Below are positions 1 to 37,189 of a DNA stretch of 37,189 bases, in pieces. The stretch is from NCBI GenBank assembly GCA_041310895.1, contig JBFYWT010000014.1, positions 1 through 37,189 on the forward strand, written 5' to 3'. Source of the stretch: Desulfobacteraceae bacterium (GTDB lineage: Bacteria; Desulfobacterota; Desulfobacteria; Desulfobacterales; SpSt-501). The notes under the pieces were generated by a model. It was not told the DNA's origin and ran no database searches. It saw only the letters and a list, made by a program, of their open reading frames with translations. Position numbers and translations under genes: made by a program. Numbering within the stretch: position 1 is the first letter of the stretch; each line of letters starts with the position of its first letter.

Positions 1-68
1 ACCCTTTTTACTTCGTAAGAACGACTTAACTGTTACCTACTGTCCGCCAGGGCGTCGGCCGGGATGGT

Positions 69-374
69 TTATTTCCTGAAAACGGAAAACAGCTTGCCGA
101 GAACGTTTTCGCCCAGATTGCTAAGAGCCGCCAGTTCGCCCTTGTCAAGCCAGATGCCTTCACAATCCGAACAGCGGTCGATTTTGATGCCGCGATAATC
201 GATTTCCACAAGATGCATGCCGCATTTCGGGCACTGCATGTGATGAAGGTTCTTTAACCGCTCCTTTTCGGAGGCGGCCAGTTTCTGCTGTTTTGCCTGC
301 TCCAGCTTTTTCAGACGTTCGAATTCAAGGAGAGCGAAATATTCCTCTTCTTTTTCTGTCGGTTGTACGGGCAT
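69..374 (-). CDS. TFIIB-type zinc-ribbon domain protein (small, coiled-coil N-terminus)
   Basis: 101-aa ORF. The C-terminal half carries CPKCG...x...CSDCEGIWLDKGEL, the pattern of the zf-TFIIB family. AAGGAGA lies 6 nt before the ATG at 374. Confidence 0.7.
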   Translation of the reverse strand: MPVQPTEKEEEYFALLEFERLKKLEQAKQQKLAASEKERLKNLHHMQCPKCGMHLVEIDYRGIKIDRCSDCEGIWLDKGELAALSNLGENVLGKLFSVFRK

Positions 375-427
375 CTTGTTTCTCCTTGTGTTTGTCCGAT
401 GAAAAAAAATTACGTTGATACGCCCTA

Positions 428-456
428 TATTTACTGGTGCCGCTATGGTGTGTCAA
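428..456 (-). promoter_or_regulatory. candidate sigma-70 promoter for the zinc-ribbon gene
   Basis: Minus strand reads TTGACA (456-451), 17-nt spacer, TAAATA (433-428), preceded by a T-run. About 50 nt upstream of the ATG at 374. Confidence 0.35.
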
Positions 457-537
457 TAAAAAAATGCAGCTTCCCATTAATCCGAGTGACGCAGACGGGC
501 TTGATCGCAGCTGTCATCCCGCTTGTCATCTCTACAT

Positions 538-757
538 TTACCAATGATGGTGGGGGAGGGACCACTCTTGGGTTTCTAAATTCCGGCCGTTTCCTAGAAA
601 CGCGAGGACGTCATCAGTGGGTATGGATTTGATCTGCCTGTCGCTGAACGCTTCGTGGAACCGGGTGAAAATGAACTCATAGTTCTTGAGCGTATTTTTT
701 TTTCGAGTTCAACCGATGGTGCTGCCTGAAAGATTGGATGGCCTGGCTGACCTTCAT
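538..757 (-). pseudogene. remnant of a tyrosine recombinase/phage integrase (N-terminal SAM-like domain only, frameshifted)
   Basis: ATG at 757 is preceded by AGGAGG. Translation MKVSQAIQSFRQHHRLNSKK runs into a 9-nt homopolymer (695-703) and stops. A -1 shift restores NTLKNYEFIFTRFHEAFSDRQIKSIPTDDVLAFL, typical of integrase N-terminal domains. No catalytic domain follows. Confidence 0.4.
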
Positions 758-1000
758 AGGGCACCTCCTGGTTTGATGGGTTGATTGTGAAGGGGCACTG
801 TCCAATCTGGGAGTTTAGGATTACCAGACCAAAGGTGCAAGATTTTCCGGTATTCAGAAAGGTTGCGGGTCTGGCAACGCAAAATGAACCTCAAACCACT
901 TTCAAATTCGTTTGATTGCTATTGTCAATTTCAAGGCTTTCTGAGCACTGACGGAGATATTCAGCTTGGCAAGGCCATTTTTCCCACCCAATTCAGATAA

Positions 1001-1050
1001 ATAAGGCAGGGCCCTGTCCCTGACTCAGGTCGAGCGCCCTGCCTTATTTT
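1001..1050. terminator. hairpin terminator downstream of the OsmC gene (possibly bidirectional)
   Basis: Perfect 12-bp arms ATAAGGCAGGGC (1001-1012) and GCCCTGCCTTAT (1036-1047), flanked by a T-run on the plus strand and TTATTTAT on the minus strand. The loop is rather large (23 nt). Confidence 0.5.
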
Positions 1051-1095
1051 TGGTCATAACTTGGTGCGCTAAGGCTATTTGAAGCTGTGCTGTCG

Positions 1096-1692
1096 CTATT
1101 TTTCAAGTTTCACAGAAACTGGGACGGCTCTTGTGATTGTGTCGAATACCGGAGAATAAGTAGGCCCGAGCTGGACAATCTCTTCAAGCTTTTCATCCGG
1201 GGCATCGGCATCGATCTTGAAAAACATCCTGATCTCTTTATAGCCCCGTGGTACCTCTTTGGATAGCCCCAGAAATCCCTGAAGATCGATATCTCCCTCC
1301 AGTCTGGATTCCACCGAATTCAATTTAATACCCTTGGCCGCTGCATGGTAGACGATCGAGGTGGTCACACATGCTGCAAGGGCGGTAAGGGCATACTCCA
1401 CCGGGTTTGGGCCGATATCCTCTCCCAACAGCAAAGGCGGTTCATCCGCATCCAGTTCAAACGGTTTATTGTGTGGGTTGTCCTTTTGGGCACCATAAAA
1501 GTTTTTAATGTATGTGCGGTTATGTCCGCCTTTGAACCATTTGTTGTTGGCTTTAAACTTGAACGTTGCAATTACAGGTGTACTTTTAATGGCATCTATT
1601 GTTTCGAACAGTTTATCCACGTCAACTCCGTTTACGGGCTCTCGGCTTTTAATTTTTTCGGCTGTCTGTTTCATAATATTCTTTCCTTTCAT
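1096..1692 (-). CDS. OsmC family protein (extended N-terminus)
   Basis: 198-aa ORF. GPNPVEYALTALAACVTTSIVYHAAAKGI and the C-terminal PVFDTI resemble the OsmC/Ohr-like fold. The alternative ATG at 1674 has a better AAGGAAAG SD. The gene is clearly AT-richer than the rest of the window. Confidence 0.8.
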   Translation of the reverse strand: MKGKNIMKQTAEKIKSREPVNGVDVDKLFETIDAIKSTPVIATFKFKANNKWFKGGHNRTYIKNFYGAQKDNPHNKPFELDADEPPLLLGEDIGPNPVEYALTALAACVTTSIVYHAAAKGIKLNSVESRLEGDIDLQGFLGLSKEVPRGYKEIRMFFKIDADAPDEKLEEIVQLGPTYSPVFDTITRAVPVSVKLEK

Positions 1693-1772
1693 TTAATCTT
1701 TCGTGATCGATGCGGTTTTTGTTAAGCTGAACCCACAACCAAAGATGCCCATCCCGCTTATTTTCGATCACC

Positions 1773-3509
1773 TTATCTGGTTTTTTCTGCTTGCGCCGCT
1801 ATCGCGATTTTTCCCGCACCCATGAACCGGGATGCGGTCAATTTCACGTCCGCCCGGCTCCAGGCGGCATTGAATCGGCGCTCGATCACGGCCGCTTGTT
1901 CTTCCTTGCCCTGGACGCGGAGGCTTTGCATCAAACCAAACAGGGCCCAGCCGTTCTCGCGGTTGTGATCGAGGTCCTGCCAGTAAACGGCTTCCGCCTC
2001 AGCGGCCCTGCCGGCGGCCAACAACACCGCCCCCAACGACTGCCGCACCGGCACATGCCAGTCCGGGGGCTCCATGTAAATCAGGTTGTCTTCAAGAAGC
2101 ACTCCGCGATGAAGCCGGGCGATGGCCTGCTCGAAATCTCCCCGCGCCGCGGCGATCTCCCCTGCCAGCACCTCGACAGCGATTTCCAGAATCGCAAGCG
2201 CGCCGTTCCGCGAAAAGGTAACTCGCAGCCCCTTCATCGCATCCATTGCTGCGATCTGTTGCAAGTGGCCGAGCTCCCGGGCCGCATCCTCAAGTCGGCC
2301 GGTGGCGGTATAGGCCAGTCCGCGTGCGTAGTGCCAGACCCCTTTTATAAAGTGCACGTCCTGGTCCGGGGCGGGTTCCTTGAGGATCTCTTCCCATTTC
2401 CCAAACCGGGTGTAGGCGAACAGAGGGGCTACAAGAAACTGCTGCAGCAAAGCCATCGACCGCCAAGCTTCCTCCGGGATTCGAGATGCCACCTTAAGCG
2501 CGGCCTCGATGGAGTCCCGGCTGCGCCCCTCCATGCTCGTAGAGTCCCACAAGAAATGAACGTTGTGCGGGTAATAGGCCAGCGGGTACACCCCCTGGGC
2601 ACGACACTGGGTGATGTAGTCTTCGTCGGCGGCAATAGCCATCTCGTTGGTTCTGCTGGCATCCGCGTAGCGTCCGAGCTGGCGGAAGATGTGCGACGGC
2701 ATATGCACCAGGTGCCCGGCTCCGGGCGCGAGCGTCAGAAGCCTTTCAGCGGCGGCTTCGGCCAATTCGGGGCGTCCTACTTCAACCGTGTGGATGTAGA
2801 GGTGAATAGCTCCGGGGTGGTTCGGTTGCCGGGCCAGCACGGATTCCAGCACGCGCATGATCTCAAGGGTCTCCGGATAAGGCGCGCCGTCCCGCATCCA
2901 GTAATCCCAGGGCCGCAGATCCATCAGCGCTTCCGCATACAGAGTGGCAGCATCGAGATCGTCCGGGAAGCGGTTGTGCAGCGCACGCATGGCGTCGGCA
3001 TACGCTCGATCTAGTGCACCCCGGTCAGCATGCGCGTCGCCGGAATAGCGCCGAGACAAGGCCTCGATGTAGGCCTGCTCCTTTTCAGAGACGCCCTTCT
3101 TCAGCGTCATCGCCCTCTGAACCAATTTGTATGCTTGAGGCTCCGCATCAGCTGACATGTTTATGTTGATGTTGGGACCGCCCACCAGCGCCATGCCCCA
3201 ATATGCCATGGCGCAGGCTGGATCAAGACGCGCCGCCTCACCAAAGGAACGGGCAGCTTCCGCATGGTTGAACCCGTAGGCCAACATCAGAGCCTGGTTG
3301 ATGAAGAGTTGGGCATCTTTTGAAGTCGTAGTGACCGGGAAAATATAGCTGCCCAAGTTCTGCAGCCGAGGGGCTCTCTGGTCTGCTATGGCAACCGGTG
3401 GACCGTCATGATTAGGGCCTGCCGATACTGGTGAAATGAGACCGTTCATCCCAACTCCGAGAGTTAGGATCACGAATGAAGCAATCAAGATATGTAGTCG
3501 AGTTTTCAT
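1773..3509 (-). CDS. secreted tetratricopeptide-repeat protein
   Basis: 578-aa ORF with an N-terminal signal-like segment (MKTRLHILIASFVILTLGVG...VSAG), followed by repeated A/L/Y-rich helical TPR-like units. GAGG SD lies before the ATG. Confidence 0.75.
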   Translation of the reverse strand: MKTRLHILIASFVILTLGVGMNGLISPVSAGPNHDGPPVAIADQRAPRLQNLGSYIFPVTTTSKDAQLFINQALMLAYGFNHAEAARSFGEAARLDPACAMAYWGMALVGGPNININMSADAEPQAYKLVQRAMTLKKGVSEKEQAYIEALSRRYSGDAHADRGALDRAYADAMRALHNRFPDDLDAATLYAEALMDLRPWDYWMRDGAPYPETLEIMRVLESVLARQPNHPGAIHLYIHTVEVGRPELAEAAAERLLTLAPGAGHLVHMPSHIFRQLGRYADASRTNEMAIAADEDYITQCRAQGVYPLAYYPHNVHFLWDSTSMEGRSRDSIEAALKVASRIPEEAWRSMALLQQFLVAPLFAYTRFGKWEEILKEPAPDQDVHFIKGVWHYARGLAYTATGRLEDAARELGHLQQIAAMDAMKGLRVTFSRNGALAILEIAVEVLAGEIAAARGDFEQAIARLHRGVLLEDNLIYMEPPDWHVPVRQSLGAVLLAAGRAAEAEAVYWQDLDHNRENGWALFGLMQSLRVQGKEEQAAVIERRFNAAWSRADVKLTASRFMGAGKIAIAAQAEKTR

Positions 3510-3819
3510 AAACGCCTCGCAACGATGTTGGAGAGTTGATGGATTGGACCGATGCTTTGGCTTTCCGAAAACCGCTTCGAAGGGAATTGGAGGTTCTAAA
3601 TTCAGCCTGAGCGAATCAATAAAATGCGATGAGCGAGAGAGAAAATCGAAATATAGCGTTCCACAGCGGCTTAACGGAATTGAACGCGGCTAGGACATGA
3701 AAAATTTGGATCAAGAAGATCAGAGTGCTCCATGCACCTCAGCCGATATAAAACCATAGTGTCACGGTGTGGGATTTCAAGGGGGAGCGAATGAATTTTC
3801 GTACAACACGGCTGTACAA

Positions 3820-3975
3820 GGACCGCTCGCGCCTCGCGGTCTGTATTGCTGTTCGTTCGTTCCGGTCTTCGCGGTGCTCCTCCTGGGCGAGGCCCTCACG
3901 CTCTCTCTCGCCGCGGGTGCGGCACTCGTCTGCACCGGGGGGTGCCTCACCACCCTCGGCGGCCACCGCTCCTGA
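3820..3975 (+). pseudogene. possible C-terminal fragment of an EamA/DMT-family transporter
   Basis: Frame 3769-3975 ends ...VPVFAVLLLGEALTLSLAAGAALVCTGGCLTTLGG*. This resembles the last TM helices of EamA-domain transporters (PVFA..LLGE.L....GA.L...G). No upstream transporter body is present. Confidence 0.3.
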
Positions 3976-4146
3976 AGCGGCTTTTTTCACCAAGCTGCCG
4001 GCAGCTCAGGCGATTCAGCACCCCGGCAGAAGCTTCCAAGCTTTGATCCTCTGATCCCCGACTTCTTCAGGTAACATCCTCTGAGGTTTGGTCTGAATAA
4101 TTCACATCATGATGTGGCCTATCGAAAACGATATCAAGTTGGCCGC

Positions 4147-5127
4147 TTATCGATCCATATCGACCAGAAAGTGCCCCTTGGCATTGAGCCTGGAGCGGTC
4201 GATGACCTCGAATACACCCAGCCCGAAGCCCAATCCGGTCACATAAACCCGGCTCCCCAAACCATGGACACTGCGGGTCTCACCCGGCGCAGCGTAAGCG
4301 CCAACGATGCGCAGAGATCCGGGCCTGCGGATATCGATGAGTTGGAGGCCGTGGGAGCCGTCGGCGGCAATGAGAAGATTATACAGGGGGTAAACGTTTT
4401 GAGCCTCGCCGGGTGTTTTCACGGATCCGACGACTTGCGGCCTCATCGGGTTTCTTATGTCGATCGCAACAATGCCTTCAGCCAAATCCGCCACATAGGC
4501 ATGGTTGGAAATGACGTGCACCGAGCGTGCATCGCGCAAGCCGCTGATGGAAGAAACCATTTTTGGATCGGTAGGTCTGCGGATGTCAATGATTTGAAGT
4601 CCAGCCCTGCCGTCAGCCACAAAGGCATGGTTGGCGGCGACATCGACATGACACGCTTCACCCGGCGTGTTGATTGCCGCCACGACTCGCGGACGCGCTG
4701 GGTCACGAATATTGATGATCTGAAGACCTGACGGCCCATCCGCCACGAGTGCATAATTGCTGAAAACAATAACCTCGCGTGCGTCCCCCGGTGTATCAAC
4801 CGAACCGGTAATCACTGGATTGGTCGGGTTGCGAATGCCAACGATTTGAAGACCAGCGGAGCCGGCCGCCACATAGGCAAAGCTGCCGGCTGCGAAGACC
4901 CCCTTCGCCTCACCGGGCATATCAACTGTTGCCACCCGCTTTGGATCGGCCCGCCTGCGGATGTCAATCACGGATAACCCGTTCCCCCCTCCCGCAACAT
5001 AGGCATGATGCCCGAGTACATACACATCCAATCCCACCAGTGGCCTTTCCCCCGCGGTGGCTGCAGCCGATATCAGACTCTGGAAAAGCGCCGAACACAT
5101 CACCAGCAGAAAAAAAATTCGTATCAT
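4147..5127 (-). CDS. secreted LVIVD-repeat (beta-propeller) protein
   Basis: 326-aa ORF with a signal-like N-terminus. It has about 7 tandem ~42-aa units of the form G.GLQI(I/V)DIR.P..P..V....TPG.A..V.V..N.A(Y/F)VA, matching the LVIVD repeat. Confidence 0.8.
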   Translation of the reverse strand: MIRIFFLLVMCSALFQSLISAAATAGERPLVGLDVYVLGHHAYVAGGGNGLSVIDIRRRADPKRVATVDMPGEAKGVFAAGSFAYVAAGSAGLQIVGIRNPTNPVITGSVDTPGDAREVIVFSNYALVADGPSGLQIINIRDPARPRVVAAINTPGEACHVDVAANHAFVADGRAGLQIIDIRRPTDPKMVSSISGLRDARSVHVISNHAYVADLAEGIVAIDIRNPMRPQVVGSVKTPGEAQNVYPLYNLLIAADGSHGLQLIDIRRPGSLRIVGAYAAPGETRSVHGLGSRVYVTGLGFGLGVFEVIDRSRLNAKGHFLVDMDR

Positions 5128-5285
5128 AAGCCCTCTTCATCCATGGAGATTGAATCGTGCCGTTATTGGAACGCAATCGACAAGCACCTCCAAAATTGCA
5201 CGTGCTCCCTGACGGCGGATTCAGGGATAGATGGTGCCGCGAGGCGATCTGCCGTAAAATCCGATCAACGCCATGCCGGTGCGCA

Positions 5286-6656
5286 TTATTTGTTCTTGCG
5301 CCAGCGGTGGTGGCTGATGCCGAGTTTTTTGACGCGGTAGTTCAGGGCGCGGGGCGAGATCCCGAGCTGGCGGGCGGCGTCCTTCTGGATCCATAGATTG
5401 TCATCGAGCGCGCGCGAGATGAGCTCCCGCTCCTGGTCGGCCGTCAACTTGAGATTCGGTTTCAACTCCACCGCGGGGGCCGCCGGACGGTGGAGCTCGG
5501 GCAGGGAGACGCTTCCGGGCTGAATGACCGGTCCCTCCTCCACCAGGATGGCGCGTTCGATCGTGTTCGAGAGCTGGCGGATGTTGCCGGGCCAGGGGTA
5601 TTCCTGGAACATGCGGATCACTTCCGGGGAGAAGGCGGTGGCAGGTTTCTTCAGTGAGCGGCCGAGCTTGTTCAACAGGTAGAGCGCGAGCGGTTCGATA
5701 TCGGCGCGCCCCGCGCGCAGCGGCGGCAGGTGGATGCGCAGCACGTTGATGCGGTAGTAAAGATCCTCCCGGAATCGGCCTTCCCCCACCAGCGACTCGA
5801 TATCACGGTTGGTGGCGGCGATGACCCGGACGTCGGACTGGATGGTTTTGTTTCCGCCCAGACGCTCGAAGGATTTGTCCTCGAGCACCCGCAGCAGCTT
5901 GGACTGCAGCCCGAAGGAGAGCTCGCAGAACTCGTCCAGGAAGAGGGTGCCGCCGTGCGCCTGCTCGAAGCGGCCGGTGCGGGTCTTGTCGGCCCCGGTG
6001 AAGGCGCCCCGCTCGTGTCCGAAGAGTTCGCTCTCCAGAAGGGTCTCCGGGATGTTGGCGCAGTTCACTTTGATGAAGGGCTTTTGGCGGCGTGGGCTGT
6101 TGAAGTGGATGTTGCCGGAGACGAAGCTCTTGCCGGTACCGGTCTCGCCGGTGATGAGGATGGTGGATTCGGTCTGGGCCAGGCGACCGATCCCGGACAT
6201 GGTCTTCTGCATCGCGGGGCTGATGGCGATGATGCGCTGGGGGTCGTAGATCACGTCCTGTTCGCGCCGGAGGTAGTCGACTTCGTTCTGGAGACTGCGG
6301 TGCTTGATGGTGTGGTGCACCGAGTGGCTAAGCTTCTCGGGTGCGAAGGGTTTGGTGATGAAATCCGCGGCCCCGGCTTTTACGGCGGCGACGATCTGGC
6401 CGGAATCCGGGACACGGGAGACGACGATCACCGGGGTGTAGGGCGACAGCTGGTGGAGGGTCCCGATGACGCCCTCGATTTCGGTGTGCGGATCGCGCAG
6501 GTCGAACAGGATCAGGGCGAAGGACTCCTTCTGAAGCCGCTTGCCCGCATCGAGGATGCTGGGGGCGAGGCTCAACGTGAAGTCCTGGGCCAAGGCGTCG
6601 GCGTACGCGCCCGCCTCGTTTTCGACCTCGCCGATGATGAGAATGCGCTCCTGCAT
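5286..6656 (-). CDS. sigma-54-dependent Fis-family response regulator (NtrC class)
   Basis: Receiver domain (LILFDL), AAA+ core with GETGTGKS Walker A, an intact GAFTGA loop, and a C-terminal Fis-type HTH. I prefer the start at MQERILIIG (ATG 6656), 10 nt after the galE stop, over the longer track ORF that overlaps galE. Confidence 0.9.
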   Translation of the reverse strand: MQERILIIGEVENEAGAYADALAQDFTLSLAPSILDAGKRLQKESFALILFDLRDPHTEIEGVIGTLHQLSPYTPVIVVSRVPDSGQIVAAVKAGAADFITKPFAPEKLSHSVHHTIKHRSLQNEVDYLRREQDVIYDPQRIIAISPAMQKTMSGIGRLAQTESTILITGETGTGKSFVSGNIHFNSPRRQKPFIKVNCANIPETLLESELFGHERGAFTGADKTRTGRFEQAHGGTLFLDEFCELSFGLQSKLLRVLEDKSFERLGGNKTIQSDVRVIAATNRDIESLVGEGRFREDLYYRINVLRIHLPPLRAGRADIEPLALYLLNKLGRSLKKPATAFSPEVIRMFQEYPWPGNIRQLSNTIERAILVEEGPVIQPGSVSLPELHRPAAPAVELKPNLKLTADQERELISRALDDNLWIQKDAARQLGISPRALNYRVKKLGISHHRWRKNK

Positions 6657-6666
6657 CAGGTGCTCC

Positions 6667-7635
6667 CTATCGCTGCCGCTGGTGCCAGTGCCAGGCGGTG
6701 GCAATAATATTCTCCAGGCTGCTGTACTGCGGCGTCCAGTCAAGCTCCCGCCGCGCCTTTTCATTGGAGGCGATCAGAATGGGGGCGTCGCCCGGGCGCC
6801 GGGCGGCGGTTTGAGCGTGGAGCGGGCGCGCGGTGATCTCCCTGACCTTGCCGATGACCTCCCGCACGGAATACCCCTGGCCCTGCCCCAGGTTGAAGGC
6901 GCCGCCCGGACCGCCTGCCAGCAGGTGCTCCAGCGCCAGGACATGGGCCCGGGCCAGATCGGTCACATGGATGTAGTCCCGGATGCAGGTCCCATCGGGC
7001 GTCGGGTAGTCCGTGCCGTACACCTCCACCGGGCTGCCGGCGAGGGCCGCCGTCAGCAGGCGGGGGATCAGGTGGCTTTCGGGCGTATGCCGCTCGCCGA
7101 TCTCACCCGAGGCGTCGGCCCCGGCGGCGTTGAAATAACGCAGCGCCAGCGAGCGCAACCCCTGGGCCGTGCCGAAATCGGCCAGCATAATCTCCACCAT
7201 CTGCTTGCTCCAGCCATAGGGGCTTAAAGGTGCCCGGGGGTGCTCCTCGTCGATCGGCACCCGCTGCGGGCTTCCATAGACCGCGGCCGATGACGAGAAA
7301 ACCATCTGCCGGATCCCGTGCGCCGCCATGGCCCGGAGAAGATTCAGCGAGCCGGCGACATTGTTTTGGTAGTATGCCCCCGGGTCGGCGACCGACTCCC
7401 CCACCTCGATGAATGCGGCAAAGTGCATGACGGCGTCGATCCGGAAGCGGGCCAGGCAATCGGCGAGATCCGCGGTGCGGGTCGTGCAGCCCTGATAAAA
7501 ATCGCCCCAGCGAAGGTGCTCCCGGTGACCCTTGACGAGGCTGTCGAAGACCACCGGATGATACCCCCGGGCGGCAAGCTCCTTGCAGCAATGGGCGCCG
7601 ATGTAGCCTGCGCCGCCCGTGACGAGGATGTTCAT
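6667..7635 (-). CDS. galE: UDP-glucose 4-epimerase
   Basis: MNILVTGGAGYIGAH Rossmann motif, SPYGWSK (YxxxK) catalytic motif, and full-length similarity to GalE. The start was chosen at ATG 7635, giving the canonical N-terminus. Confidence 0.9.
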   Translation of the reverse strand: MNILVTGGAGYIGAHCCKELAARGYHPVVFDSLVKGHREHLRWGDFYQGCTTRTADLADCLARFRIDAVMHFAAFIEVGESVADPGAYYQNNVAGSLNLLRAMAAHGIRQMVFSSSAAVYGSPQRVPIDEEHPRAPLSPYGWSKQMVEIMLADFGTAQGLRSLALRYFNAAGADASGEIGERHTPESHLIPRLLTAALAGSPVEVYGTDYPTPDGTCIRDYIHVTDLARAHVLALEHLLAGGPGGAFNLGQGQGYSVREVIGKVREITARPLHAQTAARRPGDAPILIASNEKARRELDWTPQYSSLENIIATAWHWHQRQR

Positions 7636-7640
7636 ATAGC

Positions 7641-7834
7641 AATGCCTATAATGCCTAAATTGCCTATAATTCAAATGGGTTTCCAGCATGCTGTCTTAAT
7701 ACCCAAAAAGGGGTCCCACCTTATCCGAGCTTCCTTTTAGGGTTTCGTGTAATTACGACATTGTATTTATATCGGTTGGCTCCCTGAATCCTTTAATTTT
7801 AGGCATTATGGCATTTTAGCGCATTTTAGGCATT
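7641..7834. repeat. intergenic element: inverted arrays of a 9-nt tandem repeat (TGCCTAWAA) flanking a ~125-bp core
   Basis: The left array has 3 units at 7643, 7652 and 7661 (period 9). The right array has 4 reverse-complement units (TTTTAGGCA, TTATGGCA, TTTTAGCGCA, TTTTAGGCA) at 7797-7832. The core contains CGGTTGGCTCCC (7773-7784). It lies between the sat/cysC stop and the galE start. Confidence 0.7.
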
Positions 7835-9532
7835 TCACATATACCCCTTCTGCCCCAGATAGAGCAGGATCTCCTGGGCGGCCTCGTCCGGGGTGAGGTT
7901 CGCGGTGTCGATGCGGACCTCGGGGGACTCGGGCGCTTCATAGGGATCGTCGACGCCGGTGAACCCCTTGACGAGCCCCGCGCGGGCCCTGGCGTACATG
8001 CCCTTGCGGTCGCGCTTTTCACACACCTCGATCGGGGTGGCCACATGGACCTCGATGAACCCCCCGTAGGCTTGGATCCCGCGGCGGATCTCGGCCCGGG
8101 TCTTGGCATAGGGTGCAATCGGGGCACAGATGGCGATGCCCCGGTTCTTGGTGATCTCGGAGGCCACAAAGCCGATGCGGCGCACATTGATATCCCGATG
8201 TTCTTTGGAGAAGGTGAGCTCGCTCGACAGGTTGTGGCGGACGATGTCCCCGTCCAGGAGCGTAACCGGGCGCTCGCCGCGTTCCAGGAACTTGGAGTAG
8301 AGGATCCGGGCAATGGTGGACTTGCCGGCGCCGGAGAGGCCGGTCATGAAAATGCTGAACCCCTGCCGGTCCGGCGGGGGATAGGCCTGCTGGAGCTCGG
8401 CGATCACTTCGGGAAATGTGGCCCACTCCGGGATCCGCCGCCCTTCGCGCACCCGGCGGCGGATATCGGTGCCGGAGAGGGAGATGCCCTGGGTCCCCGG
8501 CGGGATCTGGTCGGCGCCGCGGTACTCGTCCTCGAAGGGGAGGTAGACCATCTCGGGAAACGAGATGATCTCGATTCCGATCTCCGCGGCGTGTTCGGCG
8601 ACCAGCCGGCAGGCGTCGTCCGGCCCGTAGAAAGGCTTACCGTTTGGATCGCACCCGGGGCCGCCGTGGTCGCGGCCGGCGATGAAATGGGTGCAGCCGA
8701 GGTTACGGCAGACGATGGCGTGCAGCAGGGCTTCGCGCGGCCCGGACATGCGCATCGAGAGCGGCAGCAGGTTGAGCAGGTAGGCCTCGGGCGGGTAGTG
8801 CTGCACGACCTTGCGCACACAGCGCACCCGGGTGTAATGGTCGAAGTCCCCCGGCTTGGTCATGCCGGCCACGGGCAAAATCAGCAAGTTCGCCCGGGCC
8901 TGGCGCATGGCCTGCAAGGTCATTTCGAACTGAGGCCGGTGGATGGGATTCTCGGTGATGAACCCGACCGTGCGCTTCCAGTTGAGCTTGCGGACGGCGA
9001 CGCGGATTTCAGCGGGGCTTAGCCGGATCTTGCGGAAATCGTAGTGCAGCGGCAGGCTGATCACCTCGATCCGCCCGCCGATGTAGACGTCGCCGGTCCG
9101 ATTGAGCAGGTAATCGGCCCCGGGGTGGGAGGGGTCGAGGGTGCCGTAGATCTGATGCGCCTCTTTCTCCCGGTCCGCCGGCCAGATGTCCTCAATGTGC
9201 ATCACCGCCAGCAGAAACCCTTCCGGGTCGCGCAGTGCGACCGACTGGCCCGCCTCCAGGCTGCGGGCCATGGTTTCGGAGACGTCCAGGCAGATGGGAA
9301 CCGGCCAGACCGAGCCGTCCGCAAGGCGCATGCGGTCGAGCACCGGCTCGTAATCGGCCCGCGTCATGAACCCGTGCAGGGGATGAAACCCGCCGCTGGC
9401 CAGCATTTCCAGATCGCAGAGCTGCCGATCGTTCAAAGTGATGTCCGGCATGCTGACGGTAAGCTCTTTCAGCAGTGCCGCGCGCGCGTCGTCCACCAAG
9501 CCGCATGCAGTTTCCGATAGGGTCGATGCCAT
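7835..9532 (-). CDS. bifunctional sulfate adenylyltransferase-like / adenylylsulfate (APS) kinase
   Basis: The N-terminal ~380 aa are ATP-sulfurylase-like (PUA-like domain, LTKPGD-type MTKPGDFDHYTRVRC, AGRDHGGPG). The C-terminal ~180 aa are an APS kinase (GLSGAGKST P-loop, LDGDIVRH, FTGVDDPYE). Confidence 0.9.
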   Translation of the reverse strand: MASTLSETACGLVDDARAALLKELTVSMPDITLNDRQLCDLEMLASGGFHPLHGFMTRADYEPVLDRMRLADGSVWPVPICLDVSETMARSLEAGQSVALRDPEGFLLAVMHIEDIWPADREKEAHQIYGTLDPSHPGADYLLNRTGDVYIGGRIEVISLPLHYDFRKIRLSPAEIRVAVRKLNWKRTVGFITENPIHRPQFEMTLQAMRQARANLLILPVAGMTKPGDFDHYTRVRCVRKVVQHYPPEAYLLNLLPLSMRMSGPREALLHAIVCRNLGCTHFIAGRDHGGPGCDPNGKPFYGPDDACRLVAEHAAEIGIEIISFPEMVYLPFEDEYRGADQIPPGTQGISLSGTDIRRRVREGRRIPEWATFPEVIAELQQAYPPPDRQGFSIFMTGLSGAGKSTIARILYSKFLERGERPVTLLDGDIVRHNLSSELTFSKEHRDINVRRIGFVASEITKNRGIAICAPIAPYAKTRAEIRRGIQAYGGFIEVHVATPIEVCEKRDRKGMYARARAGLVKGFTGVDDPYEAPESPEVRIDTANLTPDEAAQEILLYLGQKGYM

Positions 9533-9601
9533 GGGGATCCTTTATGAATATGATCGGTGAATTGACTCCGCCACAGGCTGAAGCTATTCTATTCATATCA
9601 A

Positions 9602-9617
9602 ATTTCAAATTTGAAAT
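9602..9617. promoter_or_regulatory. perfect 16-bp palindrome, candidate operator in a divergent promoter region
   Basis: ATTTCAAATTTGAAAT is self-complementary. It lies in the AT-rich 120-bp gap between the sat/cysC start (9532, minus) and the U32 gene start (9654/9693, plus). An additional inverted pair TATGAATA (9543-9550) / TATTCATA (9590-9597) is nearby. Confidence 0.3.
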
Positions 9618-9653
9618 AAACTGCTGCGCGCCCCCCCGGCGCCAGGGGATCAA

Positions 9654-11690
9654 GTGACACCAGACCAGGATTCTGACCAAGGGACCACGGCGATGACGGA
9701 CCAGCGGGTTACGGCCGAGCGTACGGAACCGTCTCGGCCGGCCATCCTGGCGCCGGCCGGGAACAAAGCCTCCTTTCTGGCGGCCCTGGCGGCCGGGGCG
9801 GAGGCCGTCTACTGCGGGCTGAAAGCCTTCTCGGCCCGCATGGAGGCCAAAAATTTTTCCGTGGAGGAACTGGGGGCGCTGACGGCGCTGGCCCATGCCC
9901 AGGGCACCCAGGTCTTCGTGACGCTGAACACGCTCATCGCGCCCGGGGAGCCCGATGAGGCCGGCCGCCTGCTCGATCAGTTGAACCGCTGGGTCCACCC
10001 CGATGCCGTGATCGTCCAGGATCTCGCCATGGCGGGGCTCGTGCGGCAAACCGGCTTTGCCGGCCGGGTGATCTGGTCCACGCTCGCGAACGCCGGATTT
10101 CCGTCAGCGCTGCCGTGGATACGGGAGAGGCTGCCGGTCGACAGTGTGGTCCTGCCGCGCGAGCTCTCGGTCGACGAGATCAAGGCCATGGCGGCCGCCT
10201 GTCCCCCGGGGCTGGGCCTCGAGGTCTTCATCCACGGAGCCCTTTGCTACGGTGTCTCCGGGCGGTGCTATTGGAGCAGTTTCCTGGGCGGCAGGAGCGG
10301 GCTGCGCGGCCGCTGCGTTCAGCCCTGCCGGCGGGTGTACACCCAGGGCGGCGAGCGGCGGCGGTTCTTCTCCTGCCAGGATCTCAACCTGGATGTGCTG
10401 GTCAAGGTGCTGCTGAAGATCCCCCAGATCCGCGCCTGGAAAATCGAAGGGCGCAAGAAGGGGCCGCACTACGTCTACTACACCGTGTCGGCCTACCGGA
10501 TGCTGCGGGATCACCCCGGCGACAGCCGGATGAAAAAAGCGGCGCTCGAACTCCTGGCCCGTTCCTTGGGCCGCCCCGGGACCCACTATCATTTCCTGTC
10601 CCAGCGGCCTCAGAACCCCGTGAACACCCGGGACACCACGGGTTCCGGCCTGCTCGTCGGCCGCATCAAGGGCGGCGGCCGCGCTCCCTTCTTCACCCCG
10701 CGCGAGGAGTTGCTGCCAGGGGACCTGCTGCGGGTCGGGTATGAGGATGAGCCGGGGCACCGCATCGAGCGCATCGGCCGCGCGGTGCCCAAGGGGGGGC
10801 GTTATTTTCTCTCAGCCGCCGGGCGGGCCGTCGCCGGAGAGACTGCGGTCTTCTTGATCGATCGCCGTGAAAAGGCCCTGGGTGACATGATCCAAGGCCT
10901 CGATGCCAAGCTGGCGGACCTTGCTGCTCCGTCCTGCCCGCCTTCCTCCTTCCGCTGCAAGAGGCCGGAACCTTTCAGCGGCCCTTTTGAAACGATCGAG
11001 ATGACCGTCACCCGTGAGCTCCCCCGCCGCCGCGACACGGGCGTCGGCGGGGTGTGGCTGAGCGCGGAGGCGCTCGCCAAAGTCTCCTCGCGGGAGGGCC
11101 GCGAAGCCTGGTGGTGGCTACCGCCCGTGGTATTCCCGGACGATGAGGAGGCGTTGCGAGGACTGATAGCCGCCGCCTGCTCCCGTGGCAGTCGCACCTT
11201 CGTGCTCAACGATCCCTGGCAGGCCGCGTTGTTCGCCGCTGCCGGCCGCGGGCTGCGGCTCTGGGCCGGGCCTTTCTGCAACCTCGCGAATCCCCTGGCG
11301 CTGGAGGCGGCGGCCGGCCTTGGTTTTGCCGGGGCCATCGTCAGCCCGGAGCTGAGCGGCGCGGATTTTCTATCACTGCCGCGGATGAGCCCCCTGCCGC
11401 TGGGGGTTCTTGTGAGCGGAAACTGGCCGCTCTGCGTAGCCCGCACCGTCGCCGCGGAGCTGAAGACCGAGTCGGCCTTTCTAAGCCCCAAGGGGGAGGA
11501 GGCCTGGGTCGTTCGGCACGGGCCGCTTTTCTGGGTCTACCCCAACTGGCGGTTGGACCTGCAGGATCGGCGCGGGGAGATGGAGAAGGCCGGCTATCGG
11601 CTCTTCGTTCACCTGATCGAGCCCGTGCCGCCGTCGGTCAAACTTAAGCAGCGTCCGGGCGGGTGGAACTGGCAGGTGGGGCTGCAGTAG
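9654..11690 (+). CDS. U32-family (peptidase U32 / Fe-S hydroxylase-like) protein with long C-terminal extension
   Basis: The U32 signature EVFIHGALCYGVSGRCYWSS is followed by GRCVQPCRR. The N-terminal PAILAPAGN...AVYCG is typical of the family. The start is ambiguous: GTG 9654 or ATG 9693. Confidence 0.85.
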   Translation: MTPDQDSDQGTTAMTDQRVTAERTEPSRPAILAPAGNKASFLAALAAGAEAVYCGLKAFSARMEAKNFSVEELGALTALAHAQGTQVFVTLNTLIAPGEPDEAGRLLDQLNRWVHPDAVIVQDLAMAGLVRQTGFAGRVIWSTLANAGFPSALPWIRERLPVDSVVLPRELSVDEIKAMAAACPPGLGLEVFIHGALCYGVSGRCYWSSFLGGRSGLRGRCVQPCRRVYTQGGERRRFFSCQDLNLDVLVKVLLKIPQIRAWKIEGRKKGPHYVYYTVSAYRMLRDHPGDSRMKKAALELLARSLGRPGTHYHFLSQRPQNPVNTRDTTGSGLLVGRIKGGGRAPFFTPREELLPGDLLRVGYEDEPGHRIERIGRAVPKGGRYFLSAAGRAVAGETAVFLIDRREKALGDMIQGLDAKLADLAAPSCPPSSFRCKRPEPFSGPFETIEMTVTRELPRRRDTGVGGVWLSAEALAKVSSREGREAWWWLPPVVFPDDEEALRGLIAAACSRGSRTFVLNDPWQAALFAAAGRGLRLWAGPFCNLANPLALEAAAGLGFAGAIVSPELSGADFLSLPRMSPLPLGVLVSGNWPLCVARTVAAELKTESAFLSPKGEEAWVVRHGPLFWVYPNWRLDLQDRRGEMEKAGYRLFVHLIEPVPPSVKLKQRPGGWNWQVGLQ

Positions 11691-11695
11691 AAAAA

Positions 11696-11819
11696 GTGCC
11701 TAAAGTGTCAAGTGCCTAAAGTGCCTAAAGTTCAAAAACCATCCAGCGGTTGGCCCCCACAGGCGTAAAATGATCCGCAACCCTCCTCAACTTTAGGCAC
11801 TTTAGCTCACTTTAGTCAC
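11696..11819. repeat. second copy of the inverted 9-nt-repeat element (GTGCCTAAA arrays), between convergent genes
   Basis: Left array GTGCCTAAA GTGTCAA GTGCCTAAA GTGCCTAAA GTT (11696-11732). Right array AAC TTTAGGCAC TTTAGCTCAC TTTAGTCAC (11789-11819). There is a perfect 15-bp inverted match, 11718-11732 with 11789-11803. The core contains CGGTTGGCCCCC (11747-11758). Confidence 0.75.
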
Positions 11820-11831
11820 TTTCAACTCTCC

Positions 11832-13220
11832 TCACTTTTTCTTCCTCAGCCGGCGCATGGCGATCTGGAGGCTGGTTTGCATTCGGCCGATCGCCTGGGC
11901 CAGCAGGCCGATCTCATCGCGAGTGGCGACGTCGATTTTAACCTTTAAGTCGCCCATGCTCATGCGCTCGGCGGCATCCGTCAGCTTCATGAGGGGCGAT
12001 ACCAGGGAACGGGCCGAGAACCAGGCGATGGCGATGACCAGGAGCACCGTGGCGCCGAGCAGCGCCAGCGCGAAATGCTGGATCACCTCCATGGCTGCGA
12101 AGATTTCGCTTTCTTCCTGCTGCAAGGCCAGCACCCAGCCGTTCGTGGTGCTGGTACGCGCGTGGCCGATGGCCGGGCGTCCGTTCTCCCCCGCGAATGG
12201 CAAATTGGCCGAGGTCCACCCCTTGGCACGGAAAGCGGAGATCAGGGGGGTGGAGTTCAGGTTTTCGCGTTTTTCAAAGAACAGTTTTTGAGGGTGCGCC
12301 AATACATAGCCCTTTTCATCCAGGAGAAAGGCAAACCCGGTTGACCCCTTCTTCCAGTTGGCGATTTTTTTTGAAATGTCCTCCACCGTCATGGCGGCCG
12401 CCATGACGCCGACCACGCGCTGGCCGTCCCGGATCGGTACGGCCAGCACCAGGGCGGGGACCTTGGAGGTTCGCCCCACGACCGACTGCCAGGCGAAGGC
12501 CCGGCCGGCCATGACATCCTTGTAGTATTGGCGGTCGGCGTAGCTCACGAGCTCGCGGCCGTCGTTGCGGGCGACGTTCATCCCCTTCGGGTCGACGGTG
12601 AAGACCAGGTACATGAAGGGGTAGGCCTGGTGAATCGCCTTCAACGCCGGTTCCTGCCGCTCGCGATTCATGGAGACGATCTCCGGTAGGGAGGCCGCCA
12701 TGCGCAGCAATGCGGCGTTGTGGTTCACCCACGCGTCGATTTCGTCCACCATGCCCTTGGCCGTCTGGGCCATCAGGGCTTCCGAATCGCTGCGGATGTG
12801 CTCGTTCATCTCCCGGAAGGTCAAAAACCAGAAAAACCCGAAGGGGAGAAGGCTGATCAACAGCATGACGATGAGGGTCTTGCTGAACAGGCCGAAGCGC
12901 ACCTTCCGGGTGGCGGCCGGAGGTTCCCAGGCGGGGCTCTCCGGGGGGGGCTCCTCCGCCGGAGGCTCTCCCGCGGGAGGGGGTTGCTCGGCGGGAGGCT
13001 CAGGTAAAGCCCCGGTCGTCGCCTCCATGACGGCCTGGGTCATCCCCAGTGAGGTCAGGTCGAGGTCGAGATCCGGCGGGACCGCATCGGCCGCGGGCGG
13101 TTTCGTCACGTGGATCAGCTGGCCGCAGGCCTTGCATTTGACCTTGGCCGTATCGGCCTTCATTCGGGTCTCATCGATCCGGTAACGCTTTCCGCAGGCG
13201 TCGCAGGCGACCGTTATCAT
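11832..13220 (-). CDS. membrane sensor: MJ0042-type zinc ribbon + Pro-rich linker + Cache domain + HAMP, no output domain
   Basis: N-terminal CDACGKRYRI...VKCKACGQLIHV zinc ribbon, PPAEQPPPAGEPPAEEPPPE linker, and two TM segments bracketing a ~250-aa periplasmic Cache-like region. The C-terminal HAMP (PLMKLTDAAERMSMGDLKVKIDVATRDEIGLLAQAIGRM) ends the protein. Confidence 0.8.
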   Translation of the reverse strand: MITVACDACGKRYRIDETRMKADTAKVKCKACGQLIHVTKPPAADAVPPDLDLDLTSLGMTQAVMEATTGALPEPPAEQPPPAGEPPAEEPPPESPAWEPPAATRKVRFGLFSKTLIVMLLISLLPFGFFWFLTFREMNEHIRSDSEALMAQTAKGMVDEIDAWVNHNAALLRMAASLPEIVSMNRERQEPALKAIHQAYPFMYLVFTVDPKGMNVARNDGRELVSYADRQYYKDVMAGRAFAWQSVVGRTSKVPALVLAVPIRDGQRVVGVMAAAMTVEDISKKIANWKKGSTGFAFLLDEKGYVLAHPQKLFFEKRENLNSTPLISAFRAKGWTSANLPFAGENGRPAIGHARTSTTNGWVLALQQEESEIFAAMEVIQHFALALLGATVLLVIAIAWFSARSLVSPLMKLTDAAERMSMGDLKVKIDVATRDEIGLLAQAIGRMQTSLQIAMRRLRKKK

Positions 13221-13236
13221 GGGGGATGCTCCTGTG

Positions 13237-13707
13237 TCAGGTTTTGACCTTGTTTAGAATAGGAATCATCGATTTCTTGAATTGAATGCGGCTGCCTTCG
13301 TCCGGGATTTCGAGGGCGACACGGTTGATGATATCTGCGGCCTGCTCCAGGGGGAAGCGGGAGGCATCCAGGCCCATTTCCGCCAGGACGTCTTCCATCA
13401 GGATCTCGGCCATGGGCCCTACGATACGGGTCAGGTTCGAGCGCAGGGAGTTGAGAAAGGAGCGGTCGAGCGGCGGCACGTCGCGTTGGACCGGTTCGAT
13501 CAGTCCCTGGGCCAGGAGCGCGGCGAGGGTTTGCTTGAAAGTAGGGGTGTCCATCTCCGCCTCGGCGGAGATCTGGTAGAGGCTTTTGCCCTCCTCGATC
13601 ACCATCAGCAGGCGAATCATGTCGGCATTCAACGACACCGCCTGCATGTCCTTGCGGATCTTCTTGCGATAGTGCACGCTGTCGACGGGTTTCAACGGAG
13701 TCGCCAT
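13237..13707 (-). CDS. hypothetical protein with N-terminal winged-helix-like segment
   Basis: 156-aa ORF on the same strand, 16 nt upstream of the sensor gene. IRLLMVIEEGKSLYQISAEAEMDTPTFKQTLAALLAQGLI looks like a wHTH. No family is recognised. Confidence 0.55.
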   Translation of the reverse strand: MATPLKPVDSVHYRKKIRKDMQAVSLNADMIRLLMVIEEGKSLYQISAEAEMDTPTFKQTLAALLAQGLIEPVQRDVPPLDRSFLNSLRSNLTRIVGPMAEILMEDVLAEMGLDASRFPLEQAADIINRVALEIPDEGSRIQFKKSMIPILNKVKT

Positions 13708-13715
13708 GATAGTAA

Positions 13716-13744
13716 ATTAAATGACACTATCGGGGATCTGTCAA
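13716..13744 (-). promoter_or_regulatory. candidate sigma-70 promoter giving a (near-)leaderless mRNA
   Basis: Minus strand reads TTGACA (13744-13739), 17-nt spacer, TTTAAT (13721-13716). Only 8 nt separate the -10 hexamer from the ATG at 13707, and there is no SD. Confidence 0.4.
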
Positions 13745-13793
13745 GTTAAAATGGCTTAGAAATCCAAAAGGTTGTAACGGTCGGCCGAAAGGC

Positions 13794-14225
13794 TCAGGGC
13801 TGGGGCTTGGTCTTTTTCTCGATCTCCTCCTTGAGCTTTTTCTCCATTTCGGCAAAGAGGTTTTTCTTTTTTCCCAGCTGTTCGGCCTGGATGGATTCGA
13901 CCCTCCGGGCGATCCCCTTTTGGAGGTCCTGGAATTTTTTGACCTCATCTTCGAGTCGGGGGCCGGTTTCCCCGCGCGGAATCTCCTCCAGTTTGCGATG
14001 GTCGCGAATGAAGAAGCGCGCCCCGAACGATCCCTGGACCACCGCCTCGACGATGCCCAGCTCGGCCAGGCGGCGCGAGACGAACCCCGCCTTCTCCCCG
14101 GAGAAGTTCAGCATCCGGCTGATCTCATCCAGCGTCGGCGGAACGCCGTGCAGGTGCTCGTGGACCCGGATGGCGGCGACGAAGAGATGGGACTCGCTGT
14201 AGAGATCGATCGGCCTGGCTGTCAT
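13794..14225 (-). CDS. hypothetical protein, wHTH-like N-terminus and Lys/Glu-rich coiled-coil tail
   Basis: 143-aa ORF. PTLDEISRMLNFSGEKAGFVSRRLAELGIVE resembles a winged-helix DNA-binding segment. The C-terminus is KKKNLFAEMEKKLKEEIEKKTK. Confidence 0.55.
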   Translation of the reverse strand: MTARPIDLYSESHLFVAAIRVHEHLHGVPPTLDEISRMLNFSGEKAGFVSRRLAELGIVEAVVQGSFGARFFIRDHRKLEEIPRGETGPRLEDEVKKFQDLQKGIARRVESIQAEQLGKKKNLFAEMEKKLKEEIEKKTKPQP

Positions 14226-14266
14226 GTCGGCCCCGCGCGGCGGTGTAAAAACGACATCATCTCGGC

Positions 14267-17298
<3,032 letters not shown>

Positions 17299-17310
17299 TG
17301 AACGAAGTCC

Positions 17311-17967
17311 TCACTTCCTGACGAGCTCCTGCAGGGTCCGCTGGGCGCACTCCGGGCAGTAGCTGGAGGTGATGTCCAGCCGGGCGCGTTCGTGGATGAA
17401 CTGCTCCACGGGCACCCAGGGCCCGCGTCCCGGCTCCTTGCCGGTGTCGTCCCGAATCTTCTTGCAGACGCAGCACATCGGCAGGATCTTTTGGTAGAAG
17501 GAGATGCGGCGCGTGAGTTCCAGCCGTTCCAGGCAGCGCTCCACGCGGAAGAAGACCTCGGCGGACTCGCAGGGTTTGAGCAGGTAATCGTCAGCCTGGG
17601 ACTGGAGCGCCTCGATGGCGGAGAGCATGTCGCCGAATCCGGTCAGGATGATGACCATGACGGTGGCGTCGATTTCCTTCGAACGCTTGAGGACCTGGAT
17701 CCCGTCGGTCCGCTCCATGACGAGATCCGTGATGACCAGGTCGAAGGGGGCGTTCTGCAGCAGCGTGATCGCCATCTCGCCGCTGTTCGCCCGGGTGACA
17801 CGGTAGCCCCGGTTTTCGAGCTCCTCCCCGATCCCCTCCAGAATGAAGGGGTCGTCGTCCACCAGCAGCACGTTGTAGGGCTTTATCGGGTTGCGGCGTT
17901 CACCGTGCGGTGAGGCCTGGCTGCCGGCCTGCGTCGCCCCTCCGGCCGTTTTTGCGCGCTCTTCCAT
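17311..17967 (-). CDS. response regulator (receiver domain) with Cys-rich C-terminal tail
   Basis: Receiver motifs VLLVDDD, LVITDL, ILTG and KP. The tail is CCVCKKIRDD...W.PVEQFI......SSYCPECA. The start at MEERAK (ATG 17967) has a GGAGGTGGGAAGG SD; the upstream ATG 18009 lacks one. Confidence 0.85.
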   Translation of the reverse strand: MEERAKTAGGATQAGSQASPHGERRNPIKPYNVLLVDDDPFILEGIGEELENRGYRVTRANSGEMAITLLQNAPFDLVITDLVMERTDGIQVLKRSKEIDATVMVIILTGFGDMLSAIEALQSQADDYLLKPCESAEVFFRVERCLERLELTRRISFYQKILPMCCVCKKIRDDTGKEPGRGPWVPVEQFIHERARLDITSSYCPECAQRTLQELVRK

Positions 17968-18029
17968 GAACGCCTTCCCACCTCCGGTTGTCGGGCACCC
18001 CGCCGTCATTTACGATTCATGTGCCGATC

Positions 18030-21000
18030 TTAGCGTGTTTCCTTCACGGCCGCAACGATGAACTCGGCGACCTTTTCGGCCGAACGGCCGTAGAGCTCGT
18101 CGATGGCCACCCGGTCCAGCAAGCCGTCGCTCCAGGGGATGCTGTTTTCTTGAACGATGTTTTTGATGTTTTCGAATTTGCCGCCCAGGGCCCGGATCCT
18201 GGCCTCCAGGGGCACGCGCACTTGAAAGACGATGTGCAGCAGGAGCAGGTGCTCGATGCGGTTCGGCCGGGAAGGGGCGGAGGCCATCAGGGGGATCACG
18301 AGGATGCTGCGGTCGTCCTTGCGACCCTTGCCGATATAGACGTTGCCGTCCCGGACGATGATGCGCTTGGTGCCCTTCAGGGCCGGGTCGGATTCCACCC
18401 GGGAGGGGAGGGTGCGGGTGTCGCCGCGCTTGTTCACCACCTCGATCGTGGTGCCCTCGTCGGGTTCTCCCAGGACGCTCAAACCGACGATGCGGTAGAG
18501 GATCGACCCCTGGATCTCGCGCACGACCGCCTGCAGGTTCTTCAGCACCGCGACGTTGGAGGGGATGAGCTGGGCGGGCGAGAAGTGTTCCGCCGCCAGG
18601 GCCGTGAAGAGCAGCCCGTCAGGCTCTTCGCTGATGCGGCTGGTGCCGACGGTGACGGTTTTGGCCTGGTGCTTGATGGCGTCCACGGGGCGGGCGAGAA
18701 ACCCGATGGCATGGCCCAGATGCTCGAAGAGCACGGCGAGCATGTTGGCGGCGGTTCCCTGCCGGCCGAAGTCGAGGTCGAAATCCGCAGCCGGCAGCCG
18801 ACCCGACAGGTATTTGAGGAGCAGGGTGAGGTCGGAGCTGGCGTCATAGCCGACCGTGACCGGAAATTGCCTCTGGCTGCGTTTGCGCCGGAAGTCGGCG
18901 TAGAATTCGGCAATTTTCTCGCGGAACCCCTTTTCCAGGATCAGCTCGAAGAGATCCACCCCCCGGCGGGCCGCGCCGCCGACCGCCTGCTGGAGCTCCT
19001 CGTGAAAGCGGAAAAGAAACCGCGACCCCTCGTGGATGGAGAGGGCGGCGTAATATCCCCAGAGGTGCCCGGCGAGGGTGTTCAGGATCGGGGCCAGATG
19101 CTCGGCGACCACCGGCACCTGGAAAAGGTCCGCGGCGTAGGGGGCGAAGCGCTCCTCGCCTTCGTTGCAGATCACGACCGGCGTGGCCTTGTGCGCTTTG
19201 AAGATGGCGGTGTCCTTCACGATGTCGCCGATCACGGTCGGCCGCGCCCCGGCGGCGCAGACGATGATAAGCGGCTCGGAGGAGAGGTCGATGTGCTTCT
19301 TGTCTTCCACGTAGTCCGAAGAGATGGTCTTGTAGCAGAGCTCGCTCAGCTTGATGCGGATCTCATCGGCCGAAGCCTTGTTGGGGCCGCTGCCGACGAC
19401 CGCCCAGAACGTTTTGGTGACGGCCAGCCGCCGGGCGGATGCCTCCAGCCGCTCCGAAAGAGCGAGGACCCGGCGCATCTGGCCCGGCAGGTCGAGCAGC
19501 CGCCGGATCTCGTCGGAAACGAACGCCTCGTCGCGGCGGCCTTTCAATCGGGCGATGTGCAGCCCCAGCAGCGCCCCGGCGGTGATCTGGGCGTAGAAGG
19601 CCTTGGTGGAGGCGACCGACATCTCGATGTCGCGGCCGCTGCTGGTGTAGAGCACCCCGTCCACCTTGTAGGTCAGGTCCGAGTCCCGGCGGTTCACAAT
19701 GGCGAGGGTTCGGGCTCCCCGCTCCCTCACCATGTCGACCGAGCGGTTGGTATCGGTCGTGGTACCGGACTGGCTGATGGCGACGACCAGGGCGTCCGCC
19801 ATGGAGTCGCGGCCGGCGGCGGCGTCGAGGGTGAACCCGCTGAACTCCGAGGCCTTGAGCGCCTGGACCTGGATGGCCGGGCTGTTCAAATAGTGCTGCA
19901 GGATGTTGGCGCAGGCGAGGGCGGCGACACCGGCCGTGCCCTGGCCGATGAAGAAGATCCGCCGGATGGCCCCTTCGGCGAGGGCGCGGTTGACCGCGGG
20001 CGGCACCGCCTTCGCATCGAGCGCCGTAACGAACCCGCCGGTCCCGCCCTCGGCCACCTTCCAGCGGTTGCGCAGGGTCTTCTCGACCGAGGCCGGGGAC
20101 TCGGAGACTTCCTTGAGAAAATAGTGCGGGAAGTGCTGGCGGTCGATGTCGCGCGAGGTGAGTTCGGTGTGCGTGAGCTTGGAATCGCCCAGCGCGACAG
20201 GTGTCCCGTCGTAGCGCATGGCCGTAATGCCGCTCAGCCCGCCCGGTGAGAGCTGGTCCAGGACGACGATCTGCCCTTGGGTTTTTCCGGAGGCCCCCTC
20301 CACGACCGACTCCCCGTCGAGCCGGATGCAGGTGGAGGTCTCCTCGATGAGCCCGTAGACCTCCGAGGTGGCCATGTAGAGGTCCGGAGTGATGCCGACG
20401 AAGATGGCCTGGCCGCTGCCGCGCTGGGCAAGGAAGAGCTTGCCGGGCGCCAGGCTCGTGTGCATGGCAATGGCGTGGGAGCCGGCGAAGTCGTTGACCG
20501 CCCGCCGGAAGGCCTCGGCCACCTCGAAGCCCTGCCGCAGGTAGTGATCGACCTGGAGCGGGATGATTTTGGTGTCGGTCGTGACGTCCGCCGAGATGCG
20601 CCCGCCGCGTTGTTCGAAGGCCGCCTTGAGCGCGTGAAAATTGTCGATGTCGCCGTTCAGGCAGGCGTGGATGATACCGATGTCGCCGGCCACCCCCGCC
20701 TCGACGCGGTTGTCGACCGGGTGGCAGTTGGCCTCGGTGATGGCCCCGACCGACGCCCAGCGCGTGTGCGCGTTGACCGTGTGGAACACGAGCGGGAAGG
20801 CGACGATGGCCTGCAGGACGGGGTCCCCCGCGATGGCACGCCGCAGGGCGCGGATATTGTCCCCCAGGCTGCCGATCTCCACCGCCACCTTGTAAGTGAA
20901 GGCGACGGCGACCACGGCCCCGTGGCGGTGAACCGCGATGGAGTCGTTGAGCAGCGGCTGCCGGTCCAGGCGGCGGGTGAAATCGGCCATGGCGCCGCCC

Positions 21001-21764
21001 CGTTCGAGGGCGGCGCTGAAATGCTCGTAGTCGGAGGAGTGCAGGACGAAGAGCAGCGAGATCCCGGCCGAGTCGCGGCCGCGCACCTCCATGCGGTCGA
21101 TGCTGTTCAGCACCGAGTTGATGCCGCGGAAGACGCGCACGGTCTGCTCGGAACGGCCGGCCCCGATGCTGAGATCAGCCACCCGGGCGATGTTGCCCAG
21201 CACCTCGGTGCGCAGGCACCAGACGGCGTCCTTGAGCTGTTCGATGCGGCCGCTCACCGTGTCGGTTTCGACCACGCCGAGCCGGCCGACCTGCTCCTCG
21301 AAGCAGCCCGCTTCCACGCTCTGGCATGTGGCCAAAGCGGAGGCCAGGTCGTCGAGTCGCGCCTGGAGGGCGGGGTCCGCATAGATGCGGGCAAAGGCAT
21401 CCGGGCGCCGGAGCTCCCGGGCTTGCCGGACCAGTTCGAGCATGCACGTTTCTCCGCCCAGATAGGCCTCGGAGAGTCCCTTGGCCTGGGCGCGGCAGGC
21501 CTCGAAGCCGTGGGCGCGGACGCGCTCCGCCAGCGCGGCCAGCGGGGCGACCGGCGCCTCCGCGGCCTCGGGTGCCGCGCGTTTGAAGGCCACGATGCCG
21601 GCGATGCCGCAGCCAAGCAGGGTGGCTCTGAGCGGCGCCACCACCACCGCCCCCGCCGGGACAGAGGCGAGGCGGCGGCCGAAGTAGACCGGGGCGTTCA
21701 ATCGGCGGGTCGCGATGGTCACGATCTGCTTTAGTCGTCGGATGAATGGGCGAACCATGCGCAT
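18030..21764 (-). CDS. giant GlmS-like glutamine amidotransferase (class II GATase + two SIS domains) with insertions and C-terminal extension
   Basis: 1244-aa ORF. GATase motifs are CGIAGIV (Cys52), RGRDSAG, HTRWASVG, NGDIDN and TTDTK. SIS1 is FIGQGTAG...ISQSGTTTDT. SIS2 is VVGSGPNKASADEIRIKLSE...EDKKHI. A GlmS-type tail, PVDAIKHQAKTVTVG, is followed by ~190 further residues. Confidence 0.8.
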   Translation of the reverse strand: MRMVRPFIRRLKQIVTIATRRLNAPVYFGRRLASVPAGAVVVAPLRATLLGCGIAGIVAFKRAAPEAAEAPVAPLAALAERVRAHGFEACRAQAKGLSEAYLGGETCMLELVRQARELRRPDAFARIYADPALQARLDDLASALATCQSVEAGCFEEQVGRLGVVETDTVSGRIEQLKDAVWCLRTEVLGNIARVADLSIGAGRSEQTVRVFRGINSVLNSIDRMEVRGRDSAGISLLFVLHSSDYEHFSAALERGGAMADFTRRLDRQPLLNDSIAVHRHGAVVAVAFTYKVAVEIGSLGDNIRALRRAIAGDPVLQAIVAFPLVFHTVNAHTRWASVGAITEANCHPVDNRVEAGVAGDIGIIHACLNGDIDNFHALKAAFEQRGGRISADVTTDTKIIPLQVDHYLRQGFEVAEAFRRAVNDFAGSHAIAMHTSLAPGKLFLAQRGSGQAIFVGITPDLYMATSEVYGLIEETSTCIRLDGESVVEGASGKTQGQIVVLDQLSPGGLSGITAMRYDGTPVALGDSKLTHTELTSRDIDRQHFPHYFLKEVSESPASVEKTLRNRWKVAEGGTGGFVTALDAKAVPPAVNRALAEGAIRRIFFIGQGTAGVAALACANILQHYLNSPAIQVQALKASEFSGFTLDAAAGRDSMADALVVAISQSGTTTDTNRSVDMVRERGARTLAIVNRRDSDLTYKVDGVLYTSSGRDIEMSVASTKAFYAQITAGALLGLHIARLKGRRDEAFVSDEIRRLLDLPGQMRRVLALSERLEASARRLAVTKTFWAVVGSGPNKASADEIRIKLSELCYKTISSDYVEDKKHIDLSSEPLIIVCAAGARPTVIGDIVKDTAIFKAHKATPVVICNEGEERFAPYAADLFQVPVVAEHLAPILNTLAGHLWGYYAALSIHEGSRFLFRFHEELQQAVGGAARRGVDLFELILEKGFREKIAEFYADFRRKRSQRQFPVTVGYDASSDLTLLLKYLSGRLPAADFDLDFGRQGTAANMLAVLFEHLGHAIGFLARPVDAIKHQAKTVTVGTSRISEEPDGLLFTALAAEHFSPAQLIPSNVAVLKNLQAVVREIQGSILYRIVGLSVLGEPDEGTTIEVVNKRGDTRTLPSRVESDPALKGTKRIIVRDGNVYIGKGRKDDRSILVIPLMASAPSRPNRIEHLLLLHIVFQVRVPLEARIRALGGKFENIKNIVQENSIPWSDGLLDRVAIDELYGRSAEKVAEFIVAAVKETR

Positions 21765-21784
21765 TTCCTTTGTGGGAGCTCGGG

Positions 21785-23701
21785 CTATCGCAGTGCCGTT
21801 CCCGGGGCAACGGCGGCGTCCGGTCCGATCAGCACGGGACCGCCCTCCGCCCCGGCGGCCAGCAGCATGCCTTGGGAGATCACCCCCATGAGTTTCGCCG
21901 GCCGCAGGTTGGCGATGACGACGACCTGCCGGCCGACCAGGCTCTCGGGTGAATAGTGTTCGGCGATGCCGGCCACGATGGTGCGGCGCTCGCCGAGGTC
22001 GATTTCCAGCTGAAGCAGCTTTTTGGCCTTCGGCACCGGGGTGGCGCTGAGGACGGTGGCGATCCGCAGGTCGATCCGCTGGAAATCCTCCAACGTAATT
22101 TCAGGTTTGATCGCGAGCGCCCCCGCAGGCGGCGGGGTTCCGGGGGCTGCCGCGGCCGGGGCAGGGTCGGTCTCGATGCGGGGGAAGAGCATGACCGTCT
22201 TGGGCAGGCCGGTGCCGGCCGGAACCGAGGCCCAGCGTTTTAAATCCTGCAGGTCATAGAACGGGGTCTCCGGATCGAGGCCGAGGTGCTTCTGCATGCG
22301 GGCGGCTGTTTCCGGCATGACCGGGTAGATCAGGCCGGAGATGAGCCGCAGGCCCTTCAAGAGGCTGTGCATGACCGCCTCGAGCTGCTTGCGGGTGCTC
22401 TTCTTCTTGGCGAGCTCCCAAGGGGCGGCGATGTCCACGGCCCGGTTCATCCGGCCGATGAACTCCCATACGGCGGCCAGCGCCCGATGGAGCTCGAAGA
22501 GCCCCATGGCGCGTTCGTATACCTCAATCGTCCGCCGGGCCTCGGGCGCGAGCCCCAGGCCGTACTGGCGGCCCACCGCGGGGTCCAGCTCCGGGACGAC
22601 CCCCTCGAAGTACTTGTGGGCCATGGCGACCACGCGCGAGAAGAGGTTGCCGAGGTCGTTGGCGAGATCGGAATTGATCCGCTGCACCATGGCGGACTCG
22701 CTGAAGTTGGCGTCCAGTCCGAAGGTCATCTCCCGGATCAGGAAGTAGCGAAAGGCGTCCAGCCCGTAGACGTTGCGCATCTCGAGCGGCTCGATGACGT
22801 TGCCGAGGCTCTTGGACATCTTGCGCTGCTCGATGTTCCAGTAGCCGTGCACGTTCAGGTGCTGGTAAACCGGAATGCCGGCCGCCTGCAGCATGCAGGG
22901 CCAGTAGATGCCATGGGGCTTGAGAATGTCCTTGGCGACGATGTGCTGGGCCACCGGCCAGAATCGGTGGAACAGCTCGCCGTCCGGGTAGCCGAGGGCC
23001 GAGACGTAGTTGAGCAGGGCGTCGAACCAGACATAGGTGACGTAGCGATCGTCGAAGGGCAGCGGGATGCCCCAGGTGAGCCGGCTCGTGGGGCGCGAAA
23101 TGCACAGGTCCCCGAGCGGCTCGCGCAGGAAGGCGAGCACTTCGTTGCGGTAGCGCTCCGGGCGGATGAAATCCGGGTGGCGCTGGATGTGGTCGATCAA
23201 CCAGCCCTGGTAGCGGCTCATCCGGAAAAAATAGTTCGACTCCCGGATGAGCTCGGGTTCGGACTCATGAATCGGGCAGCGCCCCTCCTGCAGCTCGCGC
23301 TCGGTGTAGAAGCGTTCGCAGCCGAAGCAGTAGAGCCCCTCGTACTCGCTGAAGTAGATGTCTCCGGCCGCGTGGATCTTGCGCAGCACCGCGGTGACGA
23401 CGGCCATGTGGTCGGGGTCGGTCGTGCGGATGAAGCGGTCGGGCCGGACGTTCAACTCCGGCCAGAGCTCGCGAAACAGCCGGCTGATCTCGTCGACGTA
23501 CACCCGCGGGCTTTGGCCCTGTTTCTGCGCGGCCTGAACCACCTTGTCCCCGTGCTCGTCGGTACCGGTCAGAAAGAAGGTCTCGCGGTCACGCATCGCG
23601 TGGAAACGGCGCACCACATCGGCCACAATGGTGGTGTAGGCATGGCCGAGGTGGGGCCGGGCGTTGACGTAATAAATCGGGGTGGTGATGTAGAAGGCCA
23701 T
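21785..23701 (-). CDS. metG: methionine--tRNA ligase with C-terminal tRNA-binding (Trbp111/EMAPII-like) domain
   Basis: MAFYITTPIYYVNARPHLGHAYTT (HIGH-type HLGH), KMSKS, a zinc knuckle CFGCERF...CPIHE, and a C-terminal IDLRIATVLSA...LQLEIDLG OB-fold domain. Confidence 0.95.
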   Translation of the reverse strand: MAFYITTPIYYVNARPHLGHAYTTIVADVVRRFHAMRDRETFFLTGTDEHGDKVVQAAQKQGQSPRVYVDEISRLFRELWPELNVRPDRFIRTTDPDHMAVVTAVLRKIHAAGDIYFSEYEGLYCFGCERFYTERELQEGRCPIHESEPELIRESNYFFRMSRYQGWLIDHIQRHPDFIRPERYRNEVLAFLREPLGDLCISRPTSRLTWGIPLPFDDRYVTYVWFDALLNYVSALGYPDGELFHRFWPVAQHIVAKDILKPHGIYWPCMLQAAGIPVYQHLNVHGYWNIEQRKMSKSLGNVIEPLEMRNVYGLDAFRYFLIREMTFGLDANFSESAMVQRINSDLANDLGNLFSRVVAMAHKYFEGVVPELDPAVGRQYGLGLAPEARRTIEVYERAMGLFELHRALAAVWEFIGRMNRAVDIAAPWELAKKKSTRKQLEAVMHSLLKGLRLISGLIYPVMPETAARMQKHLGLDPETPFYDLQDLKRWASVPAGTGLPKTVMLFPRIETDPAPAAAAPGTPPPAGALAIKPEITLEDFQRIDLRIATVLSATPVPKAKKLLQLEIDLGERRTIVAGIAEHYSPESLVGRQVVVIANLRPAKLMGVISQGMLLAAGAEGGPVLIGPDAAVAPGTALR

Positions 23702-23713
23702 GGCGTGTCCTGT

Positions 23714-24508
23714 CTATGGTTGAGGGGGTTCGGGGGGCGTCTCGAACTCGATGCCGTCTTCGAGCCGGACGACCATCCGATTGCAGATGGGGTTGTGCCG
23801 CACCACTTTGCCCATGCCCCGAGGGGTCTGGACCATGGCGCCGAGGTGGGGCAATGATTTCTTGAGCGCCTGGTAGGTGGGGTACTCGTAGACCAGGCAG
23901 CACATCAGCCGGCCGCACTGGCCCGAGATCTTCGTGGGGTTGAGCGAGAGGTTCTGTTCCTTGGCCATCCGGATCGACACCGGTTCGAACTTTTCCAGGT
24001 AGGAGCTGCAGCAGAGCTCGCGGCCGCAGCGGCCGAGGCCGCCGCACATCTTCGTTTGGTGCCGGATGCCCACCTGACGCATCTCGATCCGCGCCCCGAG
24101 CTCCTTGACCAGCAGTTTCAGGAGCTGGCGAAAATCCACCCGGCCGTCGGCGGTAAAAAAGAATGAGATGCGGCTCCCGTCGAGGGATTTTTCCACCGCG
24201 AAGAGGTTCATCTTGAGGCCGAGCTCCTTGATACAGGTGCGGCAGAAGGCATAGGCGGCCCGCTCTTCCTCCACGCGGCGTTTCTGCTGATCGAGGTCCT
24301 TGGCGGTCGCGCGGCGGTGGACTTTCTTGTAGATCTGGCCCTCCGGCGGGGCCTCGACCATCCGCGGGGTGGTGGCCACGGTGCCGATGCTGAGCCCCTG
24401 CTCGGTTTCCACAATCACAGGTTCGCCGGCGGTTAGGACAAAGGCCCCACCGTCGAAGTCATAGATTTTCCCGGCGGGTTTGAATCGAACCCCTACGATT
24501 TTTAGCAT
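23714..24508 (-). CDS. PSP1 domain protein (RicT/YaaT-like)
   Basis: MLKIVGVRFKPAGKIYDFD N-terminus and the Cys cluster GGLGRCGRELCCSSYL...CGRLMCCLVYE, typical of PSP1/YaaT. It sits in the conserved position after holB. The start was chosen at ATG 24508. Confidence 0.85.
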   Translation of the reverse strand: MLKIVGVRFKPAGKIYDFDGGAFVLTAGEPVIVETEQGLSIGTVATTPRMVEAPPEGQIYKKVHRRATAKDLDQQKRRVEEERAAYAFCRTCIKELGLKMNLFAVEKSLDGSRISFFFTADGRVDFRQLLKLLVKELGARIEMRQVGIRHQTKMCGGLGRCGRELCCSSYLEKFEPVSIRMAKEQNLSLNPTKISGQCGRLMCCLVYEYPTYQALKKSLPHLGAMVQTPRGMGKVVRHNPICNRMVVRLEDGIEFETPPEPPQP

Positions 24509-24551
24509 GATCCTGTTCCTATTCGCACCGCGGTCGGCGGCAGGGCCGGTC

Positions 24552-25580
24552 TCAAACCGCGGGCCTGAAGCGTGCGGCCAGATGGAAAAAAAGCGCTTCC
24601 AGGCACAGCCGCGGGTTTGCATTCGCGCGAACCCGGCGATGGACCTCCTGCAGCGCGGAGACGGCCTCCGCGACCTCCGCCACGGGCAGGCGGTGTGCGG
24701 CGTTCGTGAGCGGCCCGAGCAGATCTTGGTGAACCACCTGCTCGGGGCAGTCGCGCGCGATGGCCACGTCCCTCAGCCAAATGGCCATGAGGTCGAGGTC
24801 GCCCGCGAGCTCGCTGCGGTCGCGGGCAAGTTTTTCGGCGAGGGCCATCAGTGCCAGCGGCGATTGCCCGGGCAGATCCGTCAGCTGCGCCATCAACCAG
24901 GCGCGGCGGTGCTGCACCCGCTCGTCGAGCAGGGCGAGCGCCCGGGTCACACTCCCGGCGGCCAGTGCAGCGATGCGCTCGGCCGTCGCCGGGTCCTGCT
25001 CATGGTCCCGCATCAGAATCGCCGCCACGTCCCGCCGCACGAGCGGCGCGAAGTGGATTTGCCGGCAGCGCGAGACGATCGTGGGCAGCACGTCGGCCGC
25101 CTGCGCCGTGGTGAGAATCATCACGGTCTGCGGCGGGGGCTCCTCCAGCATTTTGAGCAACGCATTGCCGGCCGCCGGATTCAGGGCCTGGGCGTCGGTG
25201 ATGACCACGGCCCGCATGCGGGCCTCGAAGGGCTTCATGTTCAGAAACGCGCACAGCTCCCGGATCGGCTCGATTTTGATCATGCCGCCCGCCGGAGCCA
25301 GGCGTCGGAGGTCGGGATGAGAGCCCGCCGCAATTTTACGGCATGCCGCGCACGTTCCGCAACCCCCCGCGCCCGGCGTCATCCGCCCCCGGCCGTCGTC
25401 CTCGGCTTCGCTCGATCCTAAACAATTGCACGCCATGATTACGGCGGCGGCCGTCGTCTTCTTGCCGACGCCTTCCATGCCGGTGAACAGAAGCGCATGC
25501 GGAAGGATGCCACGGGCCAACAGGCGGGTGAGAATGCGGATGGGGCGCGGTTGGCCGATAATCGCGTCGAAACCTGGCAC
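24552..25580 (-). CDS. holB: DNA polymerase III subunit delta prime
   Basis: HALLFTGMEGVGKKTTA P-loop-like motif, CGTCAACRKI zinc module, and SRCRQIHF sensor motif. 342 aa. Confidence 0.85.
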   Translation of the reverse strand: MPGFDAIIGQPRPIRILTRLLARGILPHALLFTGMEGVGKKTTAAAVIMACNCLGSSEAEDDGRGRMTPGAGGCGTCAACRKIAAGSHPDLRRLAPAGGMIKIEPIRELCAFLNMKPFEARMRAVVITDAQALNPAAGNALLKMLEEPPPQTVMILTTAQAADVLPTIVSRCRQIHFAPLVRRDVAAILMRDHEQDPATAERIAALAAGSVTRALALLDERVQHRRAWLMAQLTDLPGQSPLALMALAEKLARDRSELAGDLDLMAIWLRDVAIARDCPEQVVHQDLLGPLTNAAHRLPVAEVAEAVSALQEVHRRVRANANPRLCLEALFFHLAARFRPAV

Positions 25581-25584
25581 GCAA

Positions 25585-25860
25585 CTAACGGTCGACCCGT
25601 TCTTTCAGCTCCTTGCCGGATTTGAAGAACGGGAGTCGCTTGGGCCGGATCGTTACCTTCTCACCGGTTTTTGGGTTTCGGCCGGTGTAGCTCTTGTAGC
25701 TCTTGACGAAAAAACTGCACAAACCGCGGATCTCCACACGCTCGCCGCGCGCCATGGCATCCGCCATGTGGTCGAAAAAAATCTGGGCCACGCGGGCGGC
25801 CTCGGCTTTGGAAATGTTCGCCTCCGTTTTCAGTGCGGAAATCAGCTCCAGTTTGTTCAT
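25585..25860 (-). CDS. ihfB: integration host factor beta-like protein (HU/IHF family DNA-binding protein)
   Basis: 91 aa. MNKLELISAL..., RVEIRGLCSF, and TGRNPKTGEKV...P.FKSGKELKERV match the IHF-beta pattern. AAGGAGGA SD is present. Confidence 0.8.
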   Translation of the reverse strand: MNKLELISALKTEANISKAEAARVAQIFFDHMADAMARGERVEIRGLCSFFVKSYKSYTGRNPKTGEKVTIRPKRLPFFKSGKELKERVDR

Positions 25861-25903
25861 ACATCCTCCTTCGGCGCGGCCTTGATACCAACTCTATCTA
25901 TCC

Positions 25904-25933
25904 TTTATAATCTGTAACTTAGTAAAATGTCAA
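25904..25933 (-). promoter_or_regulatory. candidate sigma-70 promoter for ihf-holB-PSP1-metG
   Basis: Minus strand reads TTGACA (25933-25928), 18-nt spacer, TATAAA (25909-25904), in the 77-bp AT-rich gap after the NusG-paralog stop. Confidence 0.45.
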
Positions 25934-25937
25934 GCAG

Positions 25938-26471
25938 TTATGAAAGCACCGGCGGCAGAATTTCAACGTCCTCCTCATTGACCTCGACGGCGGCGTACTG
26001 CCCCAGCGCGTCGATGTGCACAATCACCCGGTCCTGGCTGCGGTAGCGGGTGAAGGTCCCCGTGACACCGGCGAAGGGCCCCTGCACGACCATGACCCGG
26101 TCTCCCGGGCGCAGCGTGGATCCCGTGGTGATCGGGCGCTCGGAGGCCACCATGATCTTGAGCGACTGGACCGTCTCCGCCGGGACCGGCACGGGCCCCT
26201 GCGAGGTCCCGATCAACCGCACGACCCCGGCCGTTTTGACGATTTCCAGATGGGCGCGGGGCTGCAGGTCGGTTCGGATGAAGAGGTAGCCGGGAAAGAG
26301 AGGGGTGTGAATCAGCGCCTTGCGGTCGCGGCGGGTGCTGCGAACCTTCACCCGCGGCAGGAAGGCCTCCACCGATTTTTTTTGAAGACCTTCGAATACC
26401 ACGACCTCGTGCCGGCTTTTGGTGTGCAGTACGTACCACTGTGGGGTAAGGCGGATATCGTCCATGGGCAT
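25938..26471 (-). CDS. specialised NusG-family transcription antiterminator (RfaH/UpxY-like paralog)
   Basis: 177 aa. The NGN domain is WYVLHTKSRHE...PLFPGYLFIR. The KOW motif is GDRVMVVQGPFAGVTGTF. It is shorter than housekeeping NusG and is not in the secE-nusG-rplK context. Confidence 0.8.
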   Translation of the reverse strand: MPMDDIRLTPQWYVLHTKSRHEVVVFEGLQKKSVEAFLPRVKVRSTRRDRKALIHTPLFPGYLFIRTDLQPRAHLEIVKTAGVVRLIGTSQGPVPVPAETVQSLKIMVASERPITTGSTLRPGDRVMVVQGPFAGVTGTFTRYRSQDRVIVHIDALGQYAAVEVNEEDVEILPPVLS

Positions 26472-26479
26472 TCAGTCTC

Positions 26480-28843
26480 CTAAAATCCAAATTCGCCGAG
26501 ACCCTTCAGGCGCAGTCGGAATTCGAACTCGATATCGTCGGCGGAGGAGTAGTTGAAGAGGGTCTCCAGGATCCAGCATTGCGAGGCATAGGCGAACCCG
26601 ACCCCATAGGTCGAGCTGCCGTCTTCTAAGTCGCTTTCGTAGGAGGTGATCCACGTGAACCGGTCGGTCACCCCCAGCCGCAGCTCGGTGAACAAGTATT
26701 CGATCGTGCGTTGATCGCTGCTGACGATCGGGTTGACCTCCTGCTCGATCTCCTCCGCGTCCTCCGTTTTCAGCGGATCCCGGTCATAGCGGTACTCGAG
26801 CCGCAGGCGGTCTTTCTGCCGCGCCCAGAGGGTCATTCCGATGTTGTACTTGTCGAGGCGATCGTCGTAGGTGTTGTACGCGGCCTCGCTGTCCAGGCTG
26901 ATGTGCTGCCCCGGGAAAAACTGGAGCTTGCCGATGACGGGCGAAAACGGTTGATCGTGCCGGGCAAAATCGTAGTTCTGGAGGATCCTCAGGCGCAGGA
27001 TGTCGAGGTATTCGTAGTCCGAGGGCGATGTGACGGCCTCGCGCTGGGTAGGTCGCCGCGGGTCGGGCTCCGGGGCGGCCGACGTCGATTTGAAGCGGGA
27101 GGTCAGCGTGTTCGTGAGGGAGTAGGTGACGCGGCTGCGGTTTTCGACCCGGTCCCGGGAGTCGAAGAGCGGCAGGCTCTCCTGGTCCACCTCCGGGACA
27201 TAGGTGTAGCTGATCTGCGGCCTGACCGAGTGCCGCATGCGCGCGATATTGAAGCGTTCGACATCGTAGGTCCGGAAGAGATTGGTGAAGAGCGACAGGC
27301 GGCCGTCATAGAGCTCGCGGTGCGAATAGGGGCCGTCGGACCAGGGATCGGCCGCGTCGCTCTCATAGATGTTCCACACCGTCTGCCGCAGACCGGCCGA
27401 GGGTTCGATGCTCAGATAGGGCGGCAGCGCCAGCGGGTAGTAAAACCGGGGGTAGAGGTCCGCCCGCTGAACGCGGCCGCCGCTCCCCTTCCAGAAGTTG
27501 GCATACTGCGTGTTGAGATTGGCAAACATCGGGCTGGCGAACAGGGGCTGTTTCGGGGCGCTGAACTGAACGAGCGGAAGCCGCTGGGTGGTGTCCTGCC
27601 AGCGTTGCCCTTTGCGCACGTCGTTGTACCAATCGGTTTCAGCGTTGAGGCTGAAGCTGGGCCAGAAGCGGGAGACCAGCAGCGTGTTGGGGCGGATCGG
27701 GTCGTCGTCGTCGGCCAGCACGCGCCCGAAGGCCGTGTTGAAATAGTCGGAGCTGTCTTTAAACCCCATGTGTCCGGAATTGAATTCCCGCAGGTAGTCC
27801 TGGTCGCTGGCGGTGTCGAGCTCGAGCCGGGCGCGGAAACCGGCCGGCAGCGGGTTTTCGTGGCTCATCCGGAACCAGTAGCGGTCACGGTTGGGGCGCA
27901 GAAACTCCGCCCCGCTGTCTTTGTACCCCCACTGCTTGCTCGAGTCGCCGCCGGTGTCGGTCTGCTCGTCGTGCAGGTAGTCGAACATCGCGGCCCCGCG
28001 GGCCTCACGTGTCAGATAGTACCGGTACTCCACCCCCGGCCGCCAGCCCCGCCGGCTCATGCCCTGCAGGTAAAACGTGGCGTCGCTGGCATCGTCGATG
28101 GCCCAGTAGTAGGCCTGGGCGGCGAACACACCCCGGCGGGAGGAATAGCCGCCCTGGGGGATCAGCAGCCCGGAGGTCCGCTTGTTGGGTGCCGGGAAGG
28201 AGATATACGGGTAGTATCCGGCCGGGACGTCCCGGACATAGCCGACGGCGTGCCAGGCCGTGCTGGTGTCCTGGGTGTGCACGGTGATGTCCCGGCCCGC
28301 GATTTTCCAGTCCGGCGGGATGCCGTCGCAGGTGGTGAGGGTCCCTTGGTCGATGCGGTAGGTGTCCGGGCCGGTTTTTTCGATGCGGTTGCCCTGGATG
28401 CGGTAATTGCTCGCGGCGATGAAAATCGTGCCGTTTTCGATCGTCCCCGTCTCGTTTTGCAAATCCCATTCGGCGCTGTCCCCGGTCACGGTGTCCGCGC
28501 CCGCGGTGAGGATTACGTTACCCCGGGCGGTCGCCGTCAGGTTGCGCAGGTTGTAAGTGACGCTGTCGGCGGTCAGCTGGCGATCCTGCCGGCGGATGAT
28601 CACCCCGCCCTCGGCCACGTACTCGTCGCGGAACTGGTCGTAGCTGATGCGGTCGGCATCGATTTCCCAGGGGGCGGCCGGGTCCGTGGGGGCGAGGCTT
28701 TTTATCAGCGGGGCGCTCGCCTGCGCCCCGGCCGCCGGCATCCAGGCACCGGCCAGGATGCACGCGGCCGCCAGCCATACCGCCGCCAGCCCGGGCCGGA
28801 GCGAAGTCCAACGCGCTGAAGATCCTGGTGCGGCCGGCGTCAC
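26480..28843 (-). CDS. lptD: LPS-assembly outer-membrane protein LptD
   Basis: 787 aa with a signal peptide. The N-terminal OstA/LptA-like beta-jellyroll reads GNVILTAGADTVTGDSAEWDLQNETGTIENG. A large C-terminal beta-barrel rich in Y/W/D/R ends in ...GEFGF. Confidence 0.85.
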   Translation of the reverse strand: MTPAAPGSSARWTSLRPGLAAVWLAAACILAGAWMPAAGAQASAPLIKSLAPTDPAAPWEIDADRISYDQFRDEYVAEGGVIIRRQDRQLTADSVTYNLRNLTATARGNVILTAGADTVTGDSAEWDLQNETGTIENGTIFIAASNYRIQGNRIEKTGPDTYRIDQGTLTTCDGIPPDWKIAGRDITVHTQDTSTAWHAVGYVRDVPAGYYPYISFPAPNKRTSGLLIPQGGYSSRRGVFAAQAYYWAIDDASDATFYLQGMSRRGWRPGVEYRYYLTREARGAAMFDYLHDEQTDTGGDSSKQWGYKDSGAEFLRPNRDRYWFRMSHENPLPAGFRARLELDTASDQDYLREFNSGHMGFKDSSDYFNTAFGRVLADDDDPIRPNTLLVSRFWPSFSLNAETDWYNDVRKGQRWQDTTQRLPLVQFSAPKQPLFASPMFANLNTQYANFWKGSGGRVQRADLYPRFYYPLALPPYLSIEPSAGLRQTVWNIYESDAADPWSDGPYSHRELYDGRLSLFTNLFRTYDVERFNIARMRHSVRPQISYTYVPEVDQESLPLFDSRDRVENRSRVTYSLTNTLTSRFKSTSAAPEPDPRRPTQREAVTSPSDYEYLDILRLRILQNYDFARHDQPFSPVIGKLQFFPGQHISLDSEAAYNTYDDRLDKYNIGMTLWARQKDRLRLEYRYDRDPLKTEDAEEIEQEVNPIVSSDQRTIEYLFTELRLGVTDRFTWITSYESDLEDGSSTYGVGFAYASQCWILETLFNYSSADDIEFEFRLRLKGLGEFGF

Positions 28844-28859
28844 GCGAAACCTATCCTCC

Positions 28860-28888
28860 TTGAACCGCGACGAAAACTAAGCTATAAA
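28860..28888 (+). promoter_or_regulatory. candidate sigma-70 promoter for surE-tmk-(cysK/cysS-like)
   Basis: TTGAAC (28860-28865), 17-nt spacer, TATAAA (28883-28888), in the divergent lptD/surE gap. Confidence 0.4.
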
Positions 28889-28945
28889 GACAGCTTGAGC
28901 TTAAAAGTCAAGACGTTGTTACGCCACCGACCCCGGACCACCCCG

Positions 28946-29728
28946 ATGAAGATCTTGCTGACCAACGACGACGGCATCCATGCGGAGGGCCTCTGGGCGC
29001 TTCATGCCCGGCTCTCACGCCGCCATGATGTGACCGTGATCGCGCCGGACCGCGAGCGCACGGCGGTCAGCCACGGCATCACCCTGCACCAGCCGCTGCG
29101 CGCCGTGCCGGTGGCGGTGAACGGCGGCGGAGGGGTTGCGGTCAATGGGACTCCCGCCGATTGCGTCAAGCTCGGAATTCTGGAAATCTTGAAATCCAAA
29201 CCCGATCTCGTGGTGGCCGGCCTGAACCCGGGCGCCAACGTGGGGGTCAACATCGCCTATTCGGGTACGGTGGCGGCCGCCAAGGAGGCGGCGCTCAGCG
29301 ATATACCGGCCATCGCGGCCTCGATGGAGGGCCGGGGCCCGTATGCCTACGAAACAGCCGCAGGGTTCGTCGCCGAACTGGCCGAGATGCTCCTCCGTCG
29401 CGGGCTTGCCGCCGGCACTTTTCTGAATGTCAACTTTCCGGACGTCCGGCCGGAGCAGATCGCCGGGGTTTGCATCAGCCGGCACGGGCTTCAGACCTTC
29501 CGGGAAGTCATGGAAAAGCGTATCGATCCCCGCAACCGGCCCTATTACTGGCAGGGGGCGGACATGCAGACCTTCGGAGAGGACCCGGATGTGGACGGAG
29601 TCGCCCTCCGCCGGGGCTACATTTCCATTACCCCGATCCAATGCGACATGACCGACTACAGCGTCATGGAAGAGCTCAAGCACTGGGCGATCGGGATTTC
29701 TCCCGGGCGGCCGCGGCCCGGCACCTGA
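28946..29728 (+). CDS. surE: 5'/3'-nucleotidase SurE
   Basis: Canonical MKILLTNDDGIHAEGL N-terminus, plus GLNPGANVG and YSGTVAAA motifs. The track start at 28895 (TTG) is an extension. Confidence 0.9.
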   Translation: MKILLTNDDGIHAEGLWALHARLSRRHDVTVIAPDRERTAVSHGITLHQPLRAVPVAVNGGGGVAVNGTPADCVKLGILEILKSKPDLVVAGLNPGANVGVNIAYSGTVAAAKEAALSDIPAIAASMEGRGPYAYETAAGFVAELAEMLLRRGLAAGTFLNVNFPDVRPEQIAGVCISRHGLQTFREVMEKRIDPRNRPYYWQGADMQTFGEDPDVDGVALRRGYISITPIQCDMTDYSVMEELKHWAIGISPGRPRPGT

Positions 29729-29779
29729 AGCGGCCGAGGGCGGCGGCAGGAAATCGGCCCTCTGGTGGGCGGAGGCGTC

Positions 29780-30451
29780 ATGTTTATCACCTTGGAAGGC
29801 GGCGAGGGGGCCGGGAAGACAACCAAGATGGTGCGCCTGGCCGAATGGCTGCGCGCCCGCGGGGGCGGCTGGACCCTCACGCGCGAGCCCGGCGGCACCG
29901 CGCTCGGCCGGTCGATTCGGGCGCTCCTGCTCGATCCCGCGAACCGGGGAATGGCCCCGGAAACCGAGCTCATGCTCTACATGGCGGATCGGGCCGAGCA
30001 CGTGCACAAAGTGATTGCGCCGGCCCTGGCGGCCGGCGACGGCGTGCTCTGCGATCGCTTTTTTGATGCCACCATCGTCTACCAGGGATTTGCCCGCGGG
30101 CTGCCGGCGGAGCGGCTGCTTGAGCTGCACCGGCTGGTTTTGGCTGACCTGCGGCCGCAGTTGACCCTGCTCCTGGACCTTTCCCCCGAGGTGGGCCTGG
30201 CCCGCGCCCGCGGCGAGCTGGCGAAGGGCAGACGCGCTCAGGCCGAAAGCCGGTTCGAGCGCGAGACCCTCGCGTTCCACCGGCGGGTGCGGGAGGGCTA
30301 TCTCCGCCTGGCGCGGCAGGCGCCGGAGCGGTTCCGGGTCGTGGACGCCGCCCGGGAGGCCGAGCAGGTCCAAGCGGATCTGCGCGCCGCCGTGGCGGCC
30401 TTTCTTTCCCCGGCCGGGCAAGGCGGCGTCCTGAACGCATGCAACCGATGA
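29780..30451 (+). CDS. tmk: thymidylate kinase
   Basis: MFITLEGGEGAGKTT P-loop and the DRF/DAT region (CDRFFDATIVYQG). ATG 29780 follows GGAGG. The stop TGA 30449-30451 overlaps ATG 30448 of the next gene. Confidence 0.9.
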   Translation: MFITLEGGEGAGKTTKMVRLAEWLRARGGGWTLTREPGGTALGRSIRALLLDPANRGMAPETELMLYMADRAEHVHKVIAPALAAGDGVLCDRFFDATIVYQGFARGLPAERLLELHRLVLADLRPQLTLLLDLSPEVGLARARGELAKGRRAQAESRFERETLAFHRRVREGYLRLARQAPERFRVVDAAREAEQVQADLRAAVAAFLSPAGQGGVLNACNR

Positions 30452-32712
30452 ATCAGCCCAGCGCCTCCATCCTCGATCTCATCGGCAACACCCCGTTGGT
30501 CGAAATCCGGCGGATGAACCCCGCGCCCCGGGTCCGGGTGCTGGCCAAGCTCGAGTATCTCAACCCGGGCGGATCCATCAAGGACCGCGCCGCCCTCTCC
30601 ATGATCGAGGCGGCGGAGCGCTCCGGGGAGCTCACACCGGAAAAGATCGTGATCGAGGCGACCAGCGGCAACACCGGAATCGGGCTCGCCATGGTGTGCG
30701 CGGTGAAGGGCTACCGGCTGCTGCTCGCCATGTCGGAAGCCGTCAGCCTGGAGCGCCGCAAAATCCTCCAGGCGCGGGGTGCGCAGATTCTCTTGACCCC
30801 CGGCCATCTGGGCACCGACGGGGCGATCGAGGAGGTCTACCGCCGGGTGCGCGAGCACCCCGATCGGTACGTTGCCGTGGATCAGTTCAACAACGAGGCG
30901 AACTGGAAGGCGCACTACCACGGTACGGCCGAGGAGATCTGGCGCCAGACAGAGGGGACGGTCACCGTCCTCGTGGCCACCATGGGGACCACCGGGACTC
31001 TCATGGGGGTCTCGCGGCGCCTGAAGGAGTATAATGCCGCCGTCCGCGTGGTGGGGGTCGAGCCCTACCTCGGCCACCGCATCCAGGGCTTGAAGAACCT
31101 CAGGGAAGCCTACTGCCCGGAGATCTTCGAACGGCAGCGGTTGGACCGCAAGGTCAACATCGACGACGAGGAGGCCTACGATGCGGCCCGGCGCCTGGCG
31201 CGGGAGGAGGGGCTGCTGGTCGGCATGAGCAGCGGGGCGGCCATGGCGGCCGCGCTGCGGGAGGCGGCGCTTCTGGAGGAAGGCACCGTGGTCGCCATCC
31301 TGCCGGACGGCGGGGAGCGCTATCTCAGCACGGCCCTCTTCTCGGATCAGGAGAAGCTTGAGCTTCAGGTCTCCCACCTCCTCGGCCGGGCACGCGAACC
31401 GCTCGCGCCCCTGCAGCCCGGGCGGGTCGCGATTTACACCTGCGGGCCTCATACCCAGCGGCCGATGCGGCTCGGAGAGGCCCGGCGCTTTCTCGTGGCC
31501 GACCTCCTGCGGCGCTACCTGCGCTGGCGCGGCTGGGCCGTGACCCAGGTGGTGGACCTGAGTGACCTGGAACCCGATGCCCGCCGGCCGGCGGCCGACG
31601 GGGCACCCGTAGGCCGCCTCGACCAGATCCTGGAGGAGATGGCCTGGCTCGCGGTCGAGCCGGCCGAACACACCCCCCGGGCGCGGGACCACGCCGAGGA
31701 CATGGTGGCGCTCGCGCGGCGGCTCTCGGCCAAGGGGTTCGCCTACGAAAAGCTGCGCTCGCTCTATTTCAACCTCTCGCGGTTCAACGCCTATGGCCGG
31801 CTCTCGGGCATTGACCCCGCCCGGACTCGGGCCGGAGCCTCCGTCGACCTCGAGGACTTCGAGAAGGACCACCCGGGCGACTTTGCGCTCTTCAAGCGCT
31901 GCCGGCTCTCCGAGCTCAAGCGGGGCGCCTTCGTGAAGACCGACTGGGGCAACATGCGCCCCTCCTGGCATCTGCAGACGACCGCCATGGCGATGAAGTA
32001 CCTCGGTGAGAATTTCGATGTCCACATCAGCAGCCGCGAGCTTCTCTTTCCCCACCACGAAAACGAGAACGCCATTGCGGCGGCCCTGACCGGCAAGCCG
32101 CTCGCCAACTGCTGGATTCATGCCGAACGGGTTCTGGGGGAGGACCCCGGACTGCGCGCACTGCGCGAAAAGGGAATCGCCCCCCGCGAGCTCCGGTTCT
32201 GGCTGATGTCGGTTCACTATCGCAAGCCGGCGGTTTTCGCCTGGGATCGGATTCTGGAGGCCCGGCGTTCGCTGCGGCGCCTGGATGACTGCGTGGCGAG
32301 GTTGATGAATGTCCACGGCGGGGAGCCATGTCCCGAACTTGACCAGTTGATCTACGATCTGCGCCAGGGGTTGCGCCGCGGCATGGACGACGACCTGAAC
32401 ACCCCGGCCATCCTCGCAGCCCTCTTCCAGGCGGTCCGAAGCATCAACGGATTTCTCGCCCGAGGCGCCATGGATGAGCGTGGCGCCGGCCGACTGCTAT
32501 CCGCCTTCCAGGACATTAATGCCGTGCTCGGCATCCTCGACTTCCGGCAAAAATCGGATGCGGCCGAGGCGGTCCTCGAGCTCATTGCCGCCCGCGAAAA
32601 AGCGAGGAGCGCGGGCGACTTCGAGCTGGCCGACCGGCTGAGGGCGCAGTTGCTCGCGGCCGGCGTGCGGGTGCAGGACCGCTGCCCGGTCGGGCGGAAG
32701 CGATCCGCATGA
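30439..32712 (+). CDS. fusion protein: PLP-dependent cysteine synthase (CysK/CysM-like) + degenerate cysteinyl-tRNA-synthetase-like module
   Basis: Residues 1-300 carry NPGGSIKDR (PLP Lys48), TSGNTG, GTTGT, SSGAA and ERYLST. Residues ~308-757 are colinear with CysRS: VAIYTCGP, WH.....AM, FPHHENE, DDDLNTP and a C-terminal ELIAAREKARSAGDFELADRLR helix pair. HIGH is replaced by RLGE (31468-31479) and KMSKS is absent. The alternative start ATG 30448 forms an ATGA overlap with tmk. Confidence 0.85.
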   Translation: MQPMNQPSASILDLIGNTPLVEIRRMNPAPRVRVLAKLEYLNPGGSIKDRAALSMIEAAERSGELTPEKIVIEATSGNTGIGLAMVCAVKGYRLLLAMSEAVSLERRKILQARGAQILLTPGHLGTDGAIEEVYRRVREHPDRYVAVDQFNNEANWKAHYHGTAEEIWRQTEGTVTVLVATMGTTGTLMGVSRRLKEYNAAVRVVGVEPYLGHRIQGLKNLREAYCPEIFERQRLDRKVNIDDEEAYDAARRLAREEGLLVGMSSGAAMAAALREAALLEEGTVVAILPDGGERYLSTALFSDQEKLELQVSHLLGRAREPLAPLQPGRVAIYTCGPHTQRPMRLGEARRFLVADLLRRYLRWRGWAVTQVVDLSDLEPDARRPAADGAPVGRLDQILEEMAWLAVEPAEHTPRARDHAEDMVALARRLSAKGFAYEKLRSLYFNLSRFNAYGRLSGIDPARTRAGASVDLEDFEKDHPGDFALFKRCRLSELKRGAFVKTDWGNMRPSWHLQTTAMAMKYLGENFDVHISSRELLFPHHENENAIAAALTGKPLANCWIHAERVLGEDPGLRALREKGIAPRELRFWLMSVHYRKPAVFAWDRILEARRSLRRLDDCVARLMNVHGGEPCPELDQLIYDLRQGLRRGMDDDLNTPAILAALFQAVRSINGFLARGAMDERGAGRLLSAFQDINAVLGILDFRQKSDAAEAVLELIAAREKARSAGDFELADRLRAQLLAAGVRVQDRCPVGRKRSA

Positions 32713-33665
32713 CCCCGGTCTATTTCCCCTTCACGCACCTCTCCTTGCGGGCGGCCGTGGCCCTTCAGGCCTATTTTGAGACCATCACGCTGCTGCGCCC
32801 TTTTGCCGACCCCCTGTCGTCCGGGATGCGGGAGCTGGAGCGACGGGGGTTCCTGAAAGTATGCACGCCTGTTCGCGGCAGCGAGGAGGCCCCGGCCGCT
32901 GCGCTCCGGCAGCTGCAGGAATGGGGCAACCGACACGCCGGCGGGGTCGGCCCGGCGGCGGCCTTCTGGCACGGGCAGCTTTCCCGCGGGGAGTTGTCCG
33001 CCTTTGAGCTGGCCGCCAGGGTCAAACGCCGGCCGACATCCGCGGAAGGGCCTTCCGCGGCCGATCGGCTGCGGGCGGCCCGGGTGTTTCTGCACCTCGC
33101 CCAAGAGTTGGATCGACAGGAGGACGAGTTGCTCCAGGGGCTCGCGAGCCACGATCAGCTGAACGCCCAGCTGATGGAGAGGTTGATGGGGCGGCCCGAC
33201 CCCGGACCTTCGCCGGCGAGCGGCCTTAGCTCCCCGGTGCGTGAAGCTCACCGGCTGGCCGATCGGCTCTCAGCCTGGGCCCGGCTGTTTCGGGAGCAGG
33301 AGTGCCCCCGCCCGGTCCTGGTGACCACCAGCGCCGCCGTCGCCGAGCACCTGCTGCAGGTATCCGCCGGGGCGCGGATTATAGCGTCCGCGGCCGTGCG
33401 CGGGCCGGAGGGGTCGCTGATCCCGCAGCTTGCGCAGTGGGCGGCGGCGCCCGCGGACTGGATCGCGGCCCTGCCAGCGGCAAACGGCGGCGTGGACCCC
33501 GAGCTGGTCAAAGGCGGGCCCAGCGTCATCGTTTTTCCCGGGCAGGCCCCGCAGCGCTTCCTCAGCCGGCTATCCGTTCTCGATCAGGGGGCGGAAGCGC
33601 TATCTCCGGGCAGCCCCCCGGAACAGCACGCGCTTCTCGTCCTGGTCCCGCCCGACCTGGCGTAA
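32709..33665 (+). CDS. hypothetical protein (Ala/Leu/Arg-rich, no recognised domain), translationally coupled to the fusion gene
   Basis: 318-aa ORF. Its ATG 32709 overlaps the stop TGA 32710-32712 of the preceding gene. Codon usage and GC3 look like the neighbouring genes. No motif is recognised. Confidence 0.55.
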   Translation: MTPVYFPFTHLSLRAAVALQAYFETITLLRPFADPLSSGMRELERRGFLKVCTPVRGSEEAPAAALRQLQEWGNRHAGGVGPAAAFWHGQLSRGELSAFELAARVKRRPTSAEGPSAADRLRAARVFLHLAQELDRQEDELLQGLASHDQLNAQLMERLMGRPDPGPSPASGLSSPVREAHRLADRLSAWARLFREQECPRPVLVTTSAAVAEHLLQVSAGARIIASAAVRGPEGSLIPQLAQWAAAPADWIAALPAANGGVDPELVKGGPSVIVFPGQAPQRFLSRLSVLDQGAEALSPGSPPEQHALLVLVPPDLA

Positions 33666-33843
33666 AATATTATAACTATTTGAAATTAATATTTAAATAT
33701 TTTAATGCGGGCCTGCCTCAAAAAAATGCAACAAAGCTTGACTCGTCTTTTTAATTGGTATATGCACTCATCCGTACATCGATCCGGAACGCAATGGCGA
33801 GTGCTCGCCATGGATGCATAACCTACCGAAAGGAGATGAACTG

Positions 33844-34032
33844 ATGGCTTTTAATCCCACCGTCGATGAGGAAAAATGCGCTGGCTGCGAAGAGTGCGTG
33901 GACGTCTGCCCGGTCGAGGTCTTCGAAATGCAGGACGGAAAATCCGTACCGGTGAATGCTGAAGAGTGCCTCGGTTGCGAGAGCTGCGTCGAGGTCTGCT
34001 CGGAAGGCGCCATCAAAGTCGAAGAGACCTGA
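33844..34032 (+). CDS. 2[4Fe-4S] ferredoxin
   Basis: 62 aa with CAGCEECVDVCP and CLGCESCVEVCS cluster motifs. AAAGGAGA SD lies before ATG 33844; the track start at 33814 is an extension. Confidence 0.85.
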   Translation: MAFNPTVDEEKCAGCEECVDVCPVEVFEMQDGKSVPVNAEECLGCESCVEVCSEGAIKVEET

Positions 34033-34047
34033 TTGCCAGTCGGTAGC

Positions 34048-34095
34048 AACCCCCCTGGCCGATGCCGTAACGGTGGTCAGGGGGGTTCCTTTTTT
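34048..34095 (+). terminator. rho-independent terminator of the ferredoxin gene
   Basis: The 10-bp stem AACCCCCCTG (34048-34057) / CAGGGGGGTT (34078-34087) is followed by CC TTTTTT (34090-34095). Confidence 0.7.
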
Positions 34096-34232
34096 GAAAA
34101 CCCGCAGCGCCTCCTTCCTCTGTTGCCTCTCGTCCCGCGGCATCCCGGCCGCGGCCCCACCCGCCGGCGTGCCCCTTCACCGGCCGGCAGCCGGCTTGCG
34201 GACCTCCACCGGTTGTGGTATTTATACCGGAT

Positions 34233-34565
34233 ATGAAACAATATGTTGTTGATCAGCTGCGCTACCCTGATTATGAAAAAATCAAGGGGTGTCTCGATCA
34301 GCGGTTCGGACCGGCGTTTATGGGCGCTGTCTACTGGGTGCCCCTCGCATCCGGGCAACTCACGGCCACCCAAGCCGCCCATCGCGAATGCCAGCCGTTT
34401 TTCGCAGCCATAGAGCTGCAGGAAGAGCGGCTGTCACTGGAGCTGCTGATCCGGACGCGGCAGCGGGTGCGCTGCGCCTGCATCACCTATGCCACGGAGG
34501 AGCAGCGCAACGCGCTTATCCGGATGGTGGACGACATGCTGGCGGCGCTCGAGATTTCGGTCTAA
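34233..34565 (+). CDS. hypothetical small protein (four Cys)
   Basis: 110-aa ORF from ATG 34233 (GTG 34215 also possible), on the same strand directly upstream of plsC-rnj. It contains KGC, REC and RCAC. No family is recognised and there is no clear SD. Confidence 0.45.
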   Translation: MKQYVVDQLRYPDYEKIKGCLDQRFGPAFMGAVYWVPLASGQLTATQAAHRECQPFFAAIELQEERLSLELLIRTRQRVRCACITYATEEQRNALIRMVDDMLAALEISV

Positions 34566-34601
34566 GCGGTATTCCATCCATAGAGAAAAGGAACCCTTGG
34601 G

Positions 34602-35384
34602 GTGGCAGACCCATCCTCACCACTGCACACACCGCCCGGCGGCACCTCCGGGGAGTGGCGCGTCTGGGTGCGCTCACTGTTCACTTATGCCTGGGTTCTC
34701 GCTGCGACGATCTGCCTGGGTCTGGCGACGCTGGCGGTCTCCGTTTTTTCGCGGCAGGGACACGTGGGCCACTGCGTGGGCCGCGCCTGGGCCCGGTCCA
34801 TCCTGGCGGCGAGCGGGATCGGCGTCGCCGTGGCGGGGCTGGAGCGGCTGGAGCCGGGGCGGGCTTACGTCTTCATGGCGAACCACCAGAGCAACTTCGA
34901 CATTCCCGTCCTGCTCGGCCGTCTGCCGGTTCAGTTCCGCTGGCTCGCCAAGGCAGAGCTTTTTAAGATTCCTCTGTTCGGGCGGGCCATGCGGGCCGCG
35001 GGCTATATCAGCATCGATCGCACCGACCGAAGCGCCGCCTTCCAGAGCTTGTCCGAGGCGGCCGAGGTGCTGCGCCGGGGGGTGTCGGTCATGATTTTCC
35101 CGGAGGGCACGCGCAGTTTAGACGGCAAGCTGCGACCCTTCAAGAAAGGCGGCTTCATGATGGCGATCCATGCCGGCGCTCCGATCGTTCCGGTGCGGAT
35201 ACGCGGCACCTATGCCATCATGCCGAAGGGGGCGCGACTCGTCCGGCCGCAGGCGGTGCGGGTGGAGATCGGGGACCCCATCGACACGGCGGGCCATACC
35301 CCGGAGAGCAAGGAGGCCCTCATGGAACGGATGCGGGCGGCGCTCCTTGCAGGGGCCGCCGGGCCGGCGGCCGGGGAGGCGTGA
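34602..35384 (+). CDS. plsC: 1-acyl-sn-glycerol-3-phosphate acyltransferase
   Basis: NHQSNFD (HX4D) and FPEGTRS acyltransferase motifs, and an N-terminal TM segment. GTG start at 34602; the exact start is uncertain. Confidence 0.85.
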   Translation: MADPSSPLHTPPGGTSGEWRVWVRSLFTYAWVLAATICLGLATLAVSVFSRQGHVGHCVGRAWARSILAASGIGVAVAGLERLEPGRAYVFMANHQSNFDIPVLLGRLPVQFRWLAKAELFKIPLFGRAMRAAGYISIDRTDRSAAFQSLSEAAEVLRRGVSVMIFPEGTRSLDGKLRPFKKGGFMMAIHAGAPIVPVRIRGTYAIMPKGARLVRPQAVRVEIGDPIDTAGHTPESKEALMERMRAALLAGAAGPAAGEA

Positions 35385-37033
35385 TGCTGCGCGTGATCCC
35401 GCTCGGGGGCCTGGGGGAGATCGGGTTGAACATGATGGTCTGCGAGGCGGCGGACGCGATGCTGGTCGTCGATGCCGGATTGATGTTCCCCGAGGATCAC
35501 ATGCTGGGGGTCGATTTCGTGATCCCCGACATGTCCTTCGTGCGGTTGAACAGGCACCGGCTGAAGGGCATCGTGCTGACCCATGCCCACGAAGACCACA
35601 TCGGCGCCCTGCCGTTTCTGCTGAAGGACGTCCACGTTCCGGTTTTCGGCACGGCCTTCACGCTGGGCCTGGTGCGCCAGAAGCTGGCCGAGTTCGAGGT
35701 CCCCGCCTCGGCCGGATTGCACCTTATCGCGCCCGGGCAGCCGCTGGCGTTAGACCCTTTTCGAATCGATTTCATCCGGGTCGGGCACAGCGTGGTGGAC
35801 GGGGTGGGGCTTGCCATCCACACCCCGGAGGGACTGCTCGTCCACACCGGGGATTTTAAAATCAGCCCCGGCGCCGCCGGGGGAATGAGCACCGACCTGA
35901 ACGCGTTCGCCCGCTGCGGCGAGCAGGGGGTCCTGGCGCTGATGTCCGACTCGACCAACATCGAGCGCGACGGGGCCACCCTGCCGGACGCCCAGATCGG
36001 CGAAACCCTTGCCCGCATCGTGGCGAAAAGCCCCGGCCGCATCATCGTGGCGCTGTTCGCGTCCAACATCGACCGGATCCAGATGATGGTGGACATCGGC
36101 TGCGGGGTCGGGCGCAAGGTGATCATCAGCGGCCGCAGCATCGAGGCCAGCGTCGAGATCGCCAAAGCCCTCGGCTACCTGCGGGTTCCTGCCGGCAGCG
36201 AGGTCAGCATCGAGCTGGTCCCGGAACTGCCCGACGACCGGGTGCTGATCATCACGACCGGCAGCCAGGGTGAGCCGATGTCGGCCCTGGCGCGGATGGC
36301 CTCCGGGACGCACAAACAGATCAAGATCAAAAAAGGGGACACGGTGGTCCTCTCTTCGAAATTCATCCCCGGCAACGAGCGGGCGATCACCCGCATTATC
36401 GACAACCTCTACCGCCGGGGGGCCGAGGTCATCTATGAAAAGATCTCCGATGTCCACGCCTCCGGCCACGCCTTTCGCGACGAGCTGCGGCTGATGATCA
36501 ACCTGACCCGCCCGCGCTACTTCATTCCCATTCATGGCGAATACCGGCACCTGGTCCTGCACGGCCGCCTGGCCCAGGAGACCGGGATCGGCCGGGAGAA
36601 CGTCCTGCTCGCCGAGAACGGCCAGGTGATCGAATTCGAGAACGGGACGGCCCACCTGCGGGGCAGCGTCGGCACCGGCCGGGTGCTGATCGACGGCAAA
36701 GGGGTGGGGGATGTCGGCCGGTCGGTGTTGAAGGAGCGGCGCATGCTCTCCGAGGAGGGCTTCGTGGCGGTGACGCTCGCCTTCGACGAGGCCACCGGGA
36801 TCATCGTCTACGGGCCTGAAATCCTCTCGCGCGGTTTTGTCTTCGAAACCGAAACCGGCCACCTGCTCCAGGACGCCCACTGTGTCGTGCTGGAGGTGGT
36901 GGAGGAGCTGCCGCCCGAGACGCCCCAGCGGATCGAGCGGATCCGCACCCGGCTCCAGACCGCCCTGCGGCAGTACTTTTTCTACACGATCGGGCGCAGG
37001 CCCGTTATTTTGCCTTTTGTCATGGAAGTATGA
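35384..37033 (+). CDS. rnj: ribonuclease J
   Basis: Metallo-beta-lactamase/beta-CASP: VIPLGGLGEIG, HAHEDHIG, SDSTN, HASGHA, and PIHGEYRH. ATG 35384 overlaps the plsC stop (TGATG). Confidence 0.9.
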   Translation: MLRVIPLGGLGEIGLNMMVCEAADAMLVVDAGLMFPEDHMLGVDFVIPDMSFVRLNRHRLKGIVLTHAHEDHIGALPFLLKDVHVPVFGTAFTLGLVRQKLAEFEVPASAGLHLIAPGQPLALDPFRIDFIRVGHSVVDGVGLAIHTPEGLLVHTGDFKISPGAAGGMSTDLNAFARCGEQGVLALMSDSTNIERDGATLPDAQIGETLARIVAKSPGRIIVALFASNIDRIQMMVDIGCGVGRKVIISGRSIEASVEIAKALGYLRVPAGSEVSIELVPELPDDRVLIITTGSQGEPMSALARMASGTHKQIKIKKGDTVVLSSKFIPGNERAITRIIDNLYRRGAEVIYEKISDVHASGHAFRDELRLMINLTRPRYFIPIHGEYRHLVLHGRLAQETGIGRENVLLAENGQVIEFENGTAHLRGSVGTGRVLIDGKGVGDVGRSVLKERRMLSEEGFVAVTLAFDEATGIIVYGPEILSRGFVFETETGHLLQDAHCVVLEVVEELPPETPQRIERIRTRLQTALRQYFFYTIGRRPVILPFVMEV

Positions 37034-37059
37034 CCCGAACGCCGGACGATTGAAACCTC

Positions 37060-37189
37060 ATGCGCCGTGAAATCATCGCCATCTCCCTTTTCTTTTTCGT
37101 GATCTTCTCACTGATCAGCCTGCTCTCCTACAGCCCGGCGGACCCCTCCATCCACAGCGCCGGCTCCGGCGGGCGGGTCCAGAACCTCT
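37060..37189 (+). CDS. ftsK: DNA translocase FtsK, N-terminal fragment (runs off the window)
   Basis: I translated this by hand: MRREIIAISLFFFVIFSLISLLSYSPADPSIHSAGSGGRVQNL. The TM helix followed by SY.P.DPS......G...N is the usual FtsK N-terminus. It is open to the window end. Confidence 0.55.
   Translation, partial: MRREIIAISLFFFVIFSLISLLSYSPADPSIHSAGSGGRVQNL

Follow-up and report, generated by a model that had tools for sequence, protein, structure and literature searches.

A double-length variant of GlmS with a probable propeptide in Desulfobacterales

Described GlmS systems and related amidotransferases

GlmS, an essential, heavily regulated enzyme and antibiotic target, is the entry point for amino-sugar polymers such as peptidoglycan and LPS; in the E. 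coli enzyme, closure of the sugar site and completion of the ammonia channel both depend on the catalytic C-tail. Bacterial GlmS (EC 2.6.1.16, TIGR01135; E. coli structures PDB 1jxa, 2j6h, 3ooj, and 4amv) is the closest system to the protein described here, which is encoded in a window of 37,189 nucleotides, that is the whole stretch of DNA analysed, from the MAG of a Desulfobacteraceae bacterium (GCA_041310895.1 JBFYWT010000014.1:1-37189). Both place an Ntn glutaminase ahead of a two-SIS isomerase domain, and they share the catalytic, channel, and sugar-phosphate residues including the K603-type C-tail and, judging from genomes, the role of sole GlcN6P source feeding GlmM. In contrast to the 609 aa of the E. 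coli enzyme, this long form has 1244 aa with a core identity of 26–30%; 51 (or 49) residues precede the nucleophile Cys, which in canonical GlmS directly follows the initiator Met, and an insert of ~145 aa, one of ~115 aa, and a domain of ~200 aa past the tail are present, whereas the canonical tail is a free C-terminus. No literature on such a long form was found, and it is considered an undescribed double-length variant of a known enzyme.

The known propeptides of related amidotransferases are short and poorly conserved, with 11 aa in PurF of Bacillus subtilis and about 36–42 aa in GltB. In class II amidotransferases (MEROPS C44) a few residues before the N-terminal Cys are autocatalytically cleaved, and the free alpha-amine of Cys1, as is well established, is the catalytic base (PMC9140057). 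Like B. subtilis and vertebrate PurF and GltB, the long form has its nucleophile Cys inside the primary translation product, where the alpha-amine becomes free only once the leader is gone; unlike theirs, its leader has about 50–60 aa and includes a conserved strand and a Pro that never varies. No description of a GlmS with a propeptide was found in the literature.

Built-in regulation is known for the eukaryotic orthologues GFAT1 and GFAT2 (PDB 6r4e and others), whose glutaminase domain carries an insertion and which are feedback-inhibited by UDP-GlcNAc; they match the N-terminal model of the long form structurally, but their insertion is located elsewhere and is much smaller, they have neither a C-terminal add-on nor a leader, and no specific sequence relationship links them to the long form. 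GlmR (YvcK), which controls GlmS in B. subtilis, the glmS ribozyme, and GlmY/GlmZ tune GlcN6P synthesis to UDP-GlcNAc or GlcN6P (PMC7525490, PMC4908143), and are possible functional analogues of the extra modules of the long form. These factors act in trans or on RNA, whereas the candidate regulator of the long form would be a domain beside the catalytic lid; no Rfam element was found near the long glmS.

Gene, catalytic core, and genomic distribution

The ORF is located on the minus strand (18030–21764) and its conceptual translation gives the GlmS-like amidotransferase of 1244 aa, roughly twice the length of GlmS, recognized by the initial annotation. A Shine-Dalgarno sequence, AAGGA, lies 7 nt 5' of the second ATG (21758), a spacing that favors this start, so the product is probably of 1242 aa with the Cys as residue 50; the public gene call likewise starts at ATG 21758. 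The upstream neighbor metG (21785..23701, minus strand; Pfam tRNA-synt_1g, E 6.5e-100) ends 20 nt from the long glmS and, due to this short gap, the two genes are probably co-transcribed; a synteny comparison indicated that their order is kept throughout Desulfobacterales, and neither a promoter-like site nor an Rfam element was found in the gap. Downstream, a response regulator with a receiver domain (17311..18009, minus strand; Pfam Response_reg, E 4e-26) probably starts at ATG 17966, behind GGAGG and 63 nt from the long glmS, while a start at ATG 18009 would leave a gap of 20 nt; no terminator-like site was found between these two genes on this strand. Its annotated position 3' of the long glmS on the same strand was correct, but the adjacency is limited to close relatives and in other relatives the regulator is displaced or absent; the link is local synteny, and membership in one system is putative. 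In another arrangement, found in the G038 lineage, the long glmS lies head-to-head with glmM and a GlmU acetyltransferase-like gene.

All the GlmS glutaminase and tail motifs first reported were located in the translation: CGIAGIV (52–58), RGRDSAG (228–234), HTRWASVG (333–340), NGDIDN (370–375), TTDTK (395–399), and AKTVTVG (1034–1040). The domain scan identified Pfam GATase_6 at residues 332–464 and SIS at 601–733, with a match also to GATase_7, and these scans, together with residues invariant in 78 species-level homologues, support a GlmS-type Ntn amidotransferase with an intact catalytic set, as proposed. The putative Ntn nucleophile Cys52 (codon TGC, 21609..21611, minus strand) is invariant in 78/78 and aligns with E. 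coli GlmS Cys1; the rest of the class II glutaminase domain and the linker (residues 206–540; 20145..21149, minus strand) was delimited by Pfam and Foldseek, the domain superposing on E. coli GlmS 1xff with TM 0.77–0.79 and E about 2e-9. C52, R228, D231, R335, W336, N370, G371, and D397 do not vary among the 78 homologues, and the GlmS set Cys1, Arg26, Arg73, Trp74, Asn98, Gly99, and Asp123 is matched in full, while E. coli T76 and H77 are replaced by Ser and Val across the long-form family.

The two-SIS isomerase domain (residues 541–908; 19041..20144, minus strand) is defined by Pfam SIS, by the TIGR01135 match, which extends to residue 908, and by PDB 3ooj, the E. coli GlmS structure matched by the long-form sequence with E 9e-27. 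Q665, S666, T669, K805, E808, H824, and K1035 are conserved in every one of the 78 homologues and S664 in 76, the other two having Thr; the sugar-phosphate/isomerase set also includes T610 and the VASTKAF block, both invariant, so that E. coli Lys485, Glu488, His504, Lys603, and the S-Q-S..T loop are all represented. The catalytic C-tail (residues 1023–1045, ARPVDAIKHQAKTVTVGTSR; 18630..18698, minus strand) aligns with E. coli LAKSVTVE, K1035 corresponding to K603; almost all of its columns are invariant and the amino acid differs in only 8% of codon pairs. By alignment, the residue sets of the glutaminase, the ammonia channel, and the Fru6P isomerase are all kept in full in the long form.

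In spite of this, positions 64–588 of the NCBIfam glmS model TIGR01135 match residues 327–908 with 230.4 bits versus a curated equivalog cut-off of 418, and NF001484 scores 255 versus 381; all long forms in relatives are likewise below the curated glmS cut-offs, and databases label them "SIS domain-containing protein" or plain GlmS. The score of 230 versus 418 bits and the replacement of E. coli S303 by Ala611 in all long forms are observations against GlmS identity.

In the MAG under study, the glmS model matched only the long glmS and purF, and no canonical glmS was found elsewhere in the MAG. Among 41 genomes of Desulfobacterales, 37 have the long form only, 1 the canonical form only, and 3 none; in the phylum (251 genomes), 25 are long-only and 218 canonical-only (216 above cut-off and 2 fragmented), and no genome has both. 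No further GlmS-type gene was found in closed genomes; glmM is above its cut-off in 7/7 genomes, including the MAG under study, and nagB is absent in all 7. Genome for genome, the searches reveal the replacement of canonical GlmS by the long form in Desulfobacterales and some neighboring lineages, and since the long form never occurs with canonical glmS and glmM occurs without nagB, it appears to be the housekeeping GlcN6P synthase, a role read from a genomic proxy.

The score below the cut-off, the core identity of 26–30% to canonical GlmS versus 49–60% among canonical GlmS, the S303-to-Ala change, and the large inserts could instead denote a paralogue acting on another ketose phosphate or releasing another product; this is highly improbable, because the long form and canonical GlmS never occur together, no second GlmS is present in 25/25 long-form genomes, GlcN6P must come from the long form where glmM is present and nagB absent, and no variation is seen in the sugar-phosphate, Schiff-base, or isomerase residues. 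The same residues and genomic pattern give no support to the initial suggestion of a substrate other than fructose-6-P, and the view that this is not an ordinary GlmS does not agree with its being the only GlmS homologue in all 25 long-form genomes sampled. The protein is probably the only GlcN6P synthase of the organism, a long-form GlmS of deep divergence that would be produced as a proenzyme and whose extra modules may be regulatory.

A double-length GlmS is used by the whole order Desulfobacterales, environmentally dominant sulfate reducers, and by several neighboring lineages. Being below the curated glmS cut-off and yet the only GlmS present, the long-form family needs its own annotation model; metabolic reconstructions based on cut-offs could wrongly call these genomes negative for GlcN6P synthesis.

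The leader before Cys52

Five differences distinguish the long form from canonical GlmS, namely the leader, insert A, ~45 aa in the glutaminase domain, insert C, and the C-terminal domain. The leader, residues 1–51 (21612..21764, minus strand), is a probable propeptide. Residues ~4–21 are a basic and poorly conserved helix; the conserved block V26-Y-F-G-R...V-P-x-G-S-x-V-x-F-P44 comes next and is joined to Cys52 by a linker of 7 residues. P44 is found in 78/78 species-level homologues, G29 in 74, and F43 in 73, and the spacing P44-x7-Cys hardly varies, short leaders of 17–24 aa included. AF2 predicts a helix at 4–21 and a strand at 40–44, with pLDDT <50 at residues 49–56. The synonymous share of codon differences is 33% in residues 22–51 versus 20% in insert A and, on this codon comparison, residues 22–51 are under purifying selection.

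The codon preceding Cys52 is GGC, the closest in-frame GTGs are codons 40–42, and none of the 78 homologues has ATG, GTG, or TTG directly before the nucleophile Cys, which bears out the early remark on an internal nucleophile with no start codon before it. For this reason, and due to the purifying selection on residues 22–51, the leader is not a start-codon artefact. The residue before the Cys varies (C, G, F, A, N, or Y), and therefore no cleavage motif is recognizable.

Long forms with the classical N-terminus also exist: in three genomes of one family (f75) the long architecture has its start codon (TTG, TTG, or ATG) immediately next to the Cys, with a stop codon 2–13 codons upstream of this Met-Cys start, and among the ~52 full-length proteins (at least 1050 aa) in the 150 cluster representatives listed, ~37 start with Met-Cys and ~12 have a leader. 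In the long-form tree, which is a quick FastTree run only, leader-bearing lineages are basal and a large Met-Cys clade is nested inside them, and thus the leader could be lost without losing the enzyme. Since the leader is conserved and coding, never provides a start codon before the Cys, and is missing in Met-Cys sister lineages, it is most likely a removable propeptide by analogy with PurF and GltB. The purF of the same MAG apparently also has a short leader, before CGIFGI. The leader of the long form is ~5 times the length of the PurF propeptide, its residues 22–51 are unusually conserved for a discarded peptide, and AF2 confidence is low precisely at residues 49–56; these observations, like the lack of a recognizable cleavage motif, speak against a propeptide.

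The conservation could point to a leader that is cleaved and kept as a small subunit through strand 40–44, in the manner of the heterodimeric Ntn hydrolases that keep the alpha chain (glycosylasparaginase, gamma-glutamyl transpeptidase, and cephalosporin acylase), or to conditional cleavage of a regulated zymogen; conservation in residues 22–51 in fact exceeds that in insert A, P44 is invariant at a near-constant distance from the Cys even in leaders of 17–24 aa, and a beta strand is predicted at 40–44. Large Met-Cys clades of the family nevertheless function without a leader, and therefore the mature enzyme does not need it; to our knowledge, no class II amidotransferase retains its pro-segment, and such a fate is distinctly unlikely.

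It is quite improbable that the leader is never removed, with an internal Cys assisted by another general base or an inactive glutaminase and amination of Fru6P by free ammonia. The length and conservation of the leader, the family-wide Ser and Val in place of T76/H77, and the habitats of sulfate reducers, which can be ammonium-rich, are in line with this reading, but an inactive glutaminase would not keep all its glutamine-binding, oxyanion-hole, and channel residues invariant, most long-form lineages have the classical Met-Cys Ntn arrangement, and the free Cys1 alpha-amine is the catalytic base in this enzyme class (PMC9140057). Scarcely credible is an annotation artefact, with translation in truth starting immediately ahead of the Cys, or a signal for targeting or of the lipoprotein type: LLGC at 49–52 resembles a lipobox and the first 21 residues are basic, but none of the 78 sequences has a start codon at position 51, positions 22–51 have a coding-type pattern of synonymous substitution, position -1 is often Cys (29) or Phe (7), which fits a lipobox poorly, the conserved charges R30 and R46 are inside the would-be hydrophobic core, and both substrates are cytoplasmic.

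Proposed mechanism and extra modules

With the leader as a removable propeptide, the long form would be translated as a proenzyme and the ~50-residue leader cut at X51|Cys52, most likely, by analogy, through intramolecular autoproteolysis; the cleavage would free the alpha-amino group of Cys52 as general base. Ordinary GlmS chemistry would follow: Cys52 would hydrolyse glutamine, the ammonia would move through the Trp336 gate, and the SIS domain, beneath the K1035 tail, would aminate and isomerise Fru6P. If this processing occurs, propeptide-dependent activation would extend to GlmS. The long form combines three conserved modules with a clade-specific leader to be dealt with before Ntn chemistry.

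Insert A (residues about 62–205, ~145 aa; 21150..21581, minus strand), delimited by alignment with E. coli GlmS and AF2, is a helical bundle that separates strand 1 of the glutaminase from helix 1 and corresponds to the insertion of ~150 aa already placed between the first strand and RGRDSAG; its AF2 helices are at 72–84, 87–92, 97–103, 105–117, 121–129, 131–161, and 164–198, with pLDDT mostly >90. The glutaminase domain has ~45 extra residues at about 240–300 and an additional segment at 353–361. Insert C (residues 909–1022, ~115 aa; 18699..19040, minus strand), defined by alignment and AF2 and missed in the initial annotation, is a helical module that links the last SIS helix to the catalytic C-tail (AF2 pLDDT 81–88), and its conservation equals that of the glutaminase domain. 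Neither insert has a Pfam match even at E<=10.

After the AKTVTVG tail 204 residues follow, and the C-terminal add-on estimated at ~190 aa proved to be an alpha/beta domain of ~200 aa (residues 1046–1244; 18033..18629, minus strand; AF2 pLDDT 85–94). Its predicted topology, beta-beta-alpha-alpha-alpha-beta-beta-beta followed by helices, is PAS-like, with strands at 1081–1093 and 1106–1114, three short helices, and strands at 1143–1146, 1153–1160, and 1170–1180. Foldseek versus PDB returned nothing below E 0.05, the top matches, LOV/PAS, Cache, and longin, being non-significant (E at least 0.05, TM <=0.4), and no Pfam (E<=10) or PDB sequence match was found; on the model, assignment to a sensor-like, PAS-like domain is tentative.

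Insert C precedes the catalytic C-tail and the PAS-like domain follows it, so that the tail is tethered at either end; a ligand at the C-terminal domain could therefore open or close the lid. The extra modules might accordingly provide allosteric control built into the enzyme, a task that elsewhere belongs to the glmS ribozyme, the sRNAs GlmY/GlmZ, or GlmR; should the C-terminal domain prove to be such a sensor of allosteric type, this would be a new control mode for cell-wall precursor supply. A fully self-regulating GlmS, in which this domain binds a metabolite of the pathway, for example UDP-GlcNAc or GlcN6P, and moves the C-tail, and in which the leader renders the enzyme a zymogen with further control through its activation or through a retained pro-peptide, is a tentative and rather unlikely extension; if true, it would be a protein-level substitute for the riboswitch or sRNA control of amino-sugar synthesis in other bacteria, and no earlier GlmS would have had a pro-segment with a function. 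In a search of the C-terminal region against 1.84 billion representatives, the region was always at the C-terminal end of GlmS-like proteins of ~1130–1260 aa among the full-length matches listed, and a basic patch in this domain, SRVE.D..LKGTKRIIV..GNVYIGKGRKDDRS, is conserved within Desulfobacterales.

Architecture, fold and divergence of the long GlmS

The ORF at 18030-21764 on the minus strand is stop-free in translation and encodes 1244 residues; since an AAGGA ribosome-binding site lies 7 nt ahead of its second ATG (21758) and the public gene calls of the long GlmS give 1242 aa, Met3 is probably the true start. Pfam recognizes a class II glutamine amidotransferase domain (GATase_6) at residues 332-464 and one SIS domain at residues 601-733, and the NCBIfam glmS equivalog TIGR01135 aligns its model positions 64-588 with residues 327-908, scoring 230 bits against a cut-off of 418. 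The best solved relative in a PDB search is E. coli GlmS (3ooj, 2j6h, 1jxa; E 9e-27). Two alignments were used, the former with 119 family members and the E. coli GlmS from MG1655, the latter with canonical GlmS of the same phylum added. In comparison with canonical GlmS, the protein is divided into a leader (residues 1-51), a first strand that opens with the nucleophile Cys (52-61), insert A (about 62-205), the remaining glutaminase domain (206-540, with about 45 extra residues around 240-300 and smaller loops), the two-SIS isomerase domain (541-908), insert C (909-1022), the catalytic C-tail ARPVDAIKHQAKTVTVGTSR (1023-1045) and a C-terminal domain (1046-1244). Insert A and the C-terminal add-on had been described in the initial annotation, which missed insert C; the motifs quoted there all lie where it placed them, and the codon of Cys52 is 21609-21611.

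The residues of GlmS chemistry are retained on alignment and are invariant in 78 species-level sequences, with the exception of S664, which is Thr in two of them. In the glutaminase domain they are, with the canonical residue in brackets, C52 (Cys1), R228 (Arg26), D231, R335 (Arg73), W336 (Trp74), N370 (Asn98), G371 (Gly99) and D397 (Asp123); the isomerase residues are S664 (Ser347), Q665 (Gln348), S666 (Ser349), T669 (Thr352), K805 (Lys485), E808 (Glu488), H824 (His504) and K1035 (Lys603). Family-wide differences from the E. coli enzyme are Thr76 to Ser, His77 to Val and Ser303 to Ala. The long-form core is only 26-30% identical to every canonical GlmS tested, from E. coli or the same phylum, whereas canonical enzymes share 49-60% identity among themselves; in a quick tree the long family forms one clade, separated from canonical GlmS by a long branch. 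At the level of sequence, the long form is old and distinct. Public annotation names its members "SIS domain-containing protein" or plain GlmS, and a full-text literature search returned nothing relevant on long or propeptide-bearing GlmS. The chemistry is that of a known enzyme; undescribed are its architecture here, the pro-segment and the replacement of canonical GlmS across a lineage.

AlphaFold2 models were obtained for residues 1-560 (from 78 sequences) and residues 905-1244, with mean pLDDT of 82.8 and 82.2, respectively. The glutaminase core superposes on the E. coli GlmS domain 1xff (TM 0.77-0.79, E about 2e-9), followed by human GFAT1 and PurF as the next structural matches. Insert A is modelled with confidence as a bundle of helices, those between residues 72 and 198 being mostly at pLDDT >90; insert C is also predicted to be helical and the C-tail is unstructured in the 905-1244 model, that is, out of context. 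The C-terminal domain (pLDDT 85-94) consists of beta-beta, three short helices, beta-beta-beta and then five helices, an element order that corresponds to the PAS topology. When the C-terminal third was compared with the PDB by Foldseek, no match had an E below 0.05; the top rows are consistently LOV/PAS, Cache and longin domains, none of them significant. Due to this topology and to the kind of folds heading the non-significant list, the C-terminal domain can be tentatively called PAS-like, with low confidence.

The leader, inserts A and C and the C-terminal domain have no Pfam match at E<=10 and are not recognized by a profile search of PDB sequences, in which the profile of the C-terminal third likewise found nothing meaningful. 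A search of 1.84 billion cluster representatives with the profile of residues 905-1244 retrieved 516 proteins; among the full-length matches listed, this region is always the C-terminal end of proteins of about 1130-1260 aa, the others being fragments. The inserts and C-terminal modules therefore appear to be confined to the long GlmS family, in which conservation of insert C and the C-terminal domain equals that of the catalytic core. In one relative, 62 aa of a 154-aa frame (G029:C41:28427-28612), about 7 kb downstream of the long glmS, match positions 263-324 of the C-terminal-region profile (E 4e-10), which may be an isolated piece of the C-terminal domain or a second copy of it.

The GlmS complement of the Desulfobacterales

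The MAG that holds the window (Desulfobacterales, 65% G+C, 1.98 Mb, 243 contigs) is 70% complete, and a search for a canonical glmS elsewhere in it, as advised in the initial annotation, found none: the glmS model has two matches, the long glmS and purF on another contig. Because of this incompleteness, relatives were surveyed. Of 41 genomes surveyed within the order, 37 encode the long form only, one the canonical form only and three neither. The exception, G031, has no long form and carries its canonical glmS (G031:C301:2231-4054, 845 bits) on a 7.7-kb contig, which could be due to binning contamination or to a real replacement by gene transfer. The survey was extended to 251 genomes of the phylum, all at least 90% complete except the MAG itself, by comparing the glmS-model search with a search for the C-terminal third. 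The long form occurs in 25 genomes, each time as the single glmS-model match (E 1e-52 to 1e-71); a canonical glmS over the cut-off is found in 216, none of which has the long-form C-terminal region, and two more have fragmented canonical genes, so that the two forms occur together in none of the 251. In the closed genomes of the order the search, followed down to E 1e-3, adds to the long glmS no further GlmS-type gene but only purF and weak matches of the amidotransferase or SIS kind.

The gene for the GlcN6P-consuming enzyme, glmM, is over the cut-off in seven of seven genomes, including the MAG (contig C40), and nagB is absent from the same seven. The initial annotation had suggested that the sugar phosphate might not be fructose-6-P; this idea is not supported, the long form being the only GlmS homologue in the genomes that carry it, with glmM present and nagB absent in these seven. 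A side paralogue, or an enzyme with another substrate, is rejected on the mutual exclusion with canonical glmS, on the same glmM and nagB distribution and on the invariant sugar-site residues. With its catalytic set intact, its fold kept and its role as sole GlmS, the long glmS is predicted to encode the housekeeping GlcN6P synthase.

In one lineage, G038, glmM and a stand-alone GlmU-acetyltransferase-like gene lie head-to-head with the long glmS, the latter being transcribed divergently and the acetyltransferase gene located between the two (G038:C3:272260-274859; L099:1246-3857); this pair is absent next to the long glmS in 80 other loci and in the window. According to glmU-model matches in G038 and G142 (G142:C1:698617-699723; L100:1118-2224), GlmU appears split in Desulfobacterales genomes into a protein of about 250 aa with only the uridyltransferase half (E 1e-74 to 1e-81) and a separate 370-420-aa protein with only the acetyltransferase half (E about 1e-14).

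The leader preceding the nucleophile Cys

All members of this clade have 50-60 residues ahead of the Cys. The first 20 or so form a poorly conserved basic helix, followed by the conserved residues 22-51, with the pattern V-Y-F-G-R/K...V-P-x-G-S-I-V-F-F-P, seven residues and then Cys; P44 is conserved in 78 of 78 sequences, G29 in 74 and F43 in 73. The synonymous share of differing codon pairs is 33% in residues 22-51, 20% in insert A and 46% in the glutaminase core, and this codon comparison indicates that the leader is coding sequence. The codon directly 5' of Cys is never ATG, GTG or TTG in the 78 sequences, therefore no alternative start puts Met beside Cys, and the internal position of Cys52 noticed at the outset holds throughout. 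An internal or mis-called start is thus ruled out, also considering the ribosome-binding site of the 21758 start. The LLGC that precedes and includes the Cys resembles a lipobox; a lipoprotein or export signal is ruled out by the conservation at position -1 and by charges in the would-be hydrophobic region.

Other branches of the long family begin with the Cys itself. In particular, in three genomes of family f75 the long forms (1127-1157 aa) keep inserts A and C and the C-terminal domain and start with TTG, TTG or ATG right before Cys, with a stop 2-13 codons upstream. Among about 52 full-length representatives (at least 1050 aa) in 150 listed matches from a 50%-identity library, about 37 have a Met-Cys start and about 12 a leader; some of the leaders listed have just 17-24 aa and yet maintain the F-P-x7-C spacing. 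In the quick tree, leader-bearing lineages form a basal grade with a large Met-Cys clade nested inside (100% local support), from which the leader was probably either ancestral and then lost, or gained two or three times. The Met-Cys starts suggest that the leader is dispensable for the mature enzyme and that an N-terminal Cys would be the normal arrangement of the family.

Autocatalytic removal of a leader is known from the class II amidotransferases B. subtilis PurF and E. coli GltB. In enzymes of this class (MEROPS family C44) the alpha-amine of Cys1 serves, in its free form, as catalytic base, and leaders are cleaved off by the enzyme itself (PMC9140057). On the basis of this chemistry and of the Met-Cys sister branches, the best reading of the leader is a propeptide cleaved between residue 51 and Cys52. 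The residue before Cys varies and AlphaFold2 confidence is low at 49-56; that residues 22-51 are conserved, with a fixed spacing, suggests a role of the pro-segment in the precursor, e.g., in positioning the scissile bond or in holding the enzyme inactive, and it may stay bound after cleavage. The nucleophile Cys of PurF in the same MAG (L002:1243-2883, contig C11; REA|CGIFGI) also appears to lie behind a leader, of about 18 residues if the start is the Met of MSLTHL; glmS would therefore not be the only gene of this organism for an Ntn amidotransferase of the propeptide type.

Proposed mechanism and genomic surroundings

Self-cleavage of the proenzyme would come first, followed by standard GlmS chemistry; less firmly, the extra modules might be regulatory. 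In the structural work of Teplyakov and Mouilleron, the C-terminal decapeptide of E. coli GlmS reportedly closes over the sugar site and completes the ammonia channel. This tail is a free end in canonical GlmS, whereas in the long form it is flanked by the helical insert C before it and by the PAS-like domain after it; a ligand-dependent shift of these modules could gate the C-tail lid.

The window is a housekeeping region of the MAG, with the minus-strand gene order lptD, a NusG-like gene, holB, a PSP1 gene, metG, the long glmS and a response regulator; past the regulator come pyrG and eno, encoded on the opposite strand and converging on it. An Rfam scan found neither a glmS ribozyme nor any other family in the window, and a promoter/terminator scan of the metG-glmS and glmS-regulator gaps gave no site on their strand, the sole promoter-like match on the glmS strand in this region being inside the glmS ORF. 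Co-transcription of the long glmS with the adjacent housekeeping genes is therefore probable, and its control may plausibly be exerted on the protein.

The response regulator ORF (17311-18009, minus strand) probably starts at ATG 17966, behind GGAGG, and not at 18009. It follows the long glmS on the same strand, as initially reported, with a gap of 20-63 nt; the two are adjacent in the closest relatives only, and elsewhere in the order they are separated by a GAF/sigma-54 activator or other genes, or the fetched flank contains no regulator. A functional coupling between glmS and the regulator is unsupported, and the adjacency is treated as synteny.

In Desulfosarcina-type loci (L074:1770-5852, from the cultured Desulfosarcina alkanivorans PL12, NZ_AP021874, and L057:2158-5888) three genes separate metG from the long glmS, encoding a PBP transpeptidase, a DegT/DnrJ-type sugar aminotransferase and an Fe-ADH-like protein, which give this neighbourhood a cell-envelope flavour. 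Positions 1-2000 of the window have 48% G+C versus 59-70% elsewhere in it; this stretch contains an OsmC-like gene (1096-1692, minus strand) and the end of a TPR protein gene.

What the first reader, a model, noticed from the sequence alone, without database searches (positions are those of the whole stretch)
30439..32712. Cysteine synthase fused in-frame to a CysRS-like module that has lost HIGH, KMSKS and a zinc-ligand Cys
Seen in sequence: one uninterrupted 757-codon frame. The first ~300 residues keep every hallmark of an active O-acetylserine/O-phosphoserine sulfhydrylase: PLP Lys in GGSIKDR, the TSGNTG substrate loop, GTTGT, and SSGAA. After an ~8-residue junction (SDQEKLE), the rest aligns colinearly by hand with E. 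coli CysRS. VAIYTCGP matches VGMYVCGI. RRYLRWRGW matches ARYLRFLGY. RPSWHLQTTAM matches RPGWHIECSAM. LLFPHHENE matches LMFPHHENE. LRFWLMSVHYR matches VRYFLMSGHYR. DDDLNTP and the terminal helical anticodon-binding/DALR-like part are also present. The class-I signature HIGH reads RLGE (31468-31479). The segment that should hold KMSKS is replaced by GEDPGLRALREKG (about 32125-32178). The WHIEC zinc Cys is Thr. Established knowledge: HIGH and KMSKS are required for aminoacyl-adenylate chemistry in class I synthetases. Inference: this is not a working CysRS but may still bind tRNA-Cys or cysteine. That would tether cysteine synthesis to a tRNA-recognition scaffold, for channeling, a tRNA-dependent beta-replacement, sensing or persulfide chemistry. 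I do not recognise this as a characterised architecture.
Basis: partly seen in the sequence, partly recalled or inferred. Interest (0 to 1): 0.85.

Follow-up and report, generated by a model that had tools for sequence, protein, structure and literature searches.

The report
Cysteine synthase fused to dead CysRS
This gene joins a working-looking cysteine-making enzyme to a copy of the cysteine tRNA-charging enzyme that has lost its ATP chemistry but kept the residues that read the tRNA-Cys anticodon; the design is widespread in sulfate-reducing bacteria, apparently unstudied, and may link cysteine supply to tRNA status.

Summary
ORF 30439-32712 (+) encodes 757 aa. Residues 12-290 are a CysM-type PLP sulfhydrylase with every hallmark intact. 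Residues ~313-748 are a full-length CysRS-like module. In it HIGH reads RLGE, the KMSKS loop is deleted, and zinc ligand C209 is Thr.

It is not an assembly artefact. More than 120 protein clusters share the architecture, including one from a complete Desulfosarcina ovata genome. Fusions occur in Desulfobacterales, Desulfobulbales, Desulfovibrionales, Smithella and a Polyangiaceae MAG. Split two-gene versions (cysM-like then CysRS-like) also exist.

The family shows graded decay. Fusions with intact HIGN/KMSKS occur in a Nanoarchaeota MAG. Half-decayed forms occur in Desulfobulbales. ATP motifs are fully lost in Desulfobacterales. The zinc/cysteine pocket is also lost in Desulfovibrionales.

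The anticodon-contact residues (E. coli R427, W432, D436, R439) are kept in every member, and dN/dS of the dead half is 0.14-0.23.

Best reading: an active cysteine synthase tethered to a catalytically dead tRNA-Cys-binding module, probably regulatory. No paper or curated family describes it. A conserved orphan gene (32709-33665) is its partner. I could not test whether the same genomes hold a canonical cysS.

The parts
30439..32712 (+). Whole fusion gene (757 aa plus stop); alternative start at 30448 as in the public protein P0001
30472..31308 (+). CysM-type PLP-dependent sulfhydrylase domain (residues 12-290). PLP lysine K48, Asn-loop TSGNTG 75-80, phosphate loop GTTGT 183-187, SSGAA 264-268, and the short CysM-type loop EPYLGHRIQGLKN.
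   Evidence: Pfam PALP 3.7e-72. TIGR01136 cysKM 368 bits against a cut-off of 344. Gap-free alignment to E. coli and Salmonella CysM residues 166-295. Foldseek TM-score 0.90-0.92 to CysM structures 2v03 and 2bhs. All hallmarks invariant in the family.
31318..31350 (+). Flexible interdomain linker (residues 294-304, includes the start of SDQEKLE)
   Evidence: AlphaFold2 pLDDT below 50 for 294-304, with pTM only 0.58 for the whole model. Sequence is variable across the family.
31375..32268 (+). Degenerate CysRS Rossmann/CP catalytic-fold domain (residues ~313-610). HIGH reads RLGE (31468-31479). The KMSKS loop is deleted (32137-32175). C335 = C28 is kept; T514 = C209 is lost; H539 = H234 and E543 = E238 are kept.
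   Evidence: Pfam tRNA-synt_1e 8.8e-49; alignments to 8qhp, 3tqo and 1li5; motif tables; dN/dS 0.14-0.15
32383..32682 (+). Helical DALR_2 domain plus C-terminal anticodon-binding domain (residues 649-748). R719, R723, F728, D732, R735, G742 and D747 correspond to E. coli R423, R427, W432, D436, R439, G446 and D451.
   Evidence: Pfam DALR_2 and CysS_C. Near-universal conservation: one R427-to-K in a Desulfovibrionales fusion and one G446-to-R among the 121 relatives. Role of these residues in anticodon recognition (PMC13449415). Foldseek match to the CysRS-tRNA complex chain 1u0b_B over 465 columns.
32709..33665 (+). Conserved orphan partner gene (318 aa). Its start overlaps the fusion's stop (ATGA).
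   Evidence: No Pfam or NCBIfam hit. It follows the fusion directly in Desulfobacterales loci L001-L004, L006, L007, L011-L013, L084 and L085. A homologue sits directly upstream of, and overlapping, the P0123 fusion in L083 (E 1.6e-23). AlphaFold2 model pLDDT 71, with no PDB fold match.
28895..30451 (+). surE and tmk, tightly packed upstream genes of the same apparent operon; the end of tmk overlaps the fusion's start
   Evidence: Pfam SurE and Thymidylate_kin; the same order is seen in L001, L002, L084 and L085

Best explanation
The gene encodes a two-part protein.

The N-terminal half is a catalytically competent CysM-type, PLP-dependent sulfhydrylase. It makes cysteine from an activated serine (O-acetyl- or O-phosphoserine) and a sulfur nucleophile.

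The C-terminal half descends from a complete cysteinyl-tRNA synthetase that was once fused, or operon-coupled, to cysM as a 'make and charge' pair. In this lineage it can no longer activate cysteine with ATP. HIGH has become RLGE, with an acidic residue where the phosphate-binding His/Asn should be, and the KMSKS loop is deleted. It is nevertheless kept under purifying selection, with its anticodon-recognition residues intact.

I therefore infer that it still binds tRNA-Cys through the GCA anticodon. Its most likely role is as a tRNA-Cys-responsive regulatory or tethering module for the attached synthase. In that model, cysteine production is tuned by the amount or charging state of tRNA-Cys. 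The logic resembles the HisRS-like domain of GCN2, or HisZ in histidine synthesis.

A conserved orphan protein encoded next to the fusion probably works with it.

Shown: the domain anatomy, the loss of the motifs, the conservation pattern, the selection, the split/fused gene pairs and the conserved partner gene. Inferred: tRNA binding, the regulatory role, and the direction of any regulation.
For: The PLP half is intact and is the most conserved part. It averages 79% identity across 120 relatives, against 46-57% for the CysRS-like parts. Its dN/dS is 0.09-0.12.

The ATP motifs are lost in all 121 close relatives. HIGH position 4 is E or D in 115 of 121, and no KMSKS is present.

The dead half is still under selection, with dN/dS 0.14-0.23 against relatives at dS 0.24-1.0.

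The anticodon-contact residues R427, D436 and R439 are invariant and W432 is always aromatic in those 121 relatives. In 20 further fusions from genome loci the same holds, with one R427-to-K. That set includes Desulfovibrionales proteins that have lost C28, H206, C209, H235 and E238. Mutating exactly these four residues re-targets E. coli CysRS to another anticodon while leaving it active. They are therefore specificity residues, not fold residues (PMC13449415).

There is a graded evolutionary series:
- an intact HIGN/KMSKS fusion in a Nanoarchaeota MAG (P0139)
- adjacent separate cysM and canonical cysS in a Falkowbacteria MAG and an archaeal MAG (L030, L079)
- HLGN/KMSRS fusions (P0123, Smithella L015)
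- half-motifs in Desulfobulbales
- none in Desulfobacterales

There is Rosetta-stone evidence. In L086 and L088 a cysM-like gene, 65% identical to this PALP half, is followed within 2-4 nt by a separate degenerate CysRS-like gene.

The orphan partner gene is linked to the fusion in two different gene orders.
Against: No binding or activity data exist, and conservation of anticodon contacts is indirect evidence.

The AlphaFold2 model gives no confident interdomain geometry (pTM 0.58, disordered linker). No structural path for allostery is therefore shown.

Part of the cysteine/zinc pocket is invariant in the Desulfobacterales clade (W205, H206, H234, N237; H235 in 120 of 121). This fits a cysteine- or cysteinyl-end-binding role at least as well as a pure tRNA-body sensor.

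I could not check that the same genomes hold a canonical cysS, cysE or cysK.

The neighbours (surE, tmk, ferredoxin) give no functional hint.
Confidence: 0.45

Rival explanations
1. HisZ-like end-product sensor. The dead CysRS half binds free cysteine in the remnant zinc/cysteine pocket and feedback-inhibits the attached synthase. The tRNA-binding features would be secondary or vestigial.
For: W205 is kept in 120 of 121, H235 in 120 of 121, and H206, H234 and N237 in all 121 Desulfobacterales-type members. T68/D69 equivalents are mostly kept. Three of the four zinc ligands are present in the window protein (C335, H539, E543). Precedent from established knowledge: HisZ, a catalytically dead HisRS paralogue, mediates histidine inhibition of ATP phosphoribosyltransferase.
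Against: The zinc ligand set is complete in only 53 of 121 close relatives. It is C/T/E in 44 and more degraded in 24. Desulfovibrionales fusions have lost C28, H206, C209, H235 and E238 yet keep the anticodon motif. This model does not explain why anticodon-specificity residues stay invariant.
Confidence: 0.2
2. Passive tether or channeling scaffold. The dead CysRS half only docks the synthase onto tRNA-Cys, or onto the real CysRS-tRNA complex. Reactive cysteine would then be made next to where it is consumed, with no allosteric control.
For: The ancestral forms look like true make-and-charge enzymes or operons (P0139, L030, L079). The flexible linker is compatible with a tether. The anticodon contacts are conserved.
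Against: Once the fused CysRS is dead, cysteine must still diffuse to another enzyme. No interaction surface with a canonical CysRS is known. The idea is untestable with the tools here.
Confidence: 0.15
3. tRNA-dependent chemistry. The module holds an aminoacyl-tRNA-Cys (Sep-, Ser- or Cys-tRNA) so that the PLP domain can perform a beta-replacement on the tRNA-bound residue, giving Cys-tRNA or a persulfide.
For: The anticodon-binding domain and part of the amino-acid pocket are retained while the ATP motifs are lost. Precedent from established knowledge: SepRS/SepCysS and SelA act on tRNA-bound residues (reviewed in PMC5424206 and PMC8762117).
Against: The carboxylate-binding Asn loop TSGNTG is invariant, which suits a free amino-acid substrate rather than an ester. 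Known tRNA-dependent PLP enzymes are fold type I, not the CysK/CysM fold. Bacterial SepRS was reported only in Parcubacteria and Chloroflexi (PMC5424206). The amino-acid pocket is destroyed in Desulfovibrionales fusions.
Confidence: 0.07
4. Still a working CysRS that uses non-canonical catalytic residues, making the protein a true bifunctional enzyme.
For: Some class I synthetases tolerate variant KMSKS motifs (established knowledge). Relatives such as P0123 and Smithella L015 keep HLGN and KMSRS and may be active.
Against: In the window protein both motifs are gone, the loop is about 10 residues shorter than in most relatives, and HIGH position 4 is Glu. The score against TIGR00435 is 221, against a cut-off of 340. 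One zinc ligand is lost.
Confidence: 0.04
5. Inert evolutionary relic or assembly artefact. The C-terminal half has no function, or the fusion results from a mis-join or frameshift.
For: The CysRS-like half evolves faster than the PALP half. Individual assemblies do contain frameshifted copies (L025, L087).
Against: The full-length open frame is present in more than 120 clusters, many assemblies and a closed genome. dN/dS is 0.14-0.23. Specificity residues are invariant.
Confidence: 0.03

Closest known systems
HisZ, the catalytically inactive HisRS paralogue that is the regulatory subunit of short-form ATP phosphoribosyltransferase HisG
   Same: A synthetase-derived module that no longer aminoacylates and is coupled to an enzyme making the cognate amino acid. 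It exists to control that enzyme.
   Different: HisZ is class II, is a separate subunit, and lacks the anticodon-binding domain. It senses the free amino acid and acts on the first pathway step. Here the module is class I, fused (or split in some lineages), keeps anticodon contacts, and sits on the last pathway step. The comparison rests on established knowledge and was not tested here.
HisRS-like domain of the eukaryotic kinase GCN2
   Same: A degenerate synthetase domain fused to an effector enzyme. It has no aminoacylation activity and binds uncharged tRNA to switch the effector.
   Different: GCN2 is eukaryotic, is not specific for one tRNA, and controls a kinase rather than a biosynthetic enzyme. 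It has no sequence relationship to this protein.
Canonical bacterial CysRS (E. coli CysS; PDB 1li5, 1u0b)
   Same: Colinear over all domains: Rossmann fold, CP domain, stem-contact/DALR helices and C-terminal anticodon-binding domain. phmmer E 6e-48; Foldseek match to 1u0b_B over 465 columns. The anticodon contacts are conserved.
   Different: HIGH, KMSKS and one zinc ligand are lost, and the score is below the equivalog cut-off.
E. coli / Salmonella CysM (O-acetylserine sulfhydrylase B) and M. tuberculosis CysM (O-phosphoserine sulfhydrylase)
   Same: The N-terminal half aligns gap-free with CysM over its C-terminal 130 residues, including the short active-site loop. Foldseek TM-score is 0.90-0.92. 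K219 aligns with E. coli CysM R210.
   Different: The cysM equivalog score is 367 against a cut-off of 394. The acceptor substrate and sulfur donor are unknown. The domain is fused to the CysRS-like module.
MshC (mycothiol cysteine ligase) and CysRS* of Desulfobacterales (PMC5389517)
   Same: Both are CysRS paralogues with diverged roles. CysRS* occurs in the same bacterial order.
   Different: Both are active adenylating enzymes, and both lack the anticodon-binding domain, as does MshC in particular. The present module shows the opposite pattern: dead chemistry with a retained anticodon domain. The MshC model scores 105 against a cut-off of 485.
SepRS-SepCysS-SepCysE 'transsulfursome' (tRNA-dependent cysteine synthesis)
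   Same: Physically couples cysteine formation to tRNA-Cys.
   Different: The proteins and PLP fold are unrelated, and it acts on Sep-tRNA. There is no evidence for SepRS in this lineage (PMC5424206).

Membership tests
CysK/CysM cysteine synthase (PLP fold type II, TIGR01136) | Schiff-base lysine in the S-x-K-D-R motif | tested here: met
   GGSIKDR at residues 44-50, K48. The position is K in all 120 relatives.
CysK/CysM cysteine synthase (PLP fold type II, TIGR01136) | Substrate carboxylate 'asparagine loop' TSGNTG, PLP-phosphate loop GT(T/S)GT and the SSGAA serine | tested here: met
   Residues 75-80, 183-187 and 264-268. TSGNTG is present in 120 of 120 relatives.
CysK/CysM cysteine synthase (PLP fold type II, TIGR01136) | Score above the curated family cut-off | tested here: met
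   TIGR01136 cysKM scores 368.3 bits against a cut-off of 344.15. The narrower cysM equivalog scores 367.5 against 394.2, which is not met.
CysK/CysM cysteine synthase (PLP fold type II, TIGR01136) | Sulfhydrylase activity and substrate preference (OAS or OPS; sulfide, thiosulfate or a carrier protein) | not testable with these tools
   This needs an enzyme assay.
Cysteine--tRNA ligase (CysRS, TIGR00435) | HIGH signature (H-I/L-G-H/N) for ATP binding | tested here: not met
   It reads RLGE, residues 344-347. None of the 121 close relatives has a canonical tetrad.
Cysteine--tRNA ligase (CysRS, TIGR00435) | KMSKS loop | tested here: not met
   The loop is deleted (GEDPGLRALREKG) and absent in all 121 relatives. 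No such string occurs anywhere in the protein.
Cysteine--tRNA ligase (CysRS, TIGR00435) | Four zinc ligands C28, C209, H234, E238 | tested here: not met
   C335, H539 and E543 are present, but position 209 is T514.
Cysteine--tRNA ligase (CysRS, TIGR00435) | Equivalog score cut-off | tested here: not met
   221.5 bits against a cut-off of 340.
Cysteine--tRNA ligase (CysRS, TIGR00435) | Overall fold and the anticodon-binding residues R427, W432, D436, R439 | tested here: met
   Foldseek hits 8qhp and 1u0b at E 1e-31 to 1e-29. R723, F728, D732 and R735 are present and conserved family-wide.
Cysteine--tRNA ligase (CysRS, TIGR00435) | tRNA-Cys aminoacylation | not testable with these tools
   Predicted absent from the motif loss. 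This needs an assay.
MshC (TIGR03447) | Equivalog score, and absence of the anticodon-binding domain | tested here: not met
   105 bits against a cut-off of 485, and the anticodon-binding domain is present.
Regulatory pseudo-synthetase modules (HisZ / GCN2 HisRS-like type; a functional class, not a sequence family) | Synthetase fold with the catalytic motifs lost but under purifying selection | tested here: met
   Motif loss and dN/dS of 0.14-0.23.
Regulatory pseudo-synthetase modules (HisZ / GCN2 HisRS-like type; a functional class, not a sequence family) | Stable genetic or physical coupling to an effector enzyme | tested here: met
   Fused in more than 120 clusters, and split but adjacent in L086 and L088.
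Regulatory pseudo-synthetase modules (HisZ / GCN2 HisRS-like type; a functional class, not a sequence family) | Ligand (tRNA or amino acid) binding that changes effector activity | not testable with these tools
   Only inferred from the conservation of anticodon contacts.

The most novel reading that the evidence does not exclude
The fusion is a cysteine synthase whose activity is gated directly by its cognate tRNA. Binding of uncharged or charged tRNA-Cys through a dead CysRS module would switch the PLP domain. This would be a bacterial, amino-acid-specific counterpart of GCN2-type tRNA sensing that acts on a metabolic enzyme rather than on transcription or a kinase. A previously unknown partner protein (32709-33665) would be part of the device.
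Probability: 0.3. Interest if true: 0.85.

Novelty: new variant of a known kind. Interest (0 to 1): 0.65.

Why it matters
If the dead CysRS half does read tRNA-Cys, an amino-acid biosynthetic enzyme would be wired directly to the tRNA that consumes its product. Bacteria are otherwise known to achieve this link only indirectly, through T-box RNAs, the stringent response or end-product feedback.

The family also offers a natural series that can be sampled biochemically at each stage. It runs from a bifunctional 'make and charge' cysteine enzyme (a Nanoarchaeota MAG; adjacent genes in Falkowbacteria), through half-decayed forms, to a fully dead tRNA-binding module. That series shows how a synthetase becomes a pseudo-synthetase.

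There is a practical consequence too. Public annotation calls these proteins either 'cysteine synthase' or 'cysteine--tRNA ligase'. The second name is very probably wrong for the Desulfobacterales forms. It could hide a missing cysS, or inflate the cysS count, in metabolic reconstructions of sulfate reducers.

Tried and rejected
**Canonical cysS in the same genome.** No tool route worked.
- The single genome-contig scan went to mapping the fusion's distribution.
- Cluster look-ups of the nearest canonical CysRS representatives returned no organism names.
- None of the 88 fetched loci holds a separate canonical cysS, except in the Falkowbacteria and archaeal MAGs.
- Supplements of two relevant papers are not held.

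**Literature.** Seven full-text searches for any description of a cysteine synthase-CysRS fusion found none. The CysRS* paralogue of Desulfobacterales (PMC5389517) looked relevant but is a different protein: it is active and has no anticodon domain.

**Interdomain geometry.** The AlphaFold2 model of the fusion has well-folded domains but an unreliable relative orientation (pTM 0.58). I drew no conclusion about channeling geometry.

**The orphan partner.**
- No Pfam or NCBIfam hit.
- Only 13 homologues found by the word-indexed search.
- A moderate AlphaFold2 model with no PDB fold match.
- No homologue detected next to the Desulfobulbales, Desulfovibrionales or Smithella fusions within 3 kb. 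Their neighbours are unrelated: CorA, Memo, a permease, EngA.

**Regulatory RNA and tRNA.** No Rfam family, no tRNA gene and no convincing promoter or terminator near the gene.

**An error of my own.** I first mis-numbered E. coli HIGH as residues 31-34 and corrected it to 37-40.

**A caveat on one sequence.** It agrees with the printed 1li5 alignment at all the motifs used.

Full report
**1. The observation**

The frame 30439-32712 (+) is open for 757 codons. The identical public protein P0001 starts three codons later, and its longest contig is 37,189 bases, the same length as the window. The window is therefore probably a whole contig of an NCBI metagenome-assembled genome.

Pfam finds four domains:

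| Domain | Residues | E-value |
|---|---|---|
| PALP | 12-290 | 3.7e-72 |
| tRNA-synt_1e | 323-606 | 8.8e-49 |
| DALR_2 | 649-700 | 1.2e-9 |
| CysS_C | 707-748 | 1.2e-4 (just under cut-off) |

NCBIfam places the N-terminal half above the cysKM cut-off (368 against 344). It places the C-terminal half well below the cysS equivalog cut-off (221 against 340).

**2. The two halves**

*N-terminal half.* Its C-terminal 130 residues align without gaps to E. coli and Salmonella CysM, including the short loop that distinguishes CysM from CysK. The AlphaFold2 model superposes on CysM structures 2v03 and 2bhs with TM-scores of 0.90-0.92. The PLP lysine, Asn loop, phosphate loop and SSGAA serine are essentially invariant in 120 relatives. 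I see no reason to doubt that this half is an active sulfhydrylase. Its serine ester substrate and sulfur donor cannot be read from sequence.

[quoted passage not shown] Against E. coli CysRS:
- HIGH (H37-H40) is RLGE.
- The KMSKS loop (K266-S270) falls in a deletion.
- C209 is Thr514.
- C28, H234 and E238 are kept.
- No HIGH- or KMSKS-like string exists elsewhere in the protein.

**3. Not an artefact, and not rare**

The 120 best database hits are all full-length fusions of 726-785 aa at 58-100% identity. They come from many independent assemblies, including the closed genome of Desulfosarcina ovata.

It found full-length fusions in Desulfatibacillum, Desulforapulum autotrophicum, Desulfobacula, Desulfofustis, Desulfocapsa, Desulfopila, Candidatus Desulfobulbus, Smithella, Desulfovibrionaceae, Desulfocurvus and a Polyangiaceae MAG.

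Synteny is stable in the Desulfobacterales clade: MetRS-PSP1-holB-HU-NusG-LptD on one strand, then surE-tmk-fusion-orphan-ferredoxin on the other.

**4. A graded series of decay**

An exhaustive search with the CysRS-like half and a motif table give the following picture:
- A Nanoarchaeota MAG protein (P0139) is a PALP-CysRS fusion with intact HIGN, KMSKS and zinc ligands.
- A Falkowbacteria MAG and an archaeal MAG carry adjacent separate cysM and canonical cysS genes (L030, L079).
- P0123 and a Smithella fusion keep HLGN and KMSRS.
- Desulfobulbales fusions keep only K-M-S.
- Desulfobacterales-type fusions have no motif, and position 4 of HIGH is Glu or Asp in 115 of 121.
- Desulfovibrionales fusions have in addition lost C28, H206, C209, H235 and E238.
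- Within the window's own clade the zinc ligand triplet C28/C209/E238 is complete in only 53 of 121, is C/T/E in 44 (including the window), and is more degraded in 24.

**5. What is kept**

The positions of E. coli R423, R427, D436, R439 and D451 are invariant in all 121 close relatives. W432 is W in 113 and F in 8, and G446 is kept in 120. All are also kept in the 20 more distant fusions with that region assembled, apart from one R427-to-K. That includes the most degenerate Desulfovibrionales proteins.

A 2026 engineering study, working from structure 1U0B, targeted exactly R427, W432, D436 and R439 as the anticodon contacts. Replacing all four gave an active enzyme with altered anticodon preference (PMC13449415). 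These residues are therefore specificity determinants rather than fold determinants. Their invariance in a catalytically dead domain argues for continued selection for recognition of the GCA anticodon.

Selection is measurable. Against relatives at 90% and 83% protein identity:

| Region | dN/dS |
|---|---|
| PALP half | 0.09-0.12 |
| Rossmann/CP part | 0.14-0.15 |
| Helical plus anticodon part | 0.19-0.23 |

**6. Gene-pair evidence**

Proteins that first looked like stand-alone degenerate CysRS homologues turned out to be split versions of the same unit. In L086 and L088 a cysM-like gene, 65% identical to the window's PALP half, ends 2-4 nt before a separate CysRS-like gene. P0128 alone has 58 cluster members of identical length. 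In L088 a ThiF-type gene follows the pair. L087 looks like a frameshifted fusion. Fused and split forms of the same pair are classic evidence that the two parts work together.

**7. A partner gene**

The 318-aa ORF at 32709-33665 overlaps the fusion's stop codon. It has no Pfam or NCBIfam match. It follows the fusion in every Desulfobacterales-type locus examined with enough downstream sequence. In the locus of the P0123 fusion, its homologue lies immediately upstream of, and overlapping, the fusion (E 1.6e-23). Linkage in two gene orders implies functional coupling. Its AlphaFold2 model (pLDDT 71, pTM 0.73) matches no solved structure. It was not detected next to the Desulfobulbales, Desulfovibrionales or Smithella fusions.

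**8. Mechanism**

*Shown:*
- an intact CysM-type domain
- a CysRS-derived domain without ATP motifs
- purifying selection on it
- invariant anticodon contacts
- a partially retained amino-acid pocket
- fused and split gene pairs
- a conserved partner gene

*Inferred:* the dead module binds tRNA-Cys and makes the attached synthase responsive to it. I put 0.45 on a tRNA-Cys-binding regulatory or tethering module.

*Rivals:*

| Explanation | Confidence |
|---|---|
| HisZ-like free-cysteine sensor | 0.20 |
| Passive channeling tether | 0.15 |
| tRNA-dependent chemistry on an aminoacyl-tRNA | 0.07 |
| Residual CysRS activity | 0.04 |
| Relic or artefact | 0.03 |

The cysteine-sensor idea is weakened by the variable zinc site and by the Desulfovibrionales forms. 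The tRNA-dependent chemistry idea is weakened by the invariant carboxylate-binding loop and by the fold type of the PLP domain.

**9. Comparison with what is known**

In function the closest analogues are HisZ and the HisRS-like domain of GCN2. In sequence the halves are CysM and CysRS. The protein fails the defining tests for CysRS membership (HIGH, KMSKS, the full zinc site, the equivalog cut-off), so it should not be annotated as cysteine--tRNA ligase. It differs from MshC and from the Desulfobacterales CysRS* (PMC5389517). Those are active and lack the anticodon domain, which is the opposite pattern.

No paper in the held library describes the fusion. Reviews of synthetase paralogues list only CysRS* and MshC for CysRS (PMC9437257). 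NCBIfam has no dedicated model.

**10. Limits**

- I could not verify that genomes with the fusion also encode a canonical cysS. This is the most important missing check.
- No interdomain geometry can be trusted from the model (pTM 0.58).
- All functional statements about tRNA binding are inferences from conservation.

**11. Verdict**

The architecture is real, widespread in Desulfobacterota, auto-annotated inconsistently and apparently unstudied. I rate it a new variant of a known kind (a pseudo-synthetase regulatory module), with interest 0.65.

Noticed in passing
window 32709-33665 (+); L083 6887-8011: Orphan 318-aa protein whose start overlaps the fusion's stop codon. It is conserved after the fusion across Desulfobacterales and sits before the fusion in another lineage. 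It has no family match and no fold match, and its dN/dS is about 0.48 against the closest relative.
   Followed up: yes
window 33814-34032 (+): Small ferredoxin of 72 aa with two CxxCxxCxxxCP-type motifs (2x[4Fe-4S]). It follows the orphan gene in the same position in L001, L002, L084 and L085.
   Followed up: partly
L088 4079-7163; L086 4108-6455: Split versions of the unit: a cysM-like gene followed 2-4 nt later by a separate CysRS-like gene with degenerate HIGH (HIGL/HIGT) and KMSRS/KMARS. In L088 a ThiF/MoeB-type E1 gene comes next, which hints at a sulfur-carrier-protein route as in M. tuberculosis CysM/CysO.
   Followed up: partly
protein P0139 (Nanoarchaeota MAG); loci L030 (Falkowbacteria MAG) and L079 (archaeal MAG): A PALP-CysRS fusion with fully intact HIGN and KMSKS, and adjacent separate cysM and canonical cysS genes, in small-genome archaeal and candidate-phyla-radiation MAGs. 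These are possibly genuine bifunctional 'make and charge' units.
   Followed up: partly
protein P0219 (711 aa, ENA contig of 167 kb): A hexapeptide-repeat (serine acetyltransferase-like) N-terminal domain fused to a canonical CysRS. This is another fusion of a cysteine-pathway enzyme with CysRS.
   Followed up: no
window 7835-9532 (-): Triple-domain PUA_2 + ATP-sulfurylase + APS-kinase protein (Sat-CysC type) on the same contig, about 21 kb from the fusion.
   Followed up: no
window 18030-21764 (-): A 1244-codon open frame whose only Pfam hits are GATase_6 and SIS (GlmS-like), at residues 332-733. The related locus L002 has a 753-aa gene here, so the long frame is probably an over-extended ORF in GC-rich DNA.
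   Followed up: no
window residues 487-496 of the fusion (about 31897-31926): Family-specific basic segment R-L-S-E-L-K-R-G in the CP domain, with R487, L490, L493, K494 and G496 invariant. It replaces the canonical K-x-G-E-P-x-W stretch of CysRS. It could be a new interaction or RNA-contact surface.
   Followed up: no
public annotation of P0056, P0095, P0098, P0114 and others: The same architecture is named 'cysteine synthase' in some records and 'cysteine--tRNA ligase' in others. The latter name is probably wrong for the forms lacking HIGH and KMSKS.
   Followed up: partly
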